Shown here: piece after piece, positions 1 to 39,011 of the stretch
Layout: each line of letters opens with the position of its first letter
Numbering within the stretch: the stretch's first letter is position 1
Source: a virus
Taxonomy: Duplodnaviria > Caudoviricetes
IMG/VR virus record: IMGVR_UViG_3300025569_000023
Coordinates: 1 to 39,011 of that record
Length of the DNA stretch: 39,011 nt
Strand: one strand, 5' to 3'
Program-made: the position numbers and the translations under genes
Notes under the pieces: generated by a model
What the model saw: the letters and a program-made list of their open reading frames with translations, nothing else
What the model was told of the DNA's origin: nothing
The model's database searches: none

Positions 1-155
1 TTCCTTCAGGTTTTGCATTGAGCATTGAGAGAGATATGCACCTTTTATTTTTATATATATAATATTCAATAATATCAATAATTGAACATTTGAATAAATT
101 TAAATTTTGTTCGAATTAAAAATATTTATGTTTGAACAAAAATCAAAATCATTCT

Positions 156-350
156 AATGTTCAAATAGAAATAATTTTAATATGATTAATATTATAAATT
201 CGAATATCTGAATACCAGGTTAAAATATTCAAATGTTCAAATAGAAATAATTTTAATATGATTAATATTATAAATTCGAATATCTGAATACCAGGGTAAA
301 ATGTTCAAATGTTCAAATAAAAATAATTTTAATATGATTAATATTATAAA
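156..350. repeat. 76-bp tandem repeat, ~2.6 copies
   Basis: Unit AATGTTCAAATAGAAATAATTTTAATATGATTAATATTATAAATTCGAATATCTGAATACCAGG... restarts at 156, 232 and 308. Confidence 0.92.
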
Positions 351-378
351 AATGATCATTTGAATAAAATCGTATTTA

Positions 379-529
379 GTTCAAATAATTAAATTTATAA
401 TATTTGAAATATTAAAAATTTGAATATTCGAATACCAGGGTAATTTGTTCAAATAATTAAATTTATAATATTTGAAATATTAAAAATTTGAATATTCGAA
501 TACCAGGGTAATTTGTTCAAATAATTAAA
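379..529. repeat. 68-bp tandem repeat, ~2.2 copies
   Basis: Unit GTTCAAATAATTAAATTTATAATATTTGAAATATTAAAAATTTGAATATTCGAATACCAGGGTAATTT restarts at 379, 447 and 515. It shares GTTCAAATA and GAATACCAGG cores with the 76-bp repeat. Confidence 0.92.
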
Positions 530-750
530 ATCATAATATAATCAAATTTATATTGTTCAATTTATATAATTATATTTCATTTCATTTTTTAATTATTATT
601 TATTTCATTTCATTATTTATTATTATTTATTTCATTTCATTATTATATTAAATATTAATTGAACAATATAAATTTTATAATTAAAATGAAATATATTTAT
701 ACCAAAAACTTTAGCATTTTGTTAACAAAATTTTAGCTTAAAATATTTTT

Positions 751-780
751 ATTTTTCGATCAAAGGTTGTATATTTATAT
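751..780 (+). promoter_or_regulatory. Bacteroidota-type promoter P1 (TATATTTA -7-like box)
   Basis: ATTTTTCGATCAAAGGTTGTATATTTAT; the same architecture recurs upstream of several transcription units. Confidence 0.6.
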
Positions 781-866
781 TATCAAAAGAGAGAAAAAAA
801 ATCGAAAATGATCTTTCAGAAAAAATTGAAAGAATTTTAACAAAAAAAAGTTGACAAAAATTTTTA

Positions 867-896
867 ATTTTCGATTTTTTTTCTTATCTTTATAAT
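867..896 (+). promoter_or_regulatory. Bacteroidota-type promoter P2 (TATCTTTA box)
   Basis: TTTTCGATTTTTTTTCTTATCTTTATAAT upstream of the 982 ATG. Confidence 0.6.
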
Positions 897-981
897 AACA
901 AAATGAATAAAAAATATGAATTGAGACAATTTTAACATATTGTCCTTAGCTTGATTTTATCACTTTTCTAAATATAGTATT

Positions 982-1413
982 ATGAAAAAGTCTGAAAATC
1001 AAGCCATTGTTGACAATGCTGTCGAGTCCACTAATTCTGTTTCTCGTGGCAAATCGTTTGTCGCTTTCGTAGAAAATGACGACAAAACCTTCACGTACGA
1101 AGGTCGCTATGTATCGTTGTCAGATTTTTCGAAGAAGCATAACGACGAAGGTGTACTGACGAACAACCTGCGCCCTGTGTTGTCAGGCAAAGTTCGCATC
1201 ATCAAAAAGTACACGTTGTTCTACGAGAAATATAGTGAACTTGACCATCTGATCGGCTATGACGAATGGCTGGCTGAAGATGACACTCGTCAACATGGCG
1301 ACTTTCCGGACGAGATTTACTTTAGTAAAGGGTATATTCGCGGTCTGAGCACTCGTGTACCTATGCAACAAGTCATAGAGCAACTTGAGAAATTAGGCTG
1401 GTCGAAGAAGTAA
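982..1413 (+). CDS. NUMOD1-like DNA-binding protein, paralogue of 4420..5034
   Basis: KSFVAF..EGRYVSL..PVLSGKVRII..LFY..GYDEWLAEDDTRQHGDFPDEI aligns with the C-terminal half of 4420..5034. Has its own promoter and terminator. Confidence 0.6.
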   Translation: MKKSENQAIVDNAVESTNSVSRGKSFVAFVENDDKTFTYEGRYVSLSDFSKKHNDEGVLTNNLRPVLSGKVRIIKKYTLFYEKYSELDHLIGYDEWLAEDDTRQHGDFPDEIYFSKGYIRGLSTRVPMQQVIEQLEKLGWSKK

Positions 1414-1426
1414 ATTCGTCAAATTC

Positions 1427-1463
1427 AAGAGTTAGAGATTGATTTCTCTAACTCTTTTTTTTT
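1427..1463 (+). terminator. Rho-independent terminator
   Basis: Stem AAGAGTTAGAGA / TCTCTAACTCTT followed by a long T run. Confidence 0.9.
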
Positions 1464-1835
1464 ATTTTTGTTCTGTATCGTTACATAGGGGTAGAATTAA
1501 ATCTAACCATCGTCCCTTATCGCGCGGTATCATGTCATAGGTCAAATTTTGATGTCGAAGCATCGACCTATATCACCTTCCTGGATTGTATCATATATTG
1601 ACCTCGCCCTGGATAAACCTATCCTATCAATTGGTATTATATGAATTTTAATAATTCAACGTTTACAATTTGACACACTATCTATTATAATACCATATGG
1701 TGCCGAACGGCCGAGTTTTTTGGAAATATTTCAAAACAACCTATACCCTTATTATTTAATTAATCAAATAAATCATATCAATTATATTATTTTAAATTAT
1801 CATAAACTATATATCATATAATATATACAAATCAA

Positions 1836-1855
1836 TGTAATAAATTTATTACATT
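1836..1855 (+). promoter_or_regulatory. dispersed palindromic motif, copy 1
   Basis: TGTAATAAATTTATTACATT. Confidence 0.85.
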
Positions 1856-2004
1856 ATATATAATATGTTATACAATATATACCCAGGAGGTGCCAGGTGG
1901 TAATTAGATCAAAATCCAAAATCCTGGTGTACTTTTTACCCTATACCCCCTTTTTTATATATTTCTGTATAAAAAAATAATAAAATTAAGTGTTAAAATA
2001 TTTT

Positions 2005-2033
2005 TATTTCTCAATATTTTTTATTATATTTAA
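2005..2033 (+). promoter_or_regulatory. Bacteroidota-type promoter P3
   Basis: TATTTCTCAATATTTTTTATTATATTTAA upstream of ATG 2077. Confidence 0.5.
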
Positions 2034-2076
2034 TGAACAAAATAATTTATTTCTAAATCTTAAAACTGAGTACGTC

Positions 2077-2373
2077 ATGAACAAGTACACTGTTTATTTA
2101 GCGAAAGTTAACAACATAGTTAACAAAGCTGAGCACGCTTTCATATTCTTTATTAAAGACGATGCACAATATACGCGTAGTAATTTTATATACACTACGC
2201 TATATAATTGGTATAATTATAAAGAAAATTACGAATTGGAGTTGACAGAAGGTCTCATGGATGAATTCGCTATATATCAAAGATTTGTATATGAAACCAC
2301 TATAGAATTAGAAAAAATAGGTACAAAACCTTGTCACGAACGTAGTTGTTCATATTTCATGTTCATCTTTTAA
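2077..2373 (+). CDS. hypothetical early protein, paralogue of 3000..3278
   Basis: ATG at 2077 (MNKYTVYLAK) preferred because the longer GTG ORF runs through the promoter. Aligns with 3000..3278. Confidence 0.75.
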   Translation: MNKYTVYLAKVNNIVNKAEHAFIFFIKDDAQYTRSNFIYTTLYNWYNYKENYELELTEGLMDEFAIYQRFVYETTIELEKIGTKPCHERSCSYFMFIF

Positions 2374-2383
2374 TATCTATATT

Positions 2384-2692
2384 ATGAAAAAGCTAACTAT
2401 TATTTATTGGGACCAAGAATCTTTTGCTGTTTGTAGTCGTATATTTGATATAGAAGAATATACGATGGCAGAAGCAAATATTGTTATAGCGAATGATCCA
2501 AATGATGATGGATATTTTGAAACAGCTATAGATGATATAAGAGATCACATTGATAAAATCTATGTCTGTGAAAAATATTATATCTATTTTAAATTAAAAA
2601 CAGGTAAATATAATGTTCAAATTTCTAATCTTTATATTACAACAAATAGTATCATTGATGTTTTAGAAGCCTTAAACGATTTAATGTCATGA
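2384..2692 (+). CDS. hypothetical acidic early protein
   Basis: 102-aa ORF with ATGA overlap to the next gene. Confidence 0.8.
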   Translation: MKKLTIIYWDQESFAVCSRIFDIEEYTMAEANIVIANDPNDDGYFETAIDDIRDHIDKIYVCEKYYIYFKLKTGKYNVQISNLYITTNSIIDVLEALNDLMS

Positions 2693-2988
2693 AAAAGTCA
2701 CATTTTTTAACTATTAATATAGAAATCTGTAAATATTTTGATGACTTTTTATTTGATCAATATCAATTAGATATAGTCGAAAAATTTACAGAAATCTGTG
2801 ATACTCATGGTTTCGACCAAAATCAAATGTTAATAGAATTTTTCGATCTTGATAAATTCTTTTATCGAATTGAACATTTACCTGATGCTGATGAAAAAAT
2901 TGAATTAATGTTTCAAGATTTGAATCTTTTTGTAGATATATACGAAAATATATATTTACGTTTTATTAAATCCATTTGTCTCAATTAA
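2689..2988 (+). CDS. hypothetical acidic/aromatic early protein
   Basis: 99-aa ORF rich in D/E/F, in operon context. Confidence 0.8.
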   Translation: MKKSHFLTINIEICKYFDDFLFDQYQLDIVEKFTEICDTHGFDQNQMLIEFFDLDKFFYRIEHLPDADEKIELMFQDLNLFVDIYENIYLRFIKSICLN

Positions 2989-2999
2989 AATCTAAAATC

Positions 3000-3278
3000 A
3001 TGATCATCAATGTATTTATTGTTAAGGCAAGAAACATTACATTACATAAATATAATGTATTTGCCTTCTATTTACCTGATAAGACTGATTATCGAGAATT
3101 CAACGAAATAATCAACGATACCTTATTTGAATTTTATGGTTATAACGATCTTGTGAATGATGGAGAATTAACAGAACTAACGGCATATAAAAACTTTATT
3201 AATGAAACAGAGATTGAAACAGAAAATGCCGGTACAATTGAAGCAGTCTACGTCGATCCTTATATAGTGATTTGTTAG
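3000..3278 (+). CDS. hypothetical early protein, paralogue of 2077..2373
   Basis: ATG at 3000 (MIINVFIVKARNI); shares TL(F/Y)xxYxY and YxxFxxETxIExExxGT with 2077..2373. Confidence 0.75.
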   Translation: MIINVFIVKARNITLHKYNVFAFYLPDKTDYREFNEIINDTLFEFYGYNDLVNDGELTELTAYKNFINETEIETENAGTIEAVYVDPYIVIC

Positions 3279-3295
3279 ACTTATACAATACTTTG

Positions 3296-3325
3296 AGGAC
3301 TATGAAAAGTCATAGTCCTTTTTTG
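3296..3325 (+). terminator. Rho-independent terminator
   Basis: AGGACTATGA-AAAG-TCATAGTCCT followed by a T run. Confidence 0.9.
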
Positions 3326-3330
3326 TTTCA

Positions 3331-3450
3331 TTTTGATCCATCGTCCCCTAATAGGGTCTATCATGGTCTATCGTGGTCTATCATGTCCTACCATGGTCTA
3401 CTAAGGTCCATCGTGATATACCAAGATCCATCGTATCTTACCCTGGATCA
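3331..3450. repeat. degenerate 10-bp tandem repeat, ~12 units
   Basis: ATAGGGTCTA TCATGGTCTA TCGTGGTCTA TCATGTCCTA CCATGGTCTA CTAAGGTCCA TCGTGATATA CCAAGATCCA...; consensus about TCATGGTCTA. Confidence 0.8.
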
Positions 3451-3517
3451 ACGGTTACATCGTCACTAATAGTATCCTGGTCTACCAGGGATTACATCAT
3501 CATTAATAACTACCATC

Positions 3518-3742
3518 ATGACACATCTAACAGATGAATTTGAAAAGAATTATCTAAGCATCGATCGATTGATTCTTTTATTTACAGAAATCAATAATGA
3601 TTGTGCCAAAAGAGGAGAACCGGTTGTTCCTCTCGATGATACAGAATATTATACAGAACAAATTCAAAATATTTTTGATTTGTCTGATGAAGATTCTGAA
3701 GATTTAGCAAACAAAATAAAAGATGCGATTATCAAGCGGTAA
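3518..3742 (+). CDS. small acidic hypothetical protein
   Basis: 74-aa ORF with an A-rich leader, followed by a GC-rich hairpin at ~3751-3781. Confidence 0.7.
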   Translation: MTHLTDEFEKNYLSIDRLILLFTEINNDCAKRGEPVVPLDDTEYYTEQIQNIFDLSDEDSEDLANKIKDAIIKR

Positions 3743-3881
3743 TTAGATCCAGGGGGAATTTCCAAGTGAGGATTTCCCCCTATACCCGCTATCAAATGGT
3801 ATCGAAATTAAATCATTTTTTTCAATTTAATAATTTATACCTATAGCCATGTCCACTCCTCTTTTAAACCATTAGTCGCCG

Positions 3882-3927
3882 AAAGCACCGAAATGTAATA
3901 AATTTATTACGTTACGGTGCTTTTTTT
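3882..3927 (+). terminator. terminator-like hairpin whose upper stem is palindromic motif copy 2 (3894-3913)
   Basis: AAAGCACCG-AAA-TGTAATAAATTTATTACGTT-A-CGGTGCTTTTTTT. Confidence 0.75.
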
Positions 3928-3930
3928 AGT

Positions 3931-4245
3931 TGTAACATTATTGTAACATTTATAACATTGTGTTTACATCATAACTGATTGATTATCAATGCTTTATTTA
4001 TTATTATTATTTATTTGTTACAATGTTACAATGTTACAATTAAAAATAATAAAAAAATAATAAATAAATAAATAAGGGAAGGTATAATTAATATAATATA
4101 TAAAGTGCCGGCTCTTTTTTAACCCTTTTTGTGTAACATATTGATAATCAACCAGTTAAGTGTTTCTTACATTATGTAAAAACTTGATTATCAATTAGTT
4201 ATAAAAGTAACAAGTATTGCAACAACCTTTCGAAAGCATGTAACA
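3931..4245. other. putative replication origin (iteron-like TGTAACA/TGTTACA arrays)
   Basis: TGTAACA at 3931, 3942, 4132, 4239; TGTTACA at 4016, 4024, 4032; TTGATTATCAA-type boxes near 3979, 4141 and 4184; A/T tracts; non-coding. Confidence 0.55.
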
Positions 4246-4256
4246 TACCACGGAGT

Positions 4257-4276
4257 TGTAATAAATTTATTACATT
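4257..4276 (+). promoter_or_regulatory. dispersed palindromic motif, copy 3
   Basis: TGTAATAAATTTATTACATT about 100 bp upstream of promoter P4. Confidence 0.85.
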
Positions 4277-4360
4277 TTCCCGATCATAATGTCCTAACTG
4301 CCGTTGTAAATGGTTAATTCTGGTGAAAAAAAAATAAAAAAAACTTAGCCAAAAATTTTT

Positions 4361-4390
4361 ATTTTTCAAATAATTTTTGTATATTGCATT
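4361..4390 (+). promoter_or_regulatory. Bacteroidota-type promoter P4
   Basis: TTTCAAATAATTTTTGTAT-ATTGC; the first 19 bp are identical to P5 (6847-6865). Confidence 0.7.
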
Positions 4391-4419
4391 ATTAATTAAT
4401 TAATTAAATCCTTATTATT

Positions 4420-5034
4420 ATGGCACAACAACCTGAAAACACAGTACGGATAAAGAAATATCCGCGCTATTTCCTCAGCCTGGATGGCAAAGTTTACGAT
4501 TCTGAAGATGACTGGAAACAACTCAAGTCGAGTAAACATGCAGAAACCGGGCTCTTCATGTATACGTTTGTCAAAGGCAATTCTGTTCATGCATGGTTCG
4601 TCACCGACACAACCATGGAAGAACATTTCCCTGGCGGTAAAATGCCTGCATCTGGCGGCTCCGGTCCCAAAACAAAGCCGTTCGTGGTATTCGATATCAC
4701 CGGCAAGTTCATTGGACGTTTCGCCACCCAACAATCCCTGGTTGATACCATCGATGTTATCGCCAAAACAAACGGTATCCCACCCGTTCTCAAAGGTCGT
4801 GTTCGCACCATCGCCGGCCATCACTTGTTCTATGCAGGTGATTGGAGTGACGGAGAAGCCGACTACCAAGGTTATGATTCTTGGCTTGCTCAAGATAAAA
4901 CCAGGAAAGAAGGCGACTTCCCGCATGAAATCCATGCCCAATTCGGATGGGTCTTTGGACGCACTCGCCGGGTACCGGTTGAAGAAGCATTCACCGCCAT
5001 CAAGGCTGCTCAAAAACAACCGGCTGAAGCCTAA
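4420..5034 (+). CDS. NUMOD4-like + NUMOD1-like DNA-binding protein without an HNH/GIY-YIG nuclease domain
   Basis: N-terminal IKKYPRYFLSLDGKVY..QLK is NUMOD4-like; KPFVVFDITGKFIGRF..VLKGRVRTIAGHHLFY is NUMOD1-like; no HNH motif lies between them. Confidence 0.65.
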   Translation: MAQQPENTVRIKKYPRYFLSLDGKVYDSEDDWKQLKSSKHAETGLFMYTFVKGNSVHAWFVTDTTMEEHFPGGKMPASGGSGPKTKPFVVFDITGKFIGRFATQQSLVDTIDVIAKTNGIPPVLKGRVRTIAGHHLFYAGDWSDGEADYQGYDSWLAQDKTRKEGDFPHEIHAQFGWVFGRTRRVPVEEAFTAIKAAQKQPAEA

Positions 5035-5046
5035 TTTTTCAACACC

Positions 5047-5085
5047 TAGTCATGACTATCTTTATGGTAGTCATGACTTCTTTTT
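5047..5085 (+). terminator. Rho-independent terminator
   Basis: AGTCATGACTATC..GGTAGTCATGACT followed by TCTTTTT. Confidence 0.8.
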
Positions 5086-5103
5086 CCCAACATATTAAAA
5101 ATA

Positions 5104-5505
5104 ATGATCATGCAATACGAATGTATGAATTGTGGACATCCTTGTGATTCTAAAATGTACCCGTGTCCAGAATGTGGTGCTAAATCTTATGCCCCTATTA
5201 ACATTTTGAAACACGCAGATAGAATTGTAAATAAACGACTCGAAGAAAAAGAACGACAATACGGACCATTTATTGAGACAATGGAAATGACTGCTTTGGC
5301 ATTTAATGCGATAACTCGATACAAATATAATCTTCAAACGTCTGATATTTATATAATTTATGCCTTACATAAATTGGTAAGGGAAGGTCATAAACATAAA
5401 TATGATAACTTGTTAGATGCCATAGCGTATCTCTCAAGCCTCAATGATTTTCACCAAATGCAAAAAGAAGTCAATCCAGAAGAAGATGATGAAGATTATA
5501 TTTAA
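5104..5505 (+). CDS. Zn-ribbon + DUF6378-like helical domain protein
   Basis: CMNC..CPEC, then ILKHADRIVN..RQYG..KLVREGHKHKYDNLLDAIAY. Confidence 0.6.
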   Translation: MIMQYECMNCGHPCDSKMYPCPECGAKSYAPINILKHADRIVNKRLEEKERQYGPFIETMEMTALAFNAITRYKYNLQTSDIYIIYALHKLVREGHKHKYDNLLDAIAYLSSLNDFHQMQKEVNPEEDDEDYI

Positions 5506-5701
5506 AAATGGTGAAGTTTTTGATACACGTCCTTATTTAGAATTAAAGAATGGATTGTATCTAACCAGTCCACAAATTCGTGAACAACTGGTTAAACTTC
5601 ATCATCCTGATAAACATCAAGAATATATTAACCATATTTCTAAATTTAATAAAACGTTTGATCATGTTACGCGTTACCTACAAGAAAATAAGAAACGTTA
5701 A
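5486..5701 (+). CDS. small protein with an HPD motif (minimal J-domain-like)
   Basis: QIREQLVKLHHPDKHQEYINHISKFNKTFDHV; ATG 5486 preferred. Confidence 0.45.
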   Translation: MMKIIFKNGEVFDTRPYLELKNGLYLTSPQIREQLVKLHHPDKHQEYINHISKFNKTFDHVTRYLQENKKR

Positions 5702-6101
5702 AGACCCAGTAAAAGCCCATTTACCTGATGCCGGTTGGGATTTTTTCATACCTAAAACGTTCGACCGCGAAGAATTATTCCCGCAACATTCGATCGTAAT
5801 ACCCTCTGGTATTATCATGTATATACCATTTGGATGGGCGTTACTACTTGTTGATAAATCCGGTATTTCAACAAAACACGGGCTAATCATCGGTGCTAAG
5901 TTAATAGATTGTGAATACACTGATGAAATTCACTATCATTTGATAAACACTGGTACAGAACCCGTTATTCTTTTGCCAGAACAAAAAATTGTACAAGGTA
6001 TTTTTCTACAAGTACCTTATGTTGAATTGTTCGATCTTGATAAAAATTTGCCAAAAAGTAAAACACGTCAAGGCGGTTTCGGTTCTACTGGATCTTTTTA
6101 A
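5664..6101 (+). CDS. dut: trimeric dUTPase
   Basis: AGWDF, KSG, IDCEYTDEI, Q and C-terminal RQGGFGSTG motifs; ATG at 5664. Confidence 0.95.
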   Translation: MLRVTYKKIRNVKDPVKAHLPDAGWDFFIPKTFDREELFPQHSIVIPSGIIMYIPFGWALLLVDKSGISTKHGLIIGAKLIDCEYTDEIHYHLINTGTEPVILLPEQKIVQGIFLQVPYVELFDLDKNLPKSKTRQGGFGSTGSF

Positions 6102-6121
6102 TGTAATAAATTTCTTACATT
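6102..6121 (+). promoter_or_regulatory. dispersed palindromic motif, copy 4 (the entire intergenic spacer)
   Basis: TAA-TGTAATAAATTTCTTACA-TT-ATG. Confidence 0.9.
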
Positions 6122-6418
6122 ATGGGTCACCAAGGTATCATAGAAGGTGCTAAACCACCACAACGTCCTCAAATGGGATGGGGATATTGTCTTGCTGGCT
6201 ACGGTTATTTTAATCTACGTCAAATTGTTCATATTACAGAAATACAACGATTTGAAGATGATGATGGAACAATTGTACTTAGATATATTATTACTACCGT
6301 AGCTCAAAAATTCCAAATAGAATGTTTTACCACTACAAAGGATTATTTAGAAGATGCTAATTTATTTGTGCTAAAGTATAATAATTTAATCACCTCGTTT
6401 TTAACATTAATACCATGA
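6122..6418 (+). CDS. hypothetical protein
   Basis: 98-aa ORF with ATGA overlap to the next gene. Confidence 0.75.
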   Translation: MGHQGIIEGAKPPQRPQMGWGYCLAGYGYFNLRQIVHITEIQRFEDDDGTIVLRYIITTVAQKFQIECFTTTKDYLEDANLFVLKYNNLITSFLTLIP

Positions 6419-6585
6419 AAAAATACACCTTGTTCGACATTTTATTAGTTTTAGTAGCGATAGCCTTATTCACTTTGCCTGATCATTCAACTATTAAAGT
6501 TACTATTACTGAAAAATTCATAGTGATCGGTGCGTGCGCATTAATTGGTTATATATTCATAAATTTTTTAAACAAGAAACAATGA
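6415..6585 (+). CDS. small two-TM membrane protein (56 aa, not in the ORF track)
   Basis: MKKYTLFDILLVLVAIALFTLPDHSTIKVTITEKFIVIGACALIGYIFINFLNKKQ; ATGA overlaps at both ends. Confidence 0.75.
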   Translation: MKKYTLFDILLVLVAIALFTLPDHSTIKVTITEKFIVIGACALIGYIFINFLNKKQ

Positions 6586-6803
6586 ACTTGATTCCAGTTA
6601 AATTAAGATTAACATACATATGTGCAGTACGACCTCACAATCGGTTAGTTCCTGGGGTTGATTTGGATAAAATAAGCGATTGTAATAATACACACATTGT
6701 GTATAAAGATATTGCATGGTATTGGGTGATTATACAACAACATAAAGTTTTGTTGGGTATAACACTCGAAGGAGAAATGTATAGTGAATTATTTAAACCT
6801 TAA
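6582..6803 (+). CDS. hypothetical protein
   Basis: ATG 6582 (MNLIPVKLR) overlaps the previous stop. Confidence 0.65.
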   Translation: MNLIPVKLRLTYICAVRPHNRLVPGVDLDKISDCNNTHIVYKDIAWYWVIIQQHKVLLGITLEGEMYSELFKP

Positions 6804-6842
6804 TATACCCACAAAATTAAAACTTTTTTCGTTGATCATTTT

Positions 6843-6874
6843 TATATTTCAAATAATTTTTGTATCTTTATAAT
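6843..6874 (+). promoter_or_regulatory. Bacteroidota-type promoter P5
   Basis: TTTCAAATAATTTTTGTATCTTTATAAT. Confidence 0.7.
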
Positions 6875-7028
6875 ATCAAAAAGGAAGAAAATGTTATCAA
6901 ACACGTACTCACACGCTGCAAATAGGATAGCTCACATACTGAGACTGTCCTATTCTTATATAAAGTATTTTCCTTTTTGATTATGATTTGTTTCATTCAG
7001 AGGGCATCAACAGCGATGCCTCTTTTTT
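6875..7028 (+). ncRNA. putative structured small RNA or attenuator leader
   Basis: Closing stem ATCAAAAAGGAA (6875-6886) / TTCCTTTTTGAT (6970-6981), inner hairpin 6921-6954, terminator 6999-7028; begins right after P5. Confidence 0.55.
6999..7028 (+). terminator. Rho-independent terminator
   Basis: AGAGGGCATC-AACAGC-GATGCCTCT followed by a T run. Confidence 0.8.
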
Positions 7029-7069
7029 CCATGTATTCCTTATTAATTGATCATTAAACATTATTTATC

Positions 7070-7879
7070 ATGGCTAAACGTAGAGAAAAGACCACTGAAG
7101 ATTTAAGCGCCGTTGCAGTAAAAACTATCGGCGAAAAAGCAGTTGCAAAAAGATCTACTGCTATCCAGCAAATGAAGTTCATGGATAAAGAAGGTTTTAA
7201 ACAAATCCTCGAATCCACTGCCGGACTTACCCTGGAAGAACATACTTTAATGATGGCCAATGTGATGCAACGTTCTTATTATGAATTGTCTGCACACTTG
7301 TACATGGTTAAAACCCATGAAAAATACAAAGAAAAGTACGAAACGATTGAACAATGGGCAGGTGAAGAATTTAATTGGAGTCGTCAGCGGGTATATGAAT
7401 ATTTGGATGCATTTGAAATTACTACAAAATTGTTACAATTCGTTCCAAAAATTTTACCGGCCAATGATTTTCAAGCCAGGTCTCTCAAAGGTTTAGATAT
7501 CGATGATTTAAGAGAAGCCTGGGATATCGTACAACAAAGAGTATCTGATGGTGAAAAACTAACAGCCGGGTTAATTTCCAGGACAGTTAGCGATATCAAA
7601 AAGATCAAAAAAACTGCAAATGTTGGCGATGAAGCGGTATTGGACCAGGAAAAAGAACCTACACCAGCTGTTCTATTGGATAAAGAAGGAAATGAATTAC
7701 CTCCTCCAATCCAAGAACCGAGTCAGAAAAGTACTATATTTTCTGCCGCTCCCGAAGTTGAAAAAAGGATAGAAGTAATGGCTGCATATTTGTTTGCACA
7801 TCTTCGAGAAAACGATTTTGGAGCAAACGATATCAAGGATGTGGCCCTGGTTTTGCTTGATAAAGCATCAGAACTATAA
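7070..7879 (+). CDS. putative HTH DNA-binding protein
   Basis: YETIEQWAGEEFNWSRQRVYEYLDA..LPANDFQARSL..REAW resembles a widespread phage HTH family (FEEYC..WSRxxAYxLIxA..LPxNExQxRPL). Confidence 0.55.
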   Translation: MAKRREKTTEDLSAVAVKTIGEKAVAKRSTAIQQMKFMDKEGFKQILESTAGLTLEEHTLMMANVMQRSYYELSAHLYMVKTHEKYKEKYETIEQWAGEEFNWSRQRVYEYLDAFEITTKLLQFVPKILPANDFQARSLKGLDIDDLREAWDIVQQRVSDGEKLTAGLISRTVSDIKKIKKTANVGDEAVLDQEKEPTPAVLLDKEGNELPPPIQEPSQKSTIFSAAPEVEKRIEVMAAYLFAHLRENDFGANDIKDVALVLLDKASEL

Positions 7880-7884
7880 ACGTT

Positions 7885-8148
7885 ATGGAAGAAAAACTTA
7901 AAAAAGAAGTGCTGATTATCATCAAGCAAACCCGCGGTAAATTGAACTATACTGAAAAAGTTCAACTTATTAATAAATTACAACCAGAACTTAGTAAAAA
8001 AATTATTGCTGAATTATTAGGTTGTGATTATTCATTAGTTACCGCTGCTTTACGAAGTTCTATTAGACCAGTTGTTAGAGGAACTTTAGCAGTAAAGATA
8101 CGAAAACAATTGGCTAAGAAAAAACGTGAAAAAGATGATAACACATGA
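7885..8148 (+). CDS. small basic HTH protein (putative regulator)
   Basis: LSKKIIAELLGCDYSLVTAAL helix-turn-helix pattern with a basic tail. Confidence 0.6.
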   Translation: MEEKLKKEVLIIIKQTRGKLNYTEKVQLINKLQPELSKKIIAELLGCDYSLVTAALRSSIRPVVRGTLAVKIRKQLAKKKREKDDNT

Positions 8149-8536
8149 ACAATTTTTGAGAATTGCTCTTATAATTGGTTCATCATCATATTGTAAACGC
8201 CTTCAAGTGGGTGCTGTTATAGTTCGTGATAATCGTATGATTTCAACGGGCTATAATGGTACCCTACCTGGGGGTATTAATAATTGTGAAGATGAAAATT
8301 ATATGACAAATGCAGATGTAGTTCATGCAGAAGCCAATGCAATCTTATATGCTGCTAAAACCGGTATACCTTTGAATAATTCAATAATGTATGTTACACA
8401 TTCACCTTGTGAAAATTGTGCAAAAATGATTATTCAAAGCGGTATTAAAGAAGTATATATCGGTGACGGTTATGGAAATAATGATGGTTTAATATTATTA
8501 ATGAATAACAATGTCAAAATTTCAATAAAGTCATGA
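8126..8536 (+). CDS. dCMP deaminase (ComEB-like)
   Basis: VGAVIV, TGYNG, HAEANA and PCENC zinc motifs; the start may be ATG 8135. Confidence 0.93.
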   Translation: MKKMITHEQFLRIALIIGSSSYCKRLQVGAVIVRDNRMISTGYNGTLPGGINNCEDENYMTNADVVHAEANAILYAAKTGIPLNNSIMYVTHSPCENCAKMIIQSGIKEVYIGDGYGNNDGLILLMNNNVKISIKS

Positions 8537-8781
8537 ATACAATATTAAATATTATATATTTACAAATCATATTAGGTATTTTTGGTTGGTTAGTTTATAT
8601 GTTGTATACAACTAATCAACAAATAAAAAAAGAACTGAAATTAAAACATAAAAAAAATACAATTCAATTTCAAAAACAATTGGATGAATTAACACAAGCT
8701 TATAAAACAAATGAATTAACTCTAAAAGAATATCATAAAGCCATTGAAAAAGTTCTAAATATTAAAACAGAATCAAAATGA
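8533..8781 (+). CDS. single-TM membrane protein
   Basis: N-terminal hydrophobic helix followed by a charged coiled tail. Confidence 0.7.
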   Translation: MNTILNIIYLQIILGIFGWLVYMLYTTNQQIKKELKLKHKKNTIQFQKQLDELTQAYKTNELTLKEYHKAIEKVLNIKTESK

Positions 8782-9491
8782 ATCAACCAATATTTAATAC
8801 ACGTGGCGAAGCTTTTTTATATCTAGGTAATAAAATACTTACAGAAGGTATTAGTCGAGGTTATTCTGAAAAATCTGATCAAACAACAGAAGCTATCTTT
8901 AATGTCTCTATAGGTATTAAAGATTATACCATTAATGATTTTCCAGAATGGAGAAAGTATAGTGAAGAATATATGAAAACAGAAATATTATATTACTTTA
9001 CTGGAGATAATAAAACCGGTATAATGAATAAATATAAATTATGGAAACAAATAACAAATAAATTAGGTTTAAACTGGAACAATTATGGGTGGCACATGAG
9101 ATTAAATGAACAAGGAAGATATTGTGCTAAATTATTAGCTTATAATAAGTATTCTCGACAAGCAGTCGCCACTCTTATGGATTATAAACATGAAATCTAT
9201 GACGGTTCACCACCTTGTAATATTTCTGTTCAATGGTATATAGTGGATAGTAAAGTACATACAAGTGTTAATGTAAGATCTAATGACTTATGGTTTGGTT
9301 TTCCATATGATACTTATTGGTGGGGAGTATATACTGAAAATGTAATACTTGATATTTTAAACAAAGAATATAATCAAAATTATAAATTAGGTACCATATA
9401 TTGGAATGTAGTAGATCTTCATTTATATTATAAACAATTTTTAAAATTTCAAAGCTATGTCACAAAATCCATTAGTCAGCTTCGGAAGTAA
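8778..9491 (+). CDS. thymidylate-synthase-fold enzyme, dCMP (hydroxy)methyltransferase-like
   Basis: NYGW, SRQA, PPC, RSNDLWFGFPYD, LHLY; Asp at the position of ThyA Asn177. Confidence 0.8.
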   Translation: MNQPIFNTRGEAFLYLGNKILTEGISRGYSEKSDQTTEAIFNVSIGIKDYTINDFPEWRKYSEEYMKTEILYYFTGDNKTGIMNKYKLWKQITNKLGLNWNNYGWHMRLNEQGRYCAKLLAYNKYSRQAVATLMDYKHEIYDGSPPCNISVQWYIVDSKVHTSVNVRSNDLWFGFPYDTYWWGVYTENVILDILNKEYNQNYKLGTIYWNVVDLHLYYKQFLKFQSYVTKSISQLRK

Positions 9492-10278
9492 CAACACCAT
9501 GTACCTTAAAGTTTATGATGGTACGCTCATTCAAGACATGGGTCAAAACCCTGAAAGAAAAGAGAATGACGGGTTAGAAATCCGACCGCACAAAACACTC
9601 GGTCAGATTTATTTTCGAAGAATCAGAAACGTTGAAGGATATATTGTTGATTTGAAATTGACCAGGAATCCAATAAAAATTGGTGAAGGTGAGATTATAT
9701 TGGAAAACCTGGATCTTACCATTGGCGATAAACCTGATAAATCTGATTGTTCTGCTCTGGTGTCTATTCAATTTATTTGGGGAAGTCGACCGGCAAACAG
9801 TGTTATGTACTGTATGCATAATGTCAATGTAAAAGCACCTATTCGTTGTTGGGCCAAAGATTGGATGGGTAAAACCTATTTCACAATCGTTCAACAAAAC
9901 GACAAAGGCGAATGGAAAATTGTAAAATCATACTGGACAAAAGAAGATGGTATGGTACCACCATTGGAATTGAAAAAGATTCGTGGAAAAGATGTTTGGG
10001 ATAACACAGACCAAATTGAATTTTTCGAAAACGAACTTGAGAAATTCCGTCAGGCCAATTTTGTCGTTGAATCTGCAAAAACCGATTACGCACCAACCAG
10101 TAAGGCTCGTAAAACCAGTGCATTGAATATGGATACAGATCAATCGATTTTTAATGAATCTGTACCTATGTCTGATATTGTGTTAAAAAACGCCAAAGAG
10201 GATAAAGGTTCTGGTGATCCCGATTTAGATGCACTTCTCGCCACGCCGCCTCCTGCTGCAAAAGGTAAAAAGAAATAG
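9457..10278 (+). CDS. hypothetical replication-associated protein (possible SSB)
   Basis: Beta-rich core with a low-complexity tail, directly upstream of the primase; function inferred from position only. Confidence 0.45.
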   Translation: MSQNPLVSFGSNNTMYLKVYDGTLIQDMGQNPERKENDGLEIRPHKTLGQIYFRRIRNVEGYIVDLKLTRNPIKIGEGEIILENLDLTIGDKPDKSDCSALVSIQFIWGSRPANSVMYCMHNVNVKAPIRCWAKDWMGKTYFTIVQQNDKGEWKIVKSYWTKEDGMVPPLELKKIRGKDVWDNTDQIEFFENELEKFRQANFVVESAKTDYAPTSKARKTSALNMDTDQSIFNESVPMSDIVLKNAKEDKGSGDPDLDALLATPPPAAKGKKK

Positions 10279-10295
10279 ACTTTTTCACATTCAAA

Positions 10296-10324
10296 GGGGT
10301 AGTCATGTGAGGCTACCCTCTTTT
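10296..10324 (+). terminator. Rho-independent terminator
   Basis: GGGTAGTC-ATGTGA-GGCTACCC then TCTTTT. Confidence 0.7.
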
Positions 10325-10345
10325 CACCTTTTAACAAATATATCC

Positions 10346-12589
10346 ATGAATTCGCAAGAAATTTCTTACATTCAAAAAATACGGCGTAATGACATATTAG
10401 TTACACCGTTGATAATAACAGATACGGGTTTAAAAGTACCACCTGTATTTACTAATATAGACAACGAAAGAATAGATTCAATTCATGTATATAAAAAAAC
10501 TACTGAAGATCACCAAATAAATCAATGGTATATCCCTGGTCGCTTTGACAAAACACCCAATGGTATCGGTGTAATAGTTGGAAGTGAAACAAATTTATAT
10601 TGTTTTGATATAGATTTAAAACATATCCAATCTGATGAAAAAAGAATACAAATAGTTGATACCTTGTGGAAATCTTTAAAGGAAATAAATCATAATCTAT
10701 ATAATAAATTAATACCCACTGGAATTAAAACAAGATCAGGTGGTCGTCATTATTATTTTAAATTAGGCTTTGAATATTCATTTACTTCAAACAACCCGCC
10801 GCTACTGGTATTAGATAATAAAACTATTATAGAACTAAGAACTGATGGTTATGTAGCCACATATCCATCTGAAGGTTATGATTTACTTCCTACAACGGAT
10901 ATAAATTTCTGGGATAATTTACCTGTTTTATCAGATATAGAATTTTACGATTTACGAGCAGTTTGTAAACAAATCAGTGATACTAAAATTAAGAAAAAGA
11001 AAATAGCAGAACTACAAAAACTATCACCAATAGAAGCATTTAATGCACAAACAAAGCTTGAAGATTTATTAACATCATTATTTGATTATACTATTTTATA
11101 TCATAATGATACTGATACAAAACTAAAAGTATTACATCCAAATAATCCTACACAACCACATTCCGGTTATATTTACAAAGATGTGGATCCACCTTTTTAT
11201 TATGAACATTCTCAAAATGGTTCATTCGGAGAATATCTAGGTAAACCATTATTCGCACATCAATTATATGCAATCAGTAAAAATATTAGTCCATATGATA
11301 ATAAAACAATTAATCGATTATTATTTACAGAGGAATATGGTTCAATGTGGAATAGTGTTGCTCAAAAACACGATTATACTAAACTCTTATTTACTGAGTT
11401 TTGTGCACAACATGAAGTTTATTATGATTCGTTTAGTAACGCTATTCGATACGGTTCAGGTTTATATATAGATGATGCATTAGTAGCGAAATCCTACGAA
11501 TTTTATAAAATGAATAACGTTATCTTAAATCAATTTGAATTAAAACAGTTATGGTTAAATACTGCTAACTTTGTACAAAAAAATCCGATATACGATTATT
11601 TTAAAAAGTGTTATGATAATTATACTGGTGTTGATGAATTCGCACTCTTAATGCATTACATGAACTTTAAAGATAAAGAACGATTTGAACCATTTGTGCG
11701 TAAATATTTATATCAAATACCGGCTCAAGCTTTGTATAGTAAAGATAATAGAATAGCAGGTTTGCAATCTGATTTAATTTTATACTTATATAGTACAGAA
11801 CATGGACTGGGTAAATCTAGATTTTTTAGTGAGTTTTTATTTCAAAATTTAGATTTATACACAACTACTGCTTTTGCTAAAGATATAAAAGAACAACGTA
11901 TTCAGTTTGCAAATAATATAATGATCTGTGATGATGAAGGTTTTGTTGTTGGCAAAAAAGAAATAGAACATTTGAAAACAATGGTGTCATCTCGTAGAAT
12001 GGATACTACTTTAAAATATCAAAACTACGAACATCAAATGGCTAGACGTGCTGTGTTTAGTATTACTGGTAATCGTAGAGAATTGATAAATGACGATTTT
12101 AATAGACGTATTATAGCTCTTGAAGTTCAATATATAGATGTTGAATCTTTATTAGAAGATGTTGATATTGATAATTTATGGGGACAACTAGCGCATGAAT
12201 ATGAAAATAATCCATCATATTTAACATCTGCAGATATTAAAGAATTGAATCAAGCTACTGAAGAATATAAGAGATATAATAGAGCGGTTGAAATATTACA
12301 AGAATTTTTCGAACCTTATGAAAACATTGTGCCGGCATTAATTAAACAATTACCTATAGAACATCGTTGTTTAAAAAGAAACGATATAATCAGATTAGTA
12401 GAAATTGTTTACCCAAGAGTACAATTGCCTGGCTATGATATTTCAGATGCTATTAAAAAATTAGGTTGGAAAACTAATGTCATTAGATATGGTAATCATA
12501 CTGAAAGAGTATATATATTAAAACCAGCTACTAAGTTAATGACATTAATTAGAACAACTGATTCTTACAAATTAATAAAAAACAAATAA
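10346..12589 (+). CDS. bifunctional primase-polymerase (Prim-Pol) fused to a VirE/VapE-like P-loop helicase
   Basis: FDID, TRSGGRHYYF, ELR..GYVATYPS; Walker A HGLGKS and Walker B ICDDE; ATG 10346 follows the terminator. Confidence 0.88.
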   Translation: MNSQEISYIQKIRRNDILVTPLIITDTGLKVPPVFTNIDNERIDSIHVYKKTTEDHQINQWYIPGRFDKTPNGIGVIVGSETNLYCFDIDLKHIQSDEKRIQIVDTLWKSLKEINHNLYNKLIPTGIKTRSGGRHYYFKLGFEYSFTSNNPPLLVLDNKTIIELRTDGYVATYPSEGYDLLPTTDINFWDNLPVLSDIEFYDLRAVCKQISDTKIKKKKIAELQKLSPIEAFNAQTKLEDLLTSLFDYTILYHNDTDTKLKVLHPNNPTQPHSGYIYKDVDPPFYYEHSQNGSFGEYLGKPLFAHQLYAISKNISPYDNKTINRLLFTEEYGSMWNSVAQKHDYTKLLFTEFCAQHEVYYDSFSNAIRYGSGLYIDDALVAKSYEFYKMNNVILNQFELKQLWLNTANFVQKNPIYDYFKKCYDNYTGVDEFALLMHYMNFKDKERFEPFVRKYLYQIPAQALYSKDNRIAGLQSDLILYLYSTEHGLGKSRFFSEFLFQNLDLYTTTAFAKDIKEQRIQFANNIMICDDEGFVVGKKEIEHLKTMVSSRRMDTTLKYQNYEHQMARRAVFSITGNRRELINDDFNRRIIALEVQYIDVESLLEDVDIDNLWGQLAHEYENNPSYLTSADIKELNQATEEYKRYNRAVEILQEFFEPYENIVPALIKQLPIEHRCLKRNDIIRLVEIVYPRVQLPGYDISDAIKKLGWKTNVIRYGNHTERVYILKPATKLMTLIRTTDSYKLIKNK

Positions 12590-12591
12590 TC

Positions 12592-14523
12592 ATGATCAAA
12601 TTAATTTATGACACAGAGACGTTTAAAGATTTACATCATGTAACTTTTATAAATGTCGATACACTACAAAAATTAAAATTAACCTGGTGGGAAGGTATGC
12701 CATTGGATTTAGCCAATAAAAATAATGAATTATATAAATCAATGGTAGATAGAATAGATGTAATTTGGATAGGTTATAATAATAAAAAATATGACTCTAA
12801 AATGGTAAAATTTTGCGCTGCTTATAATTTTCAAGTGCACAAAATCCTTTATCAATTAAAACAATGGAGTGATTTTATAATAAATAATCGTAAATGGTGG
12901 CAAGAATATAAAAATATCCCGACATTTGCTGAATATAAAAGTTATTATAATATACCTATTCAATTAGATTTATTAGCTTTACATCGGTTACAAAGATCAC
13001 TTAAATCAATTGGCGTTACTATTAATTTTAATAATATTGAAGAATTACCATTTGACCCAGATGAAAGAATTGATGGTGATTTAGAAAAAATTAAAAAAAT
13101 TGAAAATTACTGTGATAATGATTGTATGACTACTTTAGCATTGTATCATTATTCCGAAGGTGAATTAAAAACACGTCGCGCTTTTGCAAATTTATATCCA
13201 GAAACAACCCCTGGATCATATGATTCAATGTCTAGATCTTTATTGTCTCAAATAGTTATTAGAAAATGGATAGCTGACAAAGGTTTAGAATTAAATACAG
13301 TTCATAAAGTACGAGATGCTTTTGCTAAAAGATCTTTTTATGGTAGCAATATATTATTTGATGTATACGATTTTAAAACAAAGGAAGGTAATGAAATATT
13401 AAACTGTGTCAAAAATCATTATTTTGACATGACATTGAATAAACGAACAGAATTTAATCATAAATTAAAATTTGGAAATTGTCAATATTCATTTGGCGAA
13501 GGTGGATTGCATACAAAAGATAGTGGTCTATATGTGGAATCGACTGATACAATAAAATTAGTAGGAGTAGACGTTGAATCTTATTATCCTAATTTGATTT
13601 ATAAATATAAATTGTTTATAAAAACGTTACAATTTTTAGCTGATGAATTAAAAACAATTATAGACGTACGACTCAAAGCTAAACATTCTTTGAACAAATA
13701 TAAAAAAGATACACCTGAATATGATGAAATAGATGGTGTTAATCAATCTCTTAAAATTGTTATCAACGCTATCTCAGGATTATTAGGTTCTCCCGATTCT
13801 GATATTTATTATAAACCTGCACATTTAGCAATGACAATTAATGGGCAATTAATGCTGTTCTCATTGGTTGAAATGCTTGAGCTGAAAGGTTTCGAAGTAT
13901 TTTCAGTTAATACAGATGGTGTATTCTTTTATGCACATAAAGATAAATTAAAAGCTGTAGATAATATATTAAATGAATGGCAACAAAGGATGCAAGTAAA
14001 TCTAGAATTAGATATGTTAAAAACATTTTGTTCAACAGCAACTAATAACTATATGTATGTAACAGAAAAAAACAAAATAAAAGCTGTTGGCATTTTTAAT
14101 ACTAATCCAGATATTGCTAAATCTGCATCAATGGTTGTATTAAGAAAAGCCCTTTTTAATTTTGTAGTTAATAAAACACCTGTTAATGATACTATTTTAA
14201 ATCATGATAATATTCATGATTTTTTATTAACACAAACAACTGATAAAAAATTTGATGTATTTGTATATAATCCAATTACCAACGAGTGTATACAACCATT
14301 AAAAAAAGTTAATAGATGGTATTGGTCAACTGAAAGTCCATGTAATTTAAGTAAGTTTCAAAATGGTGTATTAAAAGGTAAAATATCTAATAGTGATAAT
14401 TCAGTACCATTGAATAAAATCATAAGTATAAAACCCATTGCTTATCATGATTTAGATTATCAAAGATATATTGAAGAAGCAAAATCTATAATAAATTCAA
14501 TAACCATCACAAACATATTATAA
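12592..14523 (+). CDS. family B DNA polymerase with a 3'-5' exonuclease domain
   Basis: Exo motifs YDTE, GYNNKKYD, YCDND; polymerase motifs DVESYYPN, KIVINAISG, NTDG. Confidence 0.92.
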   Translation: MIKLIYDTETFKDLHHVTFINVDTLQKLKLTWWEGMPLDLANKNNELYKSMVDRIDVIWIGYNNKKYDSKMVKFCAAYNFQVHKILYQLKQWSDFIINNRKWWQEYKNIPTFAEYKSYYNIPIQLDLLALHRLQRSLKSIGVTINFNNIEELPFDPDERIDGDLEKIKKIENYCDNDCMTTLALYHYSEGELKTRRAFANLYPETTPGSYDSMSRSLLSQIVIRKWIADKGLELNTVHKVRDAFAKRSFYGSNILFDVYDFKTKEGNEILNCVKNHYFDMTLNKRTEFNHKLKFGNCQYSFGEGGLHTKDSGLYVESTDTIKLVGVDVESYYPNLIYKYKLFIKTLQFLADELKTIIDVRLKAKHSLNKYKKDTPEYDEIDGVNQSLKIVINAISGLLGSPDSDIYYKPAHLAMTINGQLMLFSLVEMLELKGFEVFSVNTDGVFFYAHKDKLKAVDNILNEWQQRMQVNLELDMLKTFCSTATNNYMYVTEKNKIKAVGIFNTNPDIAKSASMVVLRKALFNFVVNKTPVNDTILNHDNIHDFLLTQTTDKKFDVFVYNPITNECIQPLKKVNRWYWSTESPCNLSKFQNGVLKGKISNSDNSVPLNKIISIKPIAYHDLDYQRYIEEAKSIINSITITNIL

Positions 14524-15347
14524 TGAACGATCTAAGATCTGCTTTTGCAAAAGTAACTTTCCAAGATTTCAATCATTCATATTATCATGAAAAACTTGGA
14601 AAACTTGAATCTTTAACACGGGTATTATCTCAATATATGCCAGAATTTAGAGAAAAATATTGGTTGGCACATGCAGTTGCTAAACAAATGTATGGTGAAA
14701 AACGAATAAAATCCGATTTTAGTCAATCTGTTGAACCGGATCATATAACTGTAGATGGACATAGTTTTCATTATAGTAAATTTTACGAACGTTTCAAATT
14801 TGAAATTACTGGGATAAAAGCGGAATGGAGAGCTGAAAGTAAATTTGGTAAAGACAAAGGTAAATTTGTACACAATCATTTAGAATTATTAGCATATAAT
14901 AAACGTATACCAATTAATAATTATCCTGATAAAGTTAAACCATTTATAGAAGCTACAGAAAATTTTTATGAAGAATATAAAGAAGATTTAAGACCATTGG
15001 CAACAGAAACTGTTGTGTATAGTGAAGAATTTGAAATAGCTGGTATGTTTGATAATTTAAGTACAACACGGATATTATGGGATTTTAAAACAGATAAACG
15101 AATGGAATATCCAAACCCATTTGCGAATTTTAAAAATCCATTGAATACATTCGAAGCCTCGAATAAGAATAAACATTATTTACAAGTTAATGGTTATAAA
15201 TATATGATCGAAGCTTGTACAGATATTAAAGTTAAAAAATGTTTAATTGTAAATATACAAGAATCGGGCTTTAAAGTTTATGAAGTACCTGATTTAACAA
15301 TAGATGTTCTTAGATTATTTAATCATTATAAAATGAATAAATCATGA
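14523..15347 (+). CDS. PD-(D/E)XK exonuclease
   Basis: G..VHNHLE, E..V, AGMFD, WDFKT, LQVNGY. Confidence 0.85.
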   Translation: MNDLRSAFAKVTFQDFNHSYYHEKLGKLESLTRVLSQYMPEFREKYWLAHAVAKQMYGEKRIKSDFSQSVEPDHITVDGHSFHYSKFYERFKFEITGIKAEWRAESKFGKDKGKFVHNHLELLAYNKRIPINNYPDKVKPFIEATENFYEEYKEDLRPLATETVVYSEEFEIAGMFDNLSTTRILWDFKTDKRMEYPNPFANFKNPLNTFEASNKNKHYLQVNGYKYMIEACTDIKVKKCLIVNIQESGFKVYEVPDLTIDVLRLFNHYKMNKS

Positions 15348-15514
15348 GTGCTAAAGCCAAAAAAATCACAATGCTATTTGTTACTTGTCCGGAATGCAAT
15401 GCCGAAAGTGCATATGATTCTGTACAAGTAATAGGCAAATTTTTATTTTTAACATGGATTTGCCCTATTTGTACATCAACCGTATCTTCTAAACCATATA
15501 AAAAAACAATATGA
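15344..15514 (+). CDS. small Zn-ribbon protein (56 aa, not in the ORF track)
   Basis: MSAKAKKITMLFVTCPECNAESAYDSVQVIGKFLFLTWICPICTSTVSSKPYKKTI; ATGA overlaps at both ends. Confidence 0.8.
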   Translation: MSAKAKKITMLFVTCPECNAESAYDSVQVIGKFLFLTWICPICTSTVSSKPYKKTI

Positions 15515-15846
15515 GACCTGCAGAAATTAAAAAATATAAAACCAACATCACTTATGGTGGTGCAGATGGTTTTGCAACAGTTTTGTACTTTGATGGTACA
15601 GTAGACAGTGCTACAGTTATTAGTAATTTTCTAGGTACTAAGGGTATTGAAACCCGTGTTACTGGTATAAATAATACTTATTGGTTAGAAATTTTTTATG
15701 GTCATAATGTTTTAATGGCTTATGAAGATTCAGTTATAATACAACCACAATTTGCAGATCAAAAACATCAAGTATTAGTTATGACTAGTCGCTTATATGA
15801 AATCTTTTTTATAAAAACAGGACAATGGTTTCAATTGGTACATTAA
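15511..15846 (+). CDS. hypothetical protein
   Basis: 111-aa ORF in the operon. Confidence 0.7.
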   Translation: MRPAEIKKYKTNITYGGADGFATVLYFDGTVDSATVISNFLGTKGIETRVTGINNTYWLEIFYGHNVLMAYEDSVIIQPQFADQKHQVLVMTSRLYEIFFIKTGQWFQLVH

Positions 15847-16274
15847 AAGAATTTCAAAAACATTATAACGAGTGGAAAACTCGCGTATCACCGTTGGGTA
15901 AATATGCAGTTACCACTCGTTTTAATGATAAAACTTCAGGCGGTTTAACTGATATGATTGTTGCATTTTTCGAAATGTATGGATTAATGTGTTGGAGAGT
16001 AGATGTACAAGGTACTTTGAGAGAAAAAGACGGTCGAAGTTTTTATGCTACTACAAAAAATAGCAAAGGTGTATCTGATTTATTTACTATTGTAAAAGGT
16101 CATTTCCTTGCTATAGAAGTCAAAATAGGTGCAGATATACAAAGTCCTAAACAGATTGAATTCGAAATAGATATACGTAACCAAGGTGGATCATACATGA
16201 TTGCAAAAACCTGGAATGATTTTTTCACTAAATTTACTAACTGGTATAATACTAATTTCAATGAACAAGAATAA
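15825..16274 (+). CDS. VRR-NUC domain nuclease (resolvase-like)
   Basis: GVSDL..FLAIEVK..QSPKQIEF..GG.Y.IA. Confidence 0.85.
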   Translation: MVSIGTLKEFQKHYNEWKTRVSPLGKYAVTTRFNDKTSGGLTDMIVAFFEMYGLMCWRVDVQGTLREKDGRSFYATTKNSKGVSDLFTIVKGHFLAIEVKIGADIQSPKQIEFEIDIRNQGGSYMIAKTWNDFFTKFTNWYNTNFNEQE

Positions 16275-16629
16275 TACTTGTCGGTGTAATAATTGTGGAA
16301 CATACTTTATATTTGATCATAATGATGAAGAAAATATACGTATATTTCATATAAATAAACCACAACAATTTGCTATTTGTTCTGCAAAATGTAAATATGA
16401 AGCAGCTGATCAGATGGCTGAATTTTTGACTAAATACTTAGGTATGGGAGAAGATGAATTACATTATACAATGTTACAGTTATTATATCCAAATGAAGAA
16501 CAATATTTAGATGATTATATTAAATTTTTAGAATCACATGCAGAAGAATATGGTTTATTTTTAGAAGATGGTAATGCTGAACTTTTTAAACATATATGGA
16601 AACAACAATATTATGCTAACTATAATTAA
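16261..16629 (+). CDS. hypothetical Zn-binding protein
   Basis: CNNC...CSAKC; ATG 16261 preferred. Confidence 0.65.
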   Translation: MNKNNTCRCNNCGTYFIFDHNDEENIRIFHINKPQQFAICSAKCKYEAADQMAEFLTKYLGMGEDELHYTMLQLLYPNEEQYLDDYIKFLESHAEEYGLFLEDGNAELFKHIWKQQYYANYN

Positions 16630-16740
16630 AGTACAAGAATTAAAATTAACCATACCAAATGGCAATTAATGTTTGTGTACGTTTAGAATTATATGAACAA
16701 GCAAATTTATTTCATAAACAACTTTCTAAAACTATTAATC

Positions 16741-17118
16741 ATGAGTGACGAGAAACGTATTTATGTTAAGATTGGAAACAAATTCGGTATTATGCCAATG
16801 GCCGATGTTCATCCTAATGCTTGGGACAATTTTACAACAATGGCAAAAGATTTATCTATTGTCTATTGTTATGACGAAGATAAAGGTAGATATATTACTG
16901 GATTTTTATTTGGCATAAATGAATTTGACAAATTATTTCAAATAAAAGCATTCGAAGATATCGTAAATGCTTTTAAACAAGGAGCTAGAAAACCAATACA
17001 AACAGCAAAAGACTCTTGGTATAAACCAGAAGATGTACAACAAACCGAATACACCATTTATACAAAAGATCTTTTCAAATTTAAAATGTTCTCCGGTGCT
17101 TATATTAATAAGGAATAA
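16741..17118 (+). CDS. hypothetical protein
   Basis: ATG 16741 (MSDEKRIYVK). Confidence 0.7.
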   Translation: MSDEKRIYVKIGNKFGIMPMADVHPNAWDNFTTMAKDLSIVYCYDEDKGRYITGFLFGINEFDKLFQIKAFEDIVNAFKQGARKPIQTAKDSWYKPEDVQQTEYTIYTKDLFKFKMFSGAYINKE

Positions 17119-17518
17119 ATTAAAATCAGTAGGATACGTATATATTATGTATTATCCTACAGATCATTTATGGAAAATAGGTAGAACTGTAAAACCATTA
17201 CAGCGTTGGCGATCTATAAAACAAGATTTACCAGGAAATATATACCCTATTTTCTTTCCAGTTTTTAATACATTTTACCAAGAACGTTGGGTCGGTAATA
17301 GATACAAGCAATACAAACATAAGCCTAAAGGCTATGGAGCTAATGCAGGTGCGAATGAATTTTTTAGATTAAATCTTATTCAGGTTGGGTATATTTTTTA
17401 TTTATTTATTATCAACTCGCTTTTATATTTCATTTTTATTTTGTATCTTTATATTATCTTTTTTGGTATTACATATTTTATGTATATTCACCGTATTGAA
17501 TTAATTAACTTATTTTAA
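16967..17518 (+). CDS. GIY-YIG (T5orf172/Mug113-like) nuclease with a hydrophobic C-terminus
   Basis: GYVYIM..WKIGRT..QRWRSI..E..NEFFRL, then ~35 hydrophobic residues; the true start is probably near 17096. Confidence 0.7.
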   Translation: MLLNKELENQYKQQKTLGINQKMYNKPNTPFIQKIFSNLKCSPVLILIRNKLKSVGYVYIMYYPTDHLWKIGRTVKPLQRWRSIKQDLPGNIYPIFFPVFNTFYQERWVGNRYKQYKHKPKGYGANAGANEFFRLNLIQVGYIFYLFIINSLLYFIFILYLYIIFFGITYFMYIHRIELINLF

Positions 17519-17528
17519 ACCAATCGTT

Positions 17529-18110
17529 ATGAAGGTCCAGGACAAACTTAACATTACAATGGCATGGCTATCGTTAATTGCCCCGTGGACGAATTTAGTC
17601 GTACCAGTGGGATTAGTAGCTATGCTTGGATATTTTCACTTTGACCATATTGTATCAGCTATGCTGGGTCCATATGGTTGGTATGCTGCTACAATAATCG
17701 GTGTCCTATATTGGATTTTATTCAGTGGAGCTAGGATCGCTTTAATTATTGCATCAGCCCGGGATTTTAGCAACAGGGAATTTATCGAAGGTACTTTAGG
17801 TTTATTTGCATCATTGGCAGTATTAATATTTGATCTTTGGTTCCTTGGTAAAATCACAGCCATGGCTTTTCCAAATGATAATGGTACAATGGTTGTTGTA
17901 TTGAGGTTTACTTCAGTATTAGCTACCATTATGGAAATTCGATTAGTATTGTTATTGGTTAATATGACGCCCCGCCAAAGGTTACGTAAATCTGGTACCA
18001 TGGATTATGATCCTGCCGATGTTCAAATGCTACCTGGAAATGTACCATCTACAAACGGAACTAGCACTAAAAAAGGTAAAACAATAGCTGATTTATTCGG
18101 GGCAAGGTAG
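17529..18110 (+). CDS. multi-pass membrane protein (4-5 TM)
   Basis: Several hydrophobic segments and a soluble basic C-tail. Confidence 0.8.
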   Translation: MKVQDKLNITMAWLSLIAPWTNLVVPVGLVAMLGYFHFDHIVSAMLGPYGWYAATIIGVLYWILFSGARIALIIASARDFSNREFIEGTLGLFASLAVLIFDLWFLGKITAMAFPNDNGTMVVVLRFTSVLATIMEIRLVLLLVNMTPRQRLRKSGTMDYDPADVQMLPGNVPSTNGTSTKKGKTIADLFGAR

Positions 18111-18130
18111 TGTAATAAATTTCTTACGTT
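18111..18130 (+). promoter_or_regulatory. dispersed palindromic motif, copy 5
   Basis: TAG-TGTAATAAATTTCTTACG-TT, immediately after the last + strand gene. Confidence 0.85.
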
Positions 18131-18147
18131 TTCATGGATAAATTAAT

Positions 18148-18182
18148 AGAGGGAGACTGGTTTGGTCCAGTACTCCCTCTTT
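18148..18182. terminator. hairpin between the convergent arms (likely bidirectional terminator)
   Basis: AGAGGGAG-ACTGG-TTTGGT-CCAGT-A-CTCCCTCT. Confidence 0.7.
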
Positions 18183-18209
18183 CCAATCATCCCCTATTAT
18201 CACAGCTAA

Positions 18210-18434
18210 TTATTTTTTCCGTCGTTTCGTTGGCGTTTTCTTTTTACCAGATTTTACAATCGCGGCTGTCAATTTAACAGTTAAACCTGTAGTAGGTTCT
18301 TCTAAATCCGGTATTGGTTTGGTTACAGGCTTAACTGTTTCAGTAGAAGCAAAAATACTCCTAGCGCTTCCAGTTGAAGCTCTAGAAGAACGTTTGCCTT
18401 TTAAATATCTCCAAACAATAAGTTGCTTATCCAT
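18210..18434 (-). CDS. small basic hypothetical protein
   Basis: 74 aa, K/R/T-rich. Confidence 0.55.
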   Translation of the reverse strand: MDKQLIVWRYLKGKRSSRASTGSARSIFASTETVKPVTKPIPDLEEPTTGLTVKLTAAIVKSGKKKTPTKRRKK

Positions 18435-18435
18435 T

Positions 18436-18771
18436 TTAAAGCTTTATACCTAACAAACCGAGTAAACCTCTAGCGATATTACCCCAAACAGTGTTTGGAA
18501 ATTCAATGTGAAGTGTTTTACCTTCGCATTCACTAAAAACCTCCTTGATTTTACCAAAAATGATATTAATCAAGGCAATTACCAAATCAAAAGAAAGTTT
18601 CAATTTGGTACCTTCTTCGACAACTAATTCATCTCCTGCCTCCGCCAATAATTCAGCAAGATTTGTTCCCCAACATGCGCCTTTTTGAAGAGCACTACTC
18701 AAATCTCTAGATTTTTGAGCAGCAACTTGATCAGCAATAGCAGGAACAACTTCGGCTAATGACTTATTCAT
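18436..18771 (-). CDS. hypothetical protein
   Basis: 111 aa with amphipathic helices. Confidence 0.75.
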   Translation of the reverse strand: MNKSLAEVVPAIADQVAAQKSRDLSSALQKGACWGTNLAELLAEAGDELVVEEGTKLKLSFDLVIALINIIFGKIKEVFSECEGKTLHIEFPNTVWGNIARGLLGLLGIKL

Positions 18772-18789
18772 AATAATAATTTTAAATGG

Positions 18790-19086
18790 TTAAAACTTTC
18801 TTTTTAAAGAAATTATATCAGCTTCTATAGTATCTATTCTTGCACGTATTCTATTACGAGCATCATTATCTAAATTATTTATTGTATTTAATTTATCAGA
18901 TAGCGTTTCTAATTTATTTTCAATAGTTTCTATTTGTTTTTTTAATAATTTTAAATGTATAATTATAGCATTTATTTTTTGCCAAATTATACCTATTAAT
19001 AATGATAATGGTATAATCAATATTATTATTGCTATTGTTTTTATAGCAGCTACAGATTCGTTCATAGGTAATATAAAATTAATCAC
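18790..19086 (-). CDS. single-TM coiled-coil protein (holin or i-spanin candidate)
   Basis: IAIIILIIPLSLLIGIIW TM followed by a heptad-like tail, at the end of the late operon. Confidence 0.45.
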   Translation of the reverse strand: MINFILPMNESVAAIKTIAIIILIIPLSLLIGIIWQKINAIIIHLKLLKKQIETIENKLETLSDKLNTINNLDNDARNRIRARIDTIEADIISLKRKF

Positions 19087-19672
19087 AGAATCGTCGTTTT
19101 TTAATAATTAATTTTTTAGTAGGTAATACACTACCGCCGCCATAAAAATTAACTTCTCTCCAATAACGTTTATGTGGTATTGAAAATGTATGATAATATA
19201 CACTAGAATTATGATCTATGATAACATAAATATTATCACTATCATCTGTATAATATCCAAAATCAATTTTTTCGTTTTGTTTAACTTCAACAATTGGCCA
19301 AGATTCATCTTTTCTTTTTTCCCAATACCATTGTTCACCATTTCGATTATAATATGGTGAAATTTCAATTTTATTTTTATAATGTCTTACGCCTAAGGCG
19401 ACTAAATTATTATTGTTACTTAAAACATTAAAAGTTTCTCCACATAATTTTAACCATTGTGATTGGTTACTTGATAATATATAATCCCAACCTTCTAATA
19501 ATTCTATTTGCCAATGGCCAGATGGATAATCGGAATTACCACTATTTATAATAACCGGCGTGCAATTAAATGTACCTGGTTTAATAGTATAAATTCTTTC
19601 ACTATCTGGACATTCAAATAGTAATTTACATGAAGTAACCAATACACAAATGGTTAAAATTATATATCGCAT
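19079..19672 (-). CDS. predicted lipoprotein, beta-rich
   Basis: MRYIILTICVLVTS|C lipobox. Confidence 0.7.
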   Translation of the reverse strand: MRYIILTICVLVTSCKLLFECPDSERIYTIKPGTFNCTPVIINSGNSDYPSGHWQIELLEGWDYILSSNQSQWLKLCGETFNVLSNNNNLVALGVRHYKNKIEISPYYNRNGEQWYWEKRKDESWPIVEVKQNEKIDFGYYTDDSDNIYVIIDHNSSVYYHTFSIPHKRYWREVNFYGGGSVLPTKKLIIKKRRFCD

Positions 19673-19675
19673 TAT

Positions 19676-20020
19676 TTAATCAGATTTTGTAGCTAATAAC
19701 TTTGGCATTAATAAATAAACGTCAGACCAAGGATTAGCTGCTAAAACATTGATTATAAATTTCACAGCTGAAAAACTAATCTTTAAATTTACATTTGTGG
19801 AATCTGTATATGCAATAGTCTGAGCACTGATCGCTGAATTTAATTGATCGACTAGTGGCGCATTTTTATCTTTAGCTGATAACAATTTAGAAGAAGCTAT
19901 ATTCAATGCACCATGAATATATGCAGCTTCGTCATGCGTCAATACTAATGATACTATAGTTGTATCATTTTGTGTAAAAATCTTAAAAGGGATAATCAGA
20001 AATAAAATAACTAATCGCAT
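19676..20020 (-). CDS. predicted secreted protein
   Basis: MRLVILFLIIPFKIFT|Q signal peptide with Gln+1. Confidence 0.65.
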   Translation of the reverse strand: MRLVILFLIIPFKIFTQNDTTIVSLVLTHDEAAYIHGALNIASSKLLSAKDKNAPLVDQLNSAISAQTIAYTDSTNVNLKISFSAVKFIINVLAANPWSDVYLLMPKLLATKSD

Positions 20021-20031
20021 AAATTATTTAA

Positions 20032-20823
20032 TTAAGGTGTAAAAATCAATCTTTGAAACTCTTCTCTAGCATAAGACCATTCAATTACCATAGGAACCGT
20101 CCCAGATACCCATCGAATTTCTTTGCCCACAAAATAATGATTATTGTTTGATGGAGAAGAAATTAAAATAGACGGCATATTTGGTATTAACTGGCGCAAC
20201 TCAATCATCCTTGGGCCATAGATTCGAACAGTCCCATCATATCCTCCAGGAACTGGGATCGTTGTACCATTTGGGCCGGTTTGTACTTCCACTATATTTC
20301 CGAGTTCGTCAATGTAGAAATATTTTGTACTATACACCCCATTATAAAATTTAAGTTTCCAATATCCTACAAATAATCCACCCCATCGATTATGAGTTTG
20401 TTCAAAATAATTTTCATTAGTTAATTCTATCAAAATAGGATTGAGTAATGCCAATCGAGCAAAGGTACTATCTTGTTGAAATCTATTATATTGAGCTTCC
20501 GCAAAAATGGATGTAATGTTTGCGATTGAATTTACCAAAGCCTCATTTACCATTTGGGATTCCAAATAATTGGCGGTATCACGTGAAATATTATTAATCG
20601 TTGTATCTAATGCAACAACTCTAGTTTTGGTCGATAATTTTAATTTTGCTCGAACATAATAATCCGAAGAATCTGGTATTAATCCGATTGAATCAATACC
20701 TATAGCCTGAACATCCTGGATATTATAACCTTTGGAACCTCCAATTGAAATAATAAATGTTTGAGCCTGTCCAATAGTGACTAACAGAACGAATATAAAG
20801 AAAATCGAATATTTCATAACCAT
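20032..20823 (-). CDS. predicted secreted protein
   Basis: MKYSIFFIFVLLVTIGQA|Q signal peptide; start at 20823 or 20817. Confidence 0.75.
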   Translation of the reverse strand: MVMKYSIFFIFVLLVTIGQAQTFIISIGGSKGYNIQDVQAIGIDSIGLIPDSSDYYVRAKLKLSTKTRVVALDTTINNISRDTANYLESQMVNEALVNSIANITSIFAEAQYNRFQQDSTFARLALLNPILIELTNENYFEQTHNRWGGLFVGYWKLKFYNGVYSTKYFYIDELGNIVEVQTGPNGTTIPVPGGYDGTVRIYGPRMIELRQLIPNMPSILISSPSNNNHYFVGKEIRWVSGTVPMVIEWSYAREEFQRLIFTP

Positions 20824-20839
20824 TTGTTTAATGAAAATG

Positions 20840-21241
20840 TTAATGAATATAATCATTTCGTTTAGTCCGAATCCATGTTTCAGAAATACCTATTTGATCT
20901 ACCATTATATATTTCCCATTTCTTCCATCGTGAATTGTGTAGTCTTTAATCTTTCCGGAATGTGTCTGAGTGTTCTTAATATAGAACCAAACAGTCAAAG
21001 TATCTTCCATAAGATTAAATGATCCGGAACAAACAACATTGGGTAATACCCCTGGACCACGATTCTCATTCACATACCATGCCGAGTAAATATGACCATA
21101 CCCAGCCCCATTGTGAGCAAATGAATAATACAAATTATCTCCCACCTGATATTCATAATCCTCCCACATCAAAATTTCATCAGGCGCTGAAATTTGCATT
21201 CCACACGCTGTCAAAAGAAATATCAAAAAAAGATGTTTCAT
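20840..21241 (-). CDS. predicted lipoprotein
   Basis: MKHLFLIFLLTA|CG lipobox. Confidence 0.75.
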   Translation of the reverse strand: MKHLFLIFLLTACGMQISAPDEILMWEDYEYQVGDNLYYSFAHNGAGYGHIYSAWYVNENRGPGVLPNVVCSGSFNLMEDTLTVWFYIKNTQTHSGKIKDYTIHDGRNGKYIMVDQIGISETWIRTKRNDYIH

Positions 21242-24200
21242 TAATAACTATTTGTAATTACCCATTGATATGTACCAGATGCTGTTTGGGACACTTTTAA
21301 TGTAATCGTTTCATTATTGGTAACTGTCCGAGTTGTGGCTGAAGTTCCTTGTTCCCAAAGTTCATTTGTTCCTGCAACGACTTCTGTAATATATGTCCCA
21401 TCACTATCTATCCCAGAAACGGTTATATCTACACCAGCTAATAAGGCCGTCGGCGAAGGTAAAGTCAATGTGCTGTTACTAGATGCTGCACTGACTTTCA
21501 GGAATACTGTATAATGTCCATATGTCTGTAATGTAGCAGCACTCGGTGCTAAATCTGCTCCTTCTTCGGCATAATTTGCAGCGGATAGATTCGCATTTGC
21601 AGGAACAACGTCACCGGCAGAAGTAAGTGCCAAAAGATTCGCCGGAGTTCCTGTTCCGAGGCTTTCAAATCGGATTTCTCCGACCACATGAAAATCTTTT
21701 GCCGGTGATCCAGTTCCAAACCCAACTCGCCCTTTTCCGGATGCTACTATTATTGCATAATTATTCGTCGCCTCTGTGGCTGAAAAAGATGCTGCAATGT
21801 TTGTAGTTTTTGCTCCCTGAGCATAAGCTTGAAGGCCATATCCTGTCCCTGTTGTACCAGTATGCCAAAATTCACCCCCGAATCCATTATCGGATGCGGT
21901 TGTGCCAGCCACACCACGTGCCCCCGTTCCAGTTCCTGAACCATATACCCCAACATTTATCGTCGATCCATTTAACCCATACCCCTGAACTCCATAATTT
22001 ATAGAACCTGTTCCCGTATGTCCATTTGAAATATACAACGCAACTGTTTTTTGTGAAGATGTAGCATTTGCCCCACTCAAATTTATGTGTACTAATTTTT
22101 GACTATTACCAGATGCACCAGTACTAGTTGATGTAACATACATCCCATTTCCTCCAGCCAGGGCATCATATGTATGGATCTCCGAATATGCACCCCCAGT
22201 TATCGTGGTACTCCCGGTCAAAGATCCACCCCAGGTAACAGCACCAGCGACTTCGGTCAATGCATTTGAAAAAGTATATGTTGTAGCCGTTGAACTAAGT
22301 GTACCGGCTGTAAAACTCAACCCTGTACCAATGGTTATTTTGGCTACATCTCCATCGCCGTCAGCTCCAAGAATTTCAGTGGGGGTATCAGTAATTCTAT
22401 CTCGTATTCGCAATTCACCATCAATATCAACCGTTCGTGCAGGGGTAATAGCTGCAGTTCCAATACCTATTGATCCACGAAAATAAGATTTTAATTGTGA
22501 TGAATTATATAACGAATAATCGTTTCCAGATGGGGACGCCGCATCAGATAGATTAGAAAGATATAAGACATACCGGTTGGTTACCGTGGCTCCCGAAAGA
22601 ACGCTTGCATCCGCGTACACTCCAAACAAATTGGTAGTAACCGTGGCTGATGCGGCCAATGCCCGAACAGCATATATCTGAGTAACATTTCCTGTACCAT
22701 ATCCTTCCGAAGTCACTTGAATACCTTCAAGGCTAGCGACAGTATGGGTGTTGGTCGGATCGACATAAATATAAACCCAGTTTCCCACTTGTTCAGTCAA
22801 AGCCCCCATATTCACTGAGGGTTTGAAAATCAAAGATGTCGCCAACCCATACCAATTACTGTTTTCTGTCACCGTATCGTTCAAGTATAACCAAGTCGTT
22901 GGATCGGGGGCTGTATTAATTCCGACTTTACTCCCATCGTCGTAAAGTATTCCGTATGTGAGGGTGTTGGCATCGGCCCACGTCGCAACCCTATCTGTGA
23001 GTCCTGATCCAAATGGAACGGTTGCATTATTTACAGATAACGTGCCAGTCGTTAAACTCAACCCAGTGCCTGTTATAACATCACCAAGTATATTTCCAGA
23101 TGTAGACCCCGTTAATTTTGTTGGCGTCGCTGTGAGATCAGATATACTCGCATCACCTATTACAGTTAATGTTTCGGTTGCTGTACTACCTGCAATAACG
23201 AGCTTTGCCGTAGGTTCTTGAAATGATCCGTTTCCGTTTTTGTCAATTGCAAAAAAAGTATAAGCTGTGGTCGTAGTATTCCTAACCCCCTGAAATACAG
23301 CCAAATCCGAGTATTGCAATGCATTTTGTGCGCCAGTTGTTCTTCTACGAACACCTTTGAAAAGAAAAGCTGGCCCAGACCCACTTATTTCAAAATCCTC
23401 ATGCATACTTACTGACATTATCAATCCTTGTGAAATTGGCCCCACTCCAGATTGAGGGTATGGTGATGCACTCAAGGTAGGATAACCAGCTGTATTGCTA
23501 CCGCCCAGAGAAAACGCAAAATTACCCATTGCAGATGATGCAAATCCCGCCGTAGTATTGCCAAAGAAAAATTTCGGGTTTTTAAAACTACTTACCGTGG
23601 AAGCCGAAACAAAACCTCTGCTAGCCTGCACTGAATAATCACCCTGGTCAGTAGTGGCATTGACATATAACTCTGTTCCGTTATACGAAAATCCAGATGT
23701 TTGCTGTAAAGCTCCATTTGCATCTGCATAAATAACCCTCTCATTCGTAAAAGCTGCACCAGATACGGATGTATAAGGAATAAAGTATTCATTTGTGCCA
23801 TTTTGTAACTTAAACCAGTTACCAATCGTTGCGAAAAATATATTTCCGGCTATATTAGCAGGTGATGACGCTTGAGTTCTCAATCTTGCCCATCCATCCA
23901 CATCAACTGTCGCGGATGGAGTGTTCCCGGAGCCAAACAAGAATTTTCCAGTGTACTGCCAGTACGCTATGTGGTTGTTGTTATTATCATCAATATATAG
24001 ATTGTGACCTGCCAAACCATTAGTATTACCCCACTTCCAGGTCATATTTTGTGTTCCAGCGGTTCCTGTCGTTTGGGTAAGTATTTTCACACTATTTTGG
24101 TTGTCTACTCCTGGTCTGATAATTAAAGCCGCATACGCATTACTTGTAGAGGCATTAGTCGGACCTTCGATCAATACACCTTCATTCGACGTAGTACCGT

Positions 24201-24558
24201 AGAAATTGTACTTTGCTCCACTGTTGGGAGTATTTGTGCCAAATCCTATTTTCGTACCATTATCGAATATTTGAGAATCACCCAGGGTATTACCGTTCGG
24301 CGTCCATTTTGGAACATAATTAAGAGTCCCAGATCCTGTTGGGAAACTACCACCGCCAGTTGATACAATTACTCCATCAACATATAACGTATCATGTGAC
24401 TTGCGTAAAAATGACGACCATTCGCCTTTAAAATTCACTTTCGTAATTGCAAAATAACCACTATCAACTGACGATTCGATTTGAGTCCATCGAATCGGTG
24501 CTTGAGCATATCCCATTACAACCGTAAAAATCAACCCGCATATAATCTTTATTCTCAT
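21241..24558 (-). CDS. tail-fibre/adhesin-like protein with an N-terminal signal peptide
   Basis: G/T/S-rich; repeats KIGFGTNTP, KVGINTAP, SIGIGT, RVGFGTGSP and GTGLSxTxGTLS twice; N-terminus MRIKIICGLIFTVVMGYA|Q. Confidence 0.75.
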   Translation of the reverse strand: MRIKIICGLIFTVVMGYAQAPIRWTQIESSVDSGYFAITKVNFKGEWSSFLRKSHDTLYVDGVIVSTGGGSFPTGSGTLNYVPKWTPNGNTLGDSQIFDNGTKIGFGTNTPNSGAKYNFYGTTSNEGVLIEGPTNASTSNAYAALIIRPGVDNQNSVKILTQTTGTAGTQNMTWKWGNTNGLAGHNLYIDDNNNNHIAYWQYTGKFLFGSGNTPSATVDVDGWARLRTQASSPANIAGNIFFATIGNWFKLQNGTNEYFIPYTSVSGAAFTNERVIYADANGALQQTSGFSYNGTELYVNATTDQGDYSVQASRGFVSASTVSSFKNPKFFFGNTTAGFASSAMGNFAFSLGGSNTAGYPTLSASPYPQSGVGPISQGLIMSVSMHEDFEISGSGPAFLFKGVRRRTTGAQNALQYSDLAVFQGVRNTTTTAYTFFAIDKNGNGSFQEPTAKLVIAGSTATETLTVIGDASISDLTATPTKLTGSTSGNILGDVITGTGLSLTTGTLSVNNATVPFGSGLTDRVATWADANTLTYGILYDDGSKVGINTAPDPTTWLYLNDTVTENSNWYGLATSLIFKPSVNMGALTEQVGNWVYIYVDPTNTHTVASLEGIQVTSEGYGTGNVTQIYAVRALAASATVTTNLFGVYADASVLSGATVTNRYVLYLSNLSDAASPSGNDYSLYNSSQLKSYFRGSIGIGTAAITPARTVDIDGELRIRDRITDTPTEILGADGDGDVAKITIGTGLSFTAGTLSSTATTYTFSNALTEVAGAVTWGGSLTGSTTITGGAYSEIHTYDALAGGNGMYVTSTSTGASGNSQKLVHINLSGANATSSQKTVALYISNGHTGTGSINYGVQGYGLNGSTINVGVYGSGTGTGARGVAGTTASDNGFGGEFWHTGTTGTGYGLQAYAQGAKTTNIAASFSATEATNNYAIIVASGKGRVGFGTGSPAKDFHVVGEIRFESLGTGTPANLLALTSAGDVVPANANLSAANYAEEGADLAPSAATLQTYGHYTVFLKVSAASSNSTLTLPSPTALLAGVDITVSGIDSDGTYITEVVAGTNELWEQGTSATTRTVTNNETITLKVSQTASGTYQWVITNSY

Positions 24559-27500
24559 GGGTAGAAAAATTTTACTGTTATTTCTTCATTATCATAAGGA
24601 TAAGACCCCGTATAGATAATATCTGATCCTGAAACTGTCCAATAACTTGGGGACATTTCAACCCCATTACGAAGAACATCGATTTTCGAAGTGTCTCCTG
24701 GCAACACACCACCATTTACAGTAACAGTTACAGTTGTTCCTGTTACAGTTGGAAATATTTGTTTATAACGTATAGGTGGATCTGCTGTATCAGCTGCTTG
24801 TTGAATTAATCCACCAGAAGCAGCCGGTAATAAAAGAACTGTAAAACCTTCTAAATCAACAGTTCCTGTATAATCTGCTAAAACTTCAACACTAACTTCA
24901 TCGCCATTAGCTAAAAAGTCTAACCATATAGATACTACCTGATTTGATGCAGCAGATTGTACTCTTTTAGAATAAATAACAGAACCGATATTTCTTACTC
25001 CATTTTTAGCTATTGCAAATGCTACTGACGAATTATTAGAAGATACTCCAAAAGAAATAGTTACAATAGCCCAAAACAATTGAGTAGCTGTTCCATCATA
25101 AACAGCAGTACCTGATCCTACACTTGCTGAAAATCTAACACTATAAACAAATAATTCTGTTATATTTACTGTAGCCCAAACACCGTTTGTTACATTTATA
25201 GAAATAGGTATAGATGTTTGATCTACATAAGCATAGATTCCAGCAAATTGACCATTGCCGTCACCTATATCGTCACGGATAATATAAGAACCAGAAGGTA
25301 TACTAAAATCGGTTGTTGCAGATTGAACATGTAAAACAGTATCTCCTATGGCTGCATCTTGTGTTATTATAAAAATTTGTTCTAAACCAGTTTGTGTAAT
25401 AACACGTATAATATCTCCTTCATTATAAACACCTGCTTGTGTAATTTCAACTACTTGTATTTCTGTTATAATAGTACCACTATCTATAAAATCAACAGTA
25501 GTTGTAGGAGATAAAGCAGGAATGATAGTTGGTTCTGGAAATTTAACAGGTGTTGTTCGACCATCATCAGATGCTGGAAAATTAGGAGTACGCCCAGGAA
25601 TCGGTATAGTAGTACCAATTTTTAACGGTGGTGGAATTGTAGGAATTGTATTGACTGCTACATAATGCCATTCACCGGTGATTGAATCATCTCTTGCGAT
25701 AAATCTTCCAGAATGAAATATATAAGCTCGGGTACTTCTCAATAATTTTTCATAAGGATGATATATTTGATTATATTTACCAATCATCCTCGGAGTTGAC
25801 TTAATTTGACCTTTTATAATCTCATTAGCTAATAATTGAGAAATCTTAACAAAACTCCCAGTATTTCCTACTCTCCATTGATTAGTATCAACCCAAGTCA
25901 ATCCACTATCATTCGATACTTGAATTTTACCCAAAACAGCAGGGGTTGGTCCATCACCATGATAAGTATCTATAGATAATATTTTGGTATTCTTATCTAT
26001 TTGATTTTCTGCTGCATAAGTTAAAATATCAAAATTACCACCTGGAATACCATCATAAAATACTTCAAAATATGGTTCTTGTATATCAAAATCTGGAAAA
26101 TTAGTAACTGAATTAACCCATACTCCTGTAGTTGTATTGAATCTCCATATATCTGAAATACCAATGGAAATAGTCATATCACCATCAGCAGGGATTAAAG
26201 GATTAGTAAATTCTGGTAATGCAAACCTATTGTAACCAAGATTAGAAGTAACAACTTTCACAGCTACATAAAAATAATTAGTTATACCTGTTTGCCATTT
26301 TTCTTCTATTCTTTGTTCAAATGTTCCGCCAGCGCCATCACTAATAACGCGACTACCACCACTAAAAGAATAACCGGAACCACCATCTGCAATTGATATT
26401 CTGATTCTAAAATTAACAAAAATTAAATCATAAGGGACCATATTATCAATTCTCCACTGAGTCATATCTACCCACAACTTTCCTGACATTCTAAAACTTG
26501 CTACACCACTGTTACTATTTACATCTTCTAATATTACACCACCATCTGCTTCTTTGATAGTATCTTCCCTTAATAAATTAGCTCCTTCAAAATAATTATA
26601 TTTAACTTCCACTTTAGCTAAAGGTGGATAATATCGTTCTGTGAAACCGACTACTTTATCTAGTTCTGTAAAAGCTGTTTTTGTAGGTATTGACCCAAGA
26701 GAAGAAGTTACCTTAGTAAAAGTAACATCATATGTATGTACAATCCAGGTTGTATCAATATATTCATTTTGTTGCAAAATCCAATATATACCATTAGTGA
26801 ATATAAAAGTACAACCTAATTCTGTACATAATTTAAATAAAACATCATAATAAGATGAATCTTTTGGTTGCCCTTTTGAATCAAGTTCAATAAAAGTATT
26901 TATACGAATACGTAATACCTCTAATGGATTAGTTGTAACAGCATAAGTTAAGTTATCTGGCCACCAATTAAATACATATTTCAATAAATTAATAGTCGGG
27001 GAAATATCAGAAAACATAGACAAGGTATTTAACCTTGTTATAATATCTTTAAATAAATCGAAATAAGTTACCCAACCGGTGGTATAAACATCAAAAGGAA
27101 TATTCTTTAATGTTCCAATAATATCAGTTGCTGTTAAGGTAATTATAAACGGATACCGATCATCTTCTTTTTCAATCTGATCTGTTAAAAAATTACCTAA
27201 CCAGTATAAATTAGAATTTAAATAAACAACAAGACGAAATTGGGATTCTGGAGCATCGACTAAATCAACTAAAAAACTTTGTAATGCTGTATCCGTATCA
27301 TCTACGAACATATCTATTGATCCAGTTGTTGCTATAATCCCGCAAAATCGTTCATCATTCTCTGGAAAATATTCAATAGTAAAACCATTATTAGCACAAC
27401 GAAACTCCGCTGTAGACCCCGCCCATTCGGTATCGTGTATTTCCACATCATACACGTTATTATTTATACTAGTTAAACTAGCGTATAATCTAAGCGGCAA
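24555..27500 (-). CDS. large tail (baseplate/hub) protein
   Basis: 981 aa directly after the tape measure; Pro-rich linker and beta-rich C-terminal domains; TTG start. Confidence 0.75.
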   Translation of the reverse strand: MPLRLYASLTSINNNVYDVEIHDTEWAGSTAEFRCANNGFTIEYFPENDERFCGIIATTGSIDMFVDDTDTALQSFLVDLVDAPESQFRLVVYLNSNLYWLGNFLTDQIEKEDDRYPFIITLTATDIIGTLKNIPFDVYTTGWVTYFDLFKDIITRLNTLSMFSDISPTINLLKYVFNWWPDNLTYAVTTNPLEVLRIRINTFIELDSKGQPKDSSYYDVLFKLCTELGCTFIFTNGIYWILQQNEYIDTTWIVHTYDVTFTKVTSSLGSIPTKTAFTELDKVVGFTERYYPPLAKVEVKYNYFEGANLLREDTIKEADGGVILEDVNSNSGVASFRMSGKLWVDMTQWRIDNMVPYDLIFVNFRIRISIADGGSGYSFSGGSRVISDGAGGTFEQRIEEKWQTGITNYFYVAVKVVTSNLGYNRFALPEFTNPLIPADGDMTISIGISDIWRFNTTTGVWVNSVTNFPDFDIQEPYFEVFYDGIPGGNFDILTYAAENQIDKNTKILSIDTYHGDGPTPAVLGKIQVSNDSGLTWVDTNQWRVGNTGSFVKISQLLANEIIKGQIKSTPRMIGKYNQIYHPYEKLLRSTRAYIFHSGRFIARDDSITGEWHYVAVNTIPTIPPPLKIGTTIPIPGRTPNFPASDDGRTTPVKFPEPTIIPALSPTTTVDFIDSGTIITEIQVVEITQAGVYNEGDIIRVITQTGLEQIFIITQDAAIGDTVLHVQSATTDFSIPSGSYIIRDDIGDGNGQFAGIYAYVDQTSIPISINVTNGVWATVNITELFVYSVRFSASVGSGTAVYDGTATQLFWAIVTISFGVSSNNSSVAFAIAKNGVRNIGSVIYSKRVQSAASNQVVSIWLDFLANGDEVSVEVLADYTGTVDLEGFTVLLLPAASGGLIQQAADTADPPIRYKQIFPTVTGTTVTVTVNGGVLPGDTSKIDVLRNGVEMSPSYWTVSGSDIIYTGSYPYDNEEITVKFFYP

Positions 27501-27520
27501 AATGTAAGAAATTTATTACA
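27501..27520 (-). promoter_or_regulatory. dispersed palindromic motif, copy 6 (essentially the entire spacer)
   Basis: Minus strand: TAA-A-TGTAATAAATTTCTTACA-TT-TTG. Confidence 0.9.
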
Positions 27521-27521
27521 T

Positions 27522-29759
27522 TTATTTAATTCTTTCTCGATCAGTCAAAATGCGATTGATGAGATATACCAAATCTCCACCCCTTAATATAAATTCACCA
27601 ACTAATTCAATTGTTTGTGACGGCATAAATCTTGGTAATTGATCAAGTGGTAAAACCACTTCTTTACCAGCTTCACCAAGTAATGCGGGTGTTGGTCCTG
27701 TGATAATACCACCTTCTGCAAATGGTAATAAATTACCTAAGAAACCTTTAAATAAAGATTTATCACCAGCAAATCCTAATAATTCTTTAACACCGGTTAA
27801 ACCACCTTTGATTATATTTAATCCACCCAACAAAGAAAACAAGGCTGTTAAAACAGCTGCCGCGGCTACTGCTTTAGCCATTTGTACAATCAATTTTTTT
27901 AATACATTAACAACAGCTTGAAATGCATTTTCTCCCCTGTTTATTAATATATCAAAAAAGCCTTCGAAAGCCGTAGATAAATTATCACTAACAAAATCTG
28001 AAATGCTTTGTAAATGTTCTTGTTGTTTTTCAAATTCAGCATTCTGATTTTCTAATATCCTTTTCCAATTTTCCTGTTGTTGACCTAATTTAGCAATATC
28101 TTCACCATAACCGATGATACCAGCTCTTGCCGCGTCTAATTTTTCTTTACTAAATCCAGGTACATTAGCTAAACCTTCAACAACTATATCACTTAATTGT
28201 CTCATTGATTGTTCCAAAATAGGAACATCCCCTGTTATCTGTTCAGCAATACTTTTACCTCTAGGTAAATTAAATAAACCTCTTCGTAAATCTTTTGCTC
28301 TTTCTTCACGTAATTTTTTTAATTTATTTTGTTCTGTTTTATCAAAAATACTAGGCGGAATAGTTAATGGTATATCATTTTGTAAATCAAATTGATCTAA
28401 TGATAAATTTTGAAATTCTTTTGATAATTTATTAACACCTTCTATATCTGTATTTAAAATTTTATTTAATTCACTGAACGCAGAAAAATCTAAATTTTCA
28501 GCAGCTTTTGTACTTTCATCAAAAAGTGTACTTAAACTTTTTATATTTGCCCCTACAACAACTGTTGCTGCATCTTCTATACTACCAGTTAAAATTAATG
28601 TCTTAAAAGCAGCCGCTAGAACACCAAGTCCTCTGACCGCTTCATATATTGAATCGATCAAGAACTTGAAAAATCCAAATGTTGCGCGAGCTGTTCTCTC
28701 GGCTGCCTCACCCCATGTTTTATACCCGTTGATAACTTTTACAAGACCAACGAGTAACGCACCAAAACCAATAATAATTCCACTTATAATAGCTGTAGTA
28801 CTTGTAAATAAACCAATTAAAACGCTTGTTAATTTTACAAGTGTACTAACTGCTAAAATAACAGGTCCTATAGCTGCTGCAATTGCAGTGAATGTAACTA
28901 TATTCTTTTTAGTCTGATCATCTAATGTTTTCCAATGTTCTCCAAACTCTCTTATTTGATTTGCAACAAAATTTATAATTTCCCTTATTTTAAATAATTG
29001 TACAATATTTAAACCAATTGATCCAGCCGTTACAACTAAAGAATCTTTTAAATTGACCAATTGATTTCTTAAAGTATCCGGCGCTCTTTCTAACCTAGAA
29101 AAACCAACTGCTAAATTTGCCAAAAATGTTTTAATACCTTGACCTTGTGCATTTAATTGCCTAGTTATATCTTGACCTTCTGCTGTACCAAACTGTTTAA
29201 ATAATATTGTTCTAATAAAAGCTGTCCGTTCAGCTAATTGGTTTATCTCTTCAGCTTGTATTTTATTTTTACCAATAATTTGAGAAATGGCACGTGTAAT
29301 ACCTTCTAAGTCTTCTGGACCTTTCCCTTCTAATGCAATAGCATTGGCTAAATTAACCATTAATGCTGTTGCATCTTGAGCCCTAATACCTAAAATTTCT
29401 AATTGTGCTTGTGCTTTAGTTAAAGTACTAGTATCTAGACCAGGTAAGACTGCTATTTTTTGAAGATCTTCTAATTTGGTTGTTCCTTTGGATGCTGTTT
29501 CTAATTGTTTGGTAAATGATTCAACTTCCAAAGTAGCTTTGGCAAAACCGGCAGCAATTAAACCTAATGGGAGAGTTATACTTTGAGATAATGTTCGACC
29601 TTGACGATCTAAAGATCTACTTATCTTATCTAAATTCTTTTGAGTTATGGCCAGTTTTTTATTAACAACCGATGTAGCATCTGCTACACTTTGAAACGCT
29701 TTCTTAGTGGCTTCTACTCCTACTACGCCTATCCTAATCAGTGCGTCCTTTACTGGCAT
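27522..29759 (-). CDS. tape measure protein
   Basis: Helical, A/L/I-rich; QIIGKNKIQAEEINQLAER; FAEGGIITGPTPALLGEAGKE; follows the chaperones. Confidence 0.92.
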   Translation of the reverse strand: MPVKDALIRIGVVGVEATKKAFQSVADATSVVNKKLAITQKNLDKISRSLDRQGRTLSQSITLPLGLIAAGFAKATLEVESFTKQLETASKGTTKLEDLQKIAVLPGLDTSTLTKAQAQLEILGIRAQDATALMVNLANAIALEGKGPEDLEGITRAISQIIGKNKIQAEEINQLAERTAFIRTILFKQFGTAEGQDITRQLNAQGQGIKTFLANLAVGFSRLERAPDTLRNQLVNLKDSLVVTAGSIGLNIVQLFKIREIINFVANQIREFGEHWKTLDDQTKKNIVTFTAIAAAIGPVILAVSTLVKLTSVLIGLFTSTTAIISGIIIGFGALLVGLVKVINGYKTWGEAAERTARATFGFFKFLIDSIYEAVRGLGVLAAAFKTLILTGSIEDAATVVVGANIKSLSTLFDESTKAAENLDFSAFSELNKILNTDIEGVNKLSKEFQNLSLDQFDLQNDIPLTIPPSIFDKTEQNKLKKLREERAKDLRRGLFNLPRGKSIAEQITGDVPILEQSMRQLSDIVVEGLANVPGFSKEKLDAARAGIIGYGEDIAKLGQQQENWKRILENQNAEFEKQQEHLQSISDFVSDNLSTAFEGFFDILINRGENAFQAVVNVLKKLIVQMAKAVAAAAVLTALFSLLGGLNIIKGGLTGVKELLGFAGDKSLFKGFLGNLLPFAEGGIITGPTPALLGEAGKEVVLPLDQLPRFMPSQTIELVGEFILRGGDLVYLINRILTDRERIK

Positions 29760-30099
29760 GTTTAGATTGATCTAATTTTTCAAAGAATTCAATCGCACGT
29801 TTGTGTTGTTCTGCTGTTATTTTCTTTTTGGCCTTTTTAGTTTTTTTAACTTTCTCAGAAGTTAAAAAACTCAATGGCAATATTTTCTCAGGATCTTTTT
29901 CTTTCTTTTTAGCATTGGCATTATAAAAAGCATGTAATTGCAATTGTCTACCTTTCCACATATGATGAACAGGAACCATTGCTAATTGATCGCTTTCAAC
30001 CATAGCTGCTAATAATTGGCCAAAAGAAAGTTGAAAAAGTTCACGCATCGACAGATGTAACCTAGCCGTTGCTAATGCTAGCAATCTGTCGATTGTCAG
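29734..30099 (-). CDS. tail assembly chaperone T part (reached by -1 frameshift)
   Basis: The -1 frame is open from the A AAA AAC slippery site (LTIDRLLALATAR...). Confidence 0.8.
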   Translation of the reverse strand: MTIDRLLALATARLHLSMRELFQLSFGQLLAAMVESDQLAMVPVHHMWKGRQLQLHAFYNANAKKKEKDPEKILPLSFLTSEKVKKTKKAKKKITAEQHKRAIEFFEKLDQSKHASKGRTD

Positions 30100-30479
30100 T
30101 TTTTTATGTCGTCCTGTTCTTCTTTTTGAGATTCAATATTAACTGTTTCTGTCTCACCATTTTCATTCAATACTTTTTCGCCCATGGCTTCGATAAAAGC
30201 ACCGTTCAATGCCGTAATGATTTTCATAGCCAGTGTTAAATTAACAGCCAATTCTTTTTTGATTGTTATTTCTGCTGGCACAGTTAAATCTTCATAAATC
30301 AACTTAGCATTTTCAATGCCCAATTTACAAATTAATGGCAACTCTGAAAGACTCATGTCGCCAAGTAATTTATCTAAATGTCCAATTTTGGTATATCCTT
30401 TCGGTTTACCATAACGAATAAGAAATTCCATACCAAATACAAGTGGATATTCTTTACCTGCAATTGTGATAAAATTCAT
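30096..30479 (-). CDS. tail assembly chaperone G
   Basis: Between tail tube and TMP; ends ATA AAA AAC TGA; ATG 30479 (MNFITIAGKEYPL). Confidence 0.8.
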   Translation of the reverse strand: MNFITIAGKEYPLVFGMEFLIRYGKPKGYTKIGHLDKLLGDMSLSELPLICKLGIENAKLIYEDLTVPAEITIKKELAVNLTLAMKIITALNGAFIEAMGEKVLNENGETETVNIESQKEEQDDIKN

Positions 30480-30521
30480 AAAAATAAATTTAGGGGATGA
30501 ACCAAATAAAAACACCTTATC

Positions 30522-30968
30522 TTATGGAACTAACGCAACAACAGGTGCACCAATAATTGTGGCAGTAAGGTCGAATGTAGATTCAGTATCAGCAACTGTA
30601 CCGATATCTAAATTATCCAACCTTAGGCTGCCACTCCAAATCGGATCACCCGACACACCTGTTGTAAATTCAAAAGTCAGAGTAATATCGCCAGCAAACC
30701 AATCATACAGATCGGATATATTAGCGTAACTAGCCCCTTCATCGTATCTCAATAAACCATTTGCAGTAAATTGAGCACTTTTTGTTTTTGCAATGGACTC
30801 TGCCCATTTTGAACCGCTACCGGTGTCTTTTGTAACAATATTTTCCGTATCACGTGACAAAGAAAATGAAGTTTCTTGCACATGGAAAATCTTATTCTTT
30901 GTTACACCGGCATCATCAGACAAAGTTAGCCGAAGTAAAGAACCATCAATAAAACCGGTTGTTGCCAT
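30522..30968 (-). CDS. major tail tube protein
   Basis: TP901-1-like pattern: TSFSLSRDT..TKD..W.E.I...KS; position. Confidence 0.85.
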   Translation of the reverse strand: MATTGFIDGSLLRLTLSDDAGVTKNKIFHVQETSFSLSRDTENIVTKDTGSGSKWAESIAKTKSAQFTANGLLRYDEGASYANISDLYDWFAGDITLTFEFTTGVSGDPIWSGSLRLDNLDIGTVADTESTFDLTATIIGAPVVALVP

Positions 30969-30976
30969 AGTTTAGA

Positions 30977-31384
30977 TTAATTTACTCTTACCTTATACCT
31001 ATTTGCATTCTCGTAATATTCTGTCTGATCATTGAAATAGGTAGATAAGACAGTGGAAAAATGAATACCAGCTATATTAACACCAGCAACGGTTCCTTTG
31101 TAACCATTTAACCGTTGTCTTATTTTATTACCAAGTATTATGGCGTTTCTATAAGTCTTATCAATTGCAACAATTTCCAAAGTTACATAATCTCTTTGTA
31201 CAGGACCTTCTTTAGTAATCAATGGATCGGACAACCTTTCTTCATATACAATAAATGGTACATCTGTACCTTGTGGTGCAATTGCTGGAAATATTTTCGT
31301 TCCAACTATAGCCGCTACACTTGCATCTGTTGATAACAAATTAAATATAGCATCACCGATAATCGCATCTGTATCTAAAGCCAT
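30977..31384 (-). CDS. tail terminator/completion protein (DUF3168-like)
   Basis: VAAIVGTKIFPAIAPQGTDVPFIVYE; position. Confidence 0.8.
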   Translation of the reverse strand: MALDTDAIIGDAIFNLLSTDASVAAIVGTKIFPAIAPQGTDVPFIVYEERLSDPLITKEGPVQRDYVTLEIVAIDKTYRNAIILGNKIRQRLNGYKGTVAGVNIAGIHFSTVLSTYFNDQTEYYENANRYKVRVN

Positions 31385-31884
31385 CCTTCTTTTTTTAATA
31401 TCCTGGTTAACTGTTTATCTGCTTCAGCTAACATTAGAAGTATACTCGCTTGTCCGGCTTGTGCAATTACAGGAACATACACTTCATTTATAAACTCTGT
31501 TTGTCCACCATAAGCCATATGTGCATAATATGCATTAGCTGTACCTGTTCCTGGACCAAAAGCAGCATTTGCTGGTATATTATTTTGTATTCTCGGAGCT
31601 ACATATGCAAATACTGCTTTTGGTATTCTATCTGCTGGTATTTTATACATTGAAAACGCTAAATTACCTCGATAATACAAACCATAACTAGTACCTCTCC
31701 AAGATAATTTTTTTGGATTAGCACCATATTTTCTTTTTTTAGTTATTGATCTAGCAGTATCTCTGATTGGGGGTACACCTTTATTTGCAATACTTAGTCT
31801 TACTTTTTTAGTAAAGTTTTGTGTAATTTTAGAATAGCTACGAATAGCATTATCTATTTCTTTTCCATTTATTATGAACTCCAT
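31375..31884 (-). CDS. HK97 gp10-like tail completion protein
   Basis: Basic protein with GNL..S and YYAHM..G; position. Confidence 0.6.
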   Translation of the reverse strand: MEFIINGKEIDNAIRSYSKITQNFTKKVRLSIANKGVPPIRDTARSITKKRKYGANPKKLSWRGTSYGLYYRGNLAFSMYKIPADRIPKAVFAYVAPRIQNNIPANAAFGPGTGTANAYYAHMAYGGQTEFINEVYVPVIAQAGQASILLMLAEADKQLTRILKKEGWL

Positions 31885-31904
31885 AATGTAATAAATTTAT
31901 TACA
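31885..31904 (-). promoter_or_regulatory. dispersed palindromic motif, copy 7 (the entire spacer)
   Basis: Minus strand: TGA-TGTAATAAATTTATTACA-TT-ATG. Confidence 0.9.
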
Positions 31905-32252
31905 TCAAGATATATCAATTTGGACGGCTTCGATTAATAAAATATCAGAAGTCTCAAATTTTAAAACAGAAGATATATCCCAAGGTTTATTATCATAAAT
32001 AATACGCATCCCAGGATTAATACTTGTATTTAATCTTCTTGTCATAAATTCAACACTTGTCCTAGCAGTTTTTCTATCCGATAGAATTATTTCATCAGAT
32101 CCTCGCTTACTATAATCTACTAATGCTAAAACAGTGGCGATAGGTGTCCAAGCTTTTACAATTTCTCCAGTTTCATTTTGAACACCTATATTATCTTGAA
32201 TAACAATAATTTCATTCATTCTACCCGTAATTTCACCTTTTGGTAATTTCAT
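31905..32252 (-). CDS. head closure protein (SPP1 gp16-like)
   Basis: GRMNE.I.IQ..GE...W...ATV.A...MRIIYD..WDI. Confidence 0.85.
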   Translation of the reverse strand: MKLPKGEITGRMNEIIVIQDNIGVQNETGEIVKAWTPIATVLALVDYSKRGSDEIILSDRKTARTSVEFMTRRLNTSINPGMRIIYDNKPWDISSVLKFETSDILLIEAVQIDIS

Positions 32253-32854
32253 AATCTATACGTTTTCTTCTTACGAGCAAATTGAGAAATACTGCCAGGA
32301 GTTGTCATTGGTAAATCTTCACGACGCTGATACATATCACCTAACTGTTTGTATATCATTATCATGATATCTTTAGTGACTTCCGGTATAACAGCGTTAT
32401 ATTTTATTTTGACTGGATCTAAATAATCACCAGTAGTTGGCCATTCTTCATTTAATTTAAGTTGAATAACACCATTATTAGTAAAAAGATCAGGTTCTAC
32501 TTTAGCAACATCAAAAGTCTGAGCGACACCATTAACATCCAAATAAGAAATTGTATCGATTGATTTTACAGGGCCATTATCAACAAATAATCTTTCTGTA
32601 GGCGGAAAACATTGAAAAACATCTTCAAATTGCGCTTCGACAATAATATAACCCAAGGCTGACTGGACTGAATCTGTGGCTGCATCGATCAAAAGAGTTA
32701 TAACATTATCTTCTAATGTGTGAAATACTCTCAAATATTCCTTTGCCTCGCTTAAAGCAATCAAAGGAGTACCCACAGTACTAACTTTTCTAGATCTGGT
32801 AAAATACCGGCGATCTAAATATTCACTAAGATCTCGATATGTGTAATATGGCAT
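32249..32854 (-). CDS. head-tail connector (gp6-like)
   Basis: LSEAKEYLRV...ED..I..LIDAA...MYQRRE. Confidence 0.88.
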   Translation of the reverse strand: MPYYTYRDLSEYLDRRYFTRSRKVSTVGTPLIALSEAKEYLRVFHTLEDNVITLLIDAATDSVQSALGYIIVEAQFEDVFQCFPPTERLFVDNGPVKSIDTISYLDVNGVAQTFDVAKVEPDLFTNNGVIQLKLNEEWPTTGDYLDPVKIKYNAVIPEVTKDIMIMIYKQLGDMYQRREDLPMTTPGSISQFARKKKTYRL

Positions 32855-32870
32855 TTTTTTATTTTTAAGG

Positions 32871-32896
32871 AGTGGGGAACAATAATATTCCCCACT
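32871..32896. other. hairpin downstream of the major capsid gene
   Basis: AGTGGGGAA / TTCCCCACT stem with no U tract on the - strand; a stabiliser or weak attenuator. Confidence 0.55.
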
Positions 32897-32940
32897 TTCC
32901 CAGCCATCACATGCTAAGAGAAAACTTGTATCAATAACGA

Positions 32941-34329
32941 TTACGTTGGTCCAGTACCAGGAGTGATATCTTTAATATAGGAAAAAGACTGCGGATACCG
33001 CAGGCCGATATCAGCAAAACTGGTGATTGTCACCTCAATTTGGGCATTGCGGGCTTTGGTATATTGATCTACGATCAATGAAATACCACCCCACATGCCG
33101 ATATAAAGCGATTCCCAGTTTCCAAAAATCATGGCATGTTGATTTGTACCAACACCCAGATTTTTCGGAACGTTGTTGCTAACAACGGCACGGAAACCGT
33201 TTACTTCACCATTGGTTGGAAATGAAGGAACGCCGGTCCATGTCATAATCCCAGATGACGACGCGTCGAGGGGGTGTGTTTTAAGAAATCCACGCACCTC
33301 TGGAGTGGTGAGATAACCCATTCGACCAAAATCCGCATCGGCAGCTGAGATTTTAGTTTCTAGGTCCACCACATCCAAAAACGAAGGCCATTCATCTCCG
33401 GCAGTTACAACACCTACGCCTTGGGGGGCGGTGTACTGCAATATGCCTTTCGGCACAGGATCAACTCCTGAGCCGTTGATCGCGGCGGCATCGATTGCAG
33501 TTTGAAGGGCGATAGTGAGGTCCCGGCGAACCAACATTTCCACATCAATGGATGCTGATTGAATCAAAAGTAAACGAGAAAACGGCGTCCAACCTGTAAT
33601 ACGTTTCGGGCGAAGGGACAAATTATCAAAAAGTTGTTGCGCCTCAGCAGCAGCTGCTACTTCAGTGGCCCAGTTAGTTGACCCTGCTTGGGTTTGACGA
33701 GAAAAATCGATATTATCCCGGAGATTACGGAGAACGGTTGCACCCAACATTTCAACCATAGGGCGTATCCGAAGAGCATCAAAATGACCGGCTAAAGTTG
33801 TTTGAATAGTTTCTGGACCCTTTGTCGCGGTACTTGCATCCAAGTCACGACGTTCAGTACCAGCAATACCATGAACCATAAAAGATGGTACCATGACATT
33901 TCCCATTTCACCTGCAGCTTGTCCACCGGAAGCACGAAATTCTTTTTCAGCTTCTTGGTAAACTTCAGCATTAAGGCCAGTTAATGGTTGATTTGAAGCA
34001 ACCGCATGAATAGCATTGCGAAAAGAAAATTGGTTAATAATCTTCTGCTGCTCCCTGATTTCGCCCATGTTAAGGCCTTGGCCGGATTGTCCCAACGCAG
34101 CTTGTTTGGTCCTGAGCTCTGCCTGTTGGCGTTCTAGCTCCAATTCACGTTGTTTTTGCTGGACCACTATATTCCGATCCAGGTTCCGGTACTCATCTTG
34201 TAAACTGGTTACAGTTGTAAGATTTTCCTCAGTAAGCGCAGTATTAGCATCACGAGCCGCATTATTGATTGATTCAATTTCGGTCATGATTGCTGCCTGA
34301 CGCTCGCGCATTTCACCAATACTAGGCAT
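32941..34329 (-). CDS. HK97-fold major capsid protein
   Basis: Coiled-coil delta domain; LGATVL, LLIQS, AINGSG..PKGIL, FGNWESLYIGMWGG, D.GLRYPQSF. Confidence 0.95.
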   Translation of the reverse strand: MPSIGEMRERQAAIMTEIESINNAARDANTALTEENLTTVTSLQDEYRNLDRNIVVQQKQRELELERQQAELRTKQAALGQSGQGLNMGEIREQQKIINQFSFRNAIHAVASNQPLTGLNAEVYQEAEKEFRASGGQAAGEMGNVMVPSFMVHGIAGTERRDLDASTATKGPETIQTTLAGHFDALRIRPMVEMLGATVLRNLRDNIDFSRQTQAGSTNWATEVAAAAEAQQLFDNLSLRPKRITGWTPFSRLLLIQSASIDVEMLVRRDLTIALQTAIDAAAINGSGVDPVPKGILQYTAPQGVGVVTAGDEWPSFLDVVDLETKISAADADFGRMGYLTTPEVRGFLKTHPLDASSSGIMTWTGVPSFPTNGEVNGFRAVVSNNVPKNLGVGTNQHAMIFGNWESLYIGMWGGISLIVDQYTKARNAQIEVTITSFADIGLRYPQSFSYIKDITPGTGPT

Positions 34330-34978
34330 GTTTAAATTTATTTAATTTGATAAAATCATCGATCTCACGGATCGGAATATATGGGTTAAGTACTTCTGTT
34401 AATGCTCGTAATTCTCTCAATGCAGCAGTTGTCATTTTATAAGCAGGTATGGCAACTGGTGAAAAATCAAATATTTCTTTAAATCGCTTTATTCTACGAA
34501 CAGGTAATCCATTACGTTCTTCTGACCAATCTATAGGTAAATCATTTTTATCTGAAAAATCATCAATAATGAAACCGAAAGAAGAACCTTCAATATCACC
34601 ACGCCGTAAAGATATTACTAAATCTCTTCCCCATGTAGTATCAGGTATATCAAATTCATAATGAATACCATTATCTTTTTCAATCAAACGAAGCGTCCCG
34701 CGTGAAAACCTACCCATTGGCTGACCCTGGTTATGAGAGGCAAACACAACGGGATCACTCCGCTTTTGGGCAAATGGCGTGAATGCTCCCCTTGATATTA
34801 TTTCATAATAACCACCTAAATCTTGAGAATATTGCTCATATGGGATACCAAGACCACCAGCAACAAATGAATTATCATCCAATTGCCTGAGCTCTAATGG
34901 GCAATATCTATATTCCTTCTCACTCTTGAGAGTCAGGAGCTGCTCCAGGTTTTTGGTTTGGATCGTCATTGTTATCAA
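34322..34978 (-). CDS. HK97-family prohead protease
   Basis: EIISRGAF, SHN, GRD...LRRGDIEGSSFGF, SPVAIPAY. Confidence 0.92.
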   Translation of the reverse strand: MITMTIQTKNLEQLLTLKSEKEYRYCPLELRQLDDNSFVAGGLGIPYEQYSQDLGGYYEIISRGAFTPFAQKRSDPVVFASHNQGQPMGRFSRGTLRLIEKDNGIHYEFDIPDTTWGRDLVISLRRGDIEGSSFGFIIDDFSDKNDLPIDWSEERNGLPVRRIKRFKEIFDFSPVAIPAYKMTTAALRELRALTEVLNPYIPIREIDDFIKLNKFKHA

Positions 34979-36299
34979 TATTTTCCTGGCTATCTAATTG
35001 TTCTGCTTGCGCATCTAACAATTCAATTTCTGCCATATTTTTATTTAATCTTACTAGACGTTCTTCCTCACTAAACATATTAACTGGGGTATAGTAAATA
35101 TCTCCTTTCCCATCTGCTCTAGGGTTAAAACCTTCAAGTCCTCGAATATCGTCAGGTGATAATGCACCTACTTGATACATTTTAGAATAATAAGAAGCTC
35201 TTGAATCAGAATCACCGGCAGTTAAAATTCGTGTATTGAATCTAATTTTTTTACGCAGCCTTTGACCTCTCGATACTAATTTTCTTTGTAATTCGTTTTC
35301 CCATTTAGCTGCATAAGGAAAAATGGTATAATTAACAAATTCAAAAGATTGCATTTCAATATTTGAAAATGTACTACGACCTAACTCTGATAATAAATGT
35401 AAAGGTATACCAAAAATTCTAGAAATATCTCCAATTGTTTTATTTGCTAATTCAACGACTAAGGCATCTCTGGGCGGGAGTTTATTTGTTCGGTATTCGA
35501 GACCCGAATGTAAGACTGGAGTAGAATTTACATTTCTTATGCCTTCGTAATCTGAAAATTCTTCTTTAATTTCTTGTTGTTCTTTTTTAGATAAGTGTTC
35601 AGGTGTATATAAATAACCACTTAAATGTGCACCGTTATCATAAAAATTAGTACTATAATTAGTCGTTTGTAAACCTAATCTAAATGTATCACTGTGTTTA
35701 TATAATTTACTTTTACCAATTAAACCAGGTGCATTTGGAATATTACCAGCACCATGTGTACCTGAACTACTCATAGCTATTCCTACAAGATGTATCATAT
35801 CTTGTGGATCAACTACCATATTATAACCTAATCCATCATTATGACTAGACAGTACTGTATAAAAAAAATCACCATTAACAACATTCACATATACATCTTG
35901 TGGATGTATCATTATTAATTCAACAGGTTTGTTTCTGGAATCACGTCTTATCCATGCGTAGGCATTTTCATATAAAGCTAAAAATGCCGTCATTGTTTCA
36001 TAAAATGTAAAAGCCGAATACCTATCTGAAGGATATTCGAGCAACATTAACAAATCATCGTCGTCTGATGGAATAAAACCTTTGGCGGACTTAATTAATA
36101 CTTGTTTATCTATTCTAGCAAGGTTCCATCCTAATAATTCAAGGCATCTGGTAACACCAGATATTCCTAGGACAGTAGTTTCCGAATAATTGACTGTGGA
36201 ATTTCCTGGAAAGAAGATTTTAAATATTCCAGAATCATTTAGGCCCAATGACCTGAGCCATTTTTTTAGTCTGCTGGTCGCTAATTGGACTAAATTCAT
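34920..36299 (-). CDS. HK97-family portal protein
   Basis: NAYAWI.R, DMIHL, FYDNGA, ISRIFGIP.HLL, TFSNIE, DIRGLEG.NP. Confidence 0.95.
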   Translation of the reverse strand: MNLVQLATSRLKKWLRSLGLNDSGIFKIFFPGNSTVNYSETTVLGISGVTRCLELLGWNLARIDKQVLIKSAKGFIPSDDDDLLMLLEYPSDRYSAFTFYETMTAFLALYENAYAWIRRDSRNKPVELIMIHPQDVYVNVVNGDFFYTVLSSHNDGLGYNMVVDPQDMIHLVGIAMSSSGTHGAGNIPNAPGLIGKSKLYKHSDTFRLGLQTTNYSTNFYDNGAHLSGYLYTPEHLSKKEQQEIKEEFSDYEGIRNVNSTPVLHSGLEYRTNKLPPRDALVVELANKTIGDISRIFGIPLHLLSELGRSTFSNIEMQSFEFVNYTIFPYAAKWENELQRKLVSRGQRLRKKIRFNTRILTAGDSDSRASYYSKMYQVGALSPDDIRGLEGFNPRADGKGDIYYTPVNMFSEEERLVRLNKNMAEIELLDAQAEQLDSQENIDNNDDPNQKPGAAPDSQE

Positions 36300-36302
36300 A
36301 AT

Positions 36303-36335
36303 TAAATATACACCTTTTTTTCGACATAAAAAAAC
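36303..36335 (-). promoter_or_regulatory. promoter P6 directly upstream of the portal gene
   Basis: Minus strand TTTATGTCGAAAAAAAGGTGTATATTTAATTATG, close in architecture to P1. Confidence 0.55.
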
Positions 36336-36353
36336 GGATTTTAAAATATTTTT

Positions 36354-37955
36354 TTAAGCCGTTTTGGTCTCTACGACAAATAAAGATGGTTTTCTATATT
36401 TTTTCCTAAAATGTTCATATACTGCAAAAGCGTTTACTAAAGCAGACCATGAATCTACTTTATCTTTACTGGCTTTTTTATGTATTCTTATATTTTCATT
36501 AATATCTTCATATATTTGTATATTTTCAAATTCCCACTCGATCAATTTATTTTCATCATATCTTAATTTATTTGTATTCATTAATCTTTCTATTAAAACA
36601 GTTGGATCATTTAAAAATTTAGTCGTTTGTGTTATTGGAAAGACTTCTATACCCAAAGCTTCTTGTACTTGTCCTATAAATGTATCTGCTCGCCATGCAT
36701 CATACCCTACTCCGCGTACGTTTAGCTCTTCTGTTGCAGTTAAAAAGTCACCAAATATCTCCTGTAAATCAATCATATTGCCAGGAGTAGGATAAATATA
36801 TTTCATTTTCATCCAATATTCATAATTTACATTTTCGTTAGTAGTCCTGTATTTAATACGTTCAATAGGACAATATGTAAAAGGTATCCATATAAAATAA
36901 CCAAGAGTATCGTATGTATCAAATAACAAAGCAATGGATGTTAAATCTTTAGATGAACTAAGGTCTACACCAACATAACATTTATAATCTTTTAATAAAA
37001 TTTTCCAGTTTTTAATATCAAATTCTGTAAACGTATTTCTTTTTTCACATCTATTAAGATTAAACCAATTTTGATAAGCACCAACCCATTTACCTAAATG
37101 TAATCTGAGATAATCATTTAATGAAGTTGGTCTAGCTTTTGTTTCTAATATAATATTATCATAATATCTTTCATTTGTTGTAATACCAAACGAGGGATTA
37201 CATTGCTTGATATATTCAAAATTGAATGGATCATCTTCGGCTTCATCCGGTGCTTCATATATCTTAACTAACCAGTGTGGCATTTCTAAATTTCCACGTT
37301 CAACATCTTTACATATTAAAAACATTTCATGTGGAAATGTATTTTTTATACCAGCATTAGATAATGATATGATCAAAGGTTGTGGTCTAGATACTATACC
37401 CTTTGTTATAGCTTCCCATAAATTTTTATTTGGTTGAATATGTAATTCATCAAATACAGCACCATGTACATTAAACCCATGTTTTGTTTCTGATTCTGCG
37501 GATAATACTCTAAATATACTTTTTCTCCTATCATAATATATTTCATTTTTCAGAACTTTAAACTCTTTAGTTAAATAAGGATCCATTTCAACCATAGTTT
37601 TTGCATCATCAAAAACTATTCTAGCTTGATCTTTATCACCTGCTAAAGCATATACTTTTGCACCAGGTTCATCATCCGGACCTAATAAATATAGACTTAA
37701 TCCAGATGTTAGAGTGGATTTACCATTTTTCTTAGGTATCCATAAAAAACCATGGGTATATCTACGTTTTCCATCTGGTAAAACTTCACCAAATAATTGT
37801 GAAATAAATTCCTTTTGCCAATCCAACAAATTTAATAATTCACCTGCTTGTTCACCTTGAATATTTCTACATCTTTTTTGTAAGAAATTTATTACACGAT
37901 CCACTTTGGATTGATCATACATATACTTCAACCGCCGTTCATTTCCCTGTAACAT
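36354..37955 (-). CDS. terL: terminase large subunit
   Basis: IPKKNGKS Walker A, VFDELH Walker B, GVDLSSSKDLT, KVDSWSA. Confidence 0.96.
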   Translation of the reverse strand: MLQGNERRLKYMYDQSKVDRVINFLQKRCRNIQGEQAGELLNLLDWQKEFISQLFGEVLPDGKRRYTHGFLWIPKKNGKSTLTSGLSLYLLGPDDEPGAKVYALAGDKDQARIVFDDAKTMVEMDPYLTKEFKVLKNEIYYDRRKSIFRVLSAESETKHGFNVHGAVFDELHIQPNKNLWEAITKGIVSRPQPLIISLSNAGIKNTFPHEMFLICKDVERGNLEMPHWLVKIYEAPDEAEDDPFNFEYIKQCNPSFGITTNERYYDNIILETKARPTSLNDYLRLHLGKWVGAYQNWFNLNRCEKRNTFTEFDIKNWKILLKDYKCYVGVDLSSSKDLTSIALLFDTYDTLGYFIWIPFTYCPIERIKYRTTNENVNYEYWMKMKYIYPTPGNMIDLQEIFGDFLTATEELNVRGVGYDAWRADTFIGQVQEALGIEVFPITQTTKFLNDPTVLIERLMNTNKLRYDENKLIEWEFENIQIYEDINENIRIHKKASKDKVDSWSALVNAFAVYEHFRKKYRKPSLFVVETKTA

Positions 37956-37956
37956 G

Positions 37957-38475
37957 TTACCCTTTTAAATTAAACGGATCATCTTCATTTTCTGATTCTC
38001 TACCTGGCGTTCCGATAATATCTGATTTATATTTTGATAAATGATAACCAAACGATGCAGCAGCTTTAGGTGTTAATAAAAACAATTCTTCGTATTTTCT
38101 TAAAATACTATCTATTCTTACCAATGCTGCTAAATATGGTGATGTTTTTTCTACTTCATATGATTCATCTTTTCGTATAACAGTTTGTTTAATTATCGGT
38201 TCCATTAAAGCTTTTTCCAATAATTTATCATGCAACATTAAATACCTAACATATCTTTCTAATTGATGAACACCTACTTCATACAATAAACCAATTGCAT
38301 TTAAATTGGTAAAAATCAAATAATATAATTGTTCAGCGTGCGGATCTTGCGCAATATCTGCCGGAGCTGTTGGTATTACTTTTACTTTTTTTAATTGTTC
38401 TTCAAAAAAAGTCTCATGAGAATCAAAAGTCTCACGCGCTAATTTTAACCGCGCCGGTATTTTATTTGCTCCCAT
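37957..38475 (-). CDS. terS: terminase small subunit (P27-like)
   Basis: Upstream of terL; SPYL..., FLLTPKA, EDDPF C-terminus. Confidence 0.8.
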   Translation of the reverse strand: MGANKIPARLKLARETFDSHETFFEEQLKKVKVIPTAPADIAQDPHAEQLYYLIFTNLNAIGLLYEVGVHQLERYVRYLMLHDKLLEKALMEPIIKQTVIRKDESYEVEKTSPYLAALVRIDSILRKYEELFLLTPKAAASFGYHLSKYKSDIIGTPGRESENEDDPFNLKG

Positions 38476-38885
38476 AATTTTGGTTCTAATTGTTCAGCAA
38501 TTTTATCTACAATAACCAATTTTAAATGATCGGTTGGATATAACCATTTACCATCAGTATAATAGTCTAATCCTTCGATCAAATTATCAAAAATACCGCG
38601 AGATTCCAGGTTTCTTTTTATTTGATGTGCAATATTACTTAAAGCCATCAAATTTGACCTATCCCGCATAGAACCTAGTGCAGATATACGTATAATATGA
38701 TCCACCATTTGAGAATCCCGATACTGGCCCAAATAATAATATACTGCACAGTATCTGCCAATATCCGAAGTCATTACAGATGTCCTAAGTGTTTGCCAAT
38801 CTTTTGAATTGTAAAACTTTTTGTCAGGATTATTACTCTGAGTCTTCGGATGATGATAATCAATCTTAGAAGTTATTAGTTTCAT
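38445..38885 (-). CDS. terminase-associated HNH endonuclease
   Basis: FYNSKDWQTLR, VDHII, NLMAL...HQIK; upstream of terS; ATG 38885. Confidence 0.8.
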   Translation of the reverse strand: MKLITSKIDYHHPKTQSNNPDKKFYNSKDWQTLRTSVMTSDIGRYCAVYYYLGQYRDSQMVDHIIRISALGSMRDRSNLMALSNIAHQIKRNLESRGIFDNLIEGLDYYTDGKWLYPTDHLKLVIVDKIAEQLEPKLWEQIKYRRG

Positions 38886-38889
38886 ATCG

Positions 38890-38920
38890 GCAATATACAA
38901 CTTTTTACAATAGAAAAAAA
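38890..38920 (-). promoter_or_regulatory. promoter P7 upstream of the HNH/terminase operon
   Basis: Minus strand TTGTATATTGC (identical to the P4 core) 4 nt before the ATG. Confidence 0.55.
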
Positions 38921-39011
38921 GCGATTTCTAGCTATTTTTATATTTAGAAAGGGTATGATCAATTAGATAGTACGAGCTGATCAAAATTGGCACTTGAAAT
39001 CTCTCCCCCTA

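What the first reader, a model, noticed from the sequence alone, without database searches (positions are those of the whole stretch)
19079..24558. Five consecutive exported proteins, including a signal-peptide-bearing tail fibre, where fibre and lysis genes normally sit
Seen: the 1105-aa fibre-like protein starts MRIKIICGLIFTVVMGYA|Q. It is followed by a lipoprotein (LLTA|C), two secreted proteins (IGQA|Q, KIFT|Q) and another lipoprotein (LVTS|C), all tightly coupled in the late operon. Established: virion fibres normally assemble in the cytoplasm and lack signal peptides, and Gln+1 is the Bacteroidota SPase I signature (pyroglutamate Q-rule). Inference: the fibre and its partners are exported. 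They may be added to virions in the periplasm or at lysis, displayed on the infected cell as an adhesin, or form a non-canonical envelope-breaching or receptor-masking apparatus. By eye, 20.0-24.5 kb is more GC-rich than its flanks, suggesting a swapped-in module.
Basis: partly seen in the sequence, partly recalled or inferred. Interest (0 to 1): 0.85.

Follow-up and report, generated by a model that had tools for sequence, protein, structure and literature searches.

The report
Phage tail fibre with export signal
An uncultured long-tailed phage, likely of a Bacteroidota bacterium, carries predicted host export signals on its only tail-fibre-like protein and four neighbours, while its tail-tip protein ends in a domain related to known fibre-docking domains, so the fibre likely matures outside the cytoplasm and would join the particle only when the cell bursts.

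Summary
Real, and shared by many Bacteroidota phages. Five coupled genes after the tail hub of an HK97-type siphophage start with export leaders (my rule; SignalP unavailable). 13 of 26 other hub-relative groups have a leader-bearing fibre there, against 4 leader calls in 364 upstream genes. Export is supported independently: the periplasmic O-glycosylation motif is enriched in leader-bearing relatives (60 vs 13 expected in the family of the 274-aa protein; 1 vs 4 in its leaderless members, which all follow fibre-fused hubs). Virion use is supported indirectly: the hub ends in a domain homologous to the XD2 docking domain of CBA120 TSP4 (E 9e-6), no leaderless fibre gene exists, and seven leader-bearing proteins of two cultured Cellulophaga phages are annotated as MS/MS virion proteins. 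Best reading (0.62): periplasmic maturation, docking at lysis. No binding or localisation was measured. The raised GC covers only the fibre and resembles the capsid gene, so it does not show a swapped module. No endolysin was found. This scan noted the same phenomenon before on other DNA (41 notes, at least 39 genomes); I found no paper describing it. The XD link and the leader switch are added here.

The parts
24555..27500 (-). Tail hub / tip protein, 981 aa, no leader; core about residues 1-745 shared with 818 library proteins
   Evidence: Follows the tape measure gene; 818 hits at E<=0.001; weak match to Cellulophaga phage phi18:1 gp59, annotated as MS/MS virion protein
24558..24779 (-). 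C-terminal ~72-aa domain of the hub, homologous to XD2 of CBA120 TSP4 (a trimer-docking domain type); inferred fibre docking site
   Evidence: 33-sequence profile vs PDB: 7REJ/7RFO residues 189-248, E 8.6e-6; only such domain in the window; XD function from PMC8825819
21241..24558 (-). 1105-aa Thr/Gly-rich fibre-like protein with predicted Sec/SPase I leader (residues 1-18, Gln+1) and five GIGT..P-type repeats
   Evidence: repeats shared with 17 proteins, mostly leader-bearing and with leader-bearing fibres of related phages, best E 1e-18; Atlas nearest clusters PF26696 PTL_trimer, score 0.91
20840..21241 (-). 133-aa predicted lipoprotein (lipobox Cys13); no homologue found; function open
20032..20817 (-). 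261-aa (ORF 274 aa from 20856) exported fibre partner, member of a ~200-aa family that has a leader when the fibre has one; inferred chaperone or adaptor
   Evidence: Leader-free family profile scores 19.5 bits, 0 of 2000 shuffles as high; 4 glycosylation motifs vs 0.5 expected
19676..20020 (-). 114-aa protein with a weaker predicted Gln+1 leader; no homologue found
   Evidence: 2 motifs vs 0.6 expected, not significant
19079..19672 (-). 197-aa predicted lipoprotein (Cys15) of a beta-rich family found between fibre and lysis genes, with both lipoprotein and leaderless members
   Evidence: Family profile 24.1 bits, 0 of 2000 shuffles as high; 12 loci, 7 distinct; no motif enrichment
18790..19086 (-). 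Holin-like small membrane protein (one hydrophobic segment plus coiled coil); assignment by position and shape only
   Evidence: no family match above cut-off

Best explanation
The 1105-aa protein is likely this phage's virion tail fibre, predicted to be exported by the host Sec system into the periplasm, where it would be trimmed to a Gln-capped form and trimerise with help from the co-exported ~260-aa partner, and it would dock on the XD-type domain at the end of the cytoplasmic tail hub once the inner membrane fails at lysis. Shown: gene order, leaders by sequence rule, their conservation, the XD homology, the absence of any other fibre gene. Inferred: actual export and cleavage, trimer formation, the partner's chaperone role, docking on the hub, timing. 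The two lipoproteins and the 114-aa protein are probably envelope-side accessories (receptor masking or lysis support); their roles are open.
For: (1) 13 of 26 other informative hub groups have a leader-bearing large protein among the first four genes after the hub. (2) In a related fibre family found through those loci, 78 of 78 scorable viral loci keep a hydrophobic segment before the conserved mature N-terminus, 77 have Gln+1, none has a Met near the cut; that N-terminus occurs in 512 viral stretches but 10 stretches in 185,579 species genomes, so it is phage gear, not a host adhesin family. (3) D-S/T-hydrophobic motif, used by Bacteroidota only on non-cytoplasmic proteins (PMC12871550): observed/expected 2.03 in 16 leader-bearing large proteins and 3.42 in 12 small ones, against 0.63, 0.85 and 0.94 in leaderless large, hub and upstream proteins; reversed motif 1.00. 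(4) Partner family: 21 leader forms 60 motifs vs 13.1, 5 leaderless forms 1 vs 4.4; all 5 leaderless forms directly follow 1208-1590-aa hubs with a fused fibre. (5) L062 has a leader-bearing fibre inside a strongly supported clade of fused-fibre hubs, and its residues 55-95 are 44-66% identical to the start of their fused fibre. (6) Hub C-terminus matches XD2, E 8.6e-6; found in 6 of 13 or 5 of 13 leader groups and 0 of 13 others; the same domain is appended to tail terminator and head-closure proteins in other loci. (7) phi10:1 gp091-094 and phi18:3 gp085-087 have Gln+1 leaders and are annotated 'structural, MS/MS'. (8) 0 of 22 phage leader-bearing fibres start with either N-terminal domain of the cell-type fibres.
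Against: No experiment and no host. The window's own fibre is not motif-enriched (2 vs 4.3), nor are the seven Cellulophaga proteins (8 vs about 20); 12 leader-bearing cell-type homologues are also depleted (6 vs 43), so this does not argue against export but gives no support for glycosylation of this fibre. The XD association is not phylogenetically independent (leader state changes only about 4 times) and 7-8 of 13 leader groups lack a detectable XD on the hub; 46 of 73 loci of the related fibre family have none within 2.5 kb upstream. XD domains also occur inside exported fibres. In L043 the exported fibre and partner lie between tail terminator and tail tube genes while the hub has its own fused fibre. 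The MS/MS evidence is a GenBank note; I could not read the source paper, so co-purification is not excluded. The window's fibre has a Met at position 15 that could give a leaderless form. phi18:1, a hub relative, uses leaderless fibres.
Confidence: 0.62

Rival explanations
1. The exported fibre and partners are displayed on the infected or lysogenic cell as an adhesin, like Bdellovibrio MAT fibres; the hub's own C-terminal extension serves as receptor binder.
For: Best database hits are leader-bearing proteins of cell type sharing the repeat; leader-bearing trimeric fibres on cells are known (PMC10769870); the module moves between virion types and positions; the hub has about 160 extra residues before the XD domain.
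Against: No cell-type N-terminal domain on 22 phage fibres; the gene overlaps the hub stop, with no Bacteroidota -7 promoter motif on that strand between 26037 and 23524; no integrase among the 52 window proteins scanned; MS/MS annotation of leader-bearing proteins in virions; XD domain left without a client.
Confidence: 0.15
2. The exported proteins are non-virion lysis-time factors: soluble decoys or lipoproteins that mask or destroy receptors, or an unconventional lysis set replacing the missing endolysin.
For: No endolysin domain in the window, while the same scan finds one in L012; the module abuts holin-like genes in many loci; two lipoproteins cannot easily be virion parts. Receptor-masking lipoproteins such as T5 Llp are recalled, not from a call.
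Against: The 197-aa family sits beside a normal endolysin in L012 and in phage Pan5, so it is not an endolysin substitute there; the fibre has no enzyme domain. This reading fits the lipoproteins better than the fibre and can hold together with the best explanation.
Confidence: 0.13
3. The leader is bypassed: an internal start (Met15) or failed export yields a cytoplasmic fibre that assembles normally, and the leader is a relic of capture from a host gene.
For: Met15 lies four residues before the predicted cut; the window's fibre is not motif-enriched.
Against: 0 of 78 related fibres have a Met within 8 residues of the cut while all keep the hydrophobic segment; motif enrichment and the leader switch in the partner family indicate selection in the periplasm.
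Confidence: 0.1

Closest known systems
Bdellovibrio MAT (mosaic adhesive trimer) fibres, PMC10769870
   Same: About 1000-aa mosaic, phage-fibre-like proteins with a signal peptide and capping-loop repeats of similar look
   Different: Cell-encoded and cell-displayed, with a conserved ~130-aa domain after the signal peptide; here phage-encoded in the late operon behind an XD-bearing hub; no S74 domain found; no sequence match to solved MAT structures
XD2/XD3 docking domains of CBA120 TSP4, G7C gp66 and T4 gp10, PMC8825819
   Same: Hub C-terminal domain is homologous to TSP4 XD2 (E 8.6e-6)
   Different: Known XD clients are made in the cytoplasm; here the only candidate client carries an export leader
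Cellulophaga phages phi10:1 (gp091-094) and phi18:3 (gp085-087), GenBank KC821618, KC821620
   Same: Consecutive Gln+1 leader proteins at the fibre position, annotated as MS/MS structural; phi10:1 has the same siphophage gene order
   Different: Little sequence similarity to this window (hub E 0.027, none for the five); no XD match; leaders are not mentioned in the record notes
Q-rule proteins of Porphyromonas gingivalis Nixviridae phages, PMC10367356
   Same: Phage genes with Bacteroidota Q-rule leaders
   Different: Five genes of unknown function, read by the authors as outer-membrane modifiers; not linked to fibres in the passages I saw
Bacteroidota Sec/SPase I Q-rule (PMC5837995) and general O-glycosylation (PMC12871550)
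   Same: Gln+1 after the leader; D-S/T-hydrophobic motif enriched in leader-bearing relatives
   Different: Described for host proteins; the word 'phage' occurs 0 times in both texts

Membership tests
Bacteroidota Sec/SPase I Q-rule substrate | Basic N-region, hydrophobic core, small residue at -1, Gln at +1 | tested here: met
   Own rule calls fibre, 274-aa and 114-aa proteins; background 4 of 364; not SignalP
Bacteroidota Sec/SPase I Q-rule substrate | Cleavage and pyroglutamate formation in vivo | not testable with these tools
   Needs N-terminal proteomics
Bacteroidota O-glycoprotein | D-S/T-hydrophobic motif above chance | tested here: inconclusive
   Met for the 274-aa protein (4 vs 0.5) and for relatives; not for the window's fibre (2 vs 4.3) or the 197-aa protein
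Phage tail fibre | Position after tape measure and hub, fibre-type repeats, homology to hub-fused fibres | tested here: met
   direct match of the window's fibre to a fused hub extension is short (49 aa, E 1e-5)
Phage tail fibre | Trimeric beta-fibre fold | tested here: inconclusive
   Single-sequence model pLDDT 33; Atlas nearest clusters PTL_trimer 0.91; no PDB sequence match
Phage tail fibre | Present on the virion and needed for adsorption | not testable with these tools
   No isolate; indirect only
XD2/XD3 docking domain | Sequence homology to a solved XD domain | tested here: met
   E 8.6e-6 over residues 189-248 of 7REJ/7RFO with a 33-sequence profile; E 0.05 with 12 sequences
XD2/XD3 docking domain | Binds a trimeric partner | not testable with these tools
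   Needs binding assay or cryo-EM
MAT superfamily | Conserved ~130-aa domain after the signal peptide | not tested
   MAT N-terminal domains were not fetched; two other cell-type N-terminal domains were tested and are absent
MAT superfamily | C-terminal S74 chaperone (13 of 21 MATs) | tested here: not met
   No Pfam match for the fibre; not required for all MATs
Secreted or SAR endolysin / spanin | Peptidoglycan hydrolase or spanin family domain | tested here: not met
   No Pfam or PHROG match for any of the five

The most novel reading that the evidence does not exclude
Many tailed phages of Bacteroidota build their host-recognition fibres as secretory proteins: exported by Sec, Gln-capped, often O-glycosylated by the host, folded with a co-exported partner, and clipped onto XD docking domains of finished particles during lysis. 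This would be a two-compartment assembly route for a non-enveloped phage, with virions wearing host glycans, and it has switched to and from the cytoplasmic, hub-fused form more than once.
Probability: 0.55. Interest if true: 0.9.

Novelty: new variant of a known kind. Interest (0 to 1): 0.72.

Why it matters
Tailed phages are taken to assemble wholly in the cytoplasm. If fibres mature in the periplasm, infectivity would depend on host Sec, signal peptidase, glutaminyl cyclase and, in many relatives, the O-glycosylation pathway; host range could carry a chemical imprint of the last host; and lysis would be an assembly step. It is testable now in cultured phi10:1 and phi18:3. It also warns annotators that leader-bearing genes in Bacteroidota phages need not be morons.

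Tried and rejected
Structure models of the fibre (pLDDT 33) and the 197-aa protein (pLDDT 32) were useless, so no fold search was run. The complex job (three fibre N-termini plus hub C-terminal domain) gave no answer. No close relatives of the hub or terminase in viral contigs by single-sequence search; no fibre match in cultured phages or PDB. The 274-aa protein did not match its family with the first 12-sequence alignment (hhalign 0.3%; 13 of 200 shuffles as high); it did once more members were found. Family profiles of the 197-aa and 274-aa proteins found nothing convincing in PDB; a polysaccharide-lyase-like look of the 197-aa family is recalled and untested. Protein searches for the 274- and 197-aa proteins returned only near-identical copies. 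Atlas could not read them. Sigma-70 promoter and terminator scans were at chance level. No RNA holder listed. GC as proof of a swapped module: rejected. Holmfeldt et al. 2013, the presumed source of the MS/MS notes (recalled), was not held; its supplements may bear on purity and peptide coverage.
Full report
Context. The window is a whole virus record of 39,011 bases, classed linear, CheckV 58%. The minus strand carries an HK97-type siphophage late operon: HNH, small and large terminase, portal, protease, capsid, neck, tail tube, tape measure, then a 981-aa hub and the five genes in question. The plus strand carries replication genes. Public holders are wetland metagenomes; contigs from four runs show no listed differences over 18-28 kb, and contigs of three of four runs stop exactly at 39011 (three of those four runs may be the source), so the right end may be a physical end. 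The host is inferred to be Bacteroidota from the Gln+1 leaders and from related fibre loci in three Saprospiraceae contigs.

Observation. Confirmed. SignalP was not available; I wrote a rule and measured it: 4 calls in 364 upstream genes of related loci, one false (a tail tube protein), three apparently real. GC is raised only over the fibre (0.426; 20.0-21.0 kb 0.327; genome 0.326). Synonymous GC3 of the fibre is 0.28, like capsid 0.35 and the 9457-10278 gene 0.29, unlike hub 0.12 and terminase 0.12; high expression explains this as well as foreign origin.

How common. The hub has 818 relatives. A 12-sequence sub-alignment (not containing the window's hub) found 397 viral loci, of which the best 80 were returned; five more came from metagenomes (one is this window). 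The 85 loci form 44 groups at 60% identity; 17 end too early, leaving 27 with the window's own. 13 of the other 26 have a leader-bearing large protein among the first four genes after the hub (one, L040, is a 70-aa cut fragment). The sample is biased to one hub subfamily. On a quick tree of 27 hubs the state needs 4 changes, at least 2 forced by strongly supported branches, so the counts are not independent events.

Is export real? Bacteroidota O-glycosylate D-S/T-hydrophobic motifs only on non-cytoplasmic proteins (PMC12871550, passages). One locus per group, window excluded: 130 motifs vs 64 expected in 16 leader-bearing large proteins (14 of 16 above expectation), 26 vs 7.6 in 12 small ones, but 23 vs 36 in 13 leaderless large ones, 97 vs 114 in 26 hubs, 276 vs 295 in 369 upstream proteins; the reversed motif is flat. 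In the window the 274-aa protein has 4 vs 0.5, but the fibre has 2 vs 4.3 and all five together 9 vs 6.1 (not significant). Twelve of the fibre's 17 database homologues have leaders by eye and are depleted (6 vs 43; the other five left out), so lack of enrichment is usual for this repeat type. I call these homologues cell-type from their names, contig lengths and N-terminal domains; their gene context was not read.

A natural switch. The 274-aa protein belongs to a ~200-aa family (58 loci, 26 distinct); a leader-free profile scores it 19.5 bits against a best of 7.5 in 2000 shuffles, after a first smaller alignment had failed. 21 distinct members have leaders and 60 motifs vs 13.1; 5 lack leaders, have 1 vs 4.4, and all 5 directly follow long hubs with a fused fibre. 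Of the 21, 18 follow a protein with a visible leader; for 3 the upstream start was not resolved. Partner and fibre thus share a compartment, as a chaperone or adaptor would. L062 has a separate leader-bearing fibre within the fused-hub clade (support 100), with a 41-residue stretch 44-66% identical to the start of the fused fibres.

Virion or cell surface? (a) A profile of 33 copies of the hub's last ~72 residues matches CBA120 TSP4 residues 189-248, its XD2 domain, at E 8.6e-6 in the PDB. XD2/XD3 domains bind trimeric tailspikes or baseplate trimers in CBA120, G7C and T4 (PMC8825819, abstract and passages). It is the only such domain in the window. It is on 6 of 13 or 5 of 13 leader-group hubs and 0 of 13 others; it is also appended to tail terminator and head-closure proteins, stands alone before a fibre (L146), and occurs inside some exported fibres. 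(b) No leaderless fibre gene is present. (c) A conserved mature N-terminus of a related fibre family (not the window's own N-terminus) matched 512 viral stretches and 10 in 185,579 species genomes (patterns differ by one residue). In the 80 viral loci returned, 78 were scorable: all have a hydrophobic segment before it, 77 Gln+1, none a nearby Met; my stricter rule called only 39 of 80 because many have a long N-region. It occurs in at least three virion architectures. (d) 0 of 22 leader-bearing phage fibres begin with either cell-type N-terminal domain. (e) Following a lead from earlier scan notes, I fetched phi10:1 and phi18:3: of 25 MS/MS-annotated proteins I translated from three Cellulophaga phages, 7 have Gln+1 leaders, all at the fibre position. 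The source paper could not be read. Against: phi18:1 uses leaderless fibres; L043 places the exported module away from a hub that has its own fibre; 46 of 73 loci in (c) show no XD within 2.5 kb upstream; Met15 in the window's fibre could give a leaderless form.

The other three genes. The 197-aa lipoprotein belongs to a family of 7 distinct members, 2 with lipoboxes and 5 without, lying between fibre and lysis genes and beside a normal endolysin in L012 and phage Pan5. The 133- and 114-aa proteins have no homologue in the loci held. No endolysin was found among 35 proteins scanned with Pfam and 52 with PHROGs; the two PHROG 'endolysin' hits fall on the tape measure C-terminus. The genome may be incomplete.

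Mechanism. Most likely the fibre and partner cross the inner membrane by Sec, are cut by SPase I and Gln-capped (Q-rule, PMC5837995, abstract and passages), fold in the periplasm, and meet the particles when holin action opens the membrane; the fibre trimer then binds the hub's XD domain. All steps after the sequence features are inferred. Confidence 0.62; cell-surface adhesin 0.15; lysis-time soluble or membrane factors 0.13; bypassed leader 0.10.

Literature. Searches (listings and abstract starts only) showed no paper on exported phage fibres; the library lacks most subscription papers. Read as passages: PMC10769870 (MAT fibres), PMC10367356 (Q-rule genes of unknown function in P. gingivalis phages), PMC5776456 and PMC5723332 (leaders noted in Bacteroidota phages, not on fibres in the passages seen). 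The scan itself has 41 notes on this phenomenon in at least 39 genomes; the eight shown are mostly crAss-like or short-tailed phages, and none holds all the words of an XD-docking query.

Verdict. A real, widespread, apparently unpublished variant of the tail-fibre module. Interest 0.72.

Noticed in passing
window 1-39011: No endolysin or integrase found by Pfam/PHROG scans; contigs of three runs end at 39011, so the genome may be more complete than CheckV's 58%.
   Followed up: partly
L052:2115-2537, L060:1929-2357, L013:11571-11789: ~140-aa Gln+1 leader proteins rich in glycosylation motifs, placed right after the capsid gene or tail tube gene; candidate exported head or tail decoration proteins.
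   Followed up: no
L023:1700-2734, L026:350-1387, L010:1024-1623, L146:7711-7950: XD-type domains appended in three copies to tail terminator proteins, once to a head-closure protein, or as a stand-alone 79-aa gene: possible neck-level docking sites.
   Followed up: partly
L097, L122, L137, L147, L178 (fibre starts): Fibres with a 40-60-residue basic N-region before an ordinary hydrophobic core and Gln+1; could delay export or act as a holin-like anchor.
   Followed up: no
P0002-P0018: Leader-bearing cell-type fibre proteins are strongly depleted of the O-glycosylation motif (6 vs 43 in 12 proteins), suggesting avoidance in the trimer repeats.
   Followed up: partly
L181:8030-12074 (ON968456, Pseudanabaena phage Pan5 gp18, gp19): A phage filed as cyanophage has Gln+1 leader proteins (gp18 with 14 motifs) and the 197-aa family; its host may be a Bacteroidota companion.
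   Followed up: no
window 17529-18110 (+): 193-aa protein with about four hydrophobic segments at the end of the early operon, converging on the late operon; no family match.
   Followed up: no
window 982-1413 and 4420-5034 (+): Two proteins share a similar C-terminal ~45-residue segment; the second overlaps another 204-codon ORF (4484-5098) in a GC-richer patch.
   Followed up: no
window 24263-24306: A 44-nt stretch coding the fibre repeat is matched (5 differences) by an unrelated contig in three runs: the repeat is present in other DNA of the same samples.
   Followed up: no
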